Sequence record: OR842557 | Strand: one strand, 5' to 3' | DNA from: Escherichia phage 04086 | Length of the DNA: 64,000 nucleotides | Part shown: piece after piece, positions 1-64,000 of the stretch | How the letters are laid out: each line of letters starts with the position of its first letter | Position numbering within the stretch: the first letter of the stretch is position 1 | Made by a program: the position numbers and the translations under genes | The notes under the pieces: generated by a model | What the model was told of the DNA's origin: nothing | Databases searched by the model: none | Seen by the model: only the letters and a program-made list of their open reading frames with translations

Positions 1-134
1 ATGGCTTTGTTGCTCATGACTCCATCCATGACTGTGCTAAGGATATCTTGATGCTGAAATATGCCCAACGTTATGCCTTAGGCCTGGAAGATGTCCCTGA
101 GAATCCCGACCCATTAAGTATAAAAAATCGATAA
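1..134 (+). CDS. 3' end of an upstream gene (partial; reading frame 3, stop at 132-134), product unknown; an H-x4-D motif near the end is compatible with a DnaQ-like exonuclease such as dexA
   Basis: Open frame from window edge translating ...GFVAHDSIHDCAKDILMLKYAQRYALGLEDVPENPDPLSIKNR then TAA; position upstream of gene 39 early region. Confidence 0.35.
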   Translation, partial: GFVAHDSIHDCAKDILMLKYAQRYALGLEDVPENPDPLSIKNR

Positions 135-138
135 AAGT

Positions 139-189
139 GTTTACTTCTCCTCATGACATGATATTATCTACCCTATCAACATGAGGAGA
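139..189 (+). promoter_or_regulatory. Early (sigma70-type) promoter inside a stem-loop cassette (PeSL-like)
   Basis: GTTTAC at 139-144, 17 bp spacer, TATTAT at 162-167; inverted repeat TCTCCTCAT (145-153) / ATGAGGAGA (181-189) brackets the -10 and abuts the start codon at 195. Confidence 0.6.
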
Positions 190-194
190 ACAAA

Positions 195-704
195 ATGAAA
201 ATTTATCGAGTGGAGTCATCGTTCAGTATCTTAGACAACAGCGATGTTATCACAATCACTCGTCAACAATGTCGCCAATTAACCCCGTATAGAGGCTCAT
301 TTGACGAATGGAGTGAAGGTTGGTTATTGGAAGTAGGTTTCGACAGACCTAATTTTAGACACCATCATACCAATAATAAAAATATTCCACTACCAAGTCA
401 AGACGAATTGTTGGTTAGAAATTCTAATACGGTAATTAAAACCAAATTCGAACATGAAGATTATAAAGATGTAGATAACTACATTCCAGGTTGGTTTGTT
501 AACCTCTACCATTTTGCTTTTGCCAGCGAGTATGATATGATGCGCTGGTTTACTCGTGAAGAGCGTGCTGAATTATCTTCTAAAGGATTCTATCTTGCTG
601 TTTACGAAATACCAGAAGATGAGGTTGTCATTGGTGGCCGCCAAGTAATGTTCCGCAAATCCCATGCCGAACTCGTAGATTTTATTGAATTGAGAACAAT
701 ATGA
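195..704 (+). CDS. Hypothetical early protein (169 aa)
   Basis: ORF with upstream promoter cassette and GAGGAGA Shine-Dalgarno; position matches T4 motB/dexA early region but identity not established. Confidence 0.6.
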   Translation: MKIYRVESSFSILDNSDVITITRQQCRQLTPYRGSFDEWSEGWLLEVGFDRPNFRHHHTNNKNIPLPSQDELLVRNSNTVIKTKFEHEDYKDVDNYIPGWFVNLYHFAFASEYDMMRWFTREERAELSSKGFYLAVYEIPEDEVVIGGRQVMFRKSHAELVDFIELRTI

Positions 705-1249
705 AATTTAATTACAACCCTAAATACACTCCAAATCCGGCAGCTAAACTGATTGATTTTGATGTTTTAAGCACTTATGTATGCCCTGTTAAACCACTGG
801 AAATTAAGGAACCTACTATGACTACTCAGACTATCGAAATCGGCAAAACCTACAAACTGGTTGAACCTGAAATTAAAACTAAGGCCTTGATTTCCGGCCA
901 TAAAACTCTGACTGATGTTTTTGGCGAAGGCGAATTTATTGTTGAAGAATTTGCCAAAAGTGACTGGTTTGCCAAATCTTACGTCATCCACGGCCGCCGG
1001 TTAGATAATAACAAAATAGAGAAAACCCTGGTTTATGAAGCAGAGTTAATCCTGTTCCAAGAAGTTGAAGAACAAGACCCTACTGACCTTCTGTGTGCTG
1101 CTGTGTCTATCCGTCGTCCTTTTGATAATCCTATCTGTGGTTGGGTAACAGACCAGTGGGTTGAAGATGGTGTTGAGCTGCTGAACGTTGTCCATGCAGG
1201 TGATTTTAGTGTAGTACCTCGCAGTGCAGTGGTTAATGTATTGAATTAG
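701..1249 (+). CDS. Hypothetical protein (182 aa), paralog of 1323..1889
   Basis: C-terminal ...GWVTDQWVEDGVELLNVVHAGDFSVVPRSAVVNV matches ...GYITDRWVEEGVKLYNIVFLGTFKVVPESFIVEY of the next ORF; ATGA start/stop overlap with upstream ORF. Confidence 0.65.
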   Translation: MKFNYNPKYTPNPAAKLIDFDVLSTYVCPVKPLEIKEPTMTTQTIEIGKTYKLVEPEIKTKALISGHKTLTDVFGEGEFIVEEFAKSDWFAKSYVIHGRRLDNNKIEKTLVYEAELILFQEVEEQDPTDLLCAAVSIRRPFDNPICGWVTDQWVEDGVELLNVVHAGDFSVVPRSAVVNVLN

Positions 1250-1252
1250 TAG

Positions 1253-1286
1253 TTTACTTTATCGAGAGCCATGTTATAATGGCTCT
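1253..1286 (+). promoter_or_regulatory. Early promoter with stem-loop
   Basis: GTTTAC 1253-1258, TATAAT 1275-1280; inverted repeat GAGAGCCAT / ATGGCTCT spans the -10. Confidence 0.55.
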
Positions 1287-1322
1287 TATGGATTATAAAC
1301 CTTTAACCAAGAGAGAAAAATT

Positions 1323-1889
1323 ATGATTACTATTTCCGATATCGGTGGTATTGTTCGTGTATCCAAAAAGTCTCGTTCAAAAGCTGCAGGCCATTTAGTT
1401 GAAGTTGATAGCATCCAACTTAAAGAAGGTGTCAGTGTAGAAAATTCTGAAGTAAAAGTGCGTATCATTCCTAAAAACGGCCAGACTGAAACTCAATTCG
1501 CTTATGTGCGTGCTAAATTCTTGGAATCGACTGAATTTACCGGATACATCGCTCCTGTGGTTGAAGAAGTTGAATCCCATGATGGATATGTATGTGAAAG
1601 CAATGATATCCGTGGCATAGTAGCTCAAGACGTTGAAACTATCGACCAATCTCATGTTGGCGTTGATTTCAAATGGAAATTAGGTAAAGGTGTCTTTTTC
1701 GTTTCACCTAAACCGTTTGAATACAATTGCAAGTACGGACCGACTTATGAAACCACCAGCATGTCCGGTTACATCACCGACCGGTGGGTTGAAGAAGGAG
1801 TTAAGCTCTATAACATCGTGTTCCTTGGAACTTTTAAGGTGGTTCCTGAGAGCTTTATCGTTGAGTATGCTGATATTCATTTTGCATAA
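1323..1889 (+). CDS. Hypothetical protein (188 aa), paralog of 701..1249
   Basis: Shared C-terminal domain with preceding ORF; own promoter cassette upstream. Confidence 0.65.
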   Translation: MITISDIGGIVRVSKKSRSKAAGHLVEVDSIQLKEGVSVENSEVKVRIIPKNGQTETQFAYVRAKFLESTEFTGYIAPVVEEVESHDGYVCESNDIRGIVAQDVETIDQSHVGVDFKWKLGKGVFFVSPKPFEYNCKYGPTYETTSMSGYITDRWVEEGVKLYNIVFLGTFKVVPESFIVEYADIHFA

Positions 1890-1903
1890 AGTTTTAAAAA
1901 ACA

Positions 1904-1950
1904 GTATACAATATGGTAGGGTAGTGATAAGATTACCCTATCAACAAATG
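1904..1950 (+). promoter_or_regulatory. Early promoter variant with stem-loop
   Basis: GTATAC 1904-1909, TGATAAGAT extended -10; inverted repeat AGGGTA / TACCCT. Confidence 0.45.
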
Positions 1951-1963
1951 AGAGGAAAATAAA

Positions 1964-2188
1964 ATGGCTAAAGTTACTGTGAATTCGACTCGTGAAGAAT
2001 TTGAAGATGTTCTGTTCAACCCTGATTTAATCGTGGTTCAAAAGGAACATTCTGATACGTTTTCTCATTTATCGTCGGTTTATGTATACGAAAATCAAGG
2101 TGATAAAACCCCTATCTATGCAGTGTTCCGTGAAATCACTGCTGAAGGCACCGACTTCTGGAAGGAAACTTACAATGCCACTTTATGA
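1964..2188 (+). CDS. Hypothetical protein (74 aa)
   Basis: ORF with GAGAGGAAAATAAAATG ribosome binding site. Confidence 0.55.
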   Translation: MAKVTVNSTREEFEDVLFNPDLIVVQKEHSDTFSHLSSVYVYENQGDKTPIYAVFREITAEGTDFWKETYNATL

Positions 2189-2351
2189 TTATAAATGCCA
2201 ATCTGAAGACTGCGCGAAAGAATACGAAAAAATCAAGAAAATCTCTGAAAGAGATAATGACGTTTGCCCTGATTGCCATCGGCTGGCTGTTCGGTTAGTC
2301 TCGGCTCCTAAACATGTTAATGGCGGTTTTTACGACCTGCTGACTAAGTGA
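2175..2351 (+). CDS. Small zinc-ribbon protein (FmdB-like, 58 aa)
   Basis: MPLYDYKC-x4-C ... C-P-D-C pattern typical of the FmdB-type putative regulatory Zn ribbon; start overlaps upstream stop; the longer 2082 start in the ORF track is unlikely. Confidence 0.55.
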   Translation: MPLYDYKCQSEDCAKEYEKIKKISERDNDVCPDCHRLAVRLVSAPKHVNGGFYDLLTK

Positions 2352-2357
2352 GAAATT

Positions 2358-2618
2358 ATGAAATATATTAATCGTTCTATTGCAGCTCTTGTACTAGCCG
2401 TTTCGTTGGTTGGTTGTACTGATGCTGATAATGCTACCCGTGTATTGGATGCAAATGGCTACGAACAAATCCAAATCACAGGATACAACCTATTTGGCTG
2501 CTCTGAAGATGATTTCCAACGTACAGGCTTTATTGCTGTAGGTCCGACAGGTAAAAGGGTTGAAGGAACAGTTTGTTCCGGGTTATTCTTTAAAAAGTCT
2601 ACCATTCGATTTGATTAA
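2358..2618 (+). CDS. Putative lipoprotein (86 aa)
   Basis: N-terminal signal peptide ending in lipobox LVGC; followed by UUCG hairpin terminator. Confidence 0.6.
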   Translation: MKYINRSIAALVLAVSLVGCTDADNATRVLDANGYEQIQITGYNLFGCSEDDFQRTGFIAVGPTGKRVEGTVCSGLFFKKSTIRFD

Positions 2619-2908
2619 GGGCTTCGGCCCTTTTATGCTTTAAGTGAAATGGGATAATATTCTCCTACTACATGAGGAAATAACATGATTAAGAATGAAA
2701 TTAAAGTACTGTCCGACATTGAACATNCGGTCCGACGGGTAAAAGGGTTGAAGGAACAGTTTGTTCTGGGTTATTCTTTAAAAAGTCGACCATTCGATTT
2801 GATTAAGGGCTTCGGCCCTTTTATGCTTTAAGTGAAATGGGATAATATTCTCCTACTACATGAGGAAATAACATGATTAAGAATGAAATTAAAGTACTGT
2901 CCGACATT
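2546..2908. repeat. N-marked junction (N at 2727) between two ~180 bp near-identical direct copies; probable unmerged overlap of adjoining sequence segments
   Basis: Copy 2 repeats lipoprotein 3' end, terminator and first 42 nt of gene 39; 3 synonymous differences between copies. Confidence 0.8.
2619..2636 (+). terminator. Rho-independent terminator (UUCG tetraloop hairpin plus T-run)
   Basis: GGGCTTCGGCCC followed by TTTTAT. Confidence 0.6.
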
Positions 2909-4690
2909 GAACATATCAAAAAACGTAGTGGGATGTATATTGGCTCCAGTGCTAATGAAGCTCACGGTCGATTCCTGTTTGGTAATTTTACACAGGTAAA
3001 CTATGTTCCTGGACTAGTTAAATTAATTGACGAAATCATTGATAACTCTGTCGATGAAGCTATTCGTACCAATTTTAAATTCGCAAATAAAATTGATGTT
3101 CAAATTAAGAATAACCAGGTTTCAGTTTCTGATAATGGTCGTGGTATTCCACAAGCAATGGTCACCGACCAAAATGGTGAACAGATTCCAGGTCCTGTAG
3201 CAGCATGGACTATTCCAAAGGCGGGTGGTAACTTTGGAGATGACGCTGAGCGTAAGACAGGCGGCATGAATGGTGTCGGTAGTAGTTTAACTAATATCTT
3301 CTCCGTTTTGTTCACAGGCATCACCTCTGATGGCGAGAATGAAATTACAGTTAACTGTTCCAATGGAATGGAAAACAAAGGTTGGTCTACTAAGAAATCT
3401 AAAGGTAAGGGTACTTCGGTTATATTCACTCCAGACTTTAATCATTTTGAAGAGAACTCTCTATCACAAATTTATCTGGATATTACTCTAGATCGTCTTA
3501 AAACTCTAGCTGTAATTTATCCTAGTATCCAATTTACTTTTAATGGTAAAAAAGTAGATGGTAACTTTAAAAAGTATGCTAATCAATTTGGTAAAGATGT
3601 AGTAATTCAAGAAACCGATAATGTCTCAATGGCATTTACCACATCTCCGGATGGATTCCGTCACCTAACTTATGTGAACAATATTCATACTAAGAATGGT
3701 GGTCATCATGTTGAATGTGTGTTTGATGATATCTGCGAACATCTCTTGCCAGGCATCAAGAAGAAATATAAAGGCATCGAAGTAAGTAAGGCCCGAGTTA
3801 AAGAATGCTTAACTATGCTGATGTTCATTCGCGATATGAGTAATATGCGTTTTGATTCCCAGACTAAAGAACGTTTGACGTCACCATTCGGTGAAATTCG
3901 TAACCATATTCAAATTGATGCAAAGAAAATCTCACAGTATATTCTTAAAGACGAAGGGTTGATTATGCCTATCGTTGAAGCTGCTTTAGCACGTAAATTA
4001 GCAGCTGAAAAGGCTGCCGAAACTAAAGCCGCTAAGAAAGCTTCTAAAGCCAAGGTCCATAAGCATATTAAAGCTAACTTATACGGCAAAGATGCTGATA
4101 CAACCCTGTTCCTAACCGAAGGTGATTCCGCTATGGGTCCTTTCATTGAAGTCCGTAATAAAGACCTTCAAGGTGGTTATCCGTTACGTGGTAAGGTTAT
4201 GAATACCTGGGGAATGACAGCAACAGATATCATGAAGAACAAGGAACTATTTGATATCTGTGCAATCACTGGACTGGTTATTGGTGAACCTGCAGAGAAA
4301 ACCAACTATCGTAATATCGCTATCATGACCGATGCTGATGTGGATGGTACTGGTTCGATTTATCCATCATTGCTAGCCTTCTTTAGTCAATGGCCTGAAT
4401 TGTTCGAACAAGGTCGAGTGCGGTTCTGTAAAACTCCGGTAATTATTGCTCAGGTGGGTAAAGAACAGGAATGGTTCTATGATGTCCCTAGTTATACCAA
4501 AGCTAAGGACTCTCTACCAAAACATTCTATTCGTTATATCAAAGGACTAGGTTCTCTTGAGAAGGCCGAATACCGTCGAATGATTCAAGACCCTAAATTT
4601 GATGTGGTTCAATTGCCTGAAGATTGGAAAGAACAGTTCGAAATGCTCCTCGGAAACGACCCTCAACTCCGTAAGGCCTGGATGTCGTAA
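2873..4690 (+). CDS. 39: DNA topoisomerase II large subunit, ATPase (GyrB-like), full-length unsplit form (605 aa)
   Basis: Recalled similarity to T4 gp39; length matches the fused 39+60 form; no gene 60 / mobA insertion. The true start is the second copy after the N junction. Confidence 0.9.
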   Translation: MIKNEIKVLSDIEHIKKRSGMYIGSSANEAHGRFLFGNFTQVNYVPGLVKLIDEIIDNSVDEAIRTNFKFANKIDVQIKNNQVSVSDNGRGIPQAMVTDQNGEQIPGPVAAWTIPKAGGNFGDDAERKTGGMNGVGSSLTNIFSVLFTGITSDGENEITVNCSNGMENKGWSTKKSKGKGTSVIFTPDFNHFEENSLSQIYLDITLDRLKTLAVIYPSIQFTFNGKKVDGNFKKYANQFGKDVVIQETDNVSMAFTTSPDGFRHLTYVNNIHTKNGGHHVECVFDDICEHLLPGIKKKYKGIEVSKARVKECLTMLMFIRDMSNMRFDSQTKERLTSPFGEIRNHIQIDAKKISQYILKDEGLIMPIVEAALARKLAAEKAAETKAAKKASKAKVHKHIKANLYGKDADTTLFLTEGDSAMGPFIEVRNKDLQGGYPLRGKVMNTWGMTATDIMKNKELFDICAITGLVIGEPAEKTNYRNIAIMTDADVDGTGSIYPSLLAFFSQWPELFEQGRVRFCKTPVIIAQVGKEQEWFYDVPSYTKAKDSLPKHSIRYIKGLGSLEKAEYRRMIQDPKFDVVQLPEDWKEQFEMLLGNDPQLRKAWMS

Positions 4691-4733
4691 TAAATATGTA
4701 TGGTACATGAGTGCCATACAATTAGGAGACTTT

Positions 4734-4886
4734 ATGAGAAAGTACTGGATAACGCTAGCCACCGGTGAATTTGGATATCTCTGGGCTGAGAAGAGACCTT
4801 TGTTCGCAGAGTACGTGACCATTATGGTAGAAACCTGGGAAGGCGAATTTTATCAAGTTCGAGGACAAGTCTACAAAATTGAATAA
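4734..4886 (+). CDS. Small hypothetical protein (50 aa)
   Basis: AGGAGA Shine-Dalgarno 7 nt upstream of ATG; followed by hairpin terminator. Confidence 0.4.
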   Translation: MRKYWITLATGEFGYLWAEKRPLFAEYVTIMVETWEGEFYQVRGQVYKIE

Positions 4887-4890
4887 TTAA

Positions 4891-4909
4891 GGGCCGCAAG
4901 GCCCTTTTC
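4891..4909 (+). terminator. Rho-independent terminator
   Basis: GGGCCGCAAGGCCC hairpin then TTTTCGGGG; GTTTAC promoter-like hexamer follows at 4913-4918. Confidence 0.55.
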
Positions 4910-4959
4910 GGGGTTTACAACATAACAAAACTGTGATAGGATTATCTAGAGGTGAGAAT

Positions 4960-5283
4960 ATGATTATGCAAGATAACAGTATAGTGAACACTGATAACCT
5001 GGCTTTATCTTTTATGGAAACGGCTATTCGTAACTGTAAAGATGAAGGAGTAGTGACTACAAGCGGTAAGGGACTTGAATACCTTAAGGCTGTAAAATCT
5101 ATTGCCTTAAAGATTAAAGATAACCAGGCGCTCTCTCCTGTTGTCCAGGAAAAGGTTTTAGAGATAATGTATCGCCACAGAGAGCACAAAAGTACAATGG
5201 GTTCTATGAGAAGAATTCTGGCTGAACTTGGTTCTACCAGAGAATATGTTCAACATGAGGTAGTTAAAAATGACAAACTTTAA
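4960..5283 (+). CDS. Hypothetical protein (107 aa)
   Basis: ORF with GAGGTGAG ribosome binding site. Confidence 0.55.
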   Translation: MIMQDNSIVNTDNLALSFMETAIRNCKDEGVVTTSGKGLEYLKAVKSIALKIKDNQALSPVVQEKVLEIMYRHREHKSTMGSMRRILAELGSTREYVQHEVVKNDKL

Positions 5284-5473
5284 AGTGAATATTGATTTGT
5301 TCGATAAAGCCGTCCATAAAGAATTCCGGCTAATCCAGCGATTTTTTGATATCAATGCGGCTGAGGATTTTAAAGAACGCTTTAAAGAAATCAGATATAA
5401 AATACTCAACGACATCGCTACTAAGGACGAGCTCCTTGAAGTGGCAGACCTTTTTAAACGTAACCTGAATTGA
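5270..5473 (+). CDS. Hypothetical protein (67 aa)
   Basis: ORF overlapping upstream stop, immediately upstream of rIIA. Confidence 0.5.
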   Translation: MTNFKVNIDLFDKAVHKEFRLIQRFFDINAAEDFKERFKEIRYKILNDIATKDELLEVADLFKRNLN

Positions 5474-5480
5474 GAAAAAT

Positions 5481-7691
5481 ATGATTATCGAAACCGAAAA
5501 AGAACAAATCATTGGTAATGGTGCTAAGTCCACAGGCTTTACTATCCAGGCATCGCCTAAGGTCTTTAAAATTCTGTCGTCAGACCTTTATAGTAATAAG
5601 GTACGTGCTGTAGTACGTGAACTAATTACCAACATGATTGATGCTCATATTCTGAATGGTAATAAAGAACGTTGGAAAGTACAGGTTCCTGGTAAACTGG
5701 ACCCTCGTTTCGTGTGCCGTGACTTCGGGCCGGGTATGAGCGATTTCCAAATTCGCGGTGATGAAAATGAAACAGGTTTGTACAACTCTTATTTCGCATC
5801 ATCCAAAACGGCTTCTAATGATTTCATCGGCGGCTTTGGCCTTGGTTCAAAATCTCCGTTCAGTTATACCGAAACGTTTAATATCACCTCATGGCATAAC
5901 GGTGAAGTTCGTGGTTATGTAGCTTATATGGACGGCGATGGCCCGCAGATTAAACCCACTTTCGTCGAACCTATGCAGCCAGGCGATAAAACAGGTATCG
6001 AAATCACGGTTCCTGTTGATGAAGAAGATTTCCGTAAGTTTGAAACTGAAGTTCGTTATATCATGCGGCCTTTCATTGGCCTTGGTGATGTCGATGGTGT
6101 TGAAGTTGATTATTTCCCTGAATTTGACGATTACTATCCTGTAACCACTACAAATTATGGCAACTTCGAACGTTCAGGTCTTTATGCTGTTTATGGTGGT
6201 ATTGTCTATCCATTAGATTCAGCTTATAATAAAGGCACATGGATGCGTACTCGCCATGATGTAGTTTATATTAAGTTCCCTATGGGTTCACTGGATATTG
6301 CTCCGTCTCGTGAAGTGCTGTCTCTTGATAAACGTACGATGGAAAATATTGCAACCCGTATCGAAGCACTGGATGCCTTGGTCTTTAAAAACGATACACA
6401 GGAATGGGTTGAATCTGATAATCCACGCCATGTTTATCGTGACCTTTCTAACCTTGGTTACAGTGCTCGTGACTATCTTACCAAAAAAGGTGGAACTAGC
6501 CTGTTTACTACAGAAAAATTGACCTTTGAAAAACTGTATCAAAAATATACACTTCAAAACGACCTTCTTAATTTAGGCGTTGTTTACGAAATCGTTTCAG
6601 ACCCACGTTTGAAACGAATTAAGCCGAGTGGTAATACTTCTTCGGTGGCAGGACTTAGTAGTTTATTAGGCATTAATAAGAAAGAAATCCATGTTGTTTA
6701 TGATGATGAAAAGGGTCGTGTGCCACTAGTTCGAGGACTTTGGGCCTTGGCAATGGACAACAGTGCTTCGGCTAAGAAAATTGTTAAAGAGAACAATATT
6801 CCTAAATACGGAACCGACCTTATTTTTGTCGACCCAAATTCAATGCTGCAAATGCAACAACTTGAAAAGGTTAAAGAACTTTTTAAAGGTGACACCATTC
6901 ATTTTTATAAAGTCTCAGAGCTGAATAAAATTGTTAAGCCATGGATTCCGGTTACTGTGCGTTCATCAGAACCTCGTCCTAAAACACCGAGTGCTTATCG
7001 TTGGTTCATTAAAGACGGGCGTTGGCAAACAGAGACCATGTATTTGACCGCCGCAGAAGCAGAAGAAATTACAGGTTATGTGCTGTTTGGCAGTCGTTCT
7101 GATATCATGGGAATGGACGAAGCTTATGGTATCTTTGACATCAATACCACTACCATGTGTCGTATGGCTAATTTGATTGGTGTAACAGAATTCCATATCA
7201 TTCGCCCTCAGATTGCCAAAAAGATTAAAAAGTTAGGTCAATGTGAATGCTTGATGGAAGCTACATTAGAAGCCTATGCCGAAGCCCTAGACGCGGTAGA
7301 TGTTGATGACTACCTTGGTAGTAATACCCGTGCTCGGTATTACCTTGAAATCATTGCCAAGTTCCCTGAGCTCGGTTTCATGACTAAGTATTTTAGTGAT
7401 AAGCCTGTGACTGAAGCATATACTCGTCTGAGTAATTTCTATGATATATTCCGTTATATGAATTTCCATGGTTATATCACTGATGACAAGCTTTCCGTTA
7501 TCAAGAAAATTTGTAACACCACGTTTAATACGTTAACCAATAATGCTTCAAGCAACAATGATAAAATGACTTTACAGTTTGAATCTGATTACCATTTAGT
7601 TTCGGACTACATGTATCGTCGTGGAACATCCATTACCGAGGCTTCTGTAGCTCAAATCGTTAAATTCATGAAAGCCGTGGAAGCGGCTTAA
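5481..7691 (+). CDS. rIIA: rIIA protein (736 aa), GHKL-type ATPase N-terminal domain
   Basis: Length and position next to rIIB; N-terminal region with ELITNMIDAH and GFGLGSKS motifs characteristic of histidine-kinase-like ATPase fold found in rIIA. Confidence 0.9.
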   Translation: MIIETEKEQIIGNGAKSTGFTIQASPKVFKILSSDLYSNKVRAVVRELITNMIDAHILNGNKERWKVQVPGKLDPRFVCRDFGPGMSDFQIRGDENETGLYNSYFASSKTASNDFIGGFGLGSKSPFSYTETFNITSWHNGEVRGYVAYMDGDGPQIKPTFVEPMQPGDKTGIEITVPVDEEDFRKFETEVRYIMRPFIGLGDVDGVEVDYFPEFDDYYPVTTTNYGNFERSGLYAVYGGIVYPLDSAYNKGTWMRTRHDVVYIKFPMGSLDIAPSREVLSLDKRTMENIATRIEALDALVFKNDTQEWVESDNPRHVYRDLSNLGYSARDYLTKKGGTSLFTTEKLTFEKLYQKYTLQNDLLNLGVVYEIVSDPRLKRIKPSGNTSSVAGLSSLLGINKKEIHVVYDDEKGRVPLVRGLWALAMDNSASAKKIVKENNIPKYGTDLIFVDPNSMLQMQQLEKVKELFKGDTIHFYKVSELNKIVKPWIPVTVRSSEPRPKTPSAYRWFIKDGRWQTETMYLTAAEAEEITGYVLFGSRSDIMGMDEAYGIFDINTTTMCRMANLIGVTEFHIIRPQIAKKIKKLGQCECLMEATLEAYAEALDAVDVDDYLGSNTRARYYLEIIAKFPELGFMTKYFSDKPVTEAYTRLSNFYDIFRYMNFHGYITDDKLSVIKKICNTTFNTLTNNASSNNDKMTLQFESDYHLVSDYMYRRGTSITEASVAQIVKFMKAVEAA

Positions 7692-7705
7692 TCTAAGGAA
7701 ATATT

Positions 7706-8872
7706 ATGTACAATATTAAGTGTCTGGCTAAATCTGAACAAGAGAAAGTAGTTTCCCTCTATAAATCCGGTAATTATACTCAGCAAGAATTAGCTGACTG
7801 GTATAGTGTTTCGGTTGATACCATTCGTAAAGTCCTGAAAAATGCTGAAGAAGCTAAACGTTCTCAAGTGGCTAAAGAATTAGCCGAATCTCTTAAAAAA
7901 GCACCTACTGTACCTCTTAACGCCCCAACAGAAGTGGTTATTACTGGAAATATCAAAGTAACGGTTCCTAACGAGCCTCGTGTAGTTCCGGTTGATATTA
8001 CTATTGGTGGTTCTCGTCCAGAAATTATCTGGAATGCTAGTTCTAAATTCGTGTCCATCACCGAAGGCCGTACAGTATGGAACACCACTAATAAGAACAA
8101 ACATTTTGATGCCATCGTACAGGCTCTTAAAGAATCTCGTTTTGACGACGCGATTAAACTGATTTCCATTAAAGAAGCTGTTAAGGCCTTCGTCAAAGGT
8201 AACGTTCGTATTGAAGGCGGACGTCTGGTTTATCAAGGTATCGAATTGCGTTCCGGTTTGATTGACCGTATTATCACCTCAATGGAAAATGGCGAAGACT
8301 TCGAATTCTACCTGCCGTTCCTTGAGAACCTGTTAGAAAACCCAAGTGAAAAAGCTGTACAGCGTCTGTTCGACTTCTTGGTCGCGAACGATATCAAAAT
8401 CACTGAAGACGGCCACTTTATCACATGGAAGGTGGTTAACTCCGATTACACCGACTGCCGTACTGGTACGTTTGATAANNNTGAAAAAGCTGTACAGCGT
8501 CTGTTCGACTTCTTGGTCGCGAACGATATCAAAATCACTGAAGACGGCCACTTTATCACATGGAAGGTGGTTAACTCCGATTACACCGACTGCCGTACTG
8601 GTACGTTTGATAACTCACCAGGCAAACCGGTTAAAATGCCTCGTTCACGTGTAAACAATGACGACACAGTAACTTGTTCAAGCGGTCTACACGTTTGCTC
8701 TCGTAGCTATATCGGCGCATTTGGTAATTCAAACAACCGTGTAGTTTCATGTAAAGTTAACCCACGTGATGTTGTTAGTATTCCTGTTGATTATGGCGAT
8801 GCTAAAATGCGCGTATGTTATTATGAAGTTCTGGAAGACGTTACCGATCAGTTTAAATCAGATTTACGTTAA
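7706..8872 (+). CDS. rIIB: rIIB protein; annotated length inflated by a 135-nt in-frame duplicated segment with NNN
   Basis: Position downstream of rIIA; real length about 343 aa after removing the duplicated copy. Confidence 0.85.
   Translation: MYNIKCLAKSEQEKVVSLYKSGNYTQQELADWYSVSVDTIRKVLKNAEEAKRSQVAKELAESLKKAPTVPLNAPTEVVITGNIKVTVPNEPRVVPVDITIGGSRPEIIWNASSKFVSITEGRTVWNTTNKNKHFDAIVQALKESRFDDAIKLISIKEAVKAFVKGNVRIEGGRLVYQGIELRSGLIDRIITSMENGEDFEFYLPFLENLLENPSEKAVQRLFDFLVANDIKITEDGHFITWKVVNSDYTDCRTGTFDXXEKAVQRLFDFLVANDIKITEDGHFITWKVVNSDYTDCRTGTFDNSPGKPVKMPRSRVNNDDTVTCSSGLHVCSRSYIGAFGNSNNRVVSCKVNPRDVVSIPVDYGDAKMRVCYYEVLEDVTDQFKSDLR
8348..8612. repeat. N-marked junction (NNN at 8479-8481) between identical direct copies inside rIIB
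   Basis: 131-nt segment GAAAAAGCTGTACAGCG...GTTTGATAA present twice, separated by NNN. Confidence 0.85.
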
Positions 8873-8880
8873 AACTAAAC

Positions 8881-8896
8881 GGAGGCTTCGGCCTCC
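8881..8896 (+). other. UUCG-tetraloop RNA hairpin (weak terminator or stability element)
   Basis: GGAGGCTTCGGCCTCC directly after rIIB stop, no strong T-run. Confidence 0.45.
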
Positions 8897-8908
8897 TAAG
8901 AGGAAATT

Positions 8909-9106
8909 ATGTTAGGTTACCAAGCACGTGTAGTTGAAGAATACGACCAGTTAGTTCTTAAAATTAATGCACTAGAAACCTTTATTAAAGGCGGTGTTTT
9001 TGAAACTCTTGATATCCGTCAACAAGGGTTACTGATTGCCCAACTGGATGCGATGGGTGCATATGCTCATTGTTTAGAGGTTCGTATTTCTTATTTCGGT
9101 GAGTAA
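8909..9106 (+). CDS. Hypothetical protein (65 aa)
   Basis: ORF with AGAGGAAATTATG ribosome binding site. Confidence 0.5.
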   Translation: MLGYQARVVEEYDQLVLKINALETFIKGGVFETLDIRQQGLLIAQLDAMGAYAHCLEVRISYFGE

Positions 9107-9107
9107 A

Positions 9108-9407
9108 ATGATTAATTACCTGAATGTCAGTGAACGTGATATCAAGATTTCTAATTTGCGTGGGTTCCATAAAGCAGGTACTGTTTATTGTGCTAAGCTT
9201 GTTAAACACCCTGGTGATGTTCATTACGCTTTTTTAGAATGCGATGAGGTGGTCGAAGGTGAATTTCCTTTAATTGATTCTGATACTTTAGAACCCGACG
9301 ACCGAATTTATTACGGCGAACTTCATATTCGAGGCATTTATGGTGAAGACGAACCCGGGACTACTCCGATTGGCAGCGATGCCGACATTTACCCTGAAGA
9401 CATCTGA
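9108..9407 (+). CDS. Hypothetical protein (99 aa)
   Basis: ORF; ATG at 9108 preferred over GTG at 9099. Confidence 0.5.
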   Translation: MINYLNVSERDIKISNLRGFHKAGTVYCAKLVKHPGDVHYAFLECDEVVEGEFPLIDSDTLEPDDRIYYGELHIRGIYGEDEPGTTPIGSDADIYPEDI

Positions 9408-9420
9408 TTTAACAGGTGAA

Positions 9421-9897
9421 ATGAAGGTTAAGATTAAGGATACCGTATTGTATTCCTTAAGCCAAGACCCATCCCAAGATAAGAAAGAAGTATTGACTCG
9501 GTGTGTTATTGCAACATACGCTGAGTACATGGTGGCTGATTGGTTGAAAGGATACGTTAACAGTGGTCTAGAAGACCATGACGACCCTTATACCTATGCA
9601 TGGGATGTTTTAGCTCATCCTATGTACTGTGGACTACGTGTAGAGGTCAAGACCCATCAATCAGATTCTAAGTGGATTTCCTGCACTACAGGATACTCTG
9701 GTGACTTCCCTTATGGAACAGGGATTAACCTAGGACCGCTCTTGAATCATAAAGTTGCAGACTGTATAATCATATTCGACACTTCAGTAAATGAGGCAGG
9801 CGACGTCCTGTTCACTCCTAAGTTCTCTGGTGACAGAGAATCCATCACAAAGCTAGTCCGTAAGAGCAATTACAACGGCTGGTATCTCGCATTATAA
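9421..9897 (+). CDS. Hypothetical protein (158 aa); position corresponds to the T4 denB/ndd.x region
   Basis: AGGTGAA ribosome binding site before ATG at 9421; identity to denB not established. Confidence 0.5.
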   Translation: MKVKIKDTVLYSLSQDPSQDKKEVLTRCVIATYAEYMVADWLKGYVNSGLEDHDDPYTYAWDVLAHPMYCGLRVEVKTHQSDSKWISCTTGYSGDFPYGTGINLGPLLNHKVADCIIIFDTSVNEAGDVLFTPKFSGDRESITKLVRKSNYNGWYLAL

Positions 9898-9910
9898 TTT
9901 TAATAAAGTA

Positions 9911-9965
9911 GTTTACATACGCCATGGATGGTGTTACTATCTTCCTATCAACTAATGAGGAGAAC
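9911..9965 (+). promoter_or_regulatory. Early promoter cassette
   Basis: GTTTAC 9911-9916, TGTTACTAT -10 region, AATGAGGAGAACAAAATG leader. Confidence 0.5.
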
Positions 9966-9968
9966 AAA

Positions 9969-10235
9969 ATGGATATCAAATTATATTACGCTAAACACAA
10001 AGTTACAGGTACGGTTGTTGCTGCTATGTATGACGCGTCAGGTGATGGTGACGATATTACTACAGAGTTATCTCTTTCTGAATGTAAATTTCTCCGTCCT
10101 TTAATCGCATCAAAGGAAGATTTACAAAAACTTATCGACGGTAAACTGGATAATGTCGACGGCATAGTTATTCTTTATGACCTCCGCACTGCATTGTACA
10201 GGGGATTGATTGAGATAAAAGAGGTAGTGTTTTGA
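9969..10235 (+). CDS. Hypothetical protein (88 aa)
   Basis: ORF downstream of promoter cassette. Confidence 0.5.
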   Translation: MDIKLYYAKHKVTGTVVAAMYDASGDGDDITTELSLSECKFLRPLIASKEDLQKLIDGKLDNVDGIVILYDLRTALYRGLIEIKEVVF

Positions 10236-10243
10236 GTAGCAAA

Positions 10244-10321
10244 ATGTGGTGTCTTATTTGGATGGCCTGTATCCCAGTGATTTGTGTATGTTTTAGTTTA
10301 TTGTTGTGGAAATTGGCATAA
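10244..10321 (+). CDS. Possible small hydrophobic peptide (25 aa)
   Basis: MWCLIWMACIPVICVCFSLLLWKLA; below ORF-track threshold; speculative. Confidence 0.25.
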   Translation: MWCLIWMACIPVICVCFSLLLWKLA

Positions 10322-10324
10322 AAC

Positions 10325-10375
10325 AGTATACATCTCCATTAATCATGATATTATAGACATATCAACTAATGGAGA
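10325..10375 (+). promoter_or_regulatory. Early promoter inside stem-loop cassette
   Basis: GTATAC 10325-10330, TATTAT 10349-10354; inverted repeat TCTCCATTA / TAATGGAGA. Confidence 0.5.
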
Positions 10376-10380
10376 TGATT

Positions 10381-10491
10381 ATGAAAAACTTACTTAAAGC
10401 AATTTGGAACATGTTTGTGTTATTTTTGGTATTGAGCATTTTCCCAATCGTTTTTATGATTGACCATGTACGTGTATTCTTTAACTTCTGA
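10381..10491 (+). CDS. Possible small membrane peptide (36 aa)
   Basis: MKNLLKAIWNMFVLFLVLSIFPIVFMIDHVRVFFNF; GGAG ribosome binding site. Confidence 0.35.
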   Translation: MKNLLKAIWNMFVLFLVLSIFPIVFMIDHVRVFFNF

Positions 10492-10501
10492 GGAAAATAT
10501 T

Positions 10502-10714
10502 ATGAAACTTTTTAAAGATGTTGCAGTTGGTGAGAGCTTTGTATTACATAATGGTCAACAACTGATTCGCATTTCTCCTTTGCAAGTTGGGACCGAATTA
10601 CAACCTGTTAACGCTACAGACCTTTATGATTCAACTAAGCGGTTTTGTGTAGGCCCTAGTGTACAGTGCCTTACCGTTGATGAACTGATGGCTATTTCTG
10701 TTGACGCTGAATAA
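10502..10714 (+). CDS. Hypothetical protein (70 aa)
   Basis: GAGGAAAATATTATG ribosome binding site. Confidence 0.5.
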   Translation: MKLFKDVAVGESFVLHNGQQLIRISPLQVGTELQPVNATDLYDSTKRFCVGPSVQCLTVDELMAISVDAE

Positions 10715-10724
10715 GGAAATTATC

Positions 10725-11069
10725 ATGTCTAAAATCTTTTTTGGTAATGCTAAGGTAATGTTCTTTAAACAACTCAGCCTTCAGGATGCATCGGTAGCAT
10801 TCAATCAAAGTATGATTCCCGGCGTAGATTCAAAAATTATGACGAGTGCCGATTTCGTTTTCGTTCAAGACCCAGAAACAGGCTTTTATCGGTTCATTAA
10901 ATTTCGTATAAGTATGGACCCGTATTATCATAGTGGTTATTATGTAAGCTATGAAAATGTTATCAAAGAACTATGTGATACTTACGGACAGGCTTTGAAC
11001 CCGCTGAACAAGATTTATAATGCAACCTTTTATACGAGCGGATTTATTTTAGAACAGCTACAAAAATAG
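10725..11069 (+). CDS. Hypothetical protein (114 aa)
   Basis: AAGGAAATTATCATG ribosome binding site. Confidence 0.5.
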   Translation: MSKIFFGNAKVMFFKQLSLQDASVAFNQSMIPGVDSKIMTSADFVFVQDPETGFYRFIKFRISMDPYYHSGYYVSYENVIKELCDTYGQALNPLNKIYNATFYTSGFILEQLQK

Positions 11070-11106
11070 TTTACAACCTCGAGAATCATGTTATAATGGT
11101 TCTCGT
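11069..11106 (+). promoter_or_regulatory. Early promoter with stem-loop
   Basis: GTTTAC 11069-11074, 17 bp, TATAAT 11092-11097; inverted repeat CGAGAATCAT / ATGGTTCTCG. Confidence 0.6.
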
Positions 11107-11146
11107 TGACTGGATAACAAAACATTAATCTACTGAGGAAATTGAT

Positions 11147-11596
11147 ATGAATACTTATATGACTCGCCGTAACGTTCTGTCTGCTGGTGCTACTACTGTT
11201 GCTTATGTTAAGAATGGTGAATACCAAAATGGTAAACCTTCTAAAGAAATCTCTGCTCAGCCAGGCTTTTACTTCTTTGTTAAAGGTGGAGCTGATTCTC
11301 GTGTCGTAGCGGCTCGTTTTTATGTCGGTAATCAACGTTCGGCTCAAGGTCTTGATGGTATCGTGGCTAATATTCGTAAGAAACGTTCTCAATCAGCTCG
11401 CACTATGGCAGTGAATGGTGTTGTGTATGAAGTTCTTTATGTGCCGGCTTCTAAGATGAAACCTCTGACTACTGGTTTTGGTAAGGGTCAAATTGCAATG
11501 GCTTTCACTCGCAATCATAGTTCCGACCTCCAGACACTGGAAGAAATGAACCGCATGTTGGCTGATAACTTTAAATTCATTCTGCAGGCGTACTAA
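11147..11596 (+). CDS. ndd: Nucleoid disruption protein Ndd (149 aa)
   Basis: Strong recalled similarity to T4 Ndd including C-terminal [13 protein letters not shown]...[17 protein letters not shown] motif. Confidence 0.9.
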
Positions 11597-11673
11597 TGAG
11601 CAATTTCCATAACGAACATGTGATGCAATTCTATCGTAACAATCTTAAAACTAAAGGCGTCTTCGGACGCTAA
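11596..11673 (+). CDS. stp: Stp peptide (25 aa), activator of host PrrC anticodon nuclease
   Basis: Translation [25 protein letters not shown] matches the T4 Stp peptide essentially residue for residue; ATG overlaps ndd stop. Confidence 0.9.
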
Positions 11674-11683
11674 TGAGGAAAAT

Positions 11684-11845
11684 ATGGTTATTCTAGTTTT
11701 TATTGAGCTTATTATGGCTATTGTCTGTTCGGTTTGCTTCTTTTTAGGTGTGTGGACCCCTGGTCCGATATTCTTAAGTTTTCTGCTTATTGGCTGGGTT
11801 CTTTCTGCTTTTGTCGGTTTACTTAAGATGATTAAAAATGATTAA
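11684..11845 (+). CDS. ac: Small inner-membrane protein (53 aa), likely Ac (acridine sensitivity) homolog
   Basis: Hydrophobic 53-aa ORF between stp and gene 52, matching T4 gene order. Confidence 0.55.
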   Translation: MVILVFIELIMAIVCSVCFFLGVWTPGPIFLSFLLIGWVLSAFVGLLKMIKND

Positions 11846-11978
11846 TAAAATCCTGGGCTACTCTGTAGCCCTTGCTGCTTTATTAGTAGCACTGTATTAC
11901 GGAGTAATGTTCGGACTTATCCAAGTTGTGCTTTTTATTTCCGATGTTATTATGGCTATTCATTCACTAGTATGGTAA
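11838..11978 (+). CDS. Small hydrophobic protein (46 aa)
   Basis: MINKILGYSVALAALLVALYYGVMFGLIQVVLFISDVIMAIHSLVW; overlaps ac stop. Confidence 0.4.
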   Translation: MINKILGYSVALAALLVALYYGVMFGLIQVVLFISDVIMAIHSLVW

Positions 11979-11982
11979 AATT

Positions 11983-13678
11983 ATGGAATTAACATCTCGT
12001 GGTTTAAAAAGTATTATCGACAACGAAGCATTGGCTTATGCAATGTATACTGTCGAAAACCGAGCCATTCCGAATATGATTGATGGCTTTAAACCTGTAC
12101 AACGTTTTGTAGTGGCTCGTTGTCTTGATATGGCTCGTGGTAATAAAGAAAAATTCCACAAACTCGCTTCTATTGCTGGCGGCGTAGCCGACCTTGGATA
12201 TCACCACGGTGAAGGTTCTGCTCAGGAAGCAGGGGCTTTGATGGCTAACACATGGAATAACAACTATCCATTGTTAGATGGTCAGGGTAACTTTGGTTCC
12301 CGATTGGTTCAAAAAGCTGCGGCCTCTCGTTATATCTTTGCACGTATTGGAAGTAACTTTNGGCTTCTATCGCTGGTGGTGTAGCCGACCTCGGATATCA
12401 CCACGGTGAAGGTTCTGCTCAGGAAGCAGGGGCTTTGATGGCTAACACATGGAATAACAACTATCCATTGTTAGATGGTCAGGGTAACTTTGGTTCCCGA
12501 TTGGTTCAAAAAGCTGCGGCCTCTCGTTATATCTTTGCACGTATTGGAAGTAACTTTGCAAAAGTTTATAAGGACACAGAATATGCTCCGGTTCATGCGG
12601 ATGTCGAACATAAGCCACCGGCTTTTTATCTGCCTATTATTCCTACTGTTCTTCTTAATGGCGTTTCCGGTATTGCAACTGGTTATGCAACTAATATTCT
12701 TCCTCATAGTTTTGATTCTGTTAAGAAAGCTGTATTGCAAGTTCTTCAGGAAAAACGAGTAACAAAACCTAAAGTGGCTTATCCTGAATTCCGTGGTGAA
12801 GTTGTTGAAATTGAACCAGGTAGTTATGAGATTCGTGGAACGTATAAGTTCACATCCCGAACCCAAATGCATATCACGGAAATCCCGTACAAATATGACC
12901 GTGAAACATATGTGGCCAAGATATTAGACCCTCTGGAAGACAAAGGGTATATCACATACGATGACGATTGTGATGAGAATGGTTTCGGCTTCAAGGTTAA
13001 GATTCGTAAAGAATACGAATTGCCTACTGATGAAGATAAGAAACACGAAAAAATCATGAAGGACTTCGGGTTAATCGAACGTCGTTCACAAAACCTGACC
13101 GTCATTAATGAAAAAGGTAAACTTAAGGTTTACGAAGATGCAGTTGAACTGATTCGTGATTTCGTTGAGGTCCGTAAGACCTTTGTACAAAAACGTATTG
13201 ATGGTAAAATCATCGAAACCGAANCATGAAGGACTTCGGGTTAATAGAACGTCGTTCACAAAACCTGACTGTCATTAATGAGAAAGGTAAACTTAAGGTT
13301 TACGAAGATGCAGTTGAACTGATTCGTGATTTCGTTGAGGTCCGTAAGACCTTTGTACAAAAACGTATTGATGGTAAAATCATCGAAACCGAAGAAGCTT
13401 TCAAACTAGCATTGGCTAAAGCCACATTTATCAAAGATGTTATTGATGGTGTAGTGGTTATCCAAGGTAAGACTCGTAAGGTTTTAACCGAAGAATTGGC
13501 CGGTAATAAAGTCTATGGCGAATATGCCGATAAACTAGTGGCCATGAACATTTTCCATATCACTTCTGATGAAGCTAAGAAACTGGCTTTGGAAGCCAAG
13601 GCTAAGAAAGAAGAGCATCAATATTGGAAAACCACTGATGTGGTAACTGAGTATGTTAAAGATTTGGAGGCTCTATGA
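11983..13678 (+). CDS. 52: DNA topoisomerase II medium subunit (GyrA-like); split into three ORFs in the track by two N-junction duplications
   Basis: N-terminal region recalled as similar to T4 gp52; real length about 443 aa after removing duplicated copies. Confidence 0.9.
12165..12557. repeat. N-marked junction (N at 12361) between ~196 bp near-identical copies inside gene 52
   Basis: Second copy starts with 4 synonymous third-position differences then becomes identical. Confidence 0.8.
13055..13393. repeat. N-marked junction (N at 13224) between ~169 bp near-identical copies inside gene 52
   Basis: CATGAAGGACTTCGGGTTAAT...GAAACCGAA repeated; 3 synonymous differences. Confidence 0.8.
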
Positions 13679-13779
13679 GCCTTGGAGTCGAGTTCTTGTT
13701 ACTCTGTATCTTTGCTGTTATCCTAGGCCTGGCGACAGGCTTAGCTATAGGTTTAATAGCAGCTCACTTTAAAAAGTAA
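13675..13779 (+). CDS. Possible small membrane peptide (34 aa)
   Basis: MSLGVEFLLLCIFAVILGLATGLAIGLIAAHFKK; start overlaps gene 52 stop; followed by terminator. Confidence 0.35.
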   Translation: MSLGVEFLLLCIFAVILGLATGLAIGLIAAHFKK

Positions 13780-13802
13780 GGAACCTTCGGGTTCCTTTTT
13801 TG
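13780..13802 (+). terminator. Rho-independent terminator
   Basis: GGAACCTTCGGGTTCC hairpin then TTTTTT. Confidence 0.7.
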
Positions 13803-13820
13803 GGTTTAGTGCAAAAAAGT

Positions 13821-13860
13821 GTTTACTTCTGCTTTAAACATGATACTATAGACCTATCAA
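13821..13860 (+). promoter_or_regulatory. Early promoter cassette
   Basis: GTTTAC 13821-13826, CATGATACTATAGACCTATCAA core shared with several other cassettes. Confidence 0.55.
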
Positions 13861-13887
13861 AACAACAGAGTGAAATGGAGATACAAA

Positions 13888-14109
13888 ATGAAAACCTTAA
13901 ATATTAATTCTTTTTTCTACAACGCTAATACCGATCATGCAATGTTCTTTGATTGTGATTTAGATACTTATATCCATGTATGGGGTGTTAAGTCAGATAA
14001 AGTGGTTGTTAAGAAAAATTTAAAAACCGGTAATGGTCGTGGTCAAGCTAAAATTTCTTCTAAGAAAGTTGTTGAAGCTTATGTTGATTATGTTAAAAGC
14101 GCAATTTAA
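13888..14109 (+). CDS. Hypothetical protein (73 aa)
   Basis: GGAG ribosome binding site; position equals T4 motA.1. Confidence 0.5.
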   Translation: MKTLNINSFFYNANTDHAMFFDCDLDTYIHVWGVKSDKVVVKKNLKTGNGRGQAKISSKKVVEAYVDYVKSAI

Positions 14110-14182
14110 TTAAAAATTATATACAAAGGTCTATGATAATGTTATTATAGACCTATCAAATAAATGGTTATCGGAGATTAAA

Positions 14183-14818
14183 ATGTCTAAAATTACTTAT
14201 ATCATCAAAGCTTCTGAAGACGTCCTGAATGAAAAAACTGCTTCGATCTTAGTACATATCATCAAGCATAACTTCATCACTTCAGGCGAAGTCCGTGAAG
14301 CCCTGAGTGAGCAATTTAGTGCTGCGGTAGTTAACTCTAACATTGGTGTGTTGATTAAGAAAGGATTCATCGAAAAATCTGGTGATGGTTTAGTGGCTAC
14401 GGGTGAAGCAATGGACCTAGTTCAAAAAGCTGCCGACTTGTTCGCTTCTGAAAATGCTCCAGAGATGTTGGAAAAACGTAAAACACGTAGTTCACGTGGT
14501 GTTACTCCTGAAATGGTAACTCTGGCTGATGAAGTTAAAGCTTTATTAGAAGACCGTATCGAGATTCGTGAAATTGCTGAAAACCGTAGCAACCTTGAAG
14601 TTCGATTCGCCAAACGTACCAATGGTATTCGTCAAATTGAAGTCCGTCGTGACGGAATGATGCGTATCTTCGGTTATAATATGACTGATAAAGAAAAACA
14701 AGTGTTTACTTCCTTGAATCTTGATGTTAAGATTAAGACTGGTGGTAAGAATACTTATATCGACTTCCAAAACGTATCATCTGAAGTTATCAAAACCGTA
14801 ACCAACGCAATTATCTGA
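14183..14818 (+). CDS. motA: Middle-mode transcription activator MotA (211 aa)
   Basis: Recalled similarity to T4 MotA (same length); N-terminal MSKITYIIKASEDVLNEKTA. Confidence 0.9.
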   Translation: MSKITYIIKASEDVLNEKTASILVHIIKHNFITSGEVREALSEQFSAAVVNSNIGVLIKKGFIEKSGDGLVATGEAMDLVQKAADLFASENAPEMLEKRKTRSSRGVTPEMVTLADEVKALLEDRIEIREIAENRSNLEVRFAKRTNGIRQIEVRRDGMMRIFGYNMTDKEKQVFTSLNLDVKIKTGGKNTYIDFQNVSSEVIKTVTNAII

Positions 14819-14832
14819 CTGAGGAAATTATT

Positions 14833-15162
14833 ATGAACAAGCTGAATATTGTTAATGAACTTCGTCGTTGTGCAGAACCTACTCAAGAAGGTTGGGACAT
14901 TTGGTACCACGGTGCTTATCTCGGCACTATTGTTAAGATTAAAGCAGGTAAATACTTAATCATCCGTGGTGGTTCTGAAGCTTCTATGGGAATTCGCAAG
15001 AACTTCATGGCCGCAATCAGCACCTTTGTTCCAGCCGCTTATGAAGTCTATAAAGCAGACTACAAAGAATACCAGGAATCACAACCGGTTATTCGTTCAA
15101 TTGGTGTTAATAAAGCTCAACAGAAAAGTCTGTGGAAACGTGTTAAAGGATGGTTCAAATGA
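14833..15162 (+). CDS. Hypothetical protein (109 aa)
   Basis: ORF in motA-asiA interval (T4 arn region). Confidence 0.5.
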
Positions 15163-15647
15163 ATCCATTAAAAGGTAAAGAATTATCCTTTAAAGACCGT
15201 ATGGCCTTGTTGGATAAAGCTCTTTCTCGTGAGACGCCTGAAAGCTTAGCAGCTAAATTACAGGCCTATGGCGATTACACCGAATATACCGAAGAGGATG
15301 TTTTAGAAGAGGTTCCTGAAATCTGTTGGCAAGTGGCCCATTGGTGTGAAGACCAAAAATTCCAGCGTCGAATTGTGTGTGCTGCAAACCGTTTTAAGTT
15401 AAAAGATGGTGGAACTCTGGTTATTCCTGCGACACGTCATTACTCTAAAGATATGGGTGCGGTTGTCAAGGCAGTTGAAGATAAATTGGTAACACGATTT
15501 GTCTGTGATGATGACCAAGGCTTTGTCGACCAATATGGTAATTATTGGACTCGTGAAGAAGCAATGATAATTGCAACATATGCTAATCAGGTTCGTATTG
15601 AACGTGGTGGTAGTGAAAAAGAACTTTACTCTGAGGACCTTTACTAA
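15150..15647 (+). CDS. Hypothetical protein (165 aa)
   Basis: ORF overlapping neighbours at both ends. Confidence 0.55.
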
Positions 15648-15928
15648 TGAATCTTAAACAACTTCAAATCGATGCAATCGAAACCCATATTAATCATGTT
15701 AAACGACTGAATGTCATGCTGGAAGACAACTGGGGAACTTATGTCAACCAACCGGCTTGGGATGCCTTAGACCACGAATATATAAAGAATATTAGTTCTA
15801 AGACAATCCATGGGAATATGGAAGGTTTGAAGCCATTCCTACGTGATATGTATATTGCAACTAATAAAGAAATTATCAGCTCTCTTGAATATCAATTAAG
15901 GAAATTACGTGAACAATCTGGTAGCTAA
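15647..15928 (+). CDS. Hypothetical protein (93 aa)
   Basis: ORF; ATGA overlap with upstream gene. Confidence 0.5.
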   Translation: MNLKQLQIDAIETHINHVKRLNVMLEDNWGTYVNQPAWDALDHEYIKNISSKTIHGNMEGLKPFLRDMYIATNKEIISSLEYQLRKLREQSGS

Positions 15929-16161
15929 GCACGATTTCAATAAGGCGTCTGTCCATAAGGATAAGAAGAAAAATCTTAAAGAGTCTAAACGTAAACAGAA
16001 ACATAAGGGTAAAGGCTATGAGTCATAACTTAGAGAATACCGTAACAGGCATGCGTACGCGTGAGCAGGAGTGCTTTGAGGAATTCCTGGGAGCTGATTT
16101 TAAGTTCCAGGAACCAATAGAAGAGATGTATCAGGAATATGTTAAAAAGAACGAAGGACAT

Positions 16162-16190
16162 GTTTACAATCCCTAAGGATATGTTAGTAT
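16162..16190 (+). promoter_or_regulatory. Early promoter
   Basis: GTTTAC 16162-16167, 17 bp, TGTTAGTAT extended -10 upstream of asiA. Confidence 0.5.
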
Positions 16191-16231
16191 AGCCTTATCA
16201 GATAATGACGTACTGAATTGAAGAGAATATT

Positions 16232-16507
16232 ATGACTAAAATTGAAATCGTTTCCGAAATTGCCACTATTGTTTCCATTTTGATTAAAACGGATTGTGAA
16301 GACATCATGCAACGTCGTGATGAGTTTATTGCCTTTTTGAATGAGTTAGGTATTCGTAATGAACATGGAAAGGAACTTAATGGGCTGTCTTATAACAAAT
16401 TATTTAAGTCATTAACTGAAGATGAACGTGAAACTCTTATTGAGCAATTTAATGAAGGGTATGAAGATATACACCGTTATTTAATGATGTATACCTCCAA
16501 TTTCTAA
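16232..16507 (+). CDS. asiA: Anti-sigma-70 factor AsiA (91 aa)
   Basis: Strong recalled similarity to T4 AsiA (ATIVSILIK, FIAFLNELGI, LIEQFNEGYE, RYLMMYT). Confidence 0.95.
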   Translation: MTKIEIVSEIATIVSILIKTDCEDIMQRRDEFIAFLNELGIRNEHGKELNGLSYNKLFKSLTEDERETLIEQFNEGYEDIHRYLMMYTSNF

Positions 16508-17157
16508 CGTGTTCGACCTAATGTCCTTCCGGCTTGACCACACATAGACGAAAGTCTAGGAAATCCCAAATCCGGTTTGATATCATACCAGTACAACGAT
16601 ATCGAGCCGGCGTAGACGTTATCCAAATTAAAAAACGGGCATGAAAACATATACGTGAATTGTGTTTTCTTCTTTGTAGGAAGGAATACAGTTTCGGTAC
16701 TTGATTCAAAATAGTTCCCGTTAACTCCCGCCATATATTCTACTGACGTTTTGTCAATTGGAAACCCTCCCGTATTTTTTGCGTCTACCGTTTCCGGTAA
16801 TTTACCCTCATAAGCCACCATATCCACAAAATAATTCATGTTGGTTGGTCTAAAAGAATATATTGCTGTAAAGTCTGCACCTGAAGAAGAATGCACTATT
16901 CGGAGCTGCTCGATAGCCGCAATTTTAAATCTATTGTCCTGGTCTTGTCTAATCATTTCAGTATAAGAGGCATAAGTAGTCTCTTTATAAAAGTTTAGAA
17001 TATACTCGCCTTTATACCAAACCAGTGCCATAAAGAACAATAATATCACGACTAGGACCCGGGAAAAAACTACTTTCCCGGAAGAAGTATCTTTAAAAAT
17101 TCTATCAAGAAGTCCAAAAAGTAGGTCTGATAATGATATTCCTACTTTTGGTTCCAT
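16504..17157 (-). CDS. t: Holin T (217 aa)
   Basis: Recalled similarity to T4 holin (LFGLLDRIFKD, VVILLFFMALVWY, YSFRPTNMNYFVDMVAYEGKLP, YMFSCPFFNLDNVYAG). Confidence 0.95.
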   Translation of the reverse strand: MEPKVGISLSDLLFGLLDRIFKDTSSGKVVFSRVLVVILLFFMALVWYKGEYILNFYKETTYASYTEMIRQDQDNRFKIAAIEQLRIVHSSSGADFTAIYSFRPTNMNYFVDMVAYEGKLPETVDAKNTGGFPIDKTSVEYMAGVNGNYFESSTETVFLPTKKKTQFTYMFSCPFFNLDNVYAGSISLYWYDIKPDLGFPRLSSMCGQAGRTLGRTR

Positions 17158-17175
17158 ACTTTTCTCCTTTAAAGA

Positions 17176-17183
17176 TATTTATA
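17176..17183 (-). promoter_or_regulatory. Late promoter (TATAAATA) for holin t
   Basis: Reverse complement of 17176-17183 is TATAAATA, about 20 nt upstream of the t start on the - strand. Confidence 0.6.
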
Positions 17184-17194
17184 ATACAGAAGTA

Positions 17195-17737
17195 TTATTT
17201 GAAAAATCTCTTATACCAAGGCTTCCGTTCTTTTTCAGGCCACGCAGGGAATTCACCACCTAAATGCTCATGCTTTTCTAAAAGAGCAAAGAACCGTTTA
17301 AGGTTTTGATGATAGAATTTTTCCTTTTTATCAGCGACTGAAGCTTCAACCATATTACTTAATACCTGGAATTCTTTGTACAATTCTTCAATTTTTCTAT
17401 TACGAATTAAAACACGTTTATAGGTTTCGTCTTCTTTCCAACCATCGTCAGTCCATATGTCAAATTCGCCAGGCTCATCAAAAGCTATACCAACCGGGCT
17501 TCCTATGTCATTTATTAAGATTTCTTCTTTATTAAAAGTCCAGGCACGTTTGCCTCGATGGTCTTCTTCATAAATCCAATCTTGAATGCGTTCGTCAAAT
17601 ACAATCGCATATCCTTCTTTAGGTTCTAAAGGTTTTTTAGCTGTTGAATGGGCAGGAAGGCCAAGACCTTTAACAGGTTTGTAATTTTCTTCTTTGTAAA
17701 ATTCTTTTGTGTCAAAATAAAAATGATAAATTTTCAT
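17195..17737 (-). CDS. 38: Tail-fibre assembly chaperone gp38, T4 type (180 aa)
   Basis: Near-identical to recalled T4 gp38 (MKIYHFYFDTKEFYKEENYKPVKGLGLPAHST...). Confidence 0.95.
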   Translation of the reverse strand: MKIYHFYFDTKEFYKEENYKPVKGLGLPAHSTAKKPLEPKEGYAIVFDERIQDWIYEEDHRGKRAWTFNKEEILINDIGSPVGIAFDEPGEFDIWTDDGWKEDETYKRVLIRNRKIEELYKEFQVLSNMVEASVADKKEKFYHQNLKRFFALLEKHEHLGGEFPAWPEKERKPWYKRFFK

Positions 17738-17740
17738 ATT

Positions 17741-17758
17741 CAGAAGGGGCCGAAGCCC
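17741..17758 (-). other. UUCG-tetraloop hairpin in the 37-38 intergenic spacer
   Basis: - strand reads GGGGCTTCGGCCCC; no T-run follows, so probably an RNA stability or processing element rather than a terminator. Confidence 0.4.
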
Positions 17759-17764
17759 CTCTCC

Positions 17765-20700
17765 TTATGCTAAACGAACAATATAGTTAAAAGCAATGTT
17801 TTTAACCGTGTTTTCTGTATTACCTGTACTATTTATGGTAATGGTATGCCCATGTGAACCAATTGCTACTGAATGGGTGTGAGCACCAATACCTACTGAA
17901 TGGGTGTGAGCACCAATACCTACAGTATGCGCGTGGTTACCCGTAGCGCTAGTAGTTCCTGACCAACTATGAGTATGGGCACCGTCTGAAGAAGTTTTGG
18001 CCATATTCGATGCTGCAGTAGCACCGCTCACGGTTCCAGTGATTTTAGCGTTGGCGTTTGCACCTACACTATTATATCCGTCATAGAATATGTTATTGGG
18101 TACGCCGGCTTGCATCTGAGGGCCTGAACGCGCGTGTTGGTGTGCTCCGGCTGAACTGGTAGTACCACTCACTGTATGGTTATGGTTACCGGTGGTATTA
18201 CTGGTCTTAGTACCATAATCAAAGCTTGAAGATGTTTTAGTGCCATAATCAAAGCTTGATGTGGTTTTAGTACCCAAGTCAGTACTCGAAGCAGATGCGC
18301 CATGGTTATGAGACTTAATACCATCAGCTTCTGCACTCAACACTGCGCGGCCACTTGGTTTACCCTTGATAGTTTGTCCACGCATATCAGGAATAGTACC
18401 AGAAGGATATGCAACAGCAAGCTTAGGATAAGCACCTGTATCAAAGGTCTGACCTTCCATCAAAGCATAACCATTAGGAGGAGTATCCGTTGGCCATGGA
18501 ATTGGGGCTCCAATAGGATAACTTGAAACAATATCAGTTTTAAGTGATTCAATTGTACTGTTTAAGTTAGCAAAGTTACCAGAGCCACCGGTGATATTAC
18601 CATCAGTTCCTAAAGTTGCGGCACCTGCAATAATTTTACCAGGTACGCGGAAGTCACCGGTACGACGGAATTCCCAACTTATATCAGTTCCGGTAGTACT
18701 ATTGCCCTGGTGATAATGGACGCGGAAGTCTCCTTGAGAAATTAAGGTACCAATAGAATAAGTACTATCACCTTGTACGTAACGTTGTTTGACAATAGGA
18801 ATATATTCAGAAGGAGCAGTACGCTCTATATTCATATAAATCGGAGCTCTTACGTTTGCGTCATTCTGGGATGCAAATGAACCAGCTCCTGCTGGGCGTA
18901 CCGTATCAGTACATTCGGCCTCAATATATGTCGACTGCCCCAATTTCATTCTAAAATTGGCATTAATGCGAGAGTTACTGTTTATCGTAGTTAAAGCATT
19001 ATTTTGATCTACTATAAAAGAATCTCTTCCTAATCCAACCATACCATCGTTTAATCCTATTCTCACAGGTCTCAAAGAGCTGTGAATGTCTCCACTTTCG
19101 CCTTCATTTTGATTGGTTGGAAGAATATAAAAGTTACTTTCTGAACGACGGAAAATAGCGCCATATTCAGCATTCCAAATTCTTAATGCATCTGCTGTTC
19201 CACCAATTTTTACTTGTCCGGTAATAGAAGAACCACCTTGGACAAACAAACCGTTAGACATAGTAACATTGCCACCAAAAGAACCTGTACCGGAGGCACT
19301 TATATTTCCAAGGCCTATGATATGGTCTGTTTCAACAGCTCCGTTAAATTTAAAGTTAACTGGACCTACTGTTTGACCTGACGCAGGATTAGTACGTTGA
19401 GCGTAGAAATAATAACCTTGTGAATCTGAAACTTCGAATACAGTTTCTCTATTACCGCCACCTGTATTAAATGAATTACCCCACGCTTTAATAGATATAT
19501 AGTTTTTATTCTGTCCTGCGCGAGTACCAGCGCCCCACAGTATAGTTTTAGTGCCATCTAATGATGTAGGTGCATCAAGTTGAATACCGTCAGCTCTAGC
19601 CCCGGTAAGAAGTACCCCGTTATCAAATTTAATTCTTTGAATAGAAGAAATAGTGCCGTCAGCATAAAGCTGTACATTATTAGCGGCGGTTACCAGTTTA
19701 AGAATACCTGGGTTAAGTTCCATGCCTTCTTGGGTGTTAATATTGGTTTGACCTCTACCGCGGAAATAGTGCGACATTTTTCCGCCAGAGTTATAACCAA
19801 TATGCGTCTGACCATCGCCAGCTGTATTCCCGTCAGCCTGAGTTTGAGCTGATAAAAATGCAGCATTGGTTCCAGGCATAATCCATGTGGTGCCTTGGTC
19901 TTCTGAACGACCAAATAAACCTTTACGAGTACTACGGAAACTATCTGGAGTAATAGAAGCAACTGAATTCCCTGAACCAACTAAATCATAAACACCGGTT
20001 TTTTTGTATGACAGCCCCGTCCCGTTATCGCCTAGAGCTAAATAAACACCGAATCCTAAAGCGGCACCATTACCATAGTCGCTTGACGGGTATCCTTCAG
20101 TCACAGTACCAATGGCCAAGCTATTGCGAACAATCATTCTGCCGTCATTACGAATACCATATAGTTTATATGTTGGTGTATTACCAGACCACCAAGAAAC
20201 CTCATCAGCTTGGCCTAATTGGGCCGTACAAATTTCATGATACATTGTACCACCAGACTTGGCGCGAACTTTACGAAGATAGTTTACACCATTCGTTTCG
20301 CCTGTGCCTGGGTATGTATATTTAACTAATGAATCAGTGTCATATACACCAAATGCTTTGGCATCGTGAATAACTGTATCAGCTGCAATGCGTTTTGTTA
20401 ATAACGCATCCGAAGCTAAAATACGGTTAGCCTGAAATTCACCGCCGTTTATAGAACGGAAATAGAATTCACTATTAGCAGTGCCTTCTGTCCCCTGTTT
20501 AAGCCTAATGCGTAATTCACCAGCATTTGTAGTTTGAGGGCGAGTATATATAACACCACGTTCAGTGCCATCGGCATTTTCAAACCAAAGGTGGGCATTT
20601 GACGTATCGTTTGTTGCTCTTGAATAAAACGAACCCTGTAATGCTCTAAAAGTTTGAGCCGAAATACTCGTGCCTGCTGTAATCGACCCGCTTGTGGAAA

Positions 20701-20938
20701 AGTTTCCAAAATTGTTTAATGGGCCATTAATGCGTAAAGTTCCAGTAATAGTTACATCGCCATCAACTTGTCCACCTTTTGCAAAGCCCAAATCAATAAT
20801 CTGTCCCTGGTCGGACTTGGTAAAAATAGTGCGGTCACGCAAGTTAATAGCCAGTTCGCCTTCATCTAACTGAGCTGCAGTAGGCTTGGCTCCTGGTGTT
20901 TTACTTCTTTTAAATTGTATCGATTTTAAAGTAGCCAT
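17765..20938 (-). CDS. 37: Long tail fibre distal subunit gp37 (1057 aa)
   Basis: Size, position, and C-terminal His-rich HxH repeats ([24 protein letters not shown]) typical of T4-type gp37 tip. Confidence 0.95.
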
Positions 20939-20946
20939 AATGCCTC

Positions 20947-21606
20947 TTAATAATATCCAAAATCTTCAGATGTACCTCTAAGAACAACCTGGTCAATACG
21001 AGGAACGTGTTCGTTCAATGTTCCTGGGTTCCTAGATATGAAATTCGGGGCTGAAAGAACACCAGCCATAGATTGTATGTTACTATTATTTATTTGGACC
21101 TGTTTTGCGTTATCCACATCACTTAACCCAACTTGGGCTTTTGTCGGAGCATTCCCTGGAGAAAATACGCGACCTGATTCGTCTTTAATTTGACGACCAA
21201 GGATATCACCCATTACTGTAAGACGGTTAGCTCCTACTGTAGTGGTAGGGTCAAAGATTATAAATGGTGTCCCATCTGCCGTTTCAAGTCCCATACCTTT
21301 ACTCATTCTAAATGAGAAAGAATACGTAGATGACATTGGGGTTGTATTGGTTTTTCTACCTAATTTAACCCAGTATCCATCAGAATCTTTAAATTGTAGG
21401 TCTTTATCAAAGTTTACTGTACCTAAATAATTCCCACCATTAGCTTTAGAAACAAAGTCATTATCTGTAGCTTGAGGCTTATTAAATTCGGTATAGATTT
21501 TGTAGGTCTTATATAAAATATCATTTGATACCGGCGTCAGCGGAAAGTTACCTTGGTGCCATATAACGGAACCTCCGGTTGTTGAGCCTAATTTTAAATC
21601 AGCCAT
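20947..21606 (-). CDS. 36: Long tail fibre distal connector gp36 (219 aa)
   Basis: Size and position between 35 and 37; N-terminal [23 protein letters not shown]. Confidence 0.9.
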
Positions 21607-21631
21607 AGTTATTCCTCTTTATTAGATAACG

Positions 21632-21639
21632 TATTTATA
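21632..21639 (-). promoter_or_regulatory. Late promoter (TATAAATA) upstream of gene 36
   Basis: Reverse complement of 21632-21639 is TATAAATA; lies between terminator hairpin and gene 36 start. Confidence 0.6.
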
Positions 21640-21641
21640 GC

Positions 21642-21663
21642 AAAAAGGGACCTTAAGGTCCCT
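21642..21663 (-). terminator. Rho-independent terminator after gene 35
   Basis: GGGACCTTAAGGTCCC hairpin followed on - strand by T-run. Confidence 0.55.
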
Positions 21664-22787
21664 TAATATTTTTCTTTAAATTCTTGAACAAATACCTTAC
21701 CTGCGTTACCAGATGATTTGTCATTCAATTGTGCAATAACATTACCCATTGAACGGGTTTCGGTACCATAGCTCATACGAATACCATTAACACCAATTTC
21801 AGCGGATTTAGGAGTATCTTCAGGTCTAGCTATTTCACCAAACATAACATTCCTAACACCTCCTACTCCGCCTGAGACAGTTTTTCTACAATATAATGTA
21901 AAACCATTGGCATTCGGCGGAACTTCTATTACTCGCTCAAAAGACATCCATGCACCCGCCGGTGGAGAGCCAGCTCCTACAGGAATATTGATATCAGTGG
22001 ATTGAAGCATTTCCTGGCCATTAAAAAATCGTATGGACATCTGGGTTGTCCCTAAATCTTTTAAAGCCTGGTCGTAGGTCATTTGGAATTTAAGATAAAA
22101 GAAATCTCCAGGGACCATATTGTAATCAGCACAAGGAGTTATGGTGGATTCGGTAGGAAACCTTTTAATTTCTTGAGTAGCTCCGCTATAATAAGTGTTT
22201 TCATCTTCAACAATACGAACAGGGAATCCGGTTCCTCCTACATCATTAAAGTTATCATAAACGACTTCTAATGGGGTGGAAACGTCTTCTACCAAAACGC
22301 CGTCATTATAAAGAACGTGTTCCATTACAATGGCATTTCTTCCTGAAACATAAAAAGCTGAATAAGAAGTATCCACTTTATCAATGAGCCACTTATCCGG
22401 GAACGCTGTAGAACCTGAAGCTCTAAACCAATCAATTAATATCTGTGAGGCGTTTAATTTACCAGAAGAAATAAAACAAACAATTCTCCCAGCAGGTATA
22501 GAAGAAATATAAGTTATAAACGCTTGGGAAATAACATCATGGTCTTTGGTAAAGGCATATGATTTTGTAGACACTATTGTGTTATTGGTTGGGTCTATTT
22601 CAACCAAATTTAGGCCAGATTGGAAATTCTGAGGACCGAAGTCCTCATCTTGAAATTTGATATAAGCCTTTTTAGTGGACTTAGTACAGCTCCCTGCTAT
22701 ACTAAGTTTATAACTAACGGCATTATTTTCAGATAGTACAGGAATTTGAACGTAATCTTGTCCAAATTCAGCCATAAATCTTTCCAT
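21663..22787 (-). CDS. 35: Long tail fibre hinge protein gp35 (374 aa)
   Basis: Size (T4 gp35 372 aa) and position between 34 and 36. Confidence 0.85.
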   Translation of the reverse strand: MERFMAEFGQDYVQIPVLSENNAVSYKLSIAGSCTKSTKKAYIKFQDEDFGPQNFQSGLNLVEIDPTNNTIVSTKSYAFTKDHDVISQAFITYISSIPAGRIVCFISSGKLNASQILIDWFRASGSTAFPDKWLIDKVDTSYSAFYVSGRNAIVMEHVLYNDGVLVEDVSTPLEVVYDNFNDVGGTGFPVRIVEDENTYYSGATQEIKRFPTESTITPCADYNMVPGDFFYLKFQMTYDQALKDLGTTQMSIRFFNGQEMLQSTDINIPVGAGSPPAGAWMSFERVIEVPPNANGFTLYCRKTVSGGVGGVRNVMFGEIARPEDTPKSAEIGVNGIRMSYGTETRSMGNVIAQLNDKSSGNAGKVFVQEFKEKY

Positions 22788-22795
22788 ATTACCTC

Positions 22796-25700
22796 TTATG
22801 GTGTATCAATCCATTCGAATTTAACAGAACGAGTTACCGGGTCCGGAACTATACGAACGTTACCAATACGTAACCAATCACGAATGGTCAAGTTACTCAT
22901 TGAAGCGTTGTCTGAAGGCAAAGCACCGATATCAGACGGCTGCGGTGGGTTACCACCATCAAATACCTGAACAAATCCAGACCAAGCATTTTTATTTTGC
23001 TGCCAAGTACGAGTCCAACGAGTGGTGCTTCCGTCTGCAGTATTTGGATAGGTAATCCAATCTTGGTAAAGTGAATTCAGGGTGTTACCAAACTGAGTTA
23101 ACGTACCGGGCGATTTAACTTCTTCACCGCGGACCAGATACGGCAGTCCAGTTACTTCGTTGGTCTTTTCAACCATTTTAAAATAACCTGGGAACTGGTT
23201 ATATGTGGCTGAATCATTAACGTCAACAGACCAAAACCCGGTGTTATCGGCATTTGGTTTTCTCGAATAAAGGTCAGCGGGTTTAGTACCTTGCGAACGA
23301 ATTCTCGAGTTAACTGTTAAACCACCCAAATTTATAGTAGCACCTTTGGCAATGATTAAGCTTTCACCAATCGTTACTTGGCCAGATGTATTACTAATAG
23401 CTAATGGTCTTAATCCGTTAAAGCCACCAGTCTGGTCATTTGCATTTGTAAGCATGAAATAGATGTTCGAGTTATCATTACGAATAAAGAACCCGTACTG
23501 TCCACTAATAGCTCTAAATGCGTTTGCACTATAGGTTATAAATTCACCCTGTGCAGTCACTGAACGTCCAAATGTTGCCACCCCATTAGCATTCAATGTT
23601 CCGGATGCATTAACGTTAATCGGTTGAACTGTGCCGTTGATACTAAAAGTAATATTACCAAGATTATTCCGTTGAGAATAAAAATGGTTGGATGTTTCAT
23701 CGCCAACTTCAAATATCGTAGAACGACTTGTATCAGAACCACCAGCGAATTGGTTACCCCATACTCGGATATTCATGGTTTGAAACGGGTTATTTCCAGT
23801 TTGTGGTCCTTTTTCAAATATCAAACGAGTTGAAGCACCTGTATTACGAATAGTAAATGTAGAATTAGCAGCTAAAGAACCACCAAACTCACCTGTACCA
23901 CCTGTAGCCAATTGGCCATCCACTCTGATGTTTTTACGAAGGGTTAATGTTCCTTCAACTATTTGGTCGATATCTCTCCTGACAAACTGAGAGCTATCCA
24001 GATTGTCCAATTTATCGGAGTCAAAAGCCTTACCTTTAATCGGAAGATAGTGAGTTAATGCGGTGTTCATCTGAAATGGTGAAATAGCAAAACCATCGTC
24101 TTCAAATTTAGCCAGGTTGGCAACCGAACCATTAGTATCGTCACCTTCCCAAGTGGCCGTACCTGTGGTTAATTTAACATATCCTCTACGAGCAGAAGTA
24201 GCTTCCCAGGATTTTTCCTGTTGGACGATATATTTGTAATGCTTGGGACTAAACGCTTTATTACTTACCGTACCAACAATAACTTCGGCCTGAGTAGCGA
24301 GTTGGATAATACCTTCAGCGTTTTCGGTAGCCTTTTTAGCTTGAAGCTTAAGTGGAGTGATGATTGTTTTGTCATCAATACCGGTATTAACTTCAGTTTG
24401 GGTAGCCAAACGAGCCGTACCACGTTGAGTATTACTTGCTTCACGGATATCTAGTGTATAATGGTTCCATAAGGTTCCTGTTTCAATCAAACCACTGGCT
24501 GCTGAGACAGAAGTTCTAGCAGTATCATTAAATCTTGTTTTAACTTTCAACGGAGTTGAAATAACATTATCTAATACACCTGCATCAAATTCTACTTGAG
24601 TACCAATACGAGCAATACCAGTAAGTGTTTGAGTAGCATTCCTGTCATTTAACGTCTTAGGCGTTACCGCACGAGTATAATCAGTTCCAGCATCAGTCTC
24701 TGTTTGCGTAGCAATTTCAATTAAACCGTGATTAGTATCAGTAGCACGACGAGCACCTAATGTTTCAGGTGTAACAACTGAGTTACTAAAACCTAGGTTA
24801 GTAGCACCGGCGTTAACTTCGGCTTGCGTAGCAAGATATACAGCACCTTGGTTCTCATAGTTAGCTTTATATTGGTCCAAAGCTTTAGGAGAAATAACTA
24901 AAGTAGTTGTGTTCTTATTATAAACGTTAGTACCTACAGTTGCTCTAGAAGTCGCAGGAGTGGTTCCAGTGGTGGATACGTATTTTACTATACCTGACAG
25001 GCTTTCAGTTCCCTGGCGCGTCTGTAGCTTCTTAGGAGTGATAATGGTTGTATCATCAACACCTGCATCAGTTTCCTGTTGCGTAGCAATTTCAGCGACA
25101 CCACGACGGGTTTCGGTAGCAGTACGTTCGTTTAATTTCTTAGGAGAAATAATCAAATCGTCCTGGAATGCAAATCCAGTATTCTGGTTTACCTGAGCAG
25201 TTGTAGCAATACGGGCAATACCACGACGTGATTCAGTCGCTACACGATTGGCTAAAGTCTGCGGAGTAATTGCAAGTTCTTTTTCAGGATTATTTTCGTG
25301 GTCGACGTTTGCTTGGGTCTGTGACGCCAGAGCAATAACACCTAGACGAGCACGGGTTAAATCATCCTTAGAATCCACACGTTCTACAGTAGGAACGTTC
25401 TGAGCAACAACCCAATATTTGCCACCTGTAGTGATGTCTTCGATATAACTCAGTTCAATAACCGGAGTATAACTTAAGTTACCATTGAAGGTCAATACAT
25501 CATTCAACACCCATTCGGTATCCGGCGGATATTCAGAACGTTTAGGGAACTGGAGCAATTGAACCGAAGAAGCTATTTTATCTCCTACAGAAGCCTTAAT
25601 ATTTACCGTCTGAGCTTTACGGAGATAGTTCAGAGCAATCTTAACGACATCACCCTGGGCTACGCTTGTGGGTAACGTGATATTAATGGTTTGTGGAGTT

Positions 25701-26695
25701 GTATTATTAGGGCCAAAAACAATAACACTTTCGTTAGCCAAGAGCTCAACATCGTCACGAATTACACGTAAACGAGTTTGACGGTCGCCGTCCCAAACAT
25801 ACCATAATTTTTCGGTAGAGTTATAAACAAAGAATCCATCACCGGAGGTACGGAATTCCATGCTATGCTGACCAAGCTTACCTAATGAAGATGAAGCATC
25901 AAACGTTTCAACGATTAAGTGGAATTTACTTCCTAAACCATCGATATCAACGGTTTTAATCATATCACCTTGGTTTGCATACTTAGGAAGAGTAAACTTA
26001 ATTACTGCACCTGAAGTATAACGACGAAGAACGTTATCACCTGCTTGAGACTGGAATTGTGCGGTGTTAGGTTCTACACGGATACCACGTTCTTCGTTAC
26101 CCGATTCCCAGAAATGCCAAAGACGGTTAGCAAAGATAAGCATGTTATAAGAAAAAGGCTTAGTTATCAGGGTTTCAGAGAACTGATTACCAAAACGAAC
26201 AATTTTCTGATTGCCACCACCAGGAGCAGAACTAGATTGGACCTTGATTTCGTTATAACCTACGCGACCACCAATATCCTTGATTACGATGGTATCACCA
26301 TCAGTAGGGTTAGGAGGCAGGGTAAATGTAGTAAAGCTAGCAGCAGAATCCACCGCAATATATTCACCGGAAGCCAGCTGGCGTGTAGGAGACGCTACAG
26401 TAATCCATTTAGGGTCAGTACGGGTAGCGGTCCAATAACCCGGTACAAAGGTTCCTGCAGGAGCATCGATATCACGTTGAGCAACCCAGATACGTTGGTC
26501 ATGGATTACTGCAAACCCATTCTTATATCCTCGCGTCTCGTCGTACGCCTGGATGGTGTTCTCATCTATAAAGAATTCAACGTTGACGCCATCATCTAAT
26601 ACATTGTAATCGGCTTTGGCAACATTGATAACTTTCTCGCCCGCAGCATCGAGTCCGGATGTAGCACGGAATGCAGGTTTTAAAATATCAGCCAT
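22796..26695 (-). CDS. 34: Long tail fibre proximal subunit gp34 (1299 aa)
   Basis: Size (T4 gp34 1289 aa), position, repetitive beta-rich sequence. Confidence 0.9.
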   Translation of the reverse strand: MADILKPAFRATSGLDAAGEKVINVAKADYNVLDDGVNVEFFIDENTIQAYDETRGYKNGFAVIHDQRIWVAQRDIDAPAGTFVPGYWTATRTDPKWITVASPTRQLASGEYIAVDSAASFTTFTLPPNPTDGDTIVIKDIGGRVGYNEIKVQSSSAPGGGNQKIVRFGNQFSETLITKPFSYNMLIFANRLWHFWESGNEERGIRVEPNTAQFQSQAGDNVLRRYTSGAVIKFTLPKYANQGDMIKTVDIDGLGSKFHLIVETFDASSSLGKLGQHSMEFRTSGDGFFVYNSTEKLWYVWDGDRQTRLRVIRDDVELLANESVIVFGPNNTTPQTINITLPTSVAQGDVVKIALNYLRKAQTVNIKASVGDKIASSVQLLQFPKRSEYPPDTEWVLNDVLTFNGNLSYTPVIELSYIEDITTGGKYWVVAQNVPTVERVDSKDDLTRARLGVIALASQTQANVDHENNPEKELAITPQTLANRVATESRRGIARIATTAQVNQNTGFAFQDDLIISPKKLNERTATETRRGVAEIATQQETDAGVDDTTIITPKKLQTRQGTESLSGIVKYVSTTGTTPATSRATVGTNVYNKNTTTLVISPKALDQYKANYENQGAVYLATQAEVNAGATNLGFSNSVVTPETLGARRATDTNHGLIEIATQTETDAGTDYTRAVTPKTLNDRNATQTLTGIARIGTQVEFDAGVLDNVISTPLKVKTRFNDTARTSVSAASGLIETGTLWNHYTLDIREASNTQRGTARLATQTEVNTGIDDKTIITPLKLQAKKATENAEGIIQLATQAEVIVGTVSNKAFSPKHYKYIVQQEKSWEATSARRGYVKLTTGTATWEGDDTNGSVANLAKFEDDGFAISPFQMNTALTHYLPIKGKAFDSDKLDNLDSSQFVRRDIDQIVEGTLTLRKNIRVDGQLATGGTGEFGGSLAANSTFTIRNTGASTRLIFEKGPQTGNNPFQTMNIRVWGNQFAGGSDTSRSTIFEVGDETSNHFYSQRNNLGNITFSINGTVQPINVNASGTLNANGVATFGRSVTAQGEFITYSANAFRAISGQYGFFIRNDNSNIYFMLTNANDQTGGFNGLRPLAISNTSGQVTIGESLIIAKGATINLGGLTVNSRIRSQGTKPADLYSRKPNADNTGFWSVDVNDSATYNQFPGYFKMVEKTNEVTGLPYLVRGEEVKSPGTLTQFGNTLNSLYQDWITYPNTADGSTTRWTRTWQQNKNAWSGFVQVFDGGNPPQPSDIGALPSDNASMSNLTIRDWLRIGNVRIVPDPVTRSVKFEWIDTP

Positions 26696-26727
26696 TTTAT
26701 TTCCTTTTCGTTTTCAGGGTATAGAAC

Positions 26728-26735
26728 TATTTATA
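26728..26735 (-). promoter_or_regulatory. Late promoter (TATAAATA) for gene 34
   Basis: Reverse complement of 26728-26735 is TATAAATA about 30 nt upstream of gene 34 start codon. Confidence 0.65.
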
Positions 26736-26742
26736 GCAAAGT

Positions 26743-26800
26743 GTTTACTTCTTCTAGGGTCATGATATAATGAACCTCTACACTAATTGGACAGAGGTTC
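26743..26800 (+). promoter_or_regulatory. Early promoter with stem-loop, divergent from the gene 34 late promoter
   Basis: GTTTAC 26743-26748, 17 bp, TATAAT 26766-26771; inverted repeat GAACCTCT / AGAGGTTC ends at the rnh start. Confidence 0.6.
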
Positions 26801-26802
26801 AT

Positions 26803-27750
26803 ATGAACGATTTAGATTTTTTACTTCCTGAAGAAGACCAACAAAAAGATGGATTCTTGTTGTTAGACTTTAGCCAAATCATTATGGCTGCAGCTTTCCA
26901 AGAGTTTGGTGAGAATGCTGGATTTCCTAAAGTAACTACAGCAATGCTTCGACATCTCGTGTTGAATTCAATTAAGAAAAACATTAAAGACTTTAAAAAA
27001 CAAGGTTACAACCAATTAATCATTTGTGTTGATAACTCCAAATCAGGTTATTGGCGTCGTCGTTATTCTTCTTATTATAAGAAAAACCGTGCTAAGGCTC
27101 GTGATGAATCACCATTTGACTGGGAAGGCTTATTCACAGCAATGCACATTATTGTTGATGAACTGGAACAAAACATGCCTTATATTGTTATGAATATCGA
27201 TACAATCGAGGCTGATGACCATATTGCTGTATTGACTCGCATCCTCACGGCTTTAGGCCATCCTGTTATGATCGGTTCTTCGGATGGTGACTTTACCCAA
27301 CTTCATAAATTCCCTGGGGTAAAACAATGGTCTCCAATGCAGAAAAAATTCGTCAAAACGAAATCTGGCGATGCCTTGCTTGATTGTGTAACTAAAGTAG
27401 TTAAAGGCGACCGCAAGGATAACGTTGCAAGTATTAAAGTTCGTGGTGATTATTGGTTGACAATGGTTGAAGGCGAACGTACTCCTAGCACTCGTGCCAA
27501 GGAACTTGAAGCAATTGCTCTTAATTATTATGACCATGATATAATTAAAACACTTCTTACTGAAGAACAATATGAACGTTTCTGTGAAAACCAAATCTTA
27601 ATTGATATGGACTTTATTCCAGATGATATTGTTGCTTTAATTACTGAAAGATATAATACGTATAACAAACCTTCGAAATCTAAAGTTTATCCTTATTTCG
27701 TTAAATCTGGTTTGTCTAAACTAACCGCTACAGTAGCTGATTTTTATTAA
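26803..27750 (+). CDS. rnh: RNase H / 5'-3' exonuclease (FEN family, about 315 aa)
   Basis: Recalled similarity to T4 RNase H (CIDNSKSGYWRR, YYKKNR, SSDGDFTQLHK, QWSPM). ATG at 26803 chosen because the upstream ATG at 26770 lies inside the -10. Confidence 0.9.
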   Translation: MNDLDFLLPEEDQQKDGFLLLDFSQIIMAAAFQEFGENAGFPKVTTAMLRHLVLNSIKKNIKDFKKQGYNQLIICVDNSKSGYWRRRYSSYYKKNRAKARDESPFDWEGLFTAMHIIVDELEQNMPYIVMNIDTIEADDHIAVLTRILTALGHPVMIGSSDGDFTQLHKFPGVKQWSPMQKKFVKTKSGDALLDCVTKVVKGDRKDNVASIKVRGDYWLTMVEGERTPSTRAKELEAIALNYYDHDIIKTLLTEEQYERFCENQILIDMDFIPDDIVALITERYNTYNKPSKSKVYPYFVKSGLSKLTATVADFY

Positions 27751-27751
27751 G

Positions 27752-28030
27752 GTGAATATAATGGCTAAAGAAAAAGTGAAAGTTGAATTCAATCAAGAAG
27801 AACATGGTAACACATTGGCACAACTGATTAAGTCTGCTTCCGATACTAAATTAAAAATGGAAGCCTACGGTGACGAAATTAAAGATATCAAAGACCGCGC
27901 TAAGACTGAACTTGGTGTAGACGGTAAAATGTTTAACCAACTGTTCTCACTGTATCATAAAGGCACTCGTGAACGTTTCGAAGATGAAAAAACTGAAGTG
28001 GTAGAACTGTATGACACAATCTTTGAATGA
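27752..28030 (+). CDS. dsbA: dsDNA-binding late transcription enhancer DsbA (92 aa)
   Basis: Size and position between rnh and 33 as in T4. Confidence 0.7.
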   Translation: MNIMAKEKVKVEFNQEEHGNTLAQLIKSASDTKLKMEAYGDEIKDIKDRAKTELGVDGKMFNQLFSLYHKGTRERFEDEKTEVVELYDTIFE

Positions 28031-28313
28031 TTTTGATGGAGCGGTTAATACCGCTTCCGAACCTGTCCATGTATTGGTAAATAAACAACAGAATGGCCTT
28101 GATATTGAGGCCTTTGTTGAGGCTGAAGGTTGTAGTTACCTCGAAGCGGCTACCGCATGGTTGGAAGAGAACAGCATCCCTGAAGGTAACTTTGCTCGTT
28201 ATTTGCCTGCAGGAATTATTGATAAAATTATGAACGAAGCCATTGATGATAACTTGCTTCGACCTTCAATGGCCCGAACGCAAAAGACTAATACCCTGGA
28301 TTTCTTGTTATGA
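28011..28313 (+). CDS. 33: Late transcription co-activator gp33 (100 aa)
   Basis: Size and position between dsbA and 59. Confidence 0.7.
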   Translation: MTQSLNDFDGAVNTASEPVHVLVNKQQNGLDIEAFVEAEGCSYLEAATAWLEENSIPEGNFARYLPAGIIDKIMNEAIDDNLLRPSMARTQKTNTLDFLL

Positions 28314-28963
28314 TTAAGATTCGCATGCCACCAAACAATAACCGTATGGTGAACGGCAAAAGTGTATATTCCCTATACTTAATGCTCAAACATCACTTCA
28401 ATGCCAAATACGACGTTATCAAATATAACTGGGTCATGCGAATCTCTGATACGGCTTATCAAAAACGTCGTGACAAATATTTCTTTGAGAAATTGAGTGA
28501 TAAATACACTTTGAAAGAGCTTGCTCTTATCTTCATGAGTAACTTGGTGGCTAACCAGGATGCATGGATTGGCGACATCAGTGATGCTGACGCCTTAGTC
28601 TTTTACCGAGAATATATCGGTAGACTTAAAAGAATAAAACAAGTTTTTGAGGATGATATCAAAAACATTTATTATTTTAGTAAGAAAGTGGAAGTTAAAG
28701 CGCTTTCTGAAATTTTTGATTATAATAAAAAAGTTAACTCGAGCTATATTTTTAAGCTCCTTCAATCGAATGTTATTTCATTCGAAACGTTTATTTTGCT
28801 TGACAGTTTTCTCAATATAATTGATAAGCATGATGAACAGACCAACGATTTAGTGTGGTCTAAATACTCCACCAAGTTAAATGCTTATAAGAAAATTCTT
28901 ATAATAGATGCTGTAGAGGCAAGAAAATTATTCATTGAGACTATTAAGAGTTGTCAATTTTGA
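28310..28963 (+). CDS. 59: Helicase loader gp59 (217 aa)
   Basis: Strong recalled similarity to T4 gp59 (KYDVIKYNW, QKRRDKYFF, LVANQDAWIGDISDADALVFYREYIGRLK). Confidence 0.95.
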   Translation: MIKIRMPPNNNRMVNGKSVYSLYLMLKHHFNAKYDVIKYNWVMRISDTAYQKRRDKYFFEKLSDKYTLKELALIFMSNLVANQDAWIGDISDADALVFYREYIGRLKRIKQVFEDDIKNIYYFSKKVEVKALSEIFDYNKKVNSSYIFKLLQSNVISFETFILLDSFLNIIDKHDEQTNDLVWSKYSTKLNAYKKILIIDAVEARKLFIETIKSCQF

Positions 28964-29580
28964 ATATAGTCTATTGGCTAGAATTTAGTCAACGTATCAA
29001 AGCCAAAACACCTCCCTATTATTACATTGGGTCTAAGCATGATTGCTTAATTAAAAATGGTGTTATAATTGATTCACGTAACAAAGAATATTGGTCTTCG
29101 TGTAAACAACCACGATTTATCTCTGCTTTGTCTGAGCGTCCTAAAGTTAAAGTTCTTCATGTATGCGAAGATGTTTTAACTGAAGAAGAATTTTACCATA
29201 ATCATTATGATGTGGTTAAATCACCCTTATTCTTTAATAAGGCAATGGCTAAAGGGACTTTCAAATCCTGTTTGAAAGGTAAATCCAAATCTGAAAGCCA
29301 TAAACAAAAGATGAAAGAAAGTTCTCATCTTAAAGGTAAAGAGCCATGGGAACATCCTAATGCTATAGCAAAAGGTACCCATTTAGTGTGGAAAAATGCT
29401 AAAGTCTTTTATGACTGGTATATAGGCCCACATGAAACTACTAGATTAGGTCCGAAGATAATGTCTCGTGAAACCGGTTTAGCCTGTTCTACAATGACAG
29501 GGCATTCAATGATAAATAAATTTAAATCAGGATGGAATCCTCATCTCGATATTAAATTTAATGAATTTGCTTCAAACTGA
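28951..29580 (+). CDS. Putative homing endonuclease, seg-like (degenerate GIY-YIG with NUMOD-like motif); positional equivalent of T4 segG
   Basis: N-terminal IVYWLEF...YYYIGSKH resembles GIY-x10-YIG; KGKSKSESHKQKMKESSHLKGK resembles NUMOD3-type motif; sits between 59 and 32. Start codon uncertain. Confidence 0.55.
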   Translation: MSILNIVYWLEFSQRIKAKTPPYYYIGSKHDCLIKNGVIIDSRNKEYWSSCKQPRFISALSERPKVKVLHVCEDVLTEEEFYHNHYDVVKSPLFFNKAMAKGTFKSCLKGKSKSESHKQKMKESSHLKGKEPWEHPNAIAKGTHLVWKNAKVFYDWYIGPHETTRLGPKIMSRETGLACSTMTGHSMINKFKSGWNPHLDIKFNEFASN

Positions 29581-29682
29581 GGGTGATATAATTACCCTCT
29601 GGAACAAACCTAGTTATCAAGGTAAACGTGATAACAACAACTGTTAATAAATTTATTAAATATATCAAATAAGGTAAATAAT

Positions 29683-30594
29683 ATGTCTATGTTTAAACGC
29701 CGTAATCCTGCTGAACTTGCTGCTCAACTGTCTGCAATGAAAGGTGGTTCTTCTTTCTCTTCCGATGATAAAGCTGAATGGAAATTGAAAGATGACAACG
29801 GTGTTGGTACTGCGGTAATTCGTTTCCTACCTTCGAAAAACGAAGAAAATCCATCTCCATTCATTAAGCTCGTTAACCACGGCTTTAAGAAAAATGGTCA
29901 ATGGTATATTGAAAACTGTACGTCTACTCACGGTGATTTCGATTCTTGTCCTGTATGTAAATACATGAACCAGAACGATACCTTTAATACTAATAATGCC
30001 GAATACAAACTGATGAAACGTAAAACTTCCTTCTGGGCTAACATCCTTGTTATTAAGGATAGTGCAGTGCCTGCTAACGAAGGTAAAGTGTTTAAATTCC
30101 GTTTCGGTCAGAAAATTATGGATAAAATCAACCAGATGGTTGAAGTTGATACTGATATTGGTGAAGTGCCGGTTGACGTAACATGTCCGTTTGATGGTGC
30201 GAACTTCGTACTGAAATCTAAGAAAGTTGGCGACTTCAAAAACTACGACGATTCCAAATTCATGGGTCAGTCTGAAATTCCTAACATCAATGATGAAGCT
30301 TACCAAGCTAAATTGATGGAAGAAATGCACGACCTTTCTAAACTGCTCGATTTCAAATCATTCGAAACTAACGAAGCCAAGTTTAAGAAAGTTGTTGGTA
30401 CAGCTGCTCTTGGTGGTGCTGCCGCTAAAGCTTCTGCTGCCGCTGATAAGATTGGTGATGACCTGGACGCATTCAGTGCAGACCTTGATGCATATGATTC
30501 CAAACCGTCTACACCCGCTCGTTCCACCACTCCTGAGCCGTCAGTAAGTCCTTCTGATGACGATGGTCTGGACGACCTGTTAGCTGGTCTATAA
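29683..30594 (+). CDS. 32: ssDNA-binding protein gp32 (303 aa)
   Basis: Strong recalled similarity to T4 gp32 ([32 protein letters not shown], acidic [10 protein letters not shown] tail). Confidence 0.95.
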
Positions 30595-30610
30595 GTTATT
30601 GATTTATAAA

Positions 30611-30635
30611 GGGAAGACTTCGGTCTTCCCTTTTT
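30611..30635 (+). terminator. Rho-independent terminator
   Basis: GGGAAGACTTCGGTCTTCCC then TTTTT. Confidence 0.7.
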
Positions 30636-30646
30636 GGCATTTAACG

Positions 30647-30700
30647 GTTTACAATGCCTTTAAACATGATACTATAGACTTATCAACTACATGAGGAAAT
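30647..30700 (+). promoter_or_regulatory. Early promoter cassette
   Basis: GTTTAC 30647-30652, 17 bp, TACTAT 30670-30675; shared core CATGATACTATAGAC..ATCAAC; ATGAGGAAATAAAATG leader. Confidence 0.6.
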
Positions 30701-30703
30701 AAA

Positions 30704-31090
30704 ATGGAAATCGGTAAAACTTATGAACTTCGTCCTGAGCGTATCAAAGCTTTTATTAATATCAGCCCTATCAATAATAACGATATGGTAGATATTATCC
30801 AAGACAATGGTGGTTGGTTTGAAGTAAAGGATACGATGACCTCGGATGAGGATAAATTTGTAACTAAAATCAAATGTGCGAATGGTAAGATTTTTAGTGC
30901 AGACGGGACACTAGAGGAATATTTTGAATTGCATGAAGATGAGTTCTATTGCTTCCGTGAATATGGTGAACAAGCTGATGGACTTGACACCCCTGTTACT
31001 AAGGCAGGTGTGACTCAAATCCATTGCATTGTTACCGAACAAAACGTTGACCAAATCATTGAACTTTTGCAAAAAACTTTTAAGGCCTAA
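30704..31090 (+). CDS. Hypothetical protein (128 aa), paralog of 31703..32062
   Basis: MEIGKTYELRPE...EEYFELHEDEF aligns with METGKTYALDPA...DEYFELGEWEF. Confidence 0.65.
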   Translation: MEIGKTYELRPERIKAFINISPINNNDMVDIIQDNGGWFEVKDTMTSDEDKFVTKIKCANGKIFSADGTLEEYFELHEDEFYCFREYGEQADGLDTPVTKAGVTQIHCIVTEQNVDQIIELLQKTFKA

Positions 31091-31091
31091 T

Positions 31092-31352
31092 ATGACTAAA
31101 GATGATTTCCTGGATGCAGTAGAAAAAGCCAGTGAGAAATTTGAAGTGATGGGTGTGCGAGTTCATAAAGACCGAAATTACGGGCTCGATATCCAAACGT
31201 ATTCGTTATGGCTTGTAGGTGAACATAGTCTTGTAACCACTTTAGTTATGGGTGTTGATGCCCAACCTTTACTGGTTAAATTCAGAAGTATGGAAAAAGC
31301 TACCAAAGAAATGATTAAACTTGGTAAATGGCTCGATAAAATTCAAAAATAA
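31092..31352 (+). CDS. Hypothetical protein (86 aa)
   Basis: ORF with AAGG ribosome binding site; ATG at 31092 preferred. Confidence 0.5.
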   Translation: MTKDDFLDAVEKASEKFEVMGVRVHKDRNYGLDIQTYSLWLVGEHSLVTTLVMGVDAQPLLVKFRSMEKATKEMIKLGKWLDKIQK

Positions 31353-31354
31353 AT

Positions 31355-31415
31355 GTTTACACCTGCTTTAAACATGATACTATAGACCCATCAACTAATG
31401 AGTGAGGAAAATAAA
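31355..31415 (+). promoter_or_regulatory. Early promoter cassette
   Basis: GTTTAC 31355-31360, 17 bp, TACTAT 31378-31383; same conserved core as the 30647 and 13821 cassettes. Confidence 0.6.
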
Positions 31416-31643
31416 ATGGCTAAGGTTAATATTGATATCGTTGATTTTGAATACACTTACGAAGTTATCCGTAATCGTTATCCTTCTTTAGTTATGACCC
31501 ATATTAAAGATACCCAATTCTGTAGTATGCAAATTGAAGTCCAAGGTCCTCTTGAAGACCTTACCCGCTTTATGGCTGACGAGTATTGTGACGGTATGCA
31601 CCCGGAAGACGCTAAATTTTATATGAATTTGATTAAAGCCTAG
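31416..31643 (+). CDS. Hypothetical protein (75 aa)
   Basis: GAGGAAAATAAAATG ribosome binding site. Confidence 0.55.
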
Positions 31644-31677
31644 TATACAAACCGACGGGAACATGATAATATGTTCC
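31642..31677 (+). promoter_or_regulatory. Early promoter variant with stem-loop
   Basis: GTATAC 31642-31647, 17 bp, GATAAT 31665-31670; inverted repeat GGGAACAT / ATGTTCC. Confidence 0.5.
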
Positions 31678-31702
31678 TTAAATTGAATATGAGGAAATAA
31701 AA

Positions 31703-32062
31703 ATGGAAACTGGTAAAACTTACGCATTAGACCCCGCTGCTAAAAAACAATTCATCGCTGGTGGTGATGCGGGCATGGTCAAGTTGATGGAACAACACGG
31801 CAATTCCTTCAAAGTCCTGGATATGTGTTATATCGATGGCGATTATTTTGTTGAAAAAGTTGAAATGAAAGACGGTACTATCCTGAATAGTATGGGTGGG
31901 CCTGATGAGTACTTTGAACTCGGTGAATGGGAATTCAAACACTTCCTGGAAGTTGATGGCGATGCCCCTGATATTGATACCCAAACCATTCATGTACAAG
32001 TCAATCACAAAAATGCCGCTGAAGTCATTGCCTTGATTAAAACAACTTTTGATATCCAGTAA
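31703..32062 (+). CDS. Hypothetical protein (119 aa), paralog of 30704..31090
   Basis: See 30704..31090. Confidence 0.65.
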   Translation: METGKTYALDPAAKKQFIAGGDAGMVKLMEQHGNSFKVLDMCYIDGDYFVEKVEMKDGTILNSMGGPDEYFELGEWEFKHFLEVDGDAPDIDTQTIHVQVNHKNAAEVIALIKTTFDIQ

Positions 32063-32069
32063 AAAAGTA

Positions 32070-32110
32070 GTATACAAGCCAATGGGGCTATGATACAATG
32101 GTCCCATACT
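32070..32110 (+). promoter_or_regulatory. Early promoter variant
   Basis: GTATAC 32070-32075, TGATACAAT extended -10. Confidence 0.45.
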
Positions 32111-32139
32111 GAGTTAACAGCTAAAAACTGGAGAATAAA

Positions 32140-32379
32140 ATGAAATTACAACGTGAATCAATCAAAGATTCTGAAGTTAAAGGCAAATGGTACTTCACAA
32201 TCCAAGGTAATAACCCGGAAGCTCTGGAAAAAGCTGAACAAGCTTTGTGTGCGATGGGTTGGAAAGATGAGTGCGATGGGTGTCCTCTTTATGAAGACGG
32301 TAGCTCATCTGGCTTCTGGATTCACCACTCTGACGTTGGCCAATTTAAAACTGACTGGAAAATCGCTAAGAAAGCGTGA
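32140..32379 (+). CDS. Hypothetical protein (79 aa)
   Basis: ORF with GGAGAATAAAATG ribosome binding site. Confidence 0.55.
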   Translation: MKLQRESIKDSEVKGKWYFTIQGNNPEALEKAEQALCAMGWKDECDGCPLYEDGSSSGFWIHHSDVGQFKTDWKIAKKA

Positions 32380-32390
32380 GGAAAAATATA

Positions 32391-32724
32391 ATGCTTGCTG
32401 AATACACCTGTTTTGCTAAAGATGATGCACATCCTGAACTGGTTCTTGAAGTTAAGGTCGATCACCTCGACCATGAATTTGAGTGGAGCCTTTACATTTA
32501 TCCTAAAAATATGTTTGATAGCGTACAAGAATTTAAACTTAACGATAAATGTATCAGTGGTATCATTGGATACGGGTCTAGTGAAAGCATATACTCATTA
32601 GAAGAAATCCGTGAATCACGTTGTGCCGTAGCTTATTTTGATACCGATACCATTAAGCATCTTTATAAATTGGTTATTGAACTTCGTAAAGATTTTACTG
32701 CTATTAAAAAGCTACGGGCTAATT

Positions 32725-32747
<23 letters not shown>
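32391..32747 (+). CDS. Hypothetical protein (118 aa)
   Basis: GAGGAAAAATATAATG ribosome binding site. Confidence 0.55.
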
Positions 32748-34859
<2,112 letters not shown>

Positions 34860-34920
34860 AAATTCAAATAATCTGTACTCTGTTTTTGGTTATTATGGTC
34901 GGGCTGAATTTGGTGCTATA

Positions 34921-35214
34921 ATGAGAGTCTGTAGAGTTGTTAACAAGTATAAAGAAGATTTTGATGTCAACATCCAACGTGGAACTATGTGGGGTAATCC
35001 ATTTAAAGATGGAACCCGCGAGGAAAACATCAAGAACTTTAAAGAATACTTTATTGCTAAAATAAAATCGGGCGAAATTAAAAGAGAACATCTTGAAACC
35101 CTTAGAGGTATGCGTATAGCGTGTACCTGTAAACCTAAGGACTGTCATGGGGATGTGATAGCCTTGATTGTTAACAAACTTTTCAAAGACACGTTCTCAT
35201 TAGAAGACCTATAA
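34921..35214 (+). CDS. Hypothetical protein (97 aa), DUF4326-like
   Basis: GNPF ... C-x-C-x5-C-H-G-D motif pattern; between td and nrdA. Confidence 0.5.
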   Translation: MRVCRVVNKYKEDFDVNIQRGTMWGNPFKDGTREENIKNFKEYFIAKIKSGEIKREHLETLRGMRIACTCKPKDCHGDVIALIVNKLFKDTFSLEDL

Positions 35215-35280
35215 ATATCAGTCCATGCTTAACAGGTTCTATGATAGAATAATTGTAGAACCTAACATATTGAGGAAATT

Positions 35281-37705
35281 ATGCAAGTACAAAAAAGTAG
35301 TGGTGTATCCCAAGATTTTGACGCACAAAAAATTATTAAAGTTCTGACTTGGGGCTGTGAAGGAACCCAAATCGACCCCTATGAATTATACGAAGAAATC
35401 AAATCTCATCTTCGTGATGGTATGACTACCAAAGATATCCAAAATCTGACTGTTAAGGTAGCAGCCAACCTTATTTCAGTTGAAGAGCCTGATTACCAAT
35501 ATGTTGCTGCAAAGCAATTGATGTTTGCACTGCGTAAAGAAGTTTATGGCCAGTTCGAACCACGTAGCTTTATCGACCATATTTCCTATTGTGTTAACGA
35601 AGGTAAATATGACCCTGAATTGCTGTCTCGATATTCTGCAGAAGAAATTACTTTCTTAGAATCTCATATCAAGCATGAACGTGACTTTGAATTGACCTAT
35701 GCAGGTGCGATGCAGCTGAAAGAGAAATATCTGGTTAAAGATAAGACTACGGGTAAAATCTACGAAACCCCTCAGTTCGCTATCATGTGTATTGGCATGG
35801 CCTTACACCAAGAAGAGCCAGGTAATCGTTTGGCACATATTATTCGTTTTTATGATGCTGTAAGTACCCGTCAGGTTTCATTACCAACTCCTATTATGGC
35901 TGGAGCACGTACACCTACCCGTCAATTTAGTTCTTGTGTGGTTATTGAAGCAGGCGACTCACTGAAATCTATTAACAAAACTGCTAACTCAATAATTGAA
36001 TACATTTCTAAACGTGCAGGTATTGGTATCAACGTTGGTATGATTCGTGCTGAAGGTTCTCGTATTGGCATGGGTGAAGTCAAACATACTGGCGTTATTC
36101 CATTCTGGAAACATTTCCAGACTGCTGTTAAATCATGTTCACAAGGTGGAATCCGTGGCGGCGCTGCTACTGCTTATTATCCTATTTGGCATTTGGAAGT
36201 TGAAAATCTGCTCGTTCTGAAAAACAACAAAGGCGTAGATGAGAACCGTATTCGTCATATGGACTACGGAATCCAGATGAACGACCTTATGATGGAACGT
36301 TTCGGTAAAAATGATTACATCACGCTGTTTAGTCCTCATGAAATGGGTGGTGAGCTTTATTATTCTTATTTCGAAGACCAAGACCGTTTCCGTGAATTGT
36401 ATGAAGCAGCTGAAAAAGACCCTAGTATTCGTAAGAAACGTATTAAAGCACGTGACCTCTTCGAATTGTTCATGACCGAACGTTCAGGCACTGCACGAAT
36501 TTATCCTCAGTTCGTTGATAACACTAACAACTTCACACCATTTATTCGTGAAAAAGCTCCTATTCGACAGAGCAACTTGTGTTGTGAAATTGCTATCCCG
36601 ACTACTGACGTGAATAGTCCGGACGCCGAAATTGGTTTGTGTACGTTGTCTGCATTTGTGCTGGATAACTTCGATTGGCAGGACCAAGACAAAATCAACG
36701 AGCTCGCTGAAGTCCAGGTACGTGCACTTGATAACCTATTGGACTACCAAGATTATCCTGTTCCTGAAGCTCTGAANTGTGAATAGTCCGGACGCTGAAA
36801 TCGGATTGTGTACGTTGTCTGCATTTGTGCTGGATAACTTCGATTGGCAGGACCAAGACAAAATCAACGAGCTCGCTGAAGTCCAGGTACGTGCACTTGA
36901 TAACCTATTGGACTACCAAGATTATCCTGTTCCTGAAGCTCTGAAGGCCAAGAAACGTCGTAATCTGGGTGTTGGTGTTACGAACTATGCAGCTTGGTTA
37001 GCAAGCAACTTTGCTTCTTATGAAGACGCAAACGATTTAACTCATGAACTGTTTGAGAGATTACAATATGGGCTTATCCGAGCATCAATCAAGTTGGCCG
37101 AAGAAAAAGGACCTTGCGAGTATTATTCAGACACTAAATGGTCTCGAGGCGAATTACCTATCGACTGGTACAATAAAAAGATTGACCAAATCGCAGCCCC
37201 TAACTATGTTTGTGACTGGACGTCGTTGCGGGAAGACTTGGCTAAACATGGCATCCGTAATAGCACATTATCAGCACTTATGCCGTGTGAATCAAGCAGC
37301 CAGGTTTCCAACTCTACAAACGGCATCGAACCTCCACGTGGTCCGGTAAGTATTAAAGAATCTAAAGAAGGTAACTTCCGTCAGGTAGTTCCTAATGTAG
37401 AACATAACCAAGGGCTCTACGATTACGCTTGGACCCTCGCTAAGAAAGGTAATAAACCTTATCTTACCCAAGTGGCAATAGCGTTGAAATGGGTGTGTCA
37501 ATCGGCATCAGCTAATACATATTATGACCCGCAGATTTTCCCAAAAGGAAAAGTTCCGATGTCAGTAATGCTTGATGACCTGCTGTATTTCTGGTACTAC
37601 GGTGGTAAGAACCTTTACTATCATAACACCCGTGATGGCTCTGGTACTGATGACTACGAAATCGAAACTCCTAAAGCCGACGATTGTGCAGCTTGTAAGC
37701 TTTAA
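35281..37705 (+). CDS. nrdA: Ribonucleotide reductase large subunit (class Ia), split in the ORF track by an N-junction duplication
   Basis: Recalled RNR alpha motifs (ATP-cone N-terminus, SSCVV, NLCCEI, C-terminal CAACKL-type tail). Confidence 0.9.
36609..36945. repeat. N-marked junction (N at 36777) between ~167 bp near-identical copies inside nrdA
   Basis: Second copy begins with synonymous differences (GACGCCGAAATTGGT versus GACGCTGAAATCGGA) then is identical. Confidence 0.8.
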
Positions 37706-37758
37706 TAAAATCTGATTATAATTGACTCATGGATGAGTCACTAACAAATGAGAATAAC

Positions 37759-38898
37759 ATGTCTACAGTTTTTAATACCACCCCAGTTGATGTTTTAGTC
37801 GAACCGATGTTCTTTGGTTCAGGATTGGGTATTGCTCGTTATGATATCCAACGTCATAAAGTGTTCGAAGAGCTTTGTGAGAAGCAGTTGAGTTTTTTCT
37901 GGCGTCCAGAAGAAGTCAACTTGATGATGGATGCTGCTCAATTTAATAAGCTTCCACAATTCCAACAAAATATTTTTACCAATAACCTGAAGTATCAATC
38001 ACTTCTGGATAGTATCCAAGGTCGTGCTCCTTCTGCAGCACTCCAAGCCTTGATTTCCGACCCTAGCCTTGATACTTGGGTGGCTACATGGACCTTTAGT
38101 GAGACCATTCACTCTCGTTCATATACCCATATTATGCGTAACCTCTATACAGACCCATCTAAGGTATTTGATGAAATTCTGTTAGATGATGCTATCATGA
38201 AACGTGCTGAATCCATTGGTCGTTATTATGATGACGTTATCGAGAAAACTCGCCTTTATCAGAATGCTTTAGAAGAATATCATGAGTTTAGCGAAGGCGT
38301 AAAACAGGCTAAATACGAACTAATGCGTTCTCTTTACCTCTGTCTGCACGTAATCAACGCCCTGGAAGCTATTCGTTTTTACGTATCTTTCGCATGCACC
38401 TTTAACTTCCATAAAAACATGGAAATCATGGAAGGTAATGCTAAGATTATGAAGTTCATTGCACGTGATGAACAGCTTCACCTTAAAGGTACCCAGTACA
38501 TTATTCGTCAACTCCAACTTGGTACTGATGGTGCTGAATGGGTTAAAATTGCTCAAGAGTGCGAACAAGAAGCAGTTGATATTTTCATGGAAGTTAACCG
38601 TCAAGAAAAAGAATGGGCCGCTCACCTGTTCAAAGATGGTACTTGCCCTGGATTAAATACTCAGAACATGGGTGCTTTTGTCGATTACCTGACAGTTTCT
38701 CGTATGAAGCAATGTGGCTTACCATGTCCTATTACTGATGCTCCTGCCCGCCATCCATATCCTTGGATTCGTGAATACCTGAACTCTGATGCTGTACAGG
38801 CTGCTCCTCAGGAAGTGGAAATCAGTTCTTACCTTGTAGCACAAATTGATAACGATGTTGATGAAAAAGTAATGGCATCGTACAAGAAATATTTTTAA
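37759..38898 (+). CDS. nrdB: Ribonucleotide reductase small subunit, intron-less (about 379 aa)
   Basis: Recalled similarity to T4 NrdB from MSTVFNT; di-iron ligand context; continuous ORF with no intron; directly follows nrdA with no mobE-like gene between. Confidence 0.9.
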   Translation: MSTVFNTTPVDVLVEPMFFGSGLGIARYDIQRHKVFEELCEKQLSFFWRPEEVNLMMDAAQFNKLPQFQQNIFTNNLKYQSLLDSIQGRAPSAALQALISDPSLDTWVATWTFSETIHSRSYTHIMRNLYTDPSKVFDEILLDDAIMKRAESIGRYYDDVIEKTRLYQNALEEYHEFSEGVKQAKYELMRSLYLCLHVINALEAIRFYVSFACTFNFHKNMEIMEGNAKIMKFIARDEQLHLKGTQYIIRQLQLGTDGAEWVKIAQECEQEAVDIFMEVNRQEKEWAAHLFKDGTCPGLNTQNMGAFVDYLTVSRMKQCGLPCPITDAPARHPYPWIREYLNSDAVQAAPQEVEISSYLVAQIDNDVDEKVMASYKKYF

Positions 38899-38925
38899 GG
38901 AATGGGGCTTCGGCCCCTTATTGCT

Positions 38926-39336
38926 ATGAAAGAAATCGCAGACGAATTTAGCTTTATCAAGTACGTCACCCTAGAACTCCAAGATGACGCCACCATAGCT
39001 CCACTTACGGTACCAAATAAACAAAATGTAATATATGCTATAGCGGTTGATGATATACTAGTCTACGTCGGGAAGACTAAAAATCTTCGTAAGCGCATCA
39101 ACTACTACCGGACCGCTATTAATCGTAAGGACCAAACGTCAGATTCGACTAAGTCCATTCTGATTCATGAAGCATTAATGGCAGGTAAAAAGGTGGAGTT
39201 CTATGCACGGCAGTGCTTTAATCTGTCGATGACTAACGAACTTGGAACTATGTCAGTTGAGACCATGTCTCTTGAAGAGCCAATGTTCATAAAGAAATTT
39301 AATCCACCTTGGAATACCCAACACCGTGCCAAATGA
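38926..39336 (+). CDS. denA: Endonuclease II (GIY-YIG family nicking endonuclease, 136 aa)
   Basis: Strong recalled similarity to T4 EndoII (MKEIA.E.SFIKY, VIYAIA..D.LVY.GKTKNLRKRINYYRTAINRKD). Confidence 0.9.
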   Translation: MKEIADEFSFIKYVTLELQDDATIAPLTVPNKQNVIYAIAVDDILVYVGKTKNLRKRINYYRTAINRKDQTSDSTKSILIHEALMAGKKVEFYARQCFNLSMTNELGTMSVETMSLEEPMFIKKFNPPWNTQHRAK

Positions 39337-39983
39337 AGAAACATTACATATACAAAATTACAGTTATGGAAGGCCCATTTAAAGACCACTATTATATAGG
39401 TAAAAGGTCTAACGAGGACCCTGAAAATGACATTTATAGCGGTAGTGGTGTAAAACTACCGTATATAAAAAGAAATTTTAGATTTATTAAGGAAATTTTA
39501 TCATTTCATTCGGATGAACAAGAAGCTTATGATAAAGAAAAGGAATTGGTATGTTATGAGGCCTTAATGGACCCATATTGTTTAAATGTTGTTCTTGGAG
39601 GCAGGGGTCATAAAACGGGTGATAAATTATCGCAATGGTATTTTTATGATGAGCTTTTTGAATTATGGGTAAATAACGGTCTATTAGGATACGGAAGATT
39701 TGGGCGATTGGCTGTCTCATTAGGATATCCTAATGAGCATTACGGAGGCCTTATAGCGGCCTTTGAAAAAAATTCAGGATTAAAAGCAAATTCTAATACC
39801 AAAACCCTAGGAGTTCCTTCTTCCAAGCGTAAGGAACATTGGCTTTACGAAAAGGAGCTTTTCGAACATTGGGTTAAAATGGGCCGATGCGGTCATAGAA
39901 CCTTTAAACGCAAGATGGTAGCTTTAAATTATCCTGATGTATCCTATTATCAAATGGTTGAAAATTTTAAGGTAAAGCAATGA
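39333..39983 (+). CDS. GIY-YIG homing endonuclease, seg-like (216 aa) with internally repeated C-terminal module
   Basis: N-terminal HYIYKITV...YYIGKRS is a clear GIY-x10-YIG; C-terminus carries two copies of a ~45 aa unit; inserted between denA and rnlA. Confidence 0.7.
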   Translation: MKKHYIYKITVMEGPFKDHYYIGKRSNEDPENDIYSGSGVKLPYIKRNFRFIKEILSFHSDEQEAYDKEKELVCYEALMDPYCLNVVLGGRGHKTGDKLSQWYFYDELFELWVNNGLLGYGRFGRLAVSLGYPNEHYGGLIAAFEKNSGLKANSNTKTLGVPSSKRKEHWLYEKELFEHWVKMGRCGHRTFKRKMVALNYPDVSYYQMVENFKVKQ

Positions 39984-41128
39984 TTGAATTATATGATAAC
40001 TTGATGGCCCTGGTTAAAAACTCGACTAAATCTAAGTTCTTCTTTAAAGACTTTCAGAGTGCTCTAGGAGTCAACTATCGCATCTTTAGTTATAACTACG
40101 CATCATACAGTGATTGGTTGGAAGACGGCGCACTAGAGTGCCGAGGCATTATGTTTGAAATGGACGAGAAAGGTCCTGTACGTATTGCCGCTCGTCCTAT
40201 GCAAAAGTTCTTTAACCTCGACGAAAACCCTATGACTATCGGTCTAGATTTGTCGCCAGAAAATATCGACCTCGTAATGGCTAAGGAAGATGGTTCTCTG
40301 ATTTCTACATTCATGGACCGACAGTATCTTTCTGTTAAATCTAAAGGCTCTATCCATTCATCAATGGTGCATGATTCTTTACGGTTCCTTCGTCTCCCTG
40401 AGAACGAGGCTTTTGCCGCACGTCTAGAAGAAATCACCAAAGCTGGGTATACCTGCAACCTTGAATATGTAGCACCTACCAACCGTATCGTGCTGGCTTA
40501 CCAAGAAACAAACCTCATCCTGTTAAACGTTCGTAATAATGAAACAGGTGAATATATTCCGTATGCTGAATTGTTTAAAGATGGCGCGCTGCGTAAGCAT
40601 TTGGTTGAAAGCTATGACCTCACCGAAGGTGATTTCGTAGAAAACATCCGTAAACAAGAGGGTATTGAAGGTTTCATCTTTGTACTTAAAGATGGTACGT
40701 TCTTTAAACTCAAAACTGCATGGTACAGTGCACTACATCATACCAAAGATTCCATTAACAATAACGAACGTTTGTTTGAAGTTGTAGTGGCTGGTGGTAC
40801 TGACGACCTTCGTGGCCTGTTCAGTACGGATTCGTTTGCTATCGAGAAAATCGATGCCTTTGAACGTATCCATTTAGATTACTTAGAACAATCACTGGCT
40901 TTGTTAGAAGCAGCGTACTCCCAACTCAAAGGCCGCGACCGTAAGGACTACGCTGTTACAGGTCAATTAATCCTTAAGGACTTCCCAGGGTTGTTCTCTA
41001 TTCTTATGCAGGCGTACGTAGGCGGTATTAATTACGATACGGTTGTAGACCAGATTAACTCTGTGTTCTTGAAAAACCACAAAGCCCAAATCCCTGAAAA
41101 ATATTTGAAAGAAATTGTGGTAGAGTAG
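39980..41128 (+). CDS. rnlA: RNA ligase 1 / tail fibre attachment catalyst gp63 (382 aa)
   Basis: Recalled similarity to T4 Rnl1 (YRIFSYNYASYSDW, ALECRGIMFEMD, KEDGSL, FVAPTNRIVLAYQE, LLNVRNNETGEYI). Confidence 0.9.
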   Translation: MIELYDNLMALVKNSTKSKFFFKDFQSALGVNYRIFSYNYASYSDWLEDGALECRGIMFEMDEKGPVRIAARPMQKFFNLDENPMTIGLDLSPENIDLVMAKEDGSLISTFMDRQYLSVKSKGSIHSSMVHDSLRFLRLPENEAFAARLEEITKAGYTCNLEYVAPTNRIVLAYQETNLILLNVRNNETGEYIPYAELFKDGALRKHLVESYDLTEGDFVENIRKQEGIEGFIFVLKDGTFFKLKTAWYSALHHTKDSINNNERLFEVVVAGGTDDLRGLFSTDSFAIEKIDAFERIHLDYLEQSLALLEAAYSQLKGRDRKDYAVTGQLILKDFPGLFSILMQAYVGGINYDTVVDQINSVFLKNHKAQIPEKYLKEIVVE

Positions 41129-41179
41129 TTTACATCTCCTCATGTTGTGTTAGTATAGACTTACCAACTAATGAGGAGA
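41128..41179 (+). promoter_or_regulatory. Early promoter inside stem-loop cassette
   Basis: GTTTAC 41128-41133, TAGTAT 41151-41156; inverted repeat TCTCCTCAT / ATGAGGAGA, same arms as the 139..189 cassette. Confidence 0.6.
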
Positions 41180-41186
41180 AAACAAA

Positions 41187-41894
41187 ATGAATATGCAAAT
41201 GATTACTAACGAAATGGTTGTTAAGGCTTTTGGTGACTCTACTGACGGTATCCAAGTTTTTAAAGGTTCTCGTGCAGTAGGTTACCTGACCGATCTTCGT
41301 GTTACTTTAGCTAAAAATGCTAAAAAGAAAATCAAGCAAAAAGAATACTCTACCCGTTATGCAGAAGAAAAGCGTGAAGCCATGCCCGAAGCTGTTAACT
41401 CTATGGTTGAGTTTCTCCGAAACAACCTTTCCAAGTACGATGCCGAGGTGTTCATTAATATTAGCCAACCCAATGTTAAAATCTCAGGTATCACTTTCTA
41501 TTTGATTTGTGACCCATTAAGCGACAAGTTTAATCGCCTTGGCATTTCAAGTCCTTACCATACCGCTGAAGAATTGTGTTTTATGTTCGAAACGTACAAA
41601 ATTCAGTGTGAAAATCCTAAAACAGTTCTTATTAATTCCCTGTCACGTGATGACATCATCGAGATTATTACCAAATGTCTAANTAAAATCTCAGGCATCA
41701 CGTTCTATTTGATTTGCGACCCATTAAGCGACAAGTTTAATCGCCTTGGCATTTCAAGTCCTTACCATACCGCTGAAGAATTGTGTTTTATGTTCGAAAC
41801 GTACAAAATTCAGTGTGAAAATCCTAAAACAGTTCTTATTAATTCCCTGTCACGTGATGACATCATCGAGATTATTACCAAATGTCTAAATTAA
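41187..41894 (+). CDS. alc: Probable Alc (host transcription termination/inhibition) protein; length inflated by N-junction duplication
   Basis: Position between rnlA and pseT region; real length about 167 aa as in T4 Alc. Identity rests on position and size. Confidence 0.55.
   Translation: MNMQMITNEMVVKAFGDSTDGIQVFKGSRAVGYLTDLRVTLAKNAKKKIKQKEYSTRYAEEKREAMPEAVNSMVEFLRNNLSKYDAEVFINISQPNVKISGITFYLICDPLSDKFNRLGISSPYHTAEELCFMFETYKIQCENPKTVLINSLSRDDIIEIITKCLXKISGITFYLICDPLSDKFNRLGISSPYHTAEELCFMFETYKIQCENPKTVLINSLSRDDIIEIITKCLN
41477..41889. repeat. N-marked junction (N at 41683) between ~206 bp near-identical copies inside alc
   Basis: Second copy starts with three synonymous third-position differences. 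Confidence 0.8.
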
Positions 41895-42235
41895 GTATTT
41901 ACCTTTTAGCTGGAGCCATTGCAGTAGGTGCTTACGGTTTTATTTCGTATCAATCAAGTCGTATTGATACCCTTACTGAAGAACTGAAAACCACCCAGCA
42001 AACGGCAAAACAGAACGCTGAAGCTGTAGAGGACCTTCGTGGTCAATACTCTGATATTGAATTCCGTACTACTGAAATGAATGCCCGAATGGATAAAATT
42101 AAGGTAGAAAATGAAAAGCTCCGTAAAGATTCGAAGAAGGCGCACGTGGTGGCAAGTAAGCCAGGACTGGTCGAAAAACAAATCAACAAGTCCTTCGATT
42201 CCTTTACAGAAGACTTCAGGAGCATTACAGAATGA
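41882..42235 (+). CDS. pseT.3: i-spanin (Rz-like inner-membrane spanin subunit, 117 aa)
   Basis: Single N-terminal transmembrane helix followed by charged coiled-coil-like periplasmic domain; immediately upstream of a lipoprotein gene. Confidence 0.7.
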   Translation: MSKLSIYLLAGAIAVGAYGFISYQSSRIDTLTEELKTTQQTAKQNAEAVEDLRGQYSDIEFRTTEMNARMDKIKVENEKLRKDSKKAHVVASKPGLVEKQINKSFDSFTEDFRSITE

Positions 42236-42695
42236 TTAAATTATCTGTAGTAGTATTATCTATTGGCTTGTTAGTTGGATGTGCCCAGGATGTCCCTGTA
42301 GTGCCTAAGCAACAACTGCATCCTTCATGGCCACAACCTATCGCCGAACATAATGTTAAATGGCAGGTTAAGGTAATCGATGGTAAGGCCTGGGTTGGAA
42401 TGCCATTTGAAGATTCCCAAGAACATCGTATTTGGTTGAATGACGTAAAAAGATATGTACAANCATCCCTGTAGTGCCTAAGCAACAACTACATCCTTCG
42501 TGGCCACAACCTATCGCCGAACATAATGTTAAATGGCAGGTTAAGGTAATCGATGGTAAGGCCTGGGTTGGAATGCCATTTGAAGATTCCCAAGAACATC
42601 GTATTTGGTTGAATGACGTAAAAAGATATGTACAAGACCAGAAATCTATGTTATGTTATTATCGTTCCGGCCTAAAAGAGGAGAAGTGCAAATGA
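42232..42695 (+). CDS. pseT.2: o-spanin (Rz1-like outer-membrane lipoprotein); duplicated by N-junction
   Basis: Signal peptide with lipobox LVGC, proline-rich mature region; real length about 97 aa. Confidence 0.7.
42290..42636. repeat. N-marked junction (N at 42463) between ~173 bp near-identical copies inside the o-spanin gene
   Basis: Two synonymous differences at the start of copy 2. Confidence 0.8.
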
Positions 42696-42798
42696 TTGAG
42701 ACATGTGTTTGCGGTTGGGATGCCGTTAGATTTGGCGCTGCATTCTTTTGCTTTGGTATCGTGTTCAGCATGTGTATGCATGGTCTTTTTGGAAAGTA

Positions 42799-42840
42799 GT
42801 TTACAAACTCTTGGGAGCAGAGTATAATGCTCCTACGGAT
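42799..42840 (+). promoter_or_regulatory. Early promoter with stem-loop
   Basis: GTTTAC 42799-42804, TATAAT 42823-42828; inverted repeat GGGAGCAG / GCTCCT. Confidence 0.55.
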
Positions 42841-42862
42841 TATAAAAATTGAGGAAATTATT

Positions 42863-44066
<1,204 letters not shown>

Positions 44067-44067
<1 letters not shown>

Positions 44068-44264
44068 TGAATAATATCGAAAAGATTTTTCGTACAATCG
44101 AAGAAATTGAAAAACGTAAATGCTTTTTCTTCGGCGTGTGGCCTTTAACTGATGGACGCATTGGCCTGGATGTTATGGACTATAAAGATGAAGACAAGGT
44201 CGATGGTGGTATTTTTAAATCCGCTCCTGAACTCCTTGCCTTCTTGGAAGAACATTATGTATAA
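44067..44264 (+). CDS. Hypothetical protein (65 aa)
   Basis: ATG overlaps pseT stop. Confidence 0.45.
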
Positions 44265-44472
44265 CAAACACCATGAAGTTGAAGAAGAAGCTTATAAAGA
44301 GCTTCAGAAACTGGTAGGTCTGAATATGTCTCCTGCCCTCATTAACTCACTAGCAGCCCTTCGTAATGACCTCAATGAACGTTACAAAGGCGAGTACTAT
44401 GTTGAGTTCGTTCCTCTGACTGAAGTCGTTGACAGGTTTATTGTTAACGTGAAGGTCCATACAGTACACTGA
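44257..44472 (+). CDS. Hypothetical protein (71 aa)
   Basis: ORF; start overlapping upstream gene. Confidence 0.45.
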   Translation: MYNKHHEVEEEAYKELQKLVGLNMSPALINSLAALRNDLNERYKGEYYVEFVPLTEVVDRFIVNVKVHTVH

Positions 44473-44479
44473 GGTTATT

Positions 44480-44758
44480 ATGTTCCCTACTTATTCTGAA
44501 ATTGTTAAAACCGTTTTTAGTCAGATTGTATCTGATTACCTATACGAACCCGTCGACACGTCGACTGAACTAAAAGTGCACGGTCGTTTGTCTGCTATTC
44601 TGGAAATCATGTTCCCGGATGCGGTTGATGCAATCACTGTTCAACTCACGCCTGGGGCAGCATTTGCAATTGTTCCATTTAAAATTGATAATCACATTTT
44701 GGCTATTTCATGCAAAATGGACTTCCAGAAACAAACGGTAGTTGTCGAAGCAATTTAA
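44480..44758 (+). CDS. Hypothetical protein (92 aa)
   Basis: ORF with GAGG ribosome binding site. Confidence 0.5.
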   Translation: MFPTYSEIVKTVFSQIVSDYLYEPVDTSTELKVHGRLSAILEIMFPDAVDAITVQLTPGAAFAIVPFKIDNHILAISCKMDFQKQTVVVEAI

Positions 44759-44760
44759 GT

Positions 44761-44800
44761 GTTTACTTTCACCAAGGACGGTGATATGATGACCTTACCG
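44761..44800 (+). promoter_or_regulatory. Early promoter
   Basis: GTTTAC 44761-44766, TGATATGAT -10 region. Confidence 0.5.
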
Positions 44801-44820
44801 AAACAAATGAGGAAATCGAA

Positions 44821-45375
44821 ATGAGCCAGTTCTTTGAAGAGCGTAAGTTTTATAAGTTCGTCGGTGAATACACTAAAAACAAATTCACTAATAACGGTGC
44901 TTACGGCCTCAATACAGCTTTTGCCAAGTATGTAGGTATGAACCCGTTTGAAGTTGAAATTGATTACCATAACGGGAAGCCACGTGTAAGCCGAATTCGT
45001 GTATACGATGAGTTGATGTTTGTTGACCTGAGCAAAATCACAGGTAATCCCGACGATGCAACTAGTGTTCTTTTTAATTCAGTAGGCGCCTTTGCCCATG
45101 AATTCGAATACTTTATTGAAGTAGTACGTCCACTGGCTACTACGAGTATTGCTGTAAAGCCAGAACCTAAGCCAGTAAAAGCTACAGCCGATTGGAAAGT
45201 GCTTATTGTTAAAAATGGTAAGATTGAAGTTCATTCTCGCCATAACACAAAGGAACAAGCCGATCGTCAGGCCGAAGAGCTTTTGACCAGCTCGTTCCAA
45301 CAAGTGTGTTATATTGTTAAAGGCGATGTTACCCAAGCTACCACTACCAAACAACTTAAGTTGGAGACCATCTAA
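44821..45375 (+). CDS. Hypothetical protein (184 aa)
   Basis: ORF with GAGGAAATCGAAATG ribosome binding site. Confidence 0.55.
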   Translation: MSQFFEERKFYKFVGEYTKNKFTNNGAYGLNTAFAKYVGMNPFEVEIDYHNGKPRVSRIRVYDELMFVDLSKITGNPDDATSVLFNSVGAFAHEFEYFIEVVRPLATTSIAVKPEPKPVKATADWKVLIVKNGKIEVHSRHNTKEQADRQAEELLTSSFQQVCYIVKGDVTQATTTKQLKLETI

Positions 45376-45611
45376 TGCTGAGCGAACAACCTATTACTGT
45401 AGAGCAGTTCCACGTTAAAGTTAAAGAATTTGCTCAAGCCCTGATTAATAAGGTTTCTGTACGTTTTCCTGACGCAACTCTGCGAGTAATCCAGGAATCA
45501 CCGCGCGCGGTATTGGTTATCGTTAATCCTAAAAATGGCGACCAAATTACCCAGTTGAAACTCGGTTCAGATGGTTTGGTCGAAGCGCAGAGGGTGTATA
45601 TTGATGCTTAA
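45375..45611 (+). CDS. Hypothetical protein (78 aa)
   Basis: ATG overlaps upstream stop. Confidence 0.5.
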   Translation: MLSEQPITVEQFHVKVKEFAQALINKVSVRFPDATLRVIQESPRAVLVIVNPKNGDQITQLKLGSDGLVEAQRVYIDA

Positions 45612-45942
45612 TTTAAAACTAGCAGTTAATGCCACCTTACAATCTGACGAAGACGGAGACCATCGAGGTCTCTCTGAAAAGGCTACTCAGTACATCAAAG
45701 ACCTTTTTAAACTGAGTGAAGATTTCCAAAGCATCCATACTTCAACATATGATGCTGTGCTGGCTACTGTTCTTCCGGTTGAAATTGGTGATCGAATTCC
45801 GGCAGCGGTATTTTTCGATAAACAAAAACGCTTCCCAGACGGTTATGGTATATTAACCTCACGTGTGAAATCTATCACTAAACTTCGTACCGATTTATAT
45901 CGTGTCGAAACCAATAATACAGCTTATCTAGTGGTGATGTAA
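45604..45942 (+). CDS. Hypothetical protein (112 aa)
   Basis: ORF ending in ATGA overlap with cd start. Confidence 0.5.
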   Translation: MLNLKLAVNATLQSDEDGDHRGLSEKATQYIKDLFKLSEDFQSIHTSTYDAVLATVLPVEIGDRIPAAVFFDKQKRFPDGYGILTSRVKSITKLRTDLYRVETNNTAYLVVM

Positions 45943-46714
45943 TGAAAGCAAGCACATACCTTCAGATTGCATATCTGATTTCTCAAGAATCAAAATGTTG
46001 TTCATGGAAAGTGGGTGCGGTTATCGAAAAGAATGGTCGCATTATCTCTACAGGCTATAATGGTTCACCATCCGGTGGTGTTAACTGTTGTGACCACGCT
46101 GTGGAACAAGACTGGACCCGTGTTGTGTATGACCCAGCGCGGATGTCGCATAAATCTGTTCTTCTTAAAGAACACCGCATGGCTCACGCTGCATGGTCAT
46201 CTAAAAATGAAATCCATGCCGAACTGAATGCTATTTTGTTTGCAGCTCGTACCGGAAGTTCTATTGATGGCGCTACGATGTANATAACGGTTCGCCTTCT
46301 GGTGGTGTTAACTGTTGTGACCATGCTGTGGAACAAGACTGGACCCGTGTTGTGTATGACCCAGCGCGGATGTCGCATAAATCTGTTCTTCTTAAAGAAC
46401 ACCGCATGGCTCACGCTGCATGGTCATCTAAAAATGAAATCCATGCCGAACTGAATGCTATTTTGTTTGCAGCTCGTACCGGAAGTTCTATTGATGGCGC
46501 TACGATGTACGTGACGTTATCTCCGTGCGCTGATTGTGCTAAGTCTATTGCGCAGTCCGGAATTAAAACATTGGTTTATGCTGAGCTCTATGACCGAAAT
46601 CCTGAAGGTTGGGACGATATCCTCCGTGAATCAGGCATCGAAGTTATCCAGTATAATCGTACAGGTCTCCGTTCTTTGAACTGGGAATCAATTCAAAACT
46701 ATTGCGGTGAATAA
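45942..46714 (+). CDS. cd: dCMP deaminase; split by N-junction duplication
   Basis: Recalled similarity to T4 Cd (SKCCSWKVGAVIEKNGRIISTGYNGSP, HAELNAILFAAR, YVTLSPC.DCAK zinc-binding motif). Confidence 0.9.
46057..46509. repeat. N-marked junction (N at 46283) between ~226 bp near-identical copies inside cd
   Basis: Copy 2 begins with several third-position differences, then identical. Confidence 0.8.
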
Positions 46715-47019
46715 TGAATATTTTATTTGAAAAACCTAAACAAGTGGTTACTGTTGATTACACAGATACATTTATTGATGCTCTTCTCCAAAAAGGTATC
46801 AAATCTATTAAAGTAGGTCCACTTTATGTTATTGAACAGCTTAAAGGCAATTCTACTGGCGAAATTTCGACTCATTCTACTAGTGATATCGAATATGTTA
46901 TTGACCAATTGGTAAATGTAAACCCAGAATTGGTATTAGTCCGTGAAGTTCGTAAAGAAACTCGTGGCGGCGAAACCAAGTATATTGTCCGCATTGATTA
47001 TATAAAAATCGAAGGCTAA
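46714..47019 (+). CDS. Hypothetical protein (101 aa)
   Basis: ATGA overlap with cd stop. Confidence 0.55.
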   Translation: MNILFEKPKQVVTVDYTDTFIDALLQKGIKSIKVGPLYVIEQLKGNSTGEISTHSTSDIEYVIDQLVNVNPELVLVREVRKETRGGETKYIVRIDYIKIEG

Positions 47020-47042
47020 GCATCCTAATTGAAGGAAACAAA

Positions 47043-47276
47043 ATGAAATTTCGTTTAGTTAAGTTTTCAGGTCTGAACTCAAAAGGTGAAAACCTGATAG
47101 CTTATTCAGTAGAATATAAAAAGTACTTTTTCTCTCGTTGGAAATCGTACTATAAATCCGAGTGGGTTCGCGCTGAAATGAAATATAAAACGGTGCCTAT
47201 TCTTGATAATTGCCATAGCCTATTAAGAGCTCTAAAAGAGCGTAATGCAACCACTATCAAAACTATTCTGGAATAA
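47043..47276 (+). CDS. Hypothetical protein (77 aa)
   Basis: AAGGAAACAAAATG ribosome binding site. Confidence 0.5.
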   Translation: MKFRLVKFSGLNSKGENLIAYSVEYKKYFFSRWKSYYKSEWVRAEMKYKTVPILDNCHSLLRALKERNATTIKTILE

Positions 47277-47278
47277 TT

Positions 47279-47578
47279 ATGATTTTAACCGAACAAGAAA
47301 CTATTCGTCTCCGTGAAAAAGTCAAGACTATTTTGTCTGTTGGTTTTCACGAAGTCCTGTTTGAAAAAGCTGATGGTAGTGCCCGTCGTATGACTTGTAC
47401 TCGCGACTTAGACCTGCTGCCGTATAAAGAAGTCCAGGCCCCTGGGCCAGAAGCCAATAAAGAACCTGTTAATTATATCAGAGTATTTGATACCAAGGTT
47501 AATGATTGGCGCTCATTCCGTTTCGATAAGCTGATTTCTATTAACGGCCTTCAGACTGAAACTCTGCTTGTCCTGTAA
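47279..47578 (+). CDS. Hypothetical protein (99 aa)
   Basis: ORF tightly packed after previous gene. Confidence 0.5.
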   Translation: MILTEQETIRLREKVKTILSVGFHEVLFEKADGSARRMTCTRDLDLLPYKEVQAPGPEANKEPVNYIRVFDTKVNDWRSFRFDKLISINGLQTETLLVL

Positions 47579-47636
47579 TATGCTTTAAGAATAGCGTGTT
47601 ATTATTAATCTATCAACAAAACAATATGGATTAAAT

Positions 47637-47960
47637 ATGGAACTTCCTATTAAAGCGGTCGGAGAATATGTTATTCTCGTTTCCGAACCAAAACAAGCTG
47701 GTGATGAAGAAACTACTGCATCTGGTATCGTTATTGGCAAACTTCATCAAGGTGAAATCCCTGAACTTTGTGAAATTTATTCTGTAGGACCTGATGTCCC
47801 TGAAGATTTTTGTGAAGTAGGCGATTTGACTCCACTTCCTGTTGGTAAGATTGCTAACGTGCCTCATCCGTTGGTTGCATTGGGTATTAAACAACCTAAA
47901 GAAATTAAACAAAAATTCGTTACCTGTCACTATAAAGCTATTCCTTGCCTTTATAAGTGA
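47637..47960 (+). CDS. 31: Co-chaperonin gp31 (GroES analogue, 107 aa)
   Basis: Strong recalled similarity to T4 gp31 ([23 protein letters not shown]...[20 protein letters not shown]...[32 protein letters not shown]). Confidence 0.95.
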
Positions 47961-47968
47961 TATAAATA
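47961..47968 (+). promoter_or_regulatory. Candidate late promoter (TATAAATA) upstream of rIII
   Basis: Exact TATAAATA immediately after gp31 stop; 138 nt leader before rIII. Confidence 0.4.
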
Positions 47969-48106
47969 ATAATATGGATTGGCTGCCGGACTAGTTAGTT
48001 AACCGGAGAATCCTAAGCGGTGGACTACAACTGAGAGACTTGCCGAAAGGAAGTGAAATTCAGAAGAACGTGTCCACCAATCTTTATCTCGAATTGAGAA
48101 ACTAAA

Positions 48107-48355
48107 ATGAACAAACAATTGAATCACGCTCTTGAACTGCAACGCAACGCTTGGAACAACGGTCACGAAAACTACGGCGCATCTATTGATGTTGAAGCCG
48201 AAGCACTGGAAATCCTGCGTTATTTCAAACATCTGAATCCTGCTCAGGCTACTCTGGCTGCTGAACTGGAAGCTAAAGATGAACTGAAATTTGCTAAGCC
48301 TTTGGCTTCAGCAGCTCGTAAAGCAGTACGTCATTTTATTATTACCCTGAAGTAA
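48107..48355 (+). CDS. rIII: rIII lysis-inhibition accessory protein (82 aa)
   Basis: Size and recalled similarity to T4 rIII (MNKQLNH.LELQRNAWNNGHENYGA, KPLASAARKAVRHF). Confidence 0.8.
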   Translation: MNKQLNHALELQRNAWNNGHENYGASIDVEAEALEILRYFKHLNPAQATLAAELEAKDELKFAKPLASAARKAVRHFIITLK

Positions 48356-48617
48356 GTTAAATCGAGGAGCCGTCGAACTGTTTGATTAATGATTTGCGAA
48401 TCATTATAGTTTTAAGACCCCAACAGTTTTACGGTGTACCTCTTGAATGTATTTTGTACTATCACGCGTCAGAAAAAGGTTATCTGTCTAAGTCGTGGTT
48501 GGTATGATGACGAGGTTTATGGTTATCCTGTCGTTAAATATCCGAAACCTATGTTCCCCTTGAGGGCTTGCGCAGGCAACGCTAATAAGTCCTGCATCCT
48601 AATTTAAGAGATTTAAA

Positions 48618-48779
48618 ATGGCTAAGAAAGAAGTTAAAGTAGTTGACGGTACCTCTAAACGCGCTGGTTACAAGCGTGCGTCCAACAAGCGTATCAATCA
48701 GGTAGTTGATAAGCTTCAAGCTCGTGCTCGTGCAGTATTGCGTGCAGATGCTGCTTGCTTTGGTAAGCCTCAGGCATAA
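48618..48779 (+). CDS. Small basic protein (53 aa)
   Basis: MAKKEVKVVDGTSKRAGYKRASNKRINQVVDKLQARARAVLRADAACFGKPQA; below ORF-track threshold; followed by strong terminator. Confidence 0.45.
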   Translation: MAKKEVKVVDGTSKRAGYKRASNKRINQVVDKLQARARAVLRADAACFGKPQA

Positions 48780-48784
48780 GTTAT

Positions 48785-48808
48785 GGGACTCTTCGGAGTC
48801 CCATTTTT
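48785..48808 (+). terminator. Rho-independent terminator
   Basis: GGGACTCTTCGGAGTCCC then ATTTTTG. Confidence 0.7.
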
Positions 48809-48830
48809 GTTTCTAAATCTTTAAAAAAGG

Positions 48831-48875
48831 GTGTACATCTCCGGTAGGCATGATACTATAGACATGTACCAAATA
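48831..48875 (+). promoter_or_regulatory. Early promoter variant with stem-loop
   Basis: GTGTAC 48831-48836, 17 bp, TACTAT 48854-48859; inverted repeat GGTA / TACC arms flank the -10. Confidence 0.5.
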
Positions 48876-48900
48876 ATACTAAAACAAACTGGAGAATAAA

Positions 48901-49233
48901 ATGAAAACTGTAAATCTGAATGCATCTGTTAAAGCTAAATGTTTCAACGGTGAATATCAAGAAACCATGTGGGTCCTGACTGCAGTTGAAGGTGATATCA
49001 TCGAAGTTGAAACAACTGAAGGTATGGGTACTGATTTTACATTCACCATCGAGCTTCACAACTTCTTTACAGGTTGGATTTATGAACTGAAAACTGTAAT
49101 TACTGGTCGTATTGAAGAAAACAAAAATGGTGAATTCTATTATGTTAATGCCCGTACACGTGCTGAACGTCTGATTGCTCAGATGAAAAAAGTTGGTAAA
49201 CTTGATATGAAAAATTGGAATGTTGTGAAATAA
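48901..49233 (+). CDS. Hypothetical protein (110 aa)
   Basis: ACTGGAGAATAAAATG leader shared with next gene. Confidence 0.55.
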   Translation: MKTVNLNASVKAKCFNGEYQETMWVLTAVEGDIIEVETTEGMGTDFTFTIELHNFFTGWIYELKTVITGRIEENKNGEFYYVNARTRAERLIAQMKKVGKLDMKNWNVVK

Positions 49234-49236
49234 ATG

Positions 49237-49285
49237 TTTTACTTTGGTACAGGTTGTGTTATTATAGACCTGTACCAAATAATAC
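49237..49285 (+). promoter_or_regulatory. Early promoter with stem-loop
   Basis: TTTTAC 49237-49242, 17 bp, TATTAT 49260-49265; inverted repeat GGTACAGGT / ACCTGTACC spans the -10. Confidence 0.55.
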
Positions 49286-49306
49286 GAAAACAAACTGGAG
49301 AATAAA

Positions 49307-49672
49307 ATGAACTACATCAACTTCGAACGTAAATATGTTTCTAACGGTATCGCTGGTTCTTCTGAAGTTATTTGCCTGTGGAAACACAACAACGGCGCGG
49401 TGTGCGAAATCGAACAGTGCATGACTCCTAACTACGTTTATATGCGCTTTGAAAATGGTATTACGGTTTCAATCACATTGGAAGGTTCTACTTTTAAAAT
49501 CGCTTTAGATGATGATTTCCGTCAACGTGATTTAGGTACCCATCCTTGCTGGAACGGTGTTAATCGTAAGCTTCTGGTTAAAACTTGGATTCGTCACATC
49601 CTGAGCAACCGAGCTAAACCTGAACACCTGGAAGCAATCTTTGATGTAGTTCTGAACGAATTCGACATCTAA
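49307..49672 (+). CDS. Hypothetical protein (121 aa)
   Basis: Same leader sequence as the 48901 gene. Confidence 0.55.
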   Translation: MNYINFERKYVSNGIAGSSEVICLWKHNNGAVCEIEQCMTPNYVYMRFENGITVSITLEGSTFKIALDDDFRQRDLGTHPCWNGVNRKLLVKTWIRHILSNRAKPEHLEAIFDVVLNEFDI

Positions 49673-49682
49673 TCTTAAAAAT

Positions 49683-49698
49683 GGAGGCTTCGGCCTCC
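49683..49698 (+). other. UUCG-tetraloop hairpin (weak terminator)
   Basis: GGAGGCTTCGGCCTCC, same sequence as the hairpin at 8881. Confidence 0.45.
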
Positions 49699-49713
49699 TT
49701 TGAGGAAAATATT

Positions 49714-50001
49714 ATGTTTATGACCACTTATTTTGATACTCGTAAAAATTTCTGTGAAGTTGTTTTCTCTAAAGCAGGTAAAGATGTTCCTGCCGACAAA
49801 CAACCTACTCGTGAATCTATTAAGGCTTATGCCGATGTTGTATGCCCGGTAGAATTCCGTACTGTTAATGGTCGTGATACCCTAGCAATCACTAAGCTAA
49901 ACCATGATATCAATATCGACCCAAGTGTCGCCCGTGAAGTCAATACCTCTGACATCTATGGTGGTAATGTTAAATCACATGGCTTTCAGATGAGGTTCTA
50001 A
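49714..50001 (+). CDS. Hypothetical protein (95 aa)
   Basis: GAGGAAAATATTATG ribosome binding site after hairpin. Confidence 0.5.
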   Translation: MFMTTYFDTRKNFCEVVFSKAGKDVPADKQPTRESIKAYADVVCPVEFRTVNGRDTLAITKLNHDINIDPSVAREVNTSDIYGGNVKSHGFQMRF

Positions 50002-50195
50002 TGCAACTATTCTTATCACAAACTGTTCAGCTAAAAGGTGTAGGTATTCCTGGAATGATTTCAAAGGTTCTACCTGCTTTTAAATTAGGTAATGTTACTA
50101 TTAAAGAAGCCTACACCGTCCTATGGGTCGATGGAACTGAAGATGTTCGCATGGGTGGTGAACTGTCTGTAATCAAATGTTTAAAGCGAGGATAA
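50001..50195 (+). CDS. Hypothetical protein (64 aa)
   Basis: ATG overlaps upstream stop. Confidence 0.45.
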   Translation: MQLFLSQTVQLKGVGIPGMISKVLPAFKLGNVTIKEAYTVLWVDGTEDVRMGGELSVIKCLKRG

Positions 50196-50196
50196 T

Positions 50197-50409
50197 ATGG
50201 TTAAGAAATTGATTCAGAAATTATTAGGTACGGAAATGGTCGAAGTGACTTATCGTGTAACTGATTTATCTCCTGTGCATCCGCAAGATGAACCATATAC
50301 TAAAACAATTAAAATGCTGAAATCTGATGGCGGATTATCTATTGAAGACCGTCTACCTGGTTATGGTCATTGGGCTGATGTCGAAATTATAAGTGTCAAA
50401 GATATTTAA
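50197..50409 (+). CDS. Hypothetical protein (70 aa), tandem paralog of 50419..50631
   Basis: MVKKLIQKLLGTEMVEVTYRVTDLSP aligns with MIKKLFKKLFGLELVEVTYRVIDLSP; same length. Confidence 0.6.
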   Translation: MVKKLIQKLLGTEMVEVTYRVTDLSPVHPQDEPYTKTIKMLKSDGGLSIEDRLPGYGHWADVEIISVKDI

Positions 50410-50418
50410 GGAATCTTC

Positions 50419-50631
50419 ATGATTAAGAAATTATTTAAAAAGCTGTTTGGCTTGGAACTGGTTGAAGTGACTTATCGTGTTATTGATTTATCACCGCCAT
50501 ATGCTTGCGATGAAGATGCTATTAAAACTGTTGTTATGCGAAAAACATATCGCGGGCAGTCAATTAAAGAAAGATTGCCAGACCATGGCATGTGGTATGC
50601 AACCAAGATTATCGGTGTCAAAGATGTCTGA
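50419..50631 (+). CDS. Hypothetical protein (70 aa), tandem paralog of 50197..50409
   Basis: See previous. Confidence 0.6.
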   Translation: MIKKLFKKLFGLELVEVTYRVIDLSPPYACDEDAIKTVVMRKTYRGQSIKERLPDHGMWYATKIIGVKDV

Positions 50632-51082
50632 GTTAGAAATAAGAAGCAATTTTCCATGGCCATCATGTGCATTAAGTAACTTTGCTAAATGGCCTTTCGT
50701 TATGGATGGTATCCAATTTGGTGGGCTCGAAGGATTCCTCCAAGGATGTAAGGTGAGAAATCATGAACAACAAAAACGTATATTTGGGATGTCCGGTCTG
50801 GCAGCACAAAAAGCTGGACGAACTTATGCTAGGGCTCAGGACCGTGGCACGTTGTTCTGGCTTGGAACTCCCATTTCAAGATACTCTACAGCATGGAAAG
50901 AGTTGTACGAAAATGCTTATTTTGAAGCAGCGATCCAAAACCCAGGATTCCGCGACGCATTACAAGCTACAAAGGGCAAAGTTTTAAAGCATTCGATGGC
51001 GAGCCACCTTACAGAATGTGATACAATACTAACTGAAAAAGAGTTTATCGACATCCTAAACAAATTGAGAGATTTATTATGA
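50624..51082 (+). CDS. Hypothetical protein (152 aa)
   Basis: ATGTCTGA start/stop overlap; the long 50477 start in the ORF track overlaps the previous gene and is unlikely. Confidence 0.5.
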   Translation: MSELEIRSNFPWPSCALSNFAKWPFVMDGIQFGGLEGFLQGCKVRNHEQQKRIFGMSGLAAQKAGRTYARAQDRGTLFWLGTPISRYSTAWKELYENAYFEAAIQNPGFRDALQATKGKVLKHSMASHLTECDTILTEKEFIDILNKLRDLL

Positions 51083-51717
51083 AACCAGTTATCTTAACAG
51101 ATATCGATGGAGTATGTTTAAGTTGGCAGTCCGGCTTGCCTTATTTCGCACAGAAATATAATTTGCCTTTAGAACATATTTTGAATATGATTCAGGACGA
51201 ACGTTTCTTATCTCCGGGCGAGCTGTTTAATTGTGATAATGAATTAGGCGCTCGTTTAATCGAGAAATATAATCAGTCAGATTTTATTCGTTATCTGTCT
51301 CCTTACATGGACGCATTAAAACATATCAACAGGCTCAAAAAAGACTTCGATTTTGTAGCCGTGACTGCGCTAGGCGACTCAATTGATGCCCTGCTGAATA
51401 GACAATTCAATTTGAATGCTTTGTTCCCTGGCGCATTCAAGGAGATTCTGATGTGTGGTCATTCAGAATCAAAAGAAGACCTCTTCATAAGAGCTAAAAA
51501 TACGTACGGTAAACGTATTAAGTTTTATGTTGATGATTTGGCTCACCACTGTGATGCTGCATCTAATGTTCTCATGGATATCCAAGTTTATTGGTTAGCT
51601 CGTGGTGAACGTGACTTTAAACCTAATTTAGCCGTAAAGGTTAATTCATGGGACGATATCGCAGCAATCGAATCCCTTCGTAATAATGCCGCAGTTGAAT
51701 GGATTGCTCGAGGTTAA
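51079..51717 (+). CDS. HAD-superfamily hydrolase-like protein (212 aa)
   Basis: N-terminal ILTDIDGV matches HAD motif I (DxDG); later YVDD region fits a motif IV acidic dyad. Confidence 0.5.
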   Translation: MKPVILTDIDGVCLSWQSGLPYFAQKYNLPLEHILNMIQDERFLSPGELFNCDNELGARLIEKYNQSDFIRYLSPYMDALKHINRLKKDFDFVAVTALGDSIDALLNRQFNLNALFPGAFKEILMCGHSESKEDLFIRAKNTYGKRIKFYVDDLAHHCDAASNVLMDIQVYWLARGERDFKPNLAVKVNSWDDIAAIESLRNNAAVEWIARG

Positions 51718-51718
51718 T

Positions 51719-51997
51719 ATGTTTGTAGTTCATACAATTTCAGACTATGGTCCTACCACTACAATGGATTATGGTCATGTAAACCAGTTTATTCGTCATG
51801 TGAATCATGATTACTCATTTGATGTAAATCCGGCTAAAGACCATCCTGTTTGGCGCGAATGCGTCGAACAGGGATTCATTTATGTCCACTTTATGTCCAA
51901 GTTCAAATCTGATGGGCGAATGAGATTTGTGTTCTCTTATCATAAGCGATTAGACTTGCTTTTGGCTGATGTGGCTTATAATAGAATCCATGACTAA
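51719..51997 (+). CDS. Hypothetical protein (92 aa)
   Basis: ATG overlapping upstream stop. Confidence 0.45.
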   Translation: MFVVHTISDYGPTTTMDYGHVNQFIRHVNHDYSFDVNPAKDHPVWRECVEQGFIYVHFMSKFKSDGRMRFVFSYHKRLDLLLADVAYNRIHD

Positions 51998-52007
51998 TGA
52001 GGTGATT

Positions 52008-53531
52008 ATGATTTTAGATATTTTAAACGAAATTGCTGCTATTGATTCTACTAAAGCTAAAGAAGCCATTATTGCTCGTGAAAAGGACAATGAGCTTCTG
52101 AAACGTGTTTATCGTATGGCTTATACCCGTCGTCTGAACTACGGTATTAAAAAGTGGCCAGAACCTGGATTTACATCTCAATCCTTTGGTATGATTACTC
52201 TTGAAGACCTTCTTGATTTCGCTGAATTCACATTAGCCACACGTAAGATTACGGGTAATGCGGCTATTGAAGAATTGGCTCAAATCATTGCTGATGCTAA
52301 GGCCCCGGATGCCGAGGTATTACGTCGTGTAATGATGCGCGACCTTGAATGTGGTGCATCGATTTCTATTGCTAACAAGGTTTGGAAAGGTTTAATCCCT
52401 GAACAACCGCAGATGTTGGCGAGTTCTTATGATGAAGCTTTGATTAAGAAAAATATTAAATGGCCAGCGTTTGCTCAATTAAAAGCTGATGGTGCTCGTT
52501 GTTTTGCCGAAGTTCGTAACGATGGTGTGACATTCCTTACTCGTGGTGGTAATGAATATCAAGGGCTTAATCTTTTGGCTGCTGAATTAATGGCCATGAC
52601 CGAAGAAGCTCGACAACGCCATCCTAATGGCGTTATGATTGATGGCGAATTAGTTTACCATACTCCTAAGGTAGAACCTAAAGCATCTAATGATTTGTTT
52701 AGTATGTTTGACGAGGAACTTCCTGAATTAAGTAAGGCTAAGGAATTCCAAACTGTCGCCGATCGTTCTACGTCAAATGGCTTGGCTAACAAAGCTCTTC
52801 AAGGAACTATCACTCCATCCGAAGCAGCCGGTATGGTATTACAGGCATGGGATTATGTCCCGCTGGATGTCGTGTATTCTGAAGGCAAAATTAAAGGCGA
52901 TAAGTACGATGTACGCTTTACGGCCTTAGAACTTATGGTTGCTCATAATGTCGTATTGCATGGCAAAACGCGTGTTGAAGCTATCGAAAACCAGTGGGTT
53001 AATAATCTTGAAGAAGCTAAAGTCGTTTATAAAAAATATGTCGACCAAGGTCTGGAAGGTATTATCCTTAAGAACATGGACTCCTACTGGGAAAACCGCC
53101 GTTCTAAGAATCTTATCAAGTTCAAAGAAGTAATCGATATCGCTTTAGAAGTGGTAGGTTATTATGAACACTCGAAGGACCCTAACAAACTTGGTGGCGT
53201 CGAGTTAGTATCACATTGTCGTCGAATTACAAGTGACTGTGGCTCAGGCTTTAAAGATACTACCCATAAGAAAGATAAATCAGGTAAAAAGGTATTGATT
53301 CCACTGGAAGACCGTCCTGATTTAGACCGTGAACTTCTTATGAAACAAGCTCGTGAAGGTAAGTTGATTGGACGTATTGCTGACTGTGAATGTAATGGTT
53401 GGGTTCATTCTAAAGGACGTACCGATACTGTAGGTATTTTCCTTCCAATCATTAAAGGTTGGCGTTTCGATAAAACAGAAGCTGATACATTTGAAGATGT
53501 ATTTGGTGATTGGTCTCAAACTGGACTATAA
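52008..53531 (+). CDS. 30: ATP-dependent DNA ligase (about 507 aa)
   Basis: Strong recalled similarity to T4 DNA ligase from MILDILNEIA; KADGAR adenylation motif; GASISIANKVW, EGIILKN, ECECNGW. Confidence 0.95.
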   Translation: MILDILNEIAAIDSTKAKEAIIAREKDNELLKRVYRMAYTRRLNYGIKKWPEPGFTSQSFGMITLEDLLDFAEFTLATRKITGNAAIEELAQIIADAKAPDAEVLRRVMMRDLECGASISIANKVWKGLIPEQPQMLASSYDEALIKKNIKWPAFAQLKADGARCFAEVRNDGVTFLTRGGNEYQGLNLLAAELMAMTEEARQRHPNGVMIDGELVYHTPKVEPKASNDLFSMFDEELPELSKAKEFQTVADRSTSNGLANKALQGTITPSEAAGMVLQAWDYVPLDVVYSEGKIKGDKYDVRFTALELMVAHNVVLHGKTRVEAIENQWVNNLEEAKVVYKKYVDQGLEGIILKNMDSYWENRRSKNLIKFKEVIDIALEVVGYYEHSKDPNKLGGVELVSHCRRITSDCGSGFKDTTHKKDKSGKKVLIPLEDRPDLDRELLMKQAREGKLIGRIADCECNGWVHSKGRTDTVGIFLPIIKGWRFDKTEADTFEDVFGDWSQTGL

Positions 53532-53532
53532 T

Positions 53533-53715
53533 ATGAAAGCTTATTTAGAAACCGTGGTTATTGGATATAAAGAAGGTGGGGATGTCTCCACTGCAGTGTC
53601 CCAAATTGTCCTTGAATTTGAAAATGAAATCGCATTCGCTGATTTTAAAGATAATTTCGACCGCTATGAAAAGGGTCCTAAATTTGAAGTATACCGTACG
53701 TTGCTACCACTTTAA
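53533..53715 (+). CDS. Hypothetical protein (60 aa)
   Basis: ATG overlaps ligase stop; followed by hairpin terminator. Confidence 0.45.
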   Translation: MKAYLETVVIGYKEGGDVSTAVSQIVLEFENEIAFADFKDNFDRYEKGPKFEVYRTLLPL

Positions 53716-53733
53716 GGCCTTCGGGCCTTTTCT
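53715..53733 (+). terminator. Rho-independent terminator
   Basis: AGGCCTTCGGGCCT then TTTCT. Confidence 0.55.
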
Positions 53734-53765
53734 GGCATAAATAAGGTTATTAAAGAGGAATTATT

Positions 53766-55661
53766 ATGTCCGAACAATTGAATGAGGTATTTGACGGCGC
53801 TATAGATTTATCAGCTGTCAATTTAAACCCTAAACTTAAAGTACCACAGATTTGGAATATAAAGGCTGAAGGTAATGAGAACCTTGTTGCACGCATGGTT
53901 TCATATACTTCTGAAGGTGATACAATCCGCCAAGTTAAACCGGGTGACAAATACGTTCATATTATTTTAATGAGCCTATCATCTAAAGGGGCCCCGGCAG
54001 AACTCAAAGGTGGTTTAGGTAGTAACCCCATTTCCGCTATTCGTTCTATATTTGATACGGTTTATGAACAAGTTAAAAAGCTCCGTATGGATGCCGTTAT
54101 GTTCCGTTTTCCTACTAAGAAAATGAAAGGTCAGGAAAAAGCTGTACAACGAGTTCTAGCCAAATTAATAGCTACTAGAGCAGGTGGGCAATTCAAGGTC
54201 CTTGATGCCTTGTATCAATATACAGGCAAACATTCATATGTTTTTATCTATCGTAAAAATAAAAATATAGAATCAATAAACGGTATTCCTAATATTAATC
54301 CGGAATTGTATACTAAAGTCGAATCTGAAGTCGGTGATGTGTATGTTTCAAAGAAAACAGGCGAAGATGTTACCAAATTAGAAGCTATAGCTAAGTCTAT
54401 AGACGAAATAGAAAAATCACGTTCTGATAAAATGGTTATAACCAAGACTAAGGTTTCTAAACGGGCCGCTATAAATGCGTTATATTCTACCGCCGAGCCT
54501 ACAGGATTGAGTAAATTTTCGGCAGAGCACAAAAAAGCTTATGCAGATTATTCTGCTACTAGTTCCGTTCATTCTTCTGAAGATTCTAAAGAAAGCCAAA
54601 TAGCTTTAGCCAGTAATAAAATATTAAAAGACGCCTCTAAAGAAATGGCAGAATATTTGGATTATATTTTTAACGGTGTTAATCCATCATTTGAAGTAGA
54701 CGAGCGCAAACTTAAACTAATTGCTGATATAAAGTTTGCTTTAGAGGCATCAGATTCTTTAGATAAATCTAATAGTGTCATAGAGGCTTTAAAATCAGGT
54801 AAATCTCATGTAGACATTCTTAGACTAGTCGCTGCGGCCCTTTTAGATGATTCAGTTAAAGGTACTTGGGCTAGAGAATCTAAAATCAAGGAAGTAATAA
54901 AATCCTTAGTAGCAGTTTATACAAAATCTATCCAACCGTTGTTTAAGATATCTGATAATCCTAATTTATCCAAACCTCAAGAAGAGGCAGTCAAAAAGTA
55001 TACTCGTGGCGGCTACAACCATATAAACAACTTTTTGCTAGGTAAAACAGATACCACCGATGAAATGATAAAAATGATTGGTGAGTTGGATTCTACATTT
55101 GAAAATGGTACAAAACTTCCTAAAGGAACCATAGTGTATCGTTCTCAGATAATGCCTACCGAAATGGCTTTGAATTCTATAAAACATAAGGTGATGTATC
55201 TTCCTATTTTTGCATCAACTTCATTGGCTCCTAATATTTTCGGTGAAATGGGTCATGCTCAATCCAACTTAGACCCTGAAGCTCTTTCTAGCGATATAGA
55301 TAGTAATCTTGAAGACACCATTAAAAGTGCGACCGGAAGTGCTAGAGATACCATTAAGCTAGGGCTAATTATTAAAGGTGCTGATAAAATTAAGGTTATT
55401 GTGCCCGGTGACTTGGCTAATTGGTCTACAGAAACCGAAGTAATTCTTCCTCGTGGGGTTATGCTTAAGATTAATAAAGTATACGGTGCTTCCAAGGGAC
55501 CTATGGGTTCAATTGGTAAATATGTTTTAGTGGAATGTGAAGTTGTAGCTACAGAGCAAATCACAGAGGAAAATTCATATAGCACCGGATTCTCGTTTGG
55601 AAATTATGATAGAATTATGTATGAAGATTCTATGGAAAAATTAGCAAATTTATTTAAATAG
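53766..55661 (+). CDS. alt: Alt-family ADP-ribosyltransferase, paralog 1 (631 aa)
   Basis: N-terminal module shared with the next two genes; C-terminal ADP-ribosyltransferase motifs YRSQ (Arg), FASTSL (STS) and ETEVILPRG (E-x-E); location between 30 and 54 as for T4 alt. Confidence 0.8.
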   Translation: MSEQLNEVFDGAIDLSAVNLNPKLKVPQIWNIKAEGNENLVARMVSYTSEGDTIRQVKPGDKYVHIILMSLSSKGAPAELKGGLGSNPISAIRSIFDTVYEQVKKLRMDAVMFRFPTKKMKGQEKAVQRVLAKLIATRAGGQFKVLDALYQYTGKHSYVFIYRKNKNIESINGIPNINPELYTKVESEVGDVYVSKKTGEDVTKLEAIAKSIDEIEKSRSDKMVITKTKVSKRAAINALYSTAEPTGLSKFSAEHKKAYADYSATSSVHSSEDSKESQIALASNKILKDASKEMAEYLDYIFNGVNPSFEVDERKLKLIADIKFALEASDSLDKSNSVIEALKSGKSHVDILRLVAAALLDDSVKGTWARESKIKEVIKSLVAVYTKSIQPLFKISDNPNLSKPQEEAVKKYTRGGYNHINNFLLGKTDTTDEMIKMIGELDSTFENGTKLPKGTIVYRSQIMPTEMALNSIKHKVMYLPIFASTSLAPNIFGEMGHAQSNLDPEALSSDIDSNLEDTIKSATGSARDTIKLGLIIKGADKIKVIVPGDLANWSTETEVILPRGVMLKINKVYGASKGPMGSIGKYVLVECEVVATEQITEENSYSTGFSFGNYDRIMYEDSMEKLANLFK

Positions 55662-55669
55662 GATAGATT

Positions 55670-57751
55670 ATGACCCAATTAAATGAAGTGTTCGAGTCCG
55701 AAGGTACACTGCCTGTTGTGAACTTGAACCCAAAACTTAAAGTACCTCAGATTTGGAAGATTGGAGACGCGGAGTCTCAGTTAGTAGCACGTATGGTATC
55801 CTACGCTTCTGAAGGTGATGCTATTAAACAAGTTAAAATGGGTGATAAATATGCCCACGTTATCCTTATGAGCCTTTCAGCTAAAGGTTCGCCTGCCGAA
55901 CTTAAAGGCGGCTTAGGCCCTACTCCTGTAGATGCGATTAATACTATTTTTGATGTAGTTTATGACCAAGTTAAAAAGCTTCGTATGGATGCCGTGATGT
56001 TCCGTTTTCCTACCAAGAAAATGAAAGGTCAAGGCCCTATCGTTCAACGTATTATCCAACGTTTGGTAGCACAGAAAACCGGTGGACGTTTTAAAGTGGT
56101 TCCGGCTATGTACCAATTTACCGGTAAACATACTTACATCCTGGTAGTCCGTAAACAAGCTGATATCGAAGATATCAAAGGTATGCCTGGAATTAATGCT
56201 GAATTGTATACTAAGGTAGATTCTGATGTCGGTGAAGTTTATATTTCCAAAAAAGAAGGTGTGCAGGTTACTAAAGAAACTGCTATTGCTGGCAGTATTG
56301 CTAAGGTTGAAGAACGTCGCACTGATAAAATGGTTATAACCAAGACTAAGATTTCTAGGCGCGCCATTGCAGCAAGCCAATCATTGGAATCTTATCGTAA
56401 TGAAAGTGAATTGTTTAAGAAATATGAAGCTACTGCAGCGGATTTTAATAAACCGGCAACAGTTCCATTAATCCCTGAGGCTCAGGAAATGGTTACTAAT
56501 AACAATTCTCCTGCGGCTAAAAATAAGGTTGCTAATATAGTGGCTGAAGGCACTGCTGAAGAATTGCATTACGATTATAAAATGTTTCCTCTTCACGGTA
56601 TAGGTGAAATCCAAGAGAAAATTAAAGAGAAAATTCTTACAGCAATAAAAAACGAACCTTTGACATCTGTTAAAGCTCTAGAAAAATATGCCTCTGCTAT
56701 TAATACCGTTTTCGAAGAATACAAAGGTGAATGGCTGGCTATCCATAACAGAACTCGTAAAGGCCAACCTGATGACCTTTGGAACGAATTGACAGAGGCC
56801 AAGTGGAAAGCAGCCAAGACTAAGTTCATTAAAAAACGTGTATATAGTTTTGCTGGTGTGGGTGGCGGTATTATGGTTGATATTACTATTGCTCGTGAGG
56901 GCTCTAAATATACCCCATCACAAAAGCGCGGAATCAGAGAATATTGTGGTTCAGGATATACAGACATAAATAATCTTCTTTTAGGACGTTATAATCCTCA
57001 GAACTATGAGGTTATGAGCGAAAAAGATATCGAATCTGCAGTTAATAATTTGGATTCTGCTTTTGAAAACGGCGACCGTATACCAGAAGGCATCACAGTT
57101 TATCGCGCACAGAGTATGACTGCTCCTATATACGAAGCACTAGTTAAAAATAAAGTGTTCTATTTCAGAAATTTTGTATCTACTTCTTTAACTCCTATCA
57201 TTTTCGGACGTTTTGGTGTTACCCACGCAGGTATTGGTCTTTTAGAACCTGAAGTTCGCAATGAATTGACAGTCGATAAAAATGAAGAAGGAATAACTAT
57301 TAACCCTAATGAAATAAGAGCGTATAAAGAAAACCCTGATTACGTTAAAGTTCAAATAGGATGGGCAATTGATGGAGCCCATAAAGTTAATGTCGTATAT
57401 CCAGGAAATCTCGGAATAGCAACTGAAGCCGAAGTTATTCTGCCGCGTGGATTAATGGTCAAAGTTAATAAAATAACAGATGCTTCTAATAATGATGGAA
57501 CAACATCTAGTAATACAAAACTCATCCAAGCTGAAGTTATGACAACAGATGAGCTTCAAGAATCTGTGGTATATGATGGTGACGTACTAATGGAAACCGG
57601 CGAGCTGGTCGTGTATCAAGATGATTTCGATACTTCCGAAAGCCCTGTATCTTTTGATTCATTTGTTAAATCTACACGGTTTGATGTACTGCCTCTTTTG
57701 GCTTCATGCATAGACCTCTATGACATCCCAGAAAAATTCATCCAAGGGTAA
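55670..57751 (+). CDS. alt: Alt-family ADP-ribosyltransferase, paralog 2 (693 aa)
   Basis: Same N-terminal module; motifs YRAQ, FVSTSL, EAEVILPRG; size closest to T4 Alt. Confidence 0.85.
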   Translation: MTQLNEVFESEGTLPVVNLNPKLKVPQIWKIGDAESQLVARMVSYASEGDAIKQVKMGDKYAHVILMSLSAKGSPAELKGGLGPTPVDAINTIFDVVYDQVKKLRMDAVMFRFPTKKMKGQGPIVQRIIQRLVAQKTGGRFKVVPAMYQFTGKHTYILVVRKQADIEDIKGMPGINAELYTKVDSDVGEVYISKKEGVQVTKETAIAGSIAKVEERRTDKMVITKTKISRRAIAASQSLESYRNESELFKKYEATAADFNKPATVPLIPEAQEMVTNNNSPAAKNKVANIVAEGTAEELHYDYKMFPLHGIGEIQEKIKEKILTAIKNEPLTSVKALEKYASAINTVFEEYKGEWLAIHNRTRKGQPDDLWNELTEAKWKAAKTKFIKKRVYSFAGVGGGIMVDITIAREGSKYTPSQKRGIREYCGSGYTDINNLLLGRYNPQNYEVMSEKDIESAVNNLDSAFENGDRIPEGITVYRAQSMTAPIYEALVKNKVFYFRNFVSTSLTPIIFGRFGVTHAGIGLLEPEVRNELTVDKNEEGITINPNEIRAYKENPDYVKVQIGWAIDGAHKVNVVYPGNLGIATEAEVILPRGLMVKVNKITDASNNDGTTSSNTKLIQAEVMTTDELQESVVYDGDVLMETGELVVYQDDFDTSESPVSFDSFVKSTRFDVLPLLASCIDLYDIPEKFIQG

Positions 57752-57754
57752 ATA

Positions 57755-60317
57755 ATGGAAAATTTAAACGAGGTTTTTGATAGTGATTCCGCTAAAAACT
57801 ATCCAGTAACAAATCTTAAACCGGGTTCCGGTATTCCACAGATTTTCTCTATCCAAGCACCAGGTAACGATAACCTGGTTGCTCGCATGGTATCTTATGC
57901 GTCTGAAGGCGACGCTATTAAGATGGTTAAGGCGGGCGATAAGTACGTCCATGTTATCTTAATGAGTTTATCTGCTAAAGGCGCTCCGGCAGAACTCAAG
58001 GGCGGTTTGGGTACCGATCCACTCGGTACACTGAACACCATTTTCGATACCATATATGAACAAATAAACAAACTTAAAATGGACGCGGTTTTATTCCGTT
58101 TCCCTACTAAGAAAATGAAAGGTAAGGGCCCTACCGTTCAGCGCGTATTAGCTCGTTTGGCTATGGCCCGTACCGGTGGTAAGTTTAAAGTTGTTGACGA
58201 CATGTTCCAATTCAGCGGAAAACATACCTACGTTCTTTTAGTACGTCGTGGTGCTAATATTGAAGATATCAAGGGTATGCCTGAAATTAATGCCGATCTT
58301 TATACTAAAGTTGAGTCTAAAGTTGNAGGTCCTACCGTTCAGCGCGTATTAGCTCGCTTGGCTATGGCTCGTACCGGTGGTAAGTTTAAAGTTGTTGACG
58401 ACATGTTCCAATTCAGCGGAAAACATACCTACGTTCTTTTAGTACGTCGTGGTGCTAATATTGAAGATATCAAGGGTATGCCTGAAATTAATGCCGATCT
58501 TTATACTAAAGTTGAGTCTAAAGTTGGCGAAGTGTATGTTTCTAAGAAAACCGGCCAGGCNTAAGGGCCCTACCGTTCAGCGCGTATTAGCTCGTTTGGC
58601 TATGGCCCGTACCGGTGGTAAGTTTAAAGTTGTTGACGACATGTTCCAATTCAGCGGAAAACATACCTACGTTCTTTTAGTACGTCGTGGTGCTAATATT
58701 GAAGATATCAAGGGTATGCCTGAAATTAATGCCGATCTTTATACTAAAGTTGAGTCTAAAGTTGGCGAAGTGTATGTTTCTAAGAAAACCGGCCAGGCCG
58801 TAAGTAAGGTCGAAGCAGTAGCGGCATCTATTGCACAAGTTGAAGAGAAACGTACCGATAAGGCTGTCATTACCCGTACTAAGATTTCCCGTCGTATGGC
58901 AGCAGCCGCGCAGTATTCTACTGCTGAGCCTGAAACTTTGTCCCCTAAAGAATTGCAGGTTTATAACGAGTTTGAAGCTTCTGTACCGGTTCACACGGCT
59001 GAAGGCCCTGAGAATGAAGGTATTGAACAGATTAGTCAGAACTTTAAAAAAGGTGCTATTACTAAAATGCGCCAGGCTTCTCAGTTTAAATCTAAGAGCG
59101 AGGACCTTGCCAACTTTAGATACACTATTGCCCTCACGCACGCTTTAATGACTGATAGTAAATTTAAACTAAATTATGCTAATAGAGATAAACAAGGGTT
59201 TGAAATTTACTCTAATAATATGGCATTTTTTAATACAGAAGTCGATAGACTTTTAAGTGGTCTTTCGCAAATCAATACAACCAATAGTCTGGATATTATT
59301 AAGAAAATTGTTAATAACTTGAGTGCTCGTTTTAAGGGTTCCCCTTCAGAAAAGGCCTCTCGAATTGCTTTCGCTATGGAAGCCGTTTATAAACTGGTTA
59401 ACGATTCTATTAGTGATGCATATGCTTATTCAGGCGAGCTCATTAAACCTAAGGACCTAACCAAAGACGAAAGCAATGCTATTATTGAATATTGCGCAGC
59501 TGAATATGCTCCTATGAACTTATTCCTTTTAGGTAAACCTGAATCCGAAAACAATACAACGGCTATTAAATTGATTAAGGATTTAGACTCAGCATTTACT
59601 AAGGGTATTAAACTTCCTAAGGGTACTATTTTGTATCGTGGTCAGGATTTGCCATACAAAATTCTGCGCCATAATATCGATAACAAAACATTTTACTTTA
59701 AGAACTTTGTGTCAGCCTCATTAAAGCCTAACATCTTTGGTGAATTTGGTAAAAATTATATGGCCCTCGACAACCAAGCCGTTTTTGTTGGCGGCGAAGG
59801 TTCTTTATCCTCCGCTGATGAGTTGTTTAAATTGGCTAGCGGTAGTTCATCTGATGTGGGTGAAGTCGATGACGAAGAGGTAGAATGGGAAGAAGACGAG
59901 TTCGGTAATCCAATTGCGCCCGAAGGTCCTGCGGATAGAATTGCTGAAATTGGTATGGTTATTCGAGGTGCTGAAGCAGTTAAAGTTATCGCTCCTGGTG
60001 ACCTTACAGAATATGCCGAAGAAGCAGAAATTATCCTTCCGCGTGGGTTATTGTTGAAGGTTGATAAAGTAGCGGCTTTTGCTATGAATGATAGAGTATC
60101 TCACAAATACCTTATGGAAGCTACCGTAACACCTCCTTCAGAGCTCAGTGAATCTGTTTACGATGGTGACCATTTGATGGAAACTGGTGAAGTTCGCCTG
60201 ATGGACGGCTTTAAACAGTTCTTGGTTAGTGAATCCATTTCTGAAAGTAACGAGGCTATGGAAATCCTTGCTGCATCTTTGGATATCTCTTCTTTATCAA
60301 ATAAATTCAAAATGTAG
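57755..60317 (+). CDS. alt: Alt-family ADP-ribosyltransferase, paralog 3; annotated length inflated by two N-junction duplications
   Basis: Same N-terminal module; motifs YRGQ, FVSASL (STS variant), EAEIILPRG; real length about 705 aa. Confidence 0.8.
58123..58800. repeat. Three overlapping copies of ~200-235 bp inside alt paralog 3 separated by N at 58326 and 58561
   Basis: Copy 2 extends further 3' than copy 1 and carries 3 synonymous differences; copy 3 matches copy 1. Confidence 0.8.
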
Positions 60318-60370
60318 TTTACATTACCACAAGGATGTGGTACTATTACCTTACACAAACATGAGGAGAA
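60317..60370 (+). promoter_or_regulatory. Early promoter cassette
   Basis: GTTTAC 60317-60322, TACTAT 60341-60346, CATGAGGAGAACATTATG leader. Confidence 0.55.
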
Positions 60371-60374
60371 CATT

Positions 60375-60665
60375 ATGAAATCTACATTCCGTTTTAATGG
60401 TCAAGAACTGGTAGTTGAAAACGTTATCCCTGCTTCTGAAGAGTTTGACAGTGCAGTGGGTAATGAATTACGTCGAGTTTTCGGTGAAGACAAACAGTTT
60501 GATATCCGACCTGTTGAGAATTTTTCTTATCCAGAACAAACCGAAAACATTTTTAACGGTGTAGTGACAGGACAACTCGAATCCGAAGCTCCTATTTCGG
60601 TTACGGTGTTTGTTAAAAAGCAACCACTAATGACCACAGCAGGTTTCATTTCGTTCCGTAAATAA
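60375..60665 (+). CDS. Hypothetical protein (96 aa)
   Basis: ORF after promoter cassette; followed by bidirectional terminator. Confidence 0.55.
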   Translation: MKSTFRFNGQELVVENVIPASEEFDSAVGNELRRVFGEDKQFDIRPVENFSYPEQTENIFNGVVTGQLESEAPISVTVFVKKQPLMTTAGFISFRK

Positions 60666-60671
60666 ACCCCT

Positions 60672-60700
60672 AAAGGAGAGCATATGCTCTCCTTTTTTGT
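60672..60700. terminator. Bidirectional terminator between convergent genes
   Basis: AAAGGAGAGCATATGCTCTCCTTT palindrome flanked by T-run on + strand. Confidence 0.65.
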
Positions 60701-61629
60701 TATAACAACCTCGATATTCCACTATTAACCAATCCTGTTAATCCACTAGAAGCTCCTGAAAGTCGGCTTAATTTAGCTACTGAAGAACTCAGGGAATTGC
60801 TCTCACTTATACCCGCCACGCCTTTAAGGACTTTATCTTCCAACCATTCATAAGCAGCTTGTTTGCCAACTGCACCAGTCTGTACACTTCTATAAGCAAA
60901 TGTAACATCAAATGAAGCAATTTGGTTATCACCGTCGTAAGATAATTCCGGGGAAGATACGCTCATTGGAACGCAACCATTAAGCATTACTACCGTATGT
61001 GGTAATCCATTACGGGAATGAAGGTTGACTTGAATGTCAGCTTCAACATCCTCCGGTAATGCTCTTAATTGTGTAATAGGGTCTTGAACACTATTGACCC
61101 AATCATTAAAAGCACGGTAGTTAGCAGCTTCAGAATCCATACGGAAGCTTAATACTAATGGAGAATATTCTCTTCCGGTAATTTTGATGTTAGGTGAGTT
61201 GTGGTTCAAATCCATTTCATAGTTCAAAGTATTATCTGGGATTTTAACGGCGTGGACTAAAAGACCTGCCGTAGGATAGGCCATATTGAAAAAATCCATC
61301 AGATATGTACCTACTTCAAACTCTCCTAGTAAGCTCTGCACAACCCTGGATGACATAGCTCCAATCAAATATTTACTTATGCCTGACTTACGAATCAACT
61401 TCTGAGTGCCCGCTGTCACTAATGTCGTAACACCTTGGGTCAACTCTCCTTGTGTAATACCAAACAAATCGCTATTCAATGGGATATTGTTAAATAAAGC
61501 TCCACCGAACTGGTCGAGGAGCGCTTGAGATTTAGAAGAAGGAACCGTTGCAAATACCACACTAAACAGGTTATTCCTCTGTAGGTCAATATTAATTGCC
61601 TGGTTCTGAAATTCTTGTAAAGTATACAT
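60700..61629 (-). CDS. 54: Baseplate tail-tube initiator gp54 (309 aa)
   Basis: Size and position (alt, 54, 48, 29 order as in T4). Confidence 0.75.
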   Translation of the reverse strand: MYTLQEFQNQAINIDLQRNNLFSVVFATVPSSKSQALLDQFGGALFNNIPLNSDLFGITQGELTQGVTTLVTAGTQKLIRKSGISKYLIGAMSSRVVQSLLGEFEVGTYLMDFFNMAYPTAGLLVHAVKIPDNTLNYEMDLNHNSPNIKITGREYSPLVLSFRMDSEAANYRAFNDWVNSVQDPITQLRALPEDVEADIQVNLHSRNGLPHTVVMLNGCVPMSVSSPELSYDGDNQIASFDVTFAYRSVQTGAVGKQAAYEWLEDKVLKGVAGISESNSLSSSVAKLSRLSGASSGLTGLVNSGISRLL

Positions 61630-62717
61630 TAGAATCCTTCCGTATAAAGTGAGCCACGGTTCAAAGTAATGATTTCACGGAAAGTAACTTCTAAACTAAA
61701 CGTAGATGGTAAGTTAGGAGCAATAGCCAATCCGTTAAAATGGCCGTCCGGAGTTTTATCAAAACGGATACTCTGGATTTGGCATGGACCAAAAATATCT
61801 TCACGACCATCATATGAACTGCTATCACCAAAGTTTCGGATATACCAAATGGTCGGGTTACTTACCACAATAACATTAGAAAGGAAGCTTGTAATACTTT
61901 CCCCTAATAGCTTACCGTCAAACTTGTCAATAGCTTCTTTTTTAAACGTAGAACGATACCAGGTATCAATCTTCTCTTTTAATTCACCAGCGAAGGCTGA
62001 GTTGCCGGTTTCACCATAAGAATAGTAATTAAAGATTTCGTATATTTTAATAATCTGGATAAGGTCTTGGGCGTTTCGTGGAGTCATTTCCCAAGTGAAT
62101 ACCTTAGTACGGTTATCAGGCCCTGCATACATACTACGGGCGGTAGTGTATATCTGCTCGCCTGAATCGGCCATTACGCCATTAGTCACAGATTCCAACG
62201 CACCAAATACTGCAGTACTTGCAACGTTACTTAAAATACCTGTAGCAGTACCTCCACCTTTAGTAATTAATGATTCACCGACATCATTAAATTTATGCGA
62301 CACCGAATCTACGTCAGATTTAGAACGTGGGAGTAAAATATTCGCCAAAGCTTGGTTGTCAAATTTAACTCCTTTAGAGTTATTACTGAACAAGTTTTTA
62401 ACCGCGCTGAATCCTCCGGTATTACCAGTAAGTTTACTAGCGGCTTTTGAAAACTTTTTAGACATTTGACTTGATCGGTCATTACGCAAATCCGGCGATA
62501 CACGAGAGCTAAAATTATATGCCGTAAAAAGTAATCCATTTTTATATAAATCGCTTAACACCATATCTGTGGAGGTATCATTACCGGAGGCCCTTTCTGC
62601 CGGGTATTGGGCCATTACTGTAGTTTGGGCCGGTTTAGCTTTAGATTGGCCTGCGGAGGTCTTTGAACCTCCTTTAAACAAGGAGGCTACATTAATGTCA
62701 ATTTCTTTTGCTTTCAT
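61629..62717 (-). CDS. 48: Baseplate tail-tube cap gp48 (362 aa)
   Basis: Size (T4 gp48 364 aa) and position; ATGA overlap with gene 54. Confidence 0.75.
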   Translation of the reverse strand: MKAKEIDINVASLFKGGSKTSAGQSKAKPAQTTVMAQYPAERASGNDTSTDMVLSDLYKNGLLFTAYNFSSRVSPDLRNDRSSQMSKKFSKAASKLTGNTGGFSAVKNLFSNNSKGVKFDNQALANILLPRSKSDVDSVSHKFNDVGESLITKGGGTATGILSNVASTAVFGALESVTNGVMADSGEQIYTTARSMYAGPDNRTKVFTWEMTPRNAQDLIQIIKIYEIFNYYSYGETGNSAFAGELKEKIDTWYRSTFKKEAIDKFDGKLLGESITSFLSNVIVVSNPTIWYIRNFGDSSSYDGREDIFGPCQIQSIRFDKTPDGHFNGLAIAPNLPSTFSLEVTFREIITLNRGSLYTEGF

Positions 62718-62725
62718 TATTAATC

Positions 62726-64000
62726 CTAATTAACTTTAGTAGCTTGACGCATACCAGGAGCAGGAGTAGAGGACTGTGGAGGTAAATTATAACTAGTCTT
62801 ACTCGTTTTCTTGATATTCGTTTGCTGATTTATTTGAGTTGGAGCCTGCTGACTATATTTAGCATTTTCCTTTGCTCTCATTTGCTCATCAACCTTTTTA
62901 ACCTGGGTATTTTCAGGAGATTCCGCTACAGAAGCAGGTTTAGGCTTTTCAGCTTCATTAAATTTCTCTAAAGATTTATTCATCTTATCAAGTAATTGCT
63001 GGATATTAAGGTCCTTCGGTGCTCCGCCTTTAGCCATAATAGGGTCGGCCAATTGTTTCTCGATATCAGCTTTAAATGCTTTAGCATTTTCGATATCTTT
63101 AGAATCAGGCTTCATTATATTATCAGCAGTTTGAGTCAAACGAATAATATCGGCTTGGGCTTTATCACGCTTCTTGAAATACTCTAATCGTTCTTCTTCA
63201 GGGAGGTCACGGAAGCTTGTGCCAATTCCACCTGCGCGTAATTGGTCAGCCTGTTCTTTAGTAAGATTACCGTATTTCTCTGCTTGGTTTATAAGCTCGG
63301 GTTTATCCTTATACTTCTTATTCATTTTCTCGGCTGTTTCTAAAGCCTCGGCAGAACGTCTATCGTGGTACTTGGCTACTTTAGTTTGGTCTTCATCATC
63401 TAAAGTGGCTCCAGTATTTTGTTGATACGACATTAAAGCGGAAGCCTCCACGTTTTCAGCTAACTCACCCATACCAGGTATTTTGCTTAAAATGGCAGAA
63501 ATCAACTTAGAAATACCGAGCATTAAAAGCTGGGCCATATTTTTAGTAAGATTAACCATACCACGAATAATGGCTTCAGCCAGACCTAACCAGTTCCCTT
63601 CACTAAACATGGCTTCAGCATTCTTGGCCCATGTCATTAGCCCTTCAAGTAATGGTCCCCACTCTTTAAACTTATCGTTAAATTCTTTCCATCCTGCCTC
63701 AAATTGGTCCATGAAATATTGGAAGTACACACGAATGGCATCTATACCAAATATTAAAAGGACTAAACCTGCGGCGAGTTTAGCAGCTTCAGCGGCAGCG
63801 GTAATGGTATACTTAAAAAGCATGCCTGAAATTCTATCAGCGACGCCTATAGAAGCTTTAAATCCCTTTTCAGTTATTTTAGTAAGGGCTTCTATTTTCT
63901 CGGAAAGAGAAGTCTTATCACCTTCTTTACCTTCATCTGAATTTTTAGGAGGCTCAGGCATAAATTCAGCGTCAGGTTTATTATCTTCAGGTGGAAGAAT
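62726..64000 (-). CDS. 29: Baseplate hub / tail length determinator gp29, C-terminal part (N-terminus lies beyond the window)
   Basis: Reading frame is open to the window edge; helical Ala/Lys/Glu-rich sequence typical of tape-measure-like proteins; position after 48. Confidence 0.65.
   Translation of the reverse strand: MLPPEDNKPDAEFMPEPPKNSDEGKEGDKTSLSEKIEALTKITEKGFKASIGVADRISGMLFKYTITAAAEAAKLAAGLVLLIFGIDAIRVYFQYFMDQFEAGWKEFNDKFKEWGPLLEGLMTWAKNAEAMFSEGNWLGLAEAIIRGMVNLTKNMAQLLMLGISKLISAILSKIPGMGELAENVEASALMSYQQNTGATLDDEDQTKVAKYHDRRSAEALETAEKMNKKYKDKPELINQAEKYGNLTKEQADQLRAGGIGTSFRDLPEEERLEYFKKRDKAQADIIRLTQTADNIMKPDSKDIENAKAFKADIEKQLADPIMAKGGAPKDLNIQQLLDKMNKSLEKFNEAEKPKPASVAESPENTQVKKVDEQMRAKENAKYSQQAPTQINQQTNIKKTSKTSYNLPPQSSTPAPGMRQATKVN

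What the first reader, a model, noticed from the sequence alone, without database searches (positions are those of the whole stretch)
39333..39983. GIY-YIG homing endonuclease between denA and rnlA with a duplicated C-terminal module
The ORF has a canonical N-terminal GIY-YIG motif (HYIYKITV...YYIGKRS). Its C-terminal half contains two tandem copies of a ~45 aa unit: QWYFYDELFELWVNNGLLGYGRFGRLAVSLGYP and HWLYEKELFEHWVKMGRCGHRTFKRKMVALNYP. To my recollection T4 has no gene at this position, so this looks like a free-standing homing endonuclease inserted beside another GIY-YIG enzyme (EndoII). The repeated unit may be a bipartite DNA-binding domain.
Basis: partly seen in the sequence, partly recalled or inferred. 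Interest (0 to 1): 0.55.

Follow-up and report, generated by a model that had tools for sequence, protein, structure and literature searches.

The report
Seg-type homing endonuclease with two HTH modules
This is an unannotated selfish DNA-cutting gene (a free-standing GIY-YIG homing endonuclease of the phage T4 Seg family). It is inserted between two conserved genes in a few T4-like phages and carries two copies of a small, uncatalogued DNA-binding module also found in T4 SegA and MobD. It is an ordinary kind of element at a new site.

Summary
The ORF is real: 39333..39983, + strand, 216 aa. It lies between denA and rnlA of a Dhakavirus (JS98/IME08-like T-even phage), with ATGA stop/start overlaps at both ends.

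- **Distribution:** it is a ~645-bp insertion found in only three sequenced relatives. It is absent, at a precise junction, from about 30 others and from T4.
- **Repeat:** the repeat is significant (score 88 against 26±4.6 in shuffles).
- **Module:** each 43-aa unit folds as a three-helix HTH/homeodomain-like bundle. It has no Pfam model. It occurs in 1-3 copies on both GIY-YIG and HNH homing endonucleases, including T4 SegA and MobD.
- **Duplication:** the two copies are not each other's nearest relatives, so the duplication is not recent.
- **Mobility and selection:** the insert is 3-5 times less diverged than its flanks and sits on different flanking haplotypes. Variable codons are 11 synonymous to 2 non-synonymous.
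- **Hotspot:** an unrelated HNH endonuclease occupies the same junction in other genera.

This is a new member of a known kind. Cleavage activity and target are untested.

The parts
38902..39336 (+). denA (endonuclease II), the upstream neighbour. Its last codons are rewritten by the insertion: ...QHRAK* here against ...QHRIKQ* in insert-free phages.
   Evidence: Pfam GIY-YIG E 8e-5 and PHROG 1111 E 1e-63; junction alignment.
39324..39972 (+). The inserted segment (~645 bp) relative to insert-free Dhakaviruses, where 5 bp (TAGGA) occupy its place. Left identity ends at 39323. Right identity resumes at 39973, or at 39968 if two mismatches are allowed.
   Evidence: Alignments with QL01. Megablast covers 62% of the query in two pieces in about 30 relatives. 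The only fixed HEG+/HEG- differences in the flanks are at 39970 and 39972.
39333..39983 (+). Homing endonuclease ORF, 216 aa. Its ATG overlaps the denA stop (ATGA) and its TGA overlaps the rnlA ATG (ATGA). It has no promoter or Shine-Dalgarno sequence of its own.
   Evidence: It is annotated only as 'hypothetical protein' in IME281, IME540 and vB_EcoM_005.
39333..39599 (+). Seg-type GIY-YIG nuclease domain (residues 1-89). The motifs are YIY (5-7) and YIG (21-23). Y7, Y21, G23, Y35, G37-S38-G39, E69, N85 and G89-G90 are invariant across Seg-like relatives.
39600..39635 (+). Short flexible linker between the nuclease domain and the first module (residues 90-101; pLDDT below 50 for residues 89-96).
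   Evidence: AlphaFold2 model.
39636..39764 (+). Module copy 1 (residues 102-144), the core of a three-helix bundle (helices 100-114, 120-129 and 138-148).
   Evidence: Module HMM i-E 5.6e-20; model.
39765..39839 (+). Linker between the modules (residues 145-169). It has low confidence around residues 149-165 and ends in a basic stretch, SSKRKEH, immediately before module 2.
   Evidence: sequence.
39840..39968 (+). Module copy 2 (residues 170-212), a three-helix bundle (helices 168-182, 188-197 and 206-215).
39980..41128 (+). rnlA (RNA ligase 1 / tail fibre attachment), the downstream neighbour. Its Shine-Dalgarno region (TAAGGTAAAG) lies inside the last codons of the endonuclease ORF.

Best explanation
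The ORF encodes a free-standing homing endonuclease of the T4 Seg (GIY-YIG) family that has colonised the denA/rnlA junction of some Dhakavirus genomes.

Shown here:
- It is an insertion with precise boundaries.
- It is rare among close relatives.
- It is carried on different flanking haplotypes and is much less diverged than its flanks.
- It is under purifying selection.
- It has a Seg-type GIY-YIG domain with the conserved Tyr/Tyr/Glu/Asn positions.
- A short flexible linker joins that domain to two copies of a 43-aa three-helix module.
- The same module sits at the C-terminus of T4 SegA and MobD and of many other GIY-YIG and HNH endonucleases of T4-like phages.

Inferred:
- The gene is a promoter-less cassette, transcribed with nrdB-denA-rnlA and translated by coupling to denA (ATGA overlap).
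- In a mixed infection the two HTH-like modules bind two adjacent DNA sub-sites in the insert-free allele, most likely at or close to the denA 3' end / rnlA 5' end.
- The tethered GIY-YIG domain then makes a double-strand break with 2-nt 3' overhangs, as SegA and I-TevI do. Because the linker is only about 10 residues, against 75 in I-TevI, the cut should lie close to the binding site.
- Repair from the endonuclease-carrying genome copies the gene into the cut genome, together with some flanking DNA.
- The carrier allele is probably protected because the insertion itself separates or rewrites the junction sequence. No other fixed differences exist within about 500 bp.
For: Insertion and distribution:
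- 100% query coverage at 98% identity only in IME281, IME540 and vB_EcoM_005. About 30 Dhakaviruses match in two pieces that lack the ORF.
- In QL01 the denA stop overlaps the rnlA start directly.
- A scan of IMG/VR found only the same phages.
- T4 has no gene at this position, and the T4 list of 15 endonucleases has none at this site (PMC2988022).

Mobility:
- The insert differs by 5-9 of 645 nt among the four carriers, while their flanks differ by 35-63 per ~1030 nt.
- IME281's left flank is 5-8 differences from the insert-free WG01 and QL01 but 39 from the window.

Selection:
- 11 synonymous against 2 non-synonymous variable codons.

Nuclease domain:
- PHROG 314, E 4e-16.
- A Seg-like profile hits T4 SegB, C, E, D, A and F at 1e-18 to 1e-31.
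- BLASTP aligns end to end with T4 SegA, 1e-9.
- The top PDB profile hit is I-TevI 1ln0, E 0.013.
- hhalign pairs Y7/Y6, Y21/Y17, G23/G19 and E69/E75.

Modules:
- The repeat is significant.
- The family comprises 28 cluster representatives with 1-3 copies, on Seg-type GIY-YIG, a 'YRTY' GIY-YIG variant and HNH domains.
- The module is present in T4 SegA (23594-23722) and MobD (56471-56599).

Expression:
- Promoter-less cassettes are typical of T4 seg and mob genes (PMC2988022). No promoter signal above chance was found here.
Against: - No biochemical data exist. Cleavage, target site and DNA binding are all inferred.
- Pfam GIY-YIG and NCBIfam give no hit.
- Foldseek of the whole model against the PDB gave nothing significant.
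- The I-TevI catalytic Arg27 falls in an alignment gap, so its equivalent (K24 or R25?) is not established.
- Module 1 is net acidic.
- No polymorphisms distinguish carriers from non-carriers in the flanks. There is therefore no sequence clue to the target or to a co-conversion tract, and the low insert divergence could also come from ordinary recombination.
Confidence: 0.8

Rival explanations
1. The protein is a Seg-family nuclease whose main role is no longer homing. It might exclude competitors, act as a transcriptional or translational regulator of rnlA, or promote local recombination or amplification that benefits the phage, as recently reported for SegB.
For: The ORF carries the rnlA ribosome-binding region and is translationally linked to both neighbours, so it is embedded in host gene expression. 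It is under purifying selection. SegB has been shown to promote amplification of anti-defence loci (PMC13096335 abstract). I-TevI doubles as an autorepressor (PMC2988022).
Against: The gene is dispensable in most Dhakaviruses. Its patchy distribution and low divergence on varied flanks are what a selfish element shows. Nothing here points to a specific alternative target.
Confidence: 0.1
2. The gene is ancestral to Dhakavirus and was lost repeatedly, rather than gained by insertion or homing.
For: Presence/absence data alone cannot give direction. The junction in insert-free phages is seamless.
Against: It is absent from T4 and from other Tevenvirinae genera, which have either nothing or an unrelated HNH gene at the site. 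Many independent, base-precise deletions that restore the ATGA overlap would be required. The insert is 3-5 times less diverged than its flanks, and carrier flanks do not cluster together.
Confidence: 0.04
3. It is a decaying, catalytically dead relic of a homing endonuclease.
For: Pfam's GIY-YIG model does not match. The motif spacer is 13 residues. The Arg27 equivalent is unassigned. T4 itself carries defunct endonucleases such as I-TevIII and mobA.
Against: The ORF is full-length in all four carriers. Variable codons are 11 synonymous to 2 non-synonymous. All positions that are invariant across Seg-like proteins are retained. Both domains are predicted with confidence.
Confidence: 0.04
4. 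The nuclease assignment is right, but the repeated C-terminal modules are protein-interaction or dimerisation domains rather than DNA-binding domains.
Against: The module occupies exactly the position that DNA-binding modules (NUMOD1, NUMOD3, zinc fingers) occupy in Seg and Mob proteins. In the window protein it is the only non-catalytic domain, so nothing else could confer site specificity. It is combined with two unrelated nuclease folds. The top structural neighbours are DNA-bound HTH domains. Basic arms precede many copies.
Confidence: 0.1

Closest known systems
Phage T4 SegA (free-standing GIY-YIG homing endonuclease, uvsX/beta-gt locus)
   Same: It aligns end to end (27% identity, BLASTP 1e-9). 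It has the same Seg-type GIY-YIG domain and the same C-terminal 43-aa module (T4 23594-23722, i-E 1e-11). It is also free-standing between conserved genes. SegA is a proven site-specific endonuclease that leaves 2-nt 3' overhangs (PMC2988022).
   Different: SegA has one module preceded by a NUMOD3-like lysine-rich segment. The window protein has two modules and no NUMOD3. The genomic locus differs, and so presumably does the target.
Phage T4 SegB, SegC, SegD, SegE and SegF
   Same: The nuclease domain is closest to these. The Seg-like profile scores them at 1e-18 to 2e-31, and BLASTP to SegB gives 36% identity over residues 4-92.
   Different: Their C-terminal regions lack the module and use other DNA-binding segments.
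Phage T4 MobD and Dhakavirus IME08 'MobE' (HNH free-standing endonucleases)
   Same: They carry the same C-terminal module as a single copy (T4 56471-56599, i-E 6e-14; IME08 L008 1231-1359, i-E 2e-20).
   Different: Their nuclease domain is the unrelated HNH fold. MobD's activity and target are unknown (PMC2988022 Table 1).
I-TevI (intron-encoded GIY-YIG endonuclease)
   Same: It is the best structural and profile match for the catalytic domain. It has the same two-part logic: a nuclease domain tethered to a modular DNA-binding region.
   Different: I-TevI is intron-encoded. It has a 75-residue linker with a zinc finger, a minor-groove helix and one HTH. Here the linker is about 10 residues and there are two three-helix modules. 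Sequence identity is about 21-23%.
Bipartite HTH DNA-binding domains (Tc3 transposase, paired domain, Myb R2R3)
HNH + NUMOD3 + Cys4 'MobD-like' endonuclease at the same denA/rnlA junction (Erwinia phage COW86c; Klebsiella phages K65_evo7 and 15882-3)
   Same: It occupies the same insertion point, with the same ATGA overlap with the denA stop and the same provision of the rnlA ribosome-binding site.
   Different: It is an unrelated protein of 204 aa with an HNH nuclease domain and no copy of the module.

Membership tests
GIY-YIG nuclease superfamily | The GIY ... YIG motif pair near the N-terminus (classically 10-11 residues apart) | tested here: met
   YIY is at residues 5-7 and YIG at 21-23. 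The spacer is 13 residues because of a 3-residue insertion that is absent from many relatives.
GIY-YIG nuclease superfamily | Match to the curated family profile (Pfam PF01541 or NCBIfam) | tested here: not met
   There is no Pfam or NCBIfam hit, even at E<=1 and E<=10 respectively. The adjacent denA does pass PF01541.
GIY-YIG nuclease superfamily | Conserved catalytic Glu and Asn (I-TevI E75 and N90) | tested here: met
   E69 and N85 are invariant in 14 Seg-like sequences. hhalign pairs E69 with E75. N85/N90 is assigned by spacing only.
GIY-YIG nuclease superfamily | Conserved Arg after the YIG motif (I-TevI R27) | tested here: inconclusive
   R27 falls in a gap of the profile alignments. K24 or R25 are candidates, but the assignment was not resolved.
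GIY-YIG nuclease superfamily | The beta-beta-alpha-beta-alpha fold of the I-TevI catalytic domain | tested here: met
Free-standing (Seg-type) homing endonucleases of T-even phages | Sequence membership of the Seg nuclease-domain clade (GK[HR]S...ND.Y.GSG signature) | tested here: met
   PHROG 314, E 4e-16. tblastn finds Seg-like genes. The profile hits T4 SegA-F at 1e-18 to 1e-31. The profile includes one SegB-like sequence, so the SegB score is partly by construction. Independent BLASTP gives 1e-9 for SegA and 5e-10 for SegB.
Free-standing (Seg-type) homing endonucleases of T-even phages | The gene lies between conserved genes and is present or absent among close relatives, with a clean empty site | tested here: met
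Free-standing (Seg-type) homing endonucleases of T-even phages | Site-specific cleavage of the endonuclease-less allele and over-inheritance in mixed infection | not testable with these tools
   The only indirect support is that the insert is 0.8-1.4% diverged against 3.4-6.1% for the flanks, and sits on different flanking haplotypes.
NUMOD1 / NUMOD3 / IENR DNA-binding modules of homing endonucleases | Match to PF07453 (NUMOD1) or PF07460 (NUMOD3) | tested here: not met
   There is no hit for the whole protein or for its C-terminal half at E<=1. Relatives such as Moon gp119, P0024 and IME08 MobE have NUMOD3 in addition to the module. NUMOD2 has no model in these libraries and could not be tested.
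Helix-turn-helix / homeodomain-like three-helix DNA-binding domains | Three-helix bundle superimposable on known DNA-binding HTH domains | tested here: met
Helix-turn-helix / homeodomain-like three-helix DNA-binding domains | Sequence-level relationship to a described HTH family, or demonstrated DNA binding | tested here: not met
   A profile of 38 modules finds no PDB sequence at E<0.9, and there is no Pfam or PHROG domain model. DNA binding is not testable here.

The most novel reading that the evidence does not exclude
The 43-aa unit (consensus W-x5-(D/E)L(Y/F)-x-LW-x3-(G/N)-x-(P/G)-x4-F-x2-(I/L)A(V/I)-x2-GYP(D/N)-x2-Y-x2-M(V/I)-x2-F) is a so far undescribed family of homeodomain-like DNA-binding modules. 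In effect it would be a further 'NUMOD'. T4-like phages attach it in one, two or three copies to both GIY-YIG and HNH nucleases, each copy reading its own sub-site. On this reading the window protein is the minimal example, a nuclease plus two modules and nothing else, and therefore the cleanest system for working out the module's recognition code.
Probability: 0.4. Interest if true: 0.5.

Novelty: new member of a known kind. Interest (0 to 1): 0.33.

Why it matters
- **Annotation:** it adds an unannotated Seg-family homing endonuclease, labelled 'hypothetical protein' in the three public genomes, at a locus not occupied in T4.
- **Hotspot:** the denA/rnlA junction is a recurrent landing site, used by at least two unrelated endonuclease families.
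- **Module:** more usefully, the finding exposes a small DNA-binding module that has no Pfam model. It links T4 SegA and MobD, a GIY-YIG and an HNH enzyme, and occurs in arrays of 1-3 copies.
- **Experimental value:** here the two modules are the only non-catalytic parts of the protein, so it would be a compact test case for how such modules set target specificity. That is relevant to engineered GIY-YIG nucleases.
- **Limit:** none of this changes the current understanding of homing endonucleases.

Tried and rejected
- **Curated profiles:** Pfam and NCBIfam scans of the ORF and of its C-terminal half gave nothing. A PHROG scan of the C-terminal half alone gave nothing.
- **Word-indexed protein search:** with the C-terminal half and with a 38-sequence module profile it returned no hits, which reflects the limit of the index. 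The exhaustive representative search was needed instead.
- **More carriers:** the IMG/VR scan for further carriers or relatives at other loci found only IME281 and vB_EcoM_005 again, plus two weak N-terminal matches.
- **Target-site clues:** I looked for polymorphisms or a co-conversion tract that separates carriers from non-carriers. None exists within about 500 bp, apart from two bases in the rnlA Shine-Dalgarno region.
- **Expression signals:** scans for sigma-70-like promoters, terminators and T4 late promoters around the ORF found nothing above chance.
- **Recent duplication:** I considered a recent internal tandem duplication and rejected it. The sister modules rank only 22nd and 11th of 32 in similarity to each other.
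- **Shared module at the hotspot:** I asked whether the HNH endonucleases at the same junction share the module, which would have tied the module to this target. They do not.
- **Literature:** searches found no description of the module. The 2003 NUMOD paper is not in the library.

Full report
**What is there**

The window is a draft assembly of a Dhakavirus, a JS98/IME08-like T-even coliphage. The 1.7 kb around the finding is 98% identical to phages IME281, IME540 and vB_EcoM_005.

The ORF runs from the ATG at 39333 to the TGA at 39981-39983 and encodes 216 aa. It lies between denA (38902..39336) and rnlA (39980..41128), both identified by strong profile matches. The denA stop overlaps the ORF's ATG (ATGA), and the ORF's stop overlaps the rnlA ATG (ATGA). 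No N of the draft assembly falls in this region.

**It is an insertion**

About 30 close relatives (QL01, WG01, Bp7, IME08, JS10 and others) match the flanks at 94-99% identity but lack 644 bp. In QL01 the denA stop overlaps the rnlA start directly.

Alignment places the left boundary after 39323 and the right boundary at 39968-39973.
- Five bases (TAGGA) of the empty site are replaced.
- The denA C-terminus changes from ...QHRIKQ* to a recoded ...QHRAK*.
- The last codons of the new ORF (...KVKQ*) take over the old denA tail, which holds the rnlA Shine-Dalgarno region.

T4 has denA and rnlA adjacent with a 52-bp spacer and no gene between them. The published table of T4's 15 homing endonucleases lists nothing at this site (PMC2988022). 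A scan of IMG/VR found only the same carriers.

**Signs of mobility and of function**

Among the four carriers the insert differs at 5-9 of 645 positions (0.8-1.4%). Their flanks differ at 35-39 of 1024 positions on the left and 39-63 of ~1030 on the right (3.4-6.1%).

Carrier flanks are no closer to each other than to non-carriers. For example, IME281's left flank is 5-8 differences from WG01 and QL01 but 39 from the window. The same cassette therefore sits on different backgrounds, as expected for recent horizontal spread.

Of 13 variable codons, 11 are synonymous. The exceptions are P/L at codon 81 in phage 005 and a stop one codon early in IME540.

No fixed differences separate carriers from non-carriers within about 500 bp, apart from two bases in the rnlA ribosome-binding region. 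The sequence therefore gives no clue to the cleavage site. Immunity of the carrier allele would most simply come from the insertion splitting the junction.

**The nuclease domain**

Pfam's GIY-YIG model and NCBIfam do not match.
- PHROG 314 'homing endonuclease', E 4e-16 over residues 1-99.
- tblastn to many Seg-like genes.
- BLASTP to T4 SegB (36% identity over residues 4-92, 5e-10) and to SegA (end to end, 1e-9).
- A profile of 14 Seg-like N-termini hits T4 SegB, C, E, D, A and F at 1e-18 to 2e-31. It also hits I-TevII (8e-5) and I-TevI (1e-3).
- The same profile's best PDB sequence hit is the I-TevI catalytic domain, E 0.013.
- hhalign to I-TevI gives E 1.8e-4 and pairs Y7/Y6, Y21/Y17, G23/G19 and E69/E75.

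Y7, Y21, G23, Y35, GSG37-39, E69, N85 and GG89-90 are invariant in the family alignment. The equivalent of I-TevI Arg27 could not be assigned.

**The repeat**

The self-alignment is far beyond chance: 88 against 25.9 +/- 4.6, with 0 of 1000 shuffles reaching it. An exhaustive search with residues 95-216 found 28 cluster representatives. An HMM built from them defines a 43-aa core present once, twice or three times per protein.

The partner domains are Seg-type GIY-YIG, a 'YRTY...' GIY-YIG variant, or HNH. NUMOD3 motifs are often present between the nuclease domain and the module.

Single copies close the C-terminus of T4 SegA and T4 MobD. They also close the C-terminus of IME08 'MobE', RB68 'segE', Citrobacter phage Moon gp119 and a Jiaodavirus endonuclease.

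No Pfam, NCBIfam or stand-alone PHROG model covers the module, and no PDB sequence is related to it.

The two copies in the window protein are 31-34% identical to each other but up to 56% identical to modules in other proteins. They rank only 22nd and 11th of 32 as each other's neighbours. This is an array of old paralogues or shuffled modules, not a fresh duplication.

**Fold of the module**

Both copies are predicted with high confidence as three-helix bundles, separated from the nuclease domain and from each other by low-confidence linkers (residues 89-96 and about 149-165). A separate model of copy 2 has pLDDT 88.7.

- SNAPc4 Myb repeats and TnsB.

For 50 residues these scores establish the fold class only. 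Many copies, including copy 2 (SSKRKEH-W), are preceded by a basic stretch reminiscent of a homeodomain N-terminal arm. That comparison is an inference.

**How it most likely works**

The gene is a promoter-less cassette like seven of T4's free-standing endonucleases (PMC2988022). No promoter or terminator signal exceeds chance, and translation is probably coupled to denA.

The protein would bind through its two modules to adjacent sub-sites in the insert-free allele. The GIY-YIG domain, on a tether of only about 10 residues, would cut nearby. Repair from the carrier genome would then copy the gene across. Binding, cutting and target are all inferred.

**Context**

The same junction holds an unrelated 204-aa HNH + NUMOD3 + Cys4 endonuclease in Erwinia phage COW86c and in Klebsiella Jiaodaviruses. 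It holds a 91-aa non-endonuclease ORF in Pectobacterium phage PM2. The site is therefore a recurrent landing place. Those proteins lack the module.

**Verdict**

This is a new, unannotated member of the Seg family at a new locus. Its one modestly interesting feature is that it consists of a nuclease plus two copies of an uncatalogued HTH-like module shared with SegA and MobD.

Noticed in passing
window 2727, 8479-8481, 12361, 13224, 34180, 34404, 36777, 41683, 42463, 46283, 58326, 58561: Twelve short runs of N are present. Several are flanked by duplicated sequence (135-451 bp repeats at 8479, 13224, 34180, 34404 and 58561). The ORFs at 41187..41894 (alc-like) and 42232..42695 show duplicated protein segments across an X. 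These look like unresolved contig joins of a draft assembly, not biology.
   Followed up: partly
L021 1229-1843, L022 1236-1850, L023 1936-2550, L024 931-1206: The denA/rnlA junction is occupied in other Tevenvirinae genera. Erwinia phage COW86c and Klebsiella phages K65_evo7 and 15882-3 carry an unrelated 204-aa HNH + NUMOD3 + Cys4 'MobD-like' endonuclease there, and Pectobacterium phage PM2 carries a 91-aa ORF of unknown function. The junction is an insertion hotspot.
   Followed up: partly
T4 NC_000866 23594-23722 (segA) and 56471-56599 (mobD), both on the minus strand: T4 SegA (GIY-YIG) and MobD (HNH) end in the same 43-aa module. This link between the two endonuclease classes is not mentioned in the T4 mobile-element review that was read.
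   Followed up: yes
window 38904-38917: A perfect GGGGC-TTCG-GCCCC hairpin with a UUCG tetraloop lies 5 nt after the nrdB stop and overlaps the first ATG of the long denA reading frame. IME281 annotates denA from the second ATG, 24 nt downstream. It could be an RNA-stability or terminator-like element, or it could affect which denA start is used.
   Followed up: no
L011 474-1091; L010 2634-3281: Annotation differences in the carriers. In vB_EcoM_005 the ORF is annotated from an internal Met (residue 12), which removes the GIY motif. In IME540 a C-to-T change at the position equivalent to window 39978 stops the protein one codon early, so its stop no longer overlaps the rnlA ATG.
   Followed up: partly
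L013 1-2199 (phage Bp7), compared with window 37729..38898: In Bp7, nrdB is split by an insertion that carries an 'intron-like DNA endonuclease'. The window's nrdB is uninterrupted (389 aa). This is another mobile-element polymorphism within 1.5 kb of the finding.
   Followed up: no
P0011, P0016, P0019 (metagenomic proteins): Some relatives carry three copies of the module behind a divergent 'YRTY...YAGK' GIY-YIG domain. P0015 (121 aa) and P0023 (52 aa) consist of modules only, with no nuclease domain. They may be fragments, or they may be stand-alone DNA-binding proteins.
   Followed up: no

Follow-up and report, generated by a model that had tools for sequence, protein, structure and literature searches.

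The alt locus and its flanks

We analysed a 64,000-nucleotide stretch of DNA (the window) from a T4-like coliphage of the genus Dhakavirus. Three tandem Alt-family genes, encoding proteins of 631, 693 and 707 amino acids (Alt1, Alt2 and Alt3), lie at positions 53766-60317, in the slot from gene 30/alt.1 to alt.-3/gene 54 that marks the T4 Alt family. The gene order (ligase, alt.1, alt array, alt.-3, gp54) is that of T4, JS10 and WG01. The flanking genes and control elements are as follows.

53491-53715, + strand: alt.1 homologue, 74 amino acids, upstream flank (Pfam Phage_blade, PF24647, E = 2.8e-29)
53714-53729, + strand: terminator-like hairpin AAGGCC-TTCG-GGCCTT, then TTTTC, 5′ of the array (sequence read directly)
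53736-53743, + strand: late-promoter-like box CATAAATA, one mismatch to T4 TATAAATA, 22 nt before the Alt1 ATG
53753-53759, + strand: Shine-Dalgarno sequence of Alt1, AAGAGGA
60318-60346: sigma-70-like promoter of the alt.-3 homologue (promoter scan)
60375-60665, + strand: alt.-3 homologue, 96 amino acids, downstream flank (DUF5498, Pfam PF17602, E = 7e-34)
60672-60695, + strand: terminator-like hairpin with a 10-bp stem and a T-run, closing the unit and facing the convergent gp54

The alt.1 homologue has the position of alt.1 in JS10 and T4 and is not an Alt paralogue. The hairpin at 53714-53729 was not called by a simple terminator scanner; a conserved terminator upstream of alt has been described in T4-like phages (PMC1524935). 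The sole promoter-like element for the array, CATAAATA, is a weak candidate, because one-mismatch matches to TATAAATA were not enriched within the window and no exact copy of this T4 late-promoter box was found near the array. We rejected TTTAAATA at 55653-55660 as a late promoter of Alt2 because it is too near the Alt2 start.

An earlier note on this DNA had assigned all three genes to the Alt family, and we agree: the ordinary flanks of alt, the alt.1 and alt.-3 homologues, lie outside the array. In alignments with T4 Alt, ModA and ModB, each protein matched T4 Alt end to end, and BLASTP against ModA and ModB returned nothing significant (E at least 0.2). The ModA/ModB family consists of stand-alone early ADP-ribosyltransferases (ARTs) of ~200 amino acids that lack the N-terminal module (N-module) described below; the proteins encoded here have 631 to 707 amino acids and carry it.

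Features of Alt1 and Alt2

53766-55661, + strand: Alt1, type-1 cargo, 631 amino acids, intact open reading frame (ORF list)
53766-54473, + strand: Alt1 N-module, amino acids 1-236, 62-65% identical to the N-modules of Alt2 and Alt3
53778-53786, + strand: predicted gp21 site LNE-7 of Alt1, aligned with T4 ITE-6
54474-54965, + strand: divergent centre of Alt1, amino acids 237-400, all-helical in an AF2 model
54966-55568, + strand: Alt1 ART domain, with R459 (55140-55142), S484-T-S486 (55215-55223) and E556-T-E558 (55431-55439)
55560-55568, + strand: predicted gp21 site ITE-601 at the end of the Alt1 ART domain, aligned with T4 LTE-619
55569-55658, + strand: predicted C-terminal propeptide of Alt1, 30 amino acids, 3′ of the residue aligned with LTE-619
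55670-57751, + strand: Alt2, type-2 cargo, T4 Alt orthologue, 693 amino acids, intact open reading frame
55670-56377, + strand: Alt2 N-module, with LNE-6 at 55679-55687
56378-56884, + strand: Alt2 centre
56885-57562, + strand: Alt2 ART domain, with R479 (57104-57106), STS (57179-57187) and EAE (57425-57433)
57554-57562, + strand: predicted gp21 site LQE-631 of Alt2, followed by the C-propeptide at 57563-57748

Alt1 is 100% identical to protein cluster P0004 and 63% identical to the Alt of Shigella phage SP18. Its AF2 model had a pLDDT of 82, falling below 50 from residue 602, and the model is disordered past E601. Alt2 and T4 Alt share 47.5% identity end to end, with 62% for the ART domain and 35% for the centre. 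Feature coordinates of Alt2 and Alt3 were verified by translation.

Alt3 is interrupted by an assembly artefact

The earlier note had counted three open reading frames. Alt1 and Alt2 are intact, but Alt3 (57755 to 60317) is split in the window into two ORFs, 57755-58564 and 58449-60317. A segment of ~200-240 nt is present three times, with a single N at 58326 and at 58561 between the copies, and the three pieces correspond to nt 1-571, 372-605 and 369-2124 of the WG01 gene. Sequence preceding an N recurs 100-200 nt downstream at all of the N sites in the window (12 of 12). The break is therefore an unmerged-overlap (contig-end) assembly artefact. Since the N sites are all alike and the pieces map to overlapping WG01 segments, we rejected a real tandem duplication within alt3.

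57755-58325, + strand: first piece of Alt3 (type-3 cargo), codons 1-190 plus 1 nt, equivalent to WG01 gene nt 1-571 (91.4% identity)
57764-57772, + strand: LNE-6 of Alt3
58326-58764, no strand: assembly artefact inside Alt3, redundant copies of the segment written at 58121-58325
58765-60317, + strand: remainder of Alt3, amino acids 191-707 (PF03496, E = 7e-18)
58902-59453, + strand: Alt3 centre
59637-59639, 59712-59720 and 60021-60029, + strand: Alt3 ART motifs R482, SAS and EAE
59865-59903, + strand: acidic insert of Alt3, VDDEEVEWEEDEF
60144-60152, + strand: predicted gp21 site LSE-653 of Alt3, followed by the C-propeptide at 60153-60314

Collapsing the artefact (57755-58325 joined to 58765-60317) yielded an intact Alt3 of 707 amino acids, collinear with the 707-amino-acid protein of WG01; the DNA pieces are 91-97% identical. 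The gene is intact in WG01, JS10, ABTNLS3, QL01 and E33. Database matches H24-H27 end at query position 4826, and we considered whether the third gene had been replaced in relatives. We rejected this, because it is the N at 58326 that ends the matches, and this 707-amino-acid gene is also present in ABTNLS3 and E33.

A conserved N-module, divergent centres and an arginine-type ART domain

The N-module (amino acids 1-236) is 62-67% identical among the three copies and 42-46% identical to that of T4 Alt, so that the N-modules of the window are nearer to each other than to T4 Alt. The N-terminal strings that had been listed for it (LNEVF, ARMVSY.SEGD and MDAVMFRFPTKKMKGQ) are all present, and the module is common to all three proteins at ~236 amino acids. 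We assigned it to PF26846 from precomputed Pfam annotation of homologues, which have PF26846 and PF03496. Our Pfam search of the three proteins, made with a model set that lacks PF26846, found no domain besides PF03496 (MuF was among those not found), and an NCBIfam search gave no match. Homologue searches with the N-module, alone or as a 17-sequence profile, retrieved only 3-5 fragmentary proteins, which gave no information on cargo diversity, and a profile search of the PDB, in which no Alt structure is deposited, returned nothing meaningful. A tblastn search with an odd N-module protein (P0178) gave only N-module matches, in Alt genes.

The N-module fold also begins large uncharacterised proteins of unrelated phages, including Ackermannviridae-like, Vibrio and Agrobacterium jumbo phages; some of these proteins are annotated with zeta-toxin, deaminase or ParB domains. 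From this occurrence, the fold may be a general, hitherto unrecognised delivery domain for injected effectors.

The centres had been described as unrelated and ~250 amino acids long. No similarity is detectable across most of their length, but they measure only ~165-185 amino acids. BLASTP found no match between copies except in the first ~59 amino acids of the Alt1 and Alt3 centres, and the Alt1 centre is 10-23% identical to the centres of the other copies.

The C-terminal halves of Alt1, Alt2 and Alt3 matched Pfam ADPrib_exo_Tox (PF03496) above the cut-off (E = 7.6e-14, 4.3e-36 and 7e-18, respectively). The catalytic module reported earlier at this end is borne out in its motifs, in that R, S-T/A-S and E-x-E align in the three copies and T4 Alt, and likewise with 69 homologues. 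Its conservation is lower than had been implied: the ART modules are 33-39% identical between copies, and hence only the N-terminal end is strongly conserved. Both the ART fold and the R-S-E active site of the C3/VIP2-like clade are present. Because the catalytic residues, including E-x-E, are intact, the three copies are predicted to ADP-ribosylate host proteins (RNA polymerase alpha Arg265 and others) in an NAD-dependent manner. ART orthologues are 58-69% identical, against 33-39% between copies, and the ARTT-loop residues and an insert loop differ by Alt type.

The proposal that Alt3 is regulatory or catalytically altered, made on account of SAS and the acidic insert, did not hold up: R482, S507, S509 and E610/E612 are all preserved. 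Alt family members differ in the middle residue of S-x-S (SCS in an Aeromonas phage copy), the acidic insert lies in a loop that is hypervariable across every Alt type, and purifying selection on the gene is strong (dN/dS of 0.04). Judged from the sequence, SAS in place of STS does not support calling Alt3 inactive.

Predicted prohead-protease sites at both ends

The LNE|VF start, previously suggested to be a gp21 site, aligns exactly with ITE-6 of T4 Alt. ITE-6 and LTE-619 are proven gp21 sites of T4 Alt, by mass spectrometry (PMC5694885). A second [LI]xE in each copy, absent from the earlier note, aligns with LTE-619, giving the predicted pairs LNE-7/ITE-601 (Alt1), LNE-6/LQE-631 (Alt2) and LNE-6/LSE-653 (Alt3). 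Both site glutamates are invariant in 69 sequences. The second site strengthens the case for packaging and processing of all three proteins, which, by analogy with T4 Alt, would be packaged and injected with the DNA. T4 Alt is present at about 40 copies per head (PMC9026906), and virions of an RB69-like phage were found to contain an Alt orthologue (PMC6563131).

Alt arrays in related phages

The novelty of the triplet had been overstated. Alt paralogues and duplication were noted in 2006 (Nolan et al., PMC1524935), and three Alt-like genes are already annotated in WG01 (RefSeq, YP_009323398-400), PSD9, E33, ABTNLS3, QL01 and MX01; their presence is thus not itself new. The array DNA is 97% identical to that of WG01 over the whole region, with the same 631-, 693- and 707-amino-acid genes in the same order, and the arrays of E33 and ABTNLS3 are the same as that of the window. 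WG01-type triplets differ from the window in that their third gene is intact. QL01 has a different triplet (694, 681 and 707 amino acids), whose middle gene bears a fourth type of cargo, and MX01 has the same variant. Other phages have tandem Alt paralogues at the same locus, but two rather than three: altA/altB of JS10 and IME08, and pairs in Citrobacter phage Merlin and Aeromonas phages (44RR-like SW69-9). The JS10 pair corresponds to types 2 and 3 of the window and the Merlin pair to types 1 and 3.

T4 Alt (gpAlt, NP_049811), which is capsid packaged and injected, occupies the same slot and has the same N-module, helical centre, R-S-E ART and C-terminal tail. In contrast to the three full genes here, T4 has one full gene and a decayed relic of a second copy at the same locus, alt.-1/alt.-2. 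Since T4 keeps only this relic, extra Alt copies are dispensable in some lineages. T4 Alt is only 32-34% identical to Alt1 and Alt3, with unrelated centres.

Selection and probable cassette exchange

Purifying selection acts on all three copies (dN/dS of 0.02-0.04 for Alt2, 0.04 for Alt3 and 0.076 for Alt1). An ART tree placed Alt1 beside phage 212_a and Merlin_a (bootstrap 100%), Alt2 beside T4 Alt and a Mosigvirus Alt (also 100%), and Alt3 beside JS10_b and Merlin_b (78%). In the N-module tree, Merlin_a, Merlin_b and T4 fell together (100% bootstrap). Moonvirus, too, has retained cargoes of types 1 and 3. On these trees, the ART cargo types predate the phage genera, and N-modules cluster by lineage.

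This discordance could also arise from independent duplications with very unequal rates thereafter. Two mosaics speak for real exchange instead. Amino acids 1-235 of QL01_b are 80-100% identical to its neighbour, and the remainder is 76-100% identical to phage 212_b, with a clean junction at the conserved TKISRR motif. A second mosaic boundary separates Alt1 from its E33 counterpart (dS of 0.62 in the N-module and 0.01-0.04 in the cargo).

Interpretation of the array

We propose that the array probably encodes a set of exchangeable arginine ADP-ribosyltransferases that are packaged and injected. Each protein would comprise a short N-terminal propeptide ending at LNE, a lineage-specific N-module of ~230 amino acids (PF26846), a divergent helical centre, an arginine-type (R-S-E, E-x-E) mono-ADP-ribosyltransferase domain and a C-terminal propeptide after the second [LI]xE. 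If they behave as T4 Alt does, the proteins would be made late, built into the prohead core, trimmed at both ends by the gp21 protease, and injected with the DNA so as to ADP-ribosylate host proteins ahead of all phage gene expression. The substrate set of each copy would be determined by the divergent centre and variable loops near the active site (ARTT, STS-ExE insert), and the substrates would serve host takeover or anti-defence. The array would evolve as cargo cassettes (centre, ART and tail) are swapped downstream of the resident N-module, the crossovers falling at TKISRR. Direct evidence comes from domain architecture, catalytic motifs, alignment of T4 cleavage sites, synteny, selection and mosaicism; from these we infer packaging, injection and activity, and from sequence divergence alone distinct targets. 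Different substrates for each copy are most likely, and the idea that different middles confer different targets is plausible.

A very unlikely alternative is that only Alt2, the T4 orthologue, matters, and that Alt1 and Alt3 are drifting duplicates, Alt3 being already a pseudogene here. The second T4 copy did decay, T4 alt is nonessential (PMC9026906), and Alt3 is interrupted in the window. However, that interruption bears the contig-end signature of all 12 N sites, and no close relative has a broken copy of the gene. Alt1 and Alt3 retain their catalytic residues and the two protease sites, their dN/dS is 0.04-0.08, and Moonvirus also keeps cargoes of these two types. We also consider it unlikely, if less so, that the three proteins are packaged and active but redundant, acting on the same targets (e.g., RNA polymerase alpha) for dose or robustness, with the centre a spacer without specificity. 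The E-x-E motif and overall architecture common to all three fit redundancy, as does the promiscuity of T4 Alt, described as having many targets (Depping 2005, as cited in PMC5512222). Against it, the cargo types are ancient, distinct lineages kept across genera, ART identity between copies is far below that among orthologues, and the ARTT-loop residues and insert loop are type specific. Moreover, T4 requires its Alt to overcome Mokosh type I, and the Alt of another phage is no substitute (bioRxiv 10.1101/2025.11.20.689424). Finally, the N-module might be a GNAT-like acyltransferase, making each Alt a two-headed effector rather than a delivery module with cargo. A GNAT fold with motif A (Q/R-x-x-G-x-G/A) for acetyl-CoA was not found in the N-module, and we judged this reading weak and hardly credible.

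The proposed set of injected ARTs shares a concept with T4 IPI-III and with MuF-fused or polyvalent effectors: a variable injected effector is joined to an N-terminal element that targets the head and is either lost or kept once gp21 has cut (PMC9026906; PMC5512222; PMC9503650). The capsid targeting sequence of IPI-III has 10 amino acids, whereas the Alt N-module is a folded domain of ~230 amino acids kept in the mature protein. The Alts of the window have no MuF or other polyvalent head domain, and Alt-family ARTs do not occur in genuine polyvalent proteins according to Iyer et al. (PMC5512222). Unlike C3/VIP2/iota-like (R-S-E) bacterial toxins, they lack a B-component-binding pseudo-ART domain and a secretion signal, and delivery would be via the phage head. 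More tentatively, the alt locus may be a cassette-exchange site in which an N-module matched to the phage's own prohead core, and perhaps a general delivery domain, receives at least four ART cargoes swapped at TKISRR, each directed at a different host target or defence.

Alt is the textbook case of an enzyme that a phage delivers along with its DNA in order to reprogram the host. New in the present analysis are the contrast between ART and N-module trees, the TKISRR junction of QL01, and the dN/dS values of all three copies. A phage with three divergent, selectively kept Alts is a natural test bed for three questions: where in Alt substrate choice is encoded, what roles the conserved N-module and the two propeptides play, and whether an arms race with host defences leads injected ARTs to diversify. 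The modular build and clean TKISRR joint also suggest a route for loading foreign cargo into T4-like capsids.

Three alt genes lie at the counterpart of the T4 alt locus

At the DNA level, the region shares 97% identity with Escherichia phage WG01 (Straboviridae, Tevenvirinae, Dhakavirus); identity to other Dhakavirus phages is 87 to 93%. Its features, in window positions, are as follows.

51969-53531: DNA ligase gp30, upstream end of the local gene order
53491-53715, + strand: alt.1 homologue (Pfam Phage_blade)
53766-55661, + strand: Alt1, 631 aa, intact ORF
55670-57751, + strand: Alt2, 693 aa, intact ORF
57755-60317, + strand: Alt3, third large gene, 707 aa once reconstructed
60318-60346: sigma-70-like promoter of the alt.-3 homologue (TTTACA, 17 nt, TG-TACTAT), immediately after the alt3 stop codon
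60375-60665, + strand: alt.-3 homologue (DUF5498)
60672-60695: strong terminator (10-bp stem) 3′ of the alt.-3 homologue, common to the convergent gp54 gene
Downstream of the alt.-3 homologue, convergent: baseplate genes 54, 48, and 29

By gene order, this locus is the counterpart of the T4 alt locus. An earlier note, made from the sequence alone, had correctly spotted three tandem Alt genes here, and every sequence-level test that we ran places them in the T4 Alt family. Just 8 and 3 nt separate Alt1 from Alt2 and Alt2 from Alt3. A hairpin lies 5′ of Alt1, followed by CATAAATA, which departs from the T4 late box at one position and faintly suggests a late promoter, and then by a good Shine-Dalgarno sequence. 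The alt.-3 homologue may be expressed early and apart from the alt genes, because it has its own sigma-70-like promoter and terminator. The longest DNA ligase ORF (520 aa) begins 39 nt before the annotated WG01 start (507 aa), probably just at an upstream in-frame ATG, and its 3′ end overlaps the alt.1 homologue.

The interruption of Alt3 is an assembly artefact

The earlier note described three ORFs; Alt1 and Alt2 are indeed intact, but Alt3 is split in the window into ORFs at 57755-58564 and 58449-60317, each with an X. A segment of ~200 to 240 nt occurs three times in the Alt3 DNA, the occurrences being separated by one N each, at 58326 and 58561. In a BLASTN comparison, the three pieces matched nt 1-571, 372-605, and 369-2124 of the WG01 gene, i.e., they are overlapping contigs placed end to end. 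The window has 12 N sites, in unrelated genes (2727, 8479-8481, 12361, 13224, 34180, 34404, 36777, 41683, 42463, 46283, 58326, and 58561), and at each of them the 30 nt preceding the N recur 100 to 210 nt downstream. Contigs were concatenated at these junctions with their overlaps unmerged, and hence any ORF crossing one, not just alt3, appears frameshifted or duplicated. Because this signature is present at every N site and an intact 707-aa gene occupies the Alt3 position in five relatives (WG01, JS10, ABTNLS3, QL01, and E33), we concluded that the break is an assembly artefact. Joining 57755-58325 to 58765-60317 reconstructs a protein of 707 aa.

Divergent centres between a shared N-terminal module and an ADP-ribosyltransferase domain

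Each copy matches T4 Alt end to end (Alt1, 34% identity; Alt2, 47.5%; Alt3, 32.5%), and none matches ModA or ModB. Identities were then taken per segment from a MAFFT alignment of the three copies with T4 Alt.

Segment identities (ART, ADP-ribosyltransferase)
N-module (shared N-terminal module), aa 1-236: between copies, 62-67%; Alt2 versus T4 Alt, 46%; all copies versus T4 Alt, 42-46%
Centre (helical middle), about aa 237-405: between copies, 10-23%; Alt2 versus T4 Alt, 35%
ART domain: between copies, 33-39%; Alt2 versus T4 Alt, 62%

The earlier picture of conserved ends around divergent cores thus holds strongly at the N-terminal end only; the ART end is far less conserved between copies than the N-module. 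The divergent centre measures ~165 to 185 aa rather than the ~250 aa first estimated, and BLASTP found no similarity among the three centres except in the first ~59 aa of those of Alt1 and Alt3. An AlphaFold2 model of Alt1 (pLDDT, 82; pTM, 0.76) consists of an alpha/beta N-module (residues 1 to 200), a helical centre (204 to 447), an ART core (448 to 595), and a disordered tail past residue 601.

Pfam ADPrib_exo_Tox scored above its cut-off in all three copies. The R (YR), S-T/A-S, and E-x-E motifs that had been read from the sequence were retained on proper alignment of the copies with T4 Alt and nine further paralogues. Across 69 aligned sequences, S484, E556, and E558 never vary, and at least 90% conserve R459 (Alt1 numbering). 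Alt3 had been suspected of being regulatory or catalytically altered, given its SAS motif and an acidic insert. Neither feature bears this out: both serines are present, the middle residue varies in relatives (STS in the Moonvirus counterpart, SCS in one Aeromonas copy), and the insert sits where the STS strand gives way to the ARTT/ExE region, in a loop that varies in length and sequence across every Alt type. We see no basis in the sequence for calling Alt3 inactive.

Predicted gp21 processing

In T4, Alt belongs to the prohead core, with about 40 copies in each head (PMC9026906), and mass spectrometry has shown that the prohead protease gp21 cleaves T4 Alt after ITE-6 and LTE-619, removing 63 C-terminal residues (PMC5694885). 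In the alignment, both sites coincide with [LI]xE in all three copies; the LNE start, earlier proposed as a gp21-type site, aligns with the proven ITE-6.

Predicted gp21 sites
Alt1: N-terminal, LNE-7; C-terminal, ITE-601; C-terminal propeptide, 30 aa
Alt2: N-terminal, LNE-6; C-terminal, LQE-631; C-terminal propeptide, 62 aa
Alt3: N-terminal, LNE-6; C-terminal, LSE-653; C-terminal propeptide, 54 aa

The predicted cleavage glutamates, E7 and E601 in Alt1 numbering, are invariant in the 69-sequence alignment, and confidence in the Alt1 model drops precisely past E601. These sequences argue well for protease sites in all three copies, which would accordingly be packaged.

Distribution of Alt arrays and of the N-module

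A tblastn search with the N-module matched 1,820 places in 1,201 phage records. Alt copies also occur in other phages as tandem pairs (JS10 and IME08, as altA/altB; Citrobacter phage Merlin; Aeromonas phage SW69-9; phage 212) and as annotated triplets (WG01, PSD9, E33, ABTNLS3, QL01, and MX01). In T4, alt.-1/alt.-2 is annotated as having arisen long ago by duplication of the beginning of alt, and alt paralogues were listed in RB49, 44RR, and T4 by Nolan et al. in 2006 (PMC1524935). The existence of a three-Alt array is therefore not new, being already annotated in near-identical genomes; our literature search found no paper analysing the triplet.

The N-module family is small: a set of 1.84 billion proteins yielded just 71 clusters with the module (50% identity). 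The module is always N-terminal and nearly always has an ART behind it; a few distant members have no recognisable ART or carry ~600 extra residues. These include the metagenomic proteins P0173, P0174 (1142 aa), P0176, and P0178 (541 aa), whose source phages were not found in the phage collection. P0174 has an ART-like region plus the ~600 residues; the C-terminal parts of the others gave no Pfam ART hit, and P0178 has no ART motifs. We do not claim that the N-module is a GNAT enzyme, because neither T4 nor Merlin conserves the tempting LKGGLG motif. Foldseek matched the modelled N-module (Alt1 aa 1-236) confidently (probability, 1.00; E, 1e-9 to 1e-4) to predicted structures of large, uncharacterised proteins from unrelated phages (among them Dickeya RC-2014, Erwinia phiEa2809, Shigella MK-13, Vibrio VP-1 and Kuja, and Agrobacterium Atu_ph07); some of these proteins bear annotations of zeta-toxin, cytidine deaminase, or ParB domains. 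As a lead from these models, this fold may serve effector delivery more generally.

N-modules and cargoes probably have separate histories

We built neighbour-joining trees (200 bootstraps) of the ART and the N-module. In the ART tree, types of cargo (centre, ART, and tail) span genera: type 1 comprises Alt1 and the first copies of phage 212 and Merlin (100% bootstrap); type 2 comprises Alt2, the first JS10 copy, a Mosigvirus Alt, and T4 Alt (100%), with the second copy of phage 212 as sister (98%); and type 3 comprises Alt3 and the second copies of JS10 and Merlin (78%). The N-module tree instead sorts by phage lineage, uniting both Merlin copies with T4 (100%) and clustering Dhakavirus with Mosigvirus modules.

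The middle Alt gene of QL01 (L009, 3859-5904) carries a fourth cargo, 76 to 83% identical to that of the second phage 212 copy, whereas its N-module resembles that of the next gene downstream (89% identity) far more than that of the phage 212 copy (41%). In 30-aa windows, identity switches at aa 235 to 245, the universally conserved TKISRR motif; the gene is a clean chimera with its crossover there. Between Alt1 and its E33 counterpart, the cargo is nearly identical (dS, 0.01 to 0.04) and the N-module strongly diverged (dS, 0.62).

The Alt3 pieces differ in identity to WG01: only 91.4% for the first (57755-58325), 100% for the short middle one, and 97.2% for the last (58562-60317). Closely related phage genotypes may be mixed in the scaffold, or else the history of the N-module differs from that of the cargo; a dS of 0.36 in the N-module versus 0.13 in the remainder fits the latter.

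Cargo types follow a consistent order along the genome, 1, 2, (4), 3: 2-3 in JS10, 1-3 in Merlin, 1-4 in phage 212, and 2-4-3 in QL01. T4 has type 2 plus a relic, and the window has 1-2-3. The simplest reading is an old multigene array in which genes were lost differentially, N-modules were homogenised or replaced within a genome, and cargo cassettes were exchanged from phage to phage.

Proposed function

We consider it likely that all three proteins are made late and incorporated in the prohead core, where gp21 would trim both ends, and that they are injected together with the DNA, each to act as an arginine-specific mono-ADP-ribosyltransferase on host proteins. Decay of the copies is very improbable. 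Nei-Gojobori dN/dS against orthologues is 0.02 to 0.04 for Alt2 (versus WG01 and JS10), 0.04 for Alt3, and 0.076 for Alt1 (versus E33), in N-module and cargo alike, and none of the three genes is decaying. That the three enzymes are redundant is unlikely, though less so than decay. Under the favoured reading of three injected enzymes, specificity likely resides in the divergent centre, the ARTT-loop residues ahead of E-x-E (NW, G-I, and EY), and the variable insert. T4 Alt is required to evade Mokosh type I, and the Alt of another phage is no substitute (2025 preprint, bioRxiv 10.1101/2025.11.20.689424), which fits diversification under defence pressure. This kind of system is not new, but the array lends itself well to experiments on how Alt is delivered and how it selects its targets.
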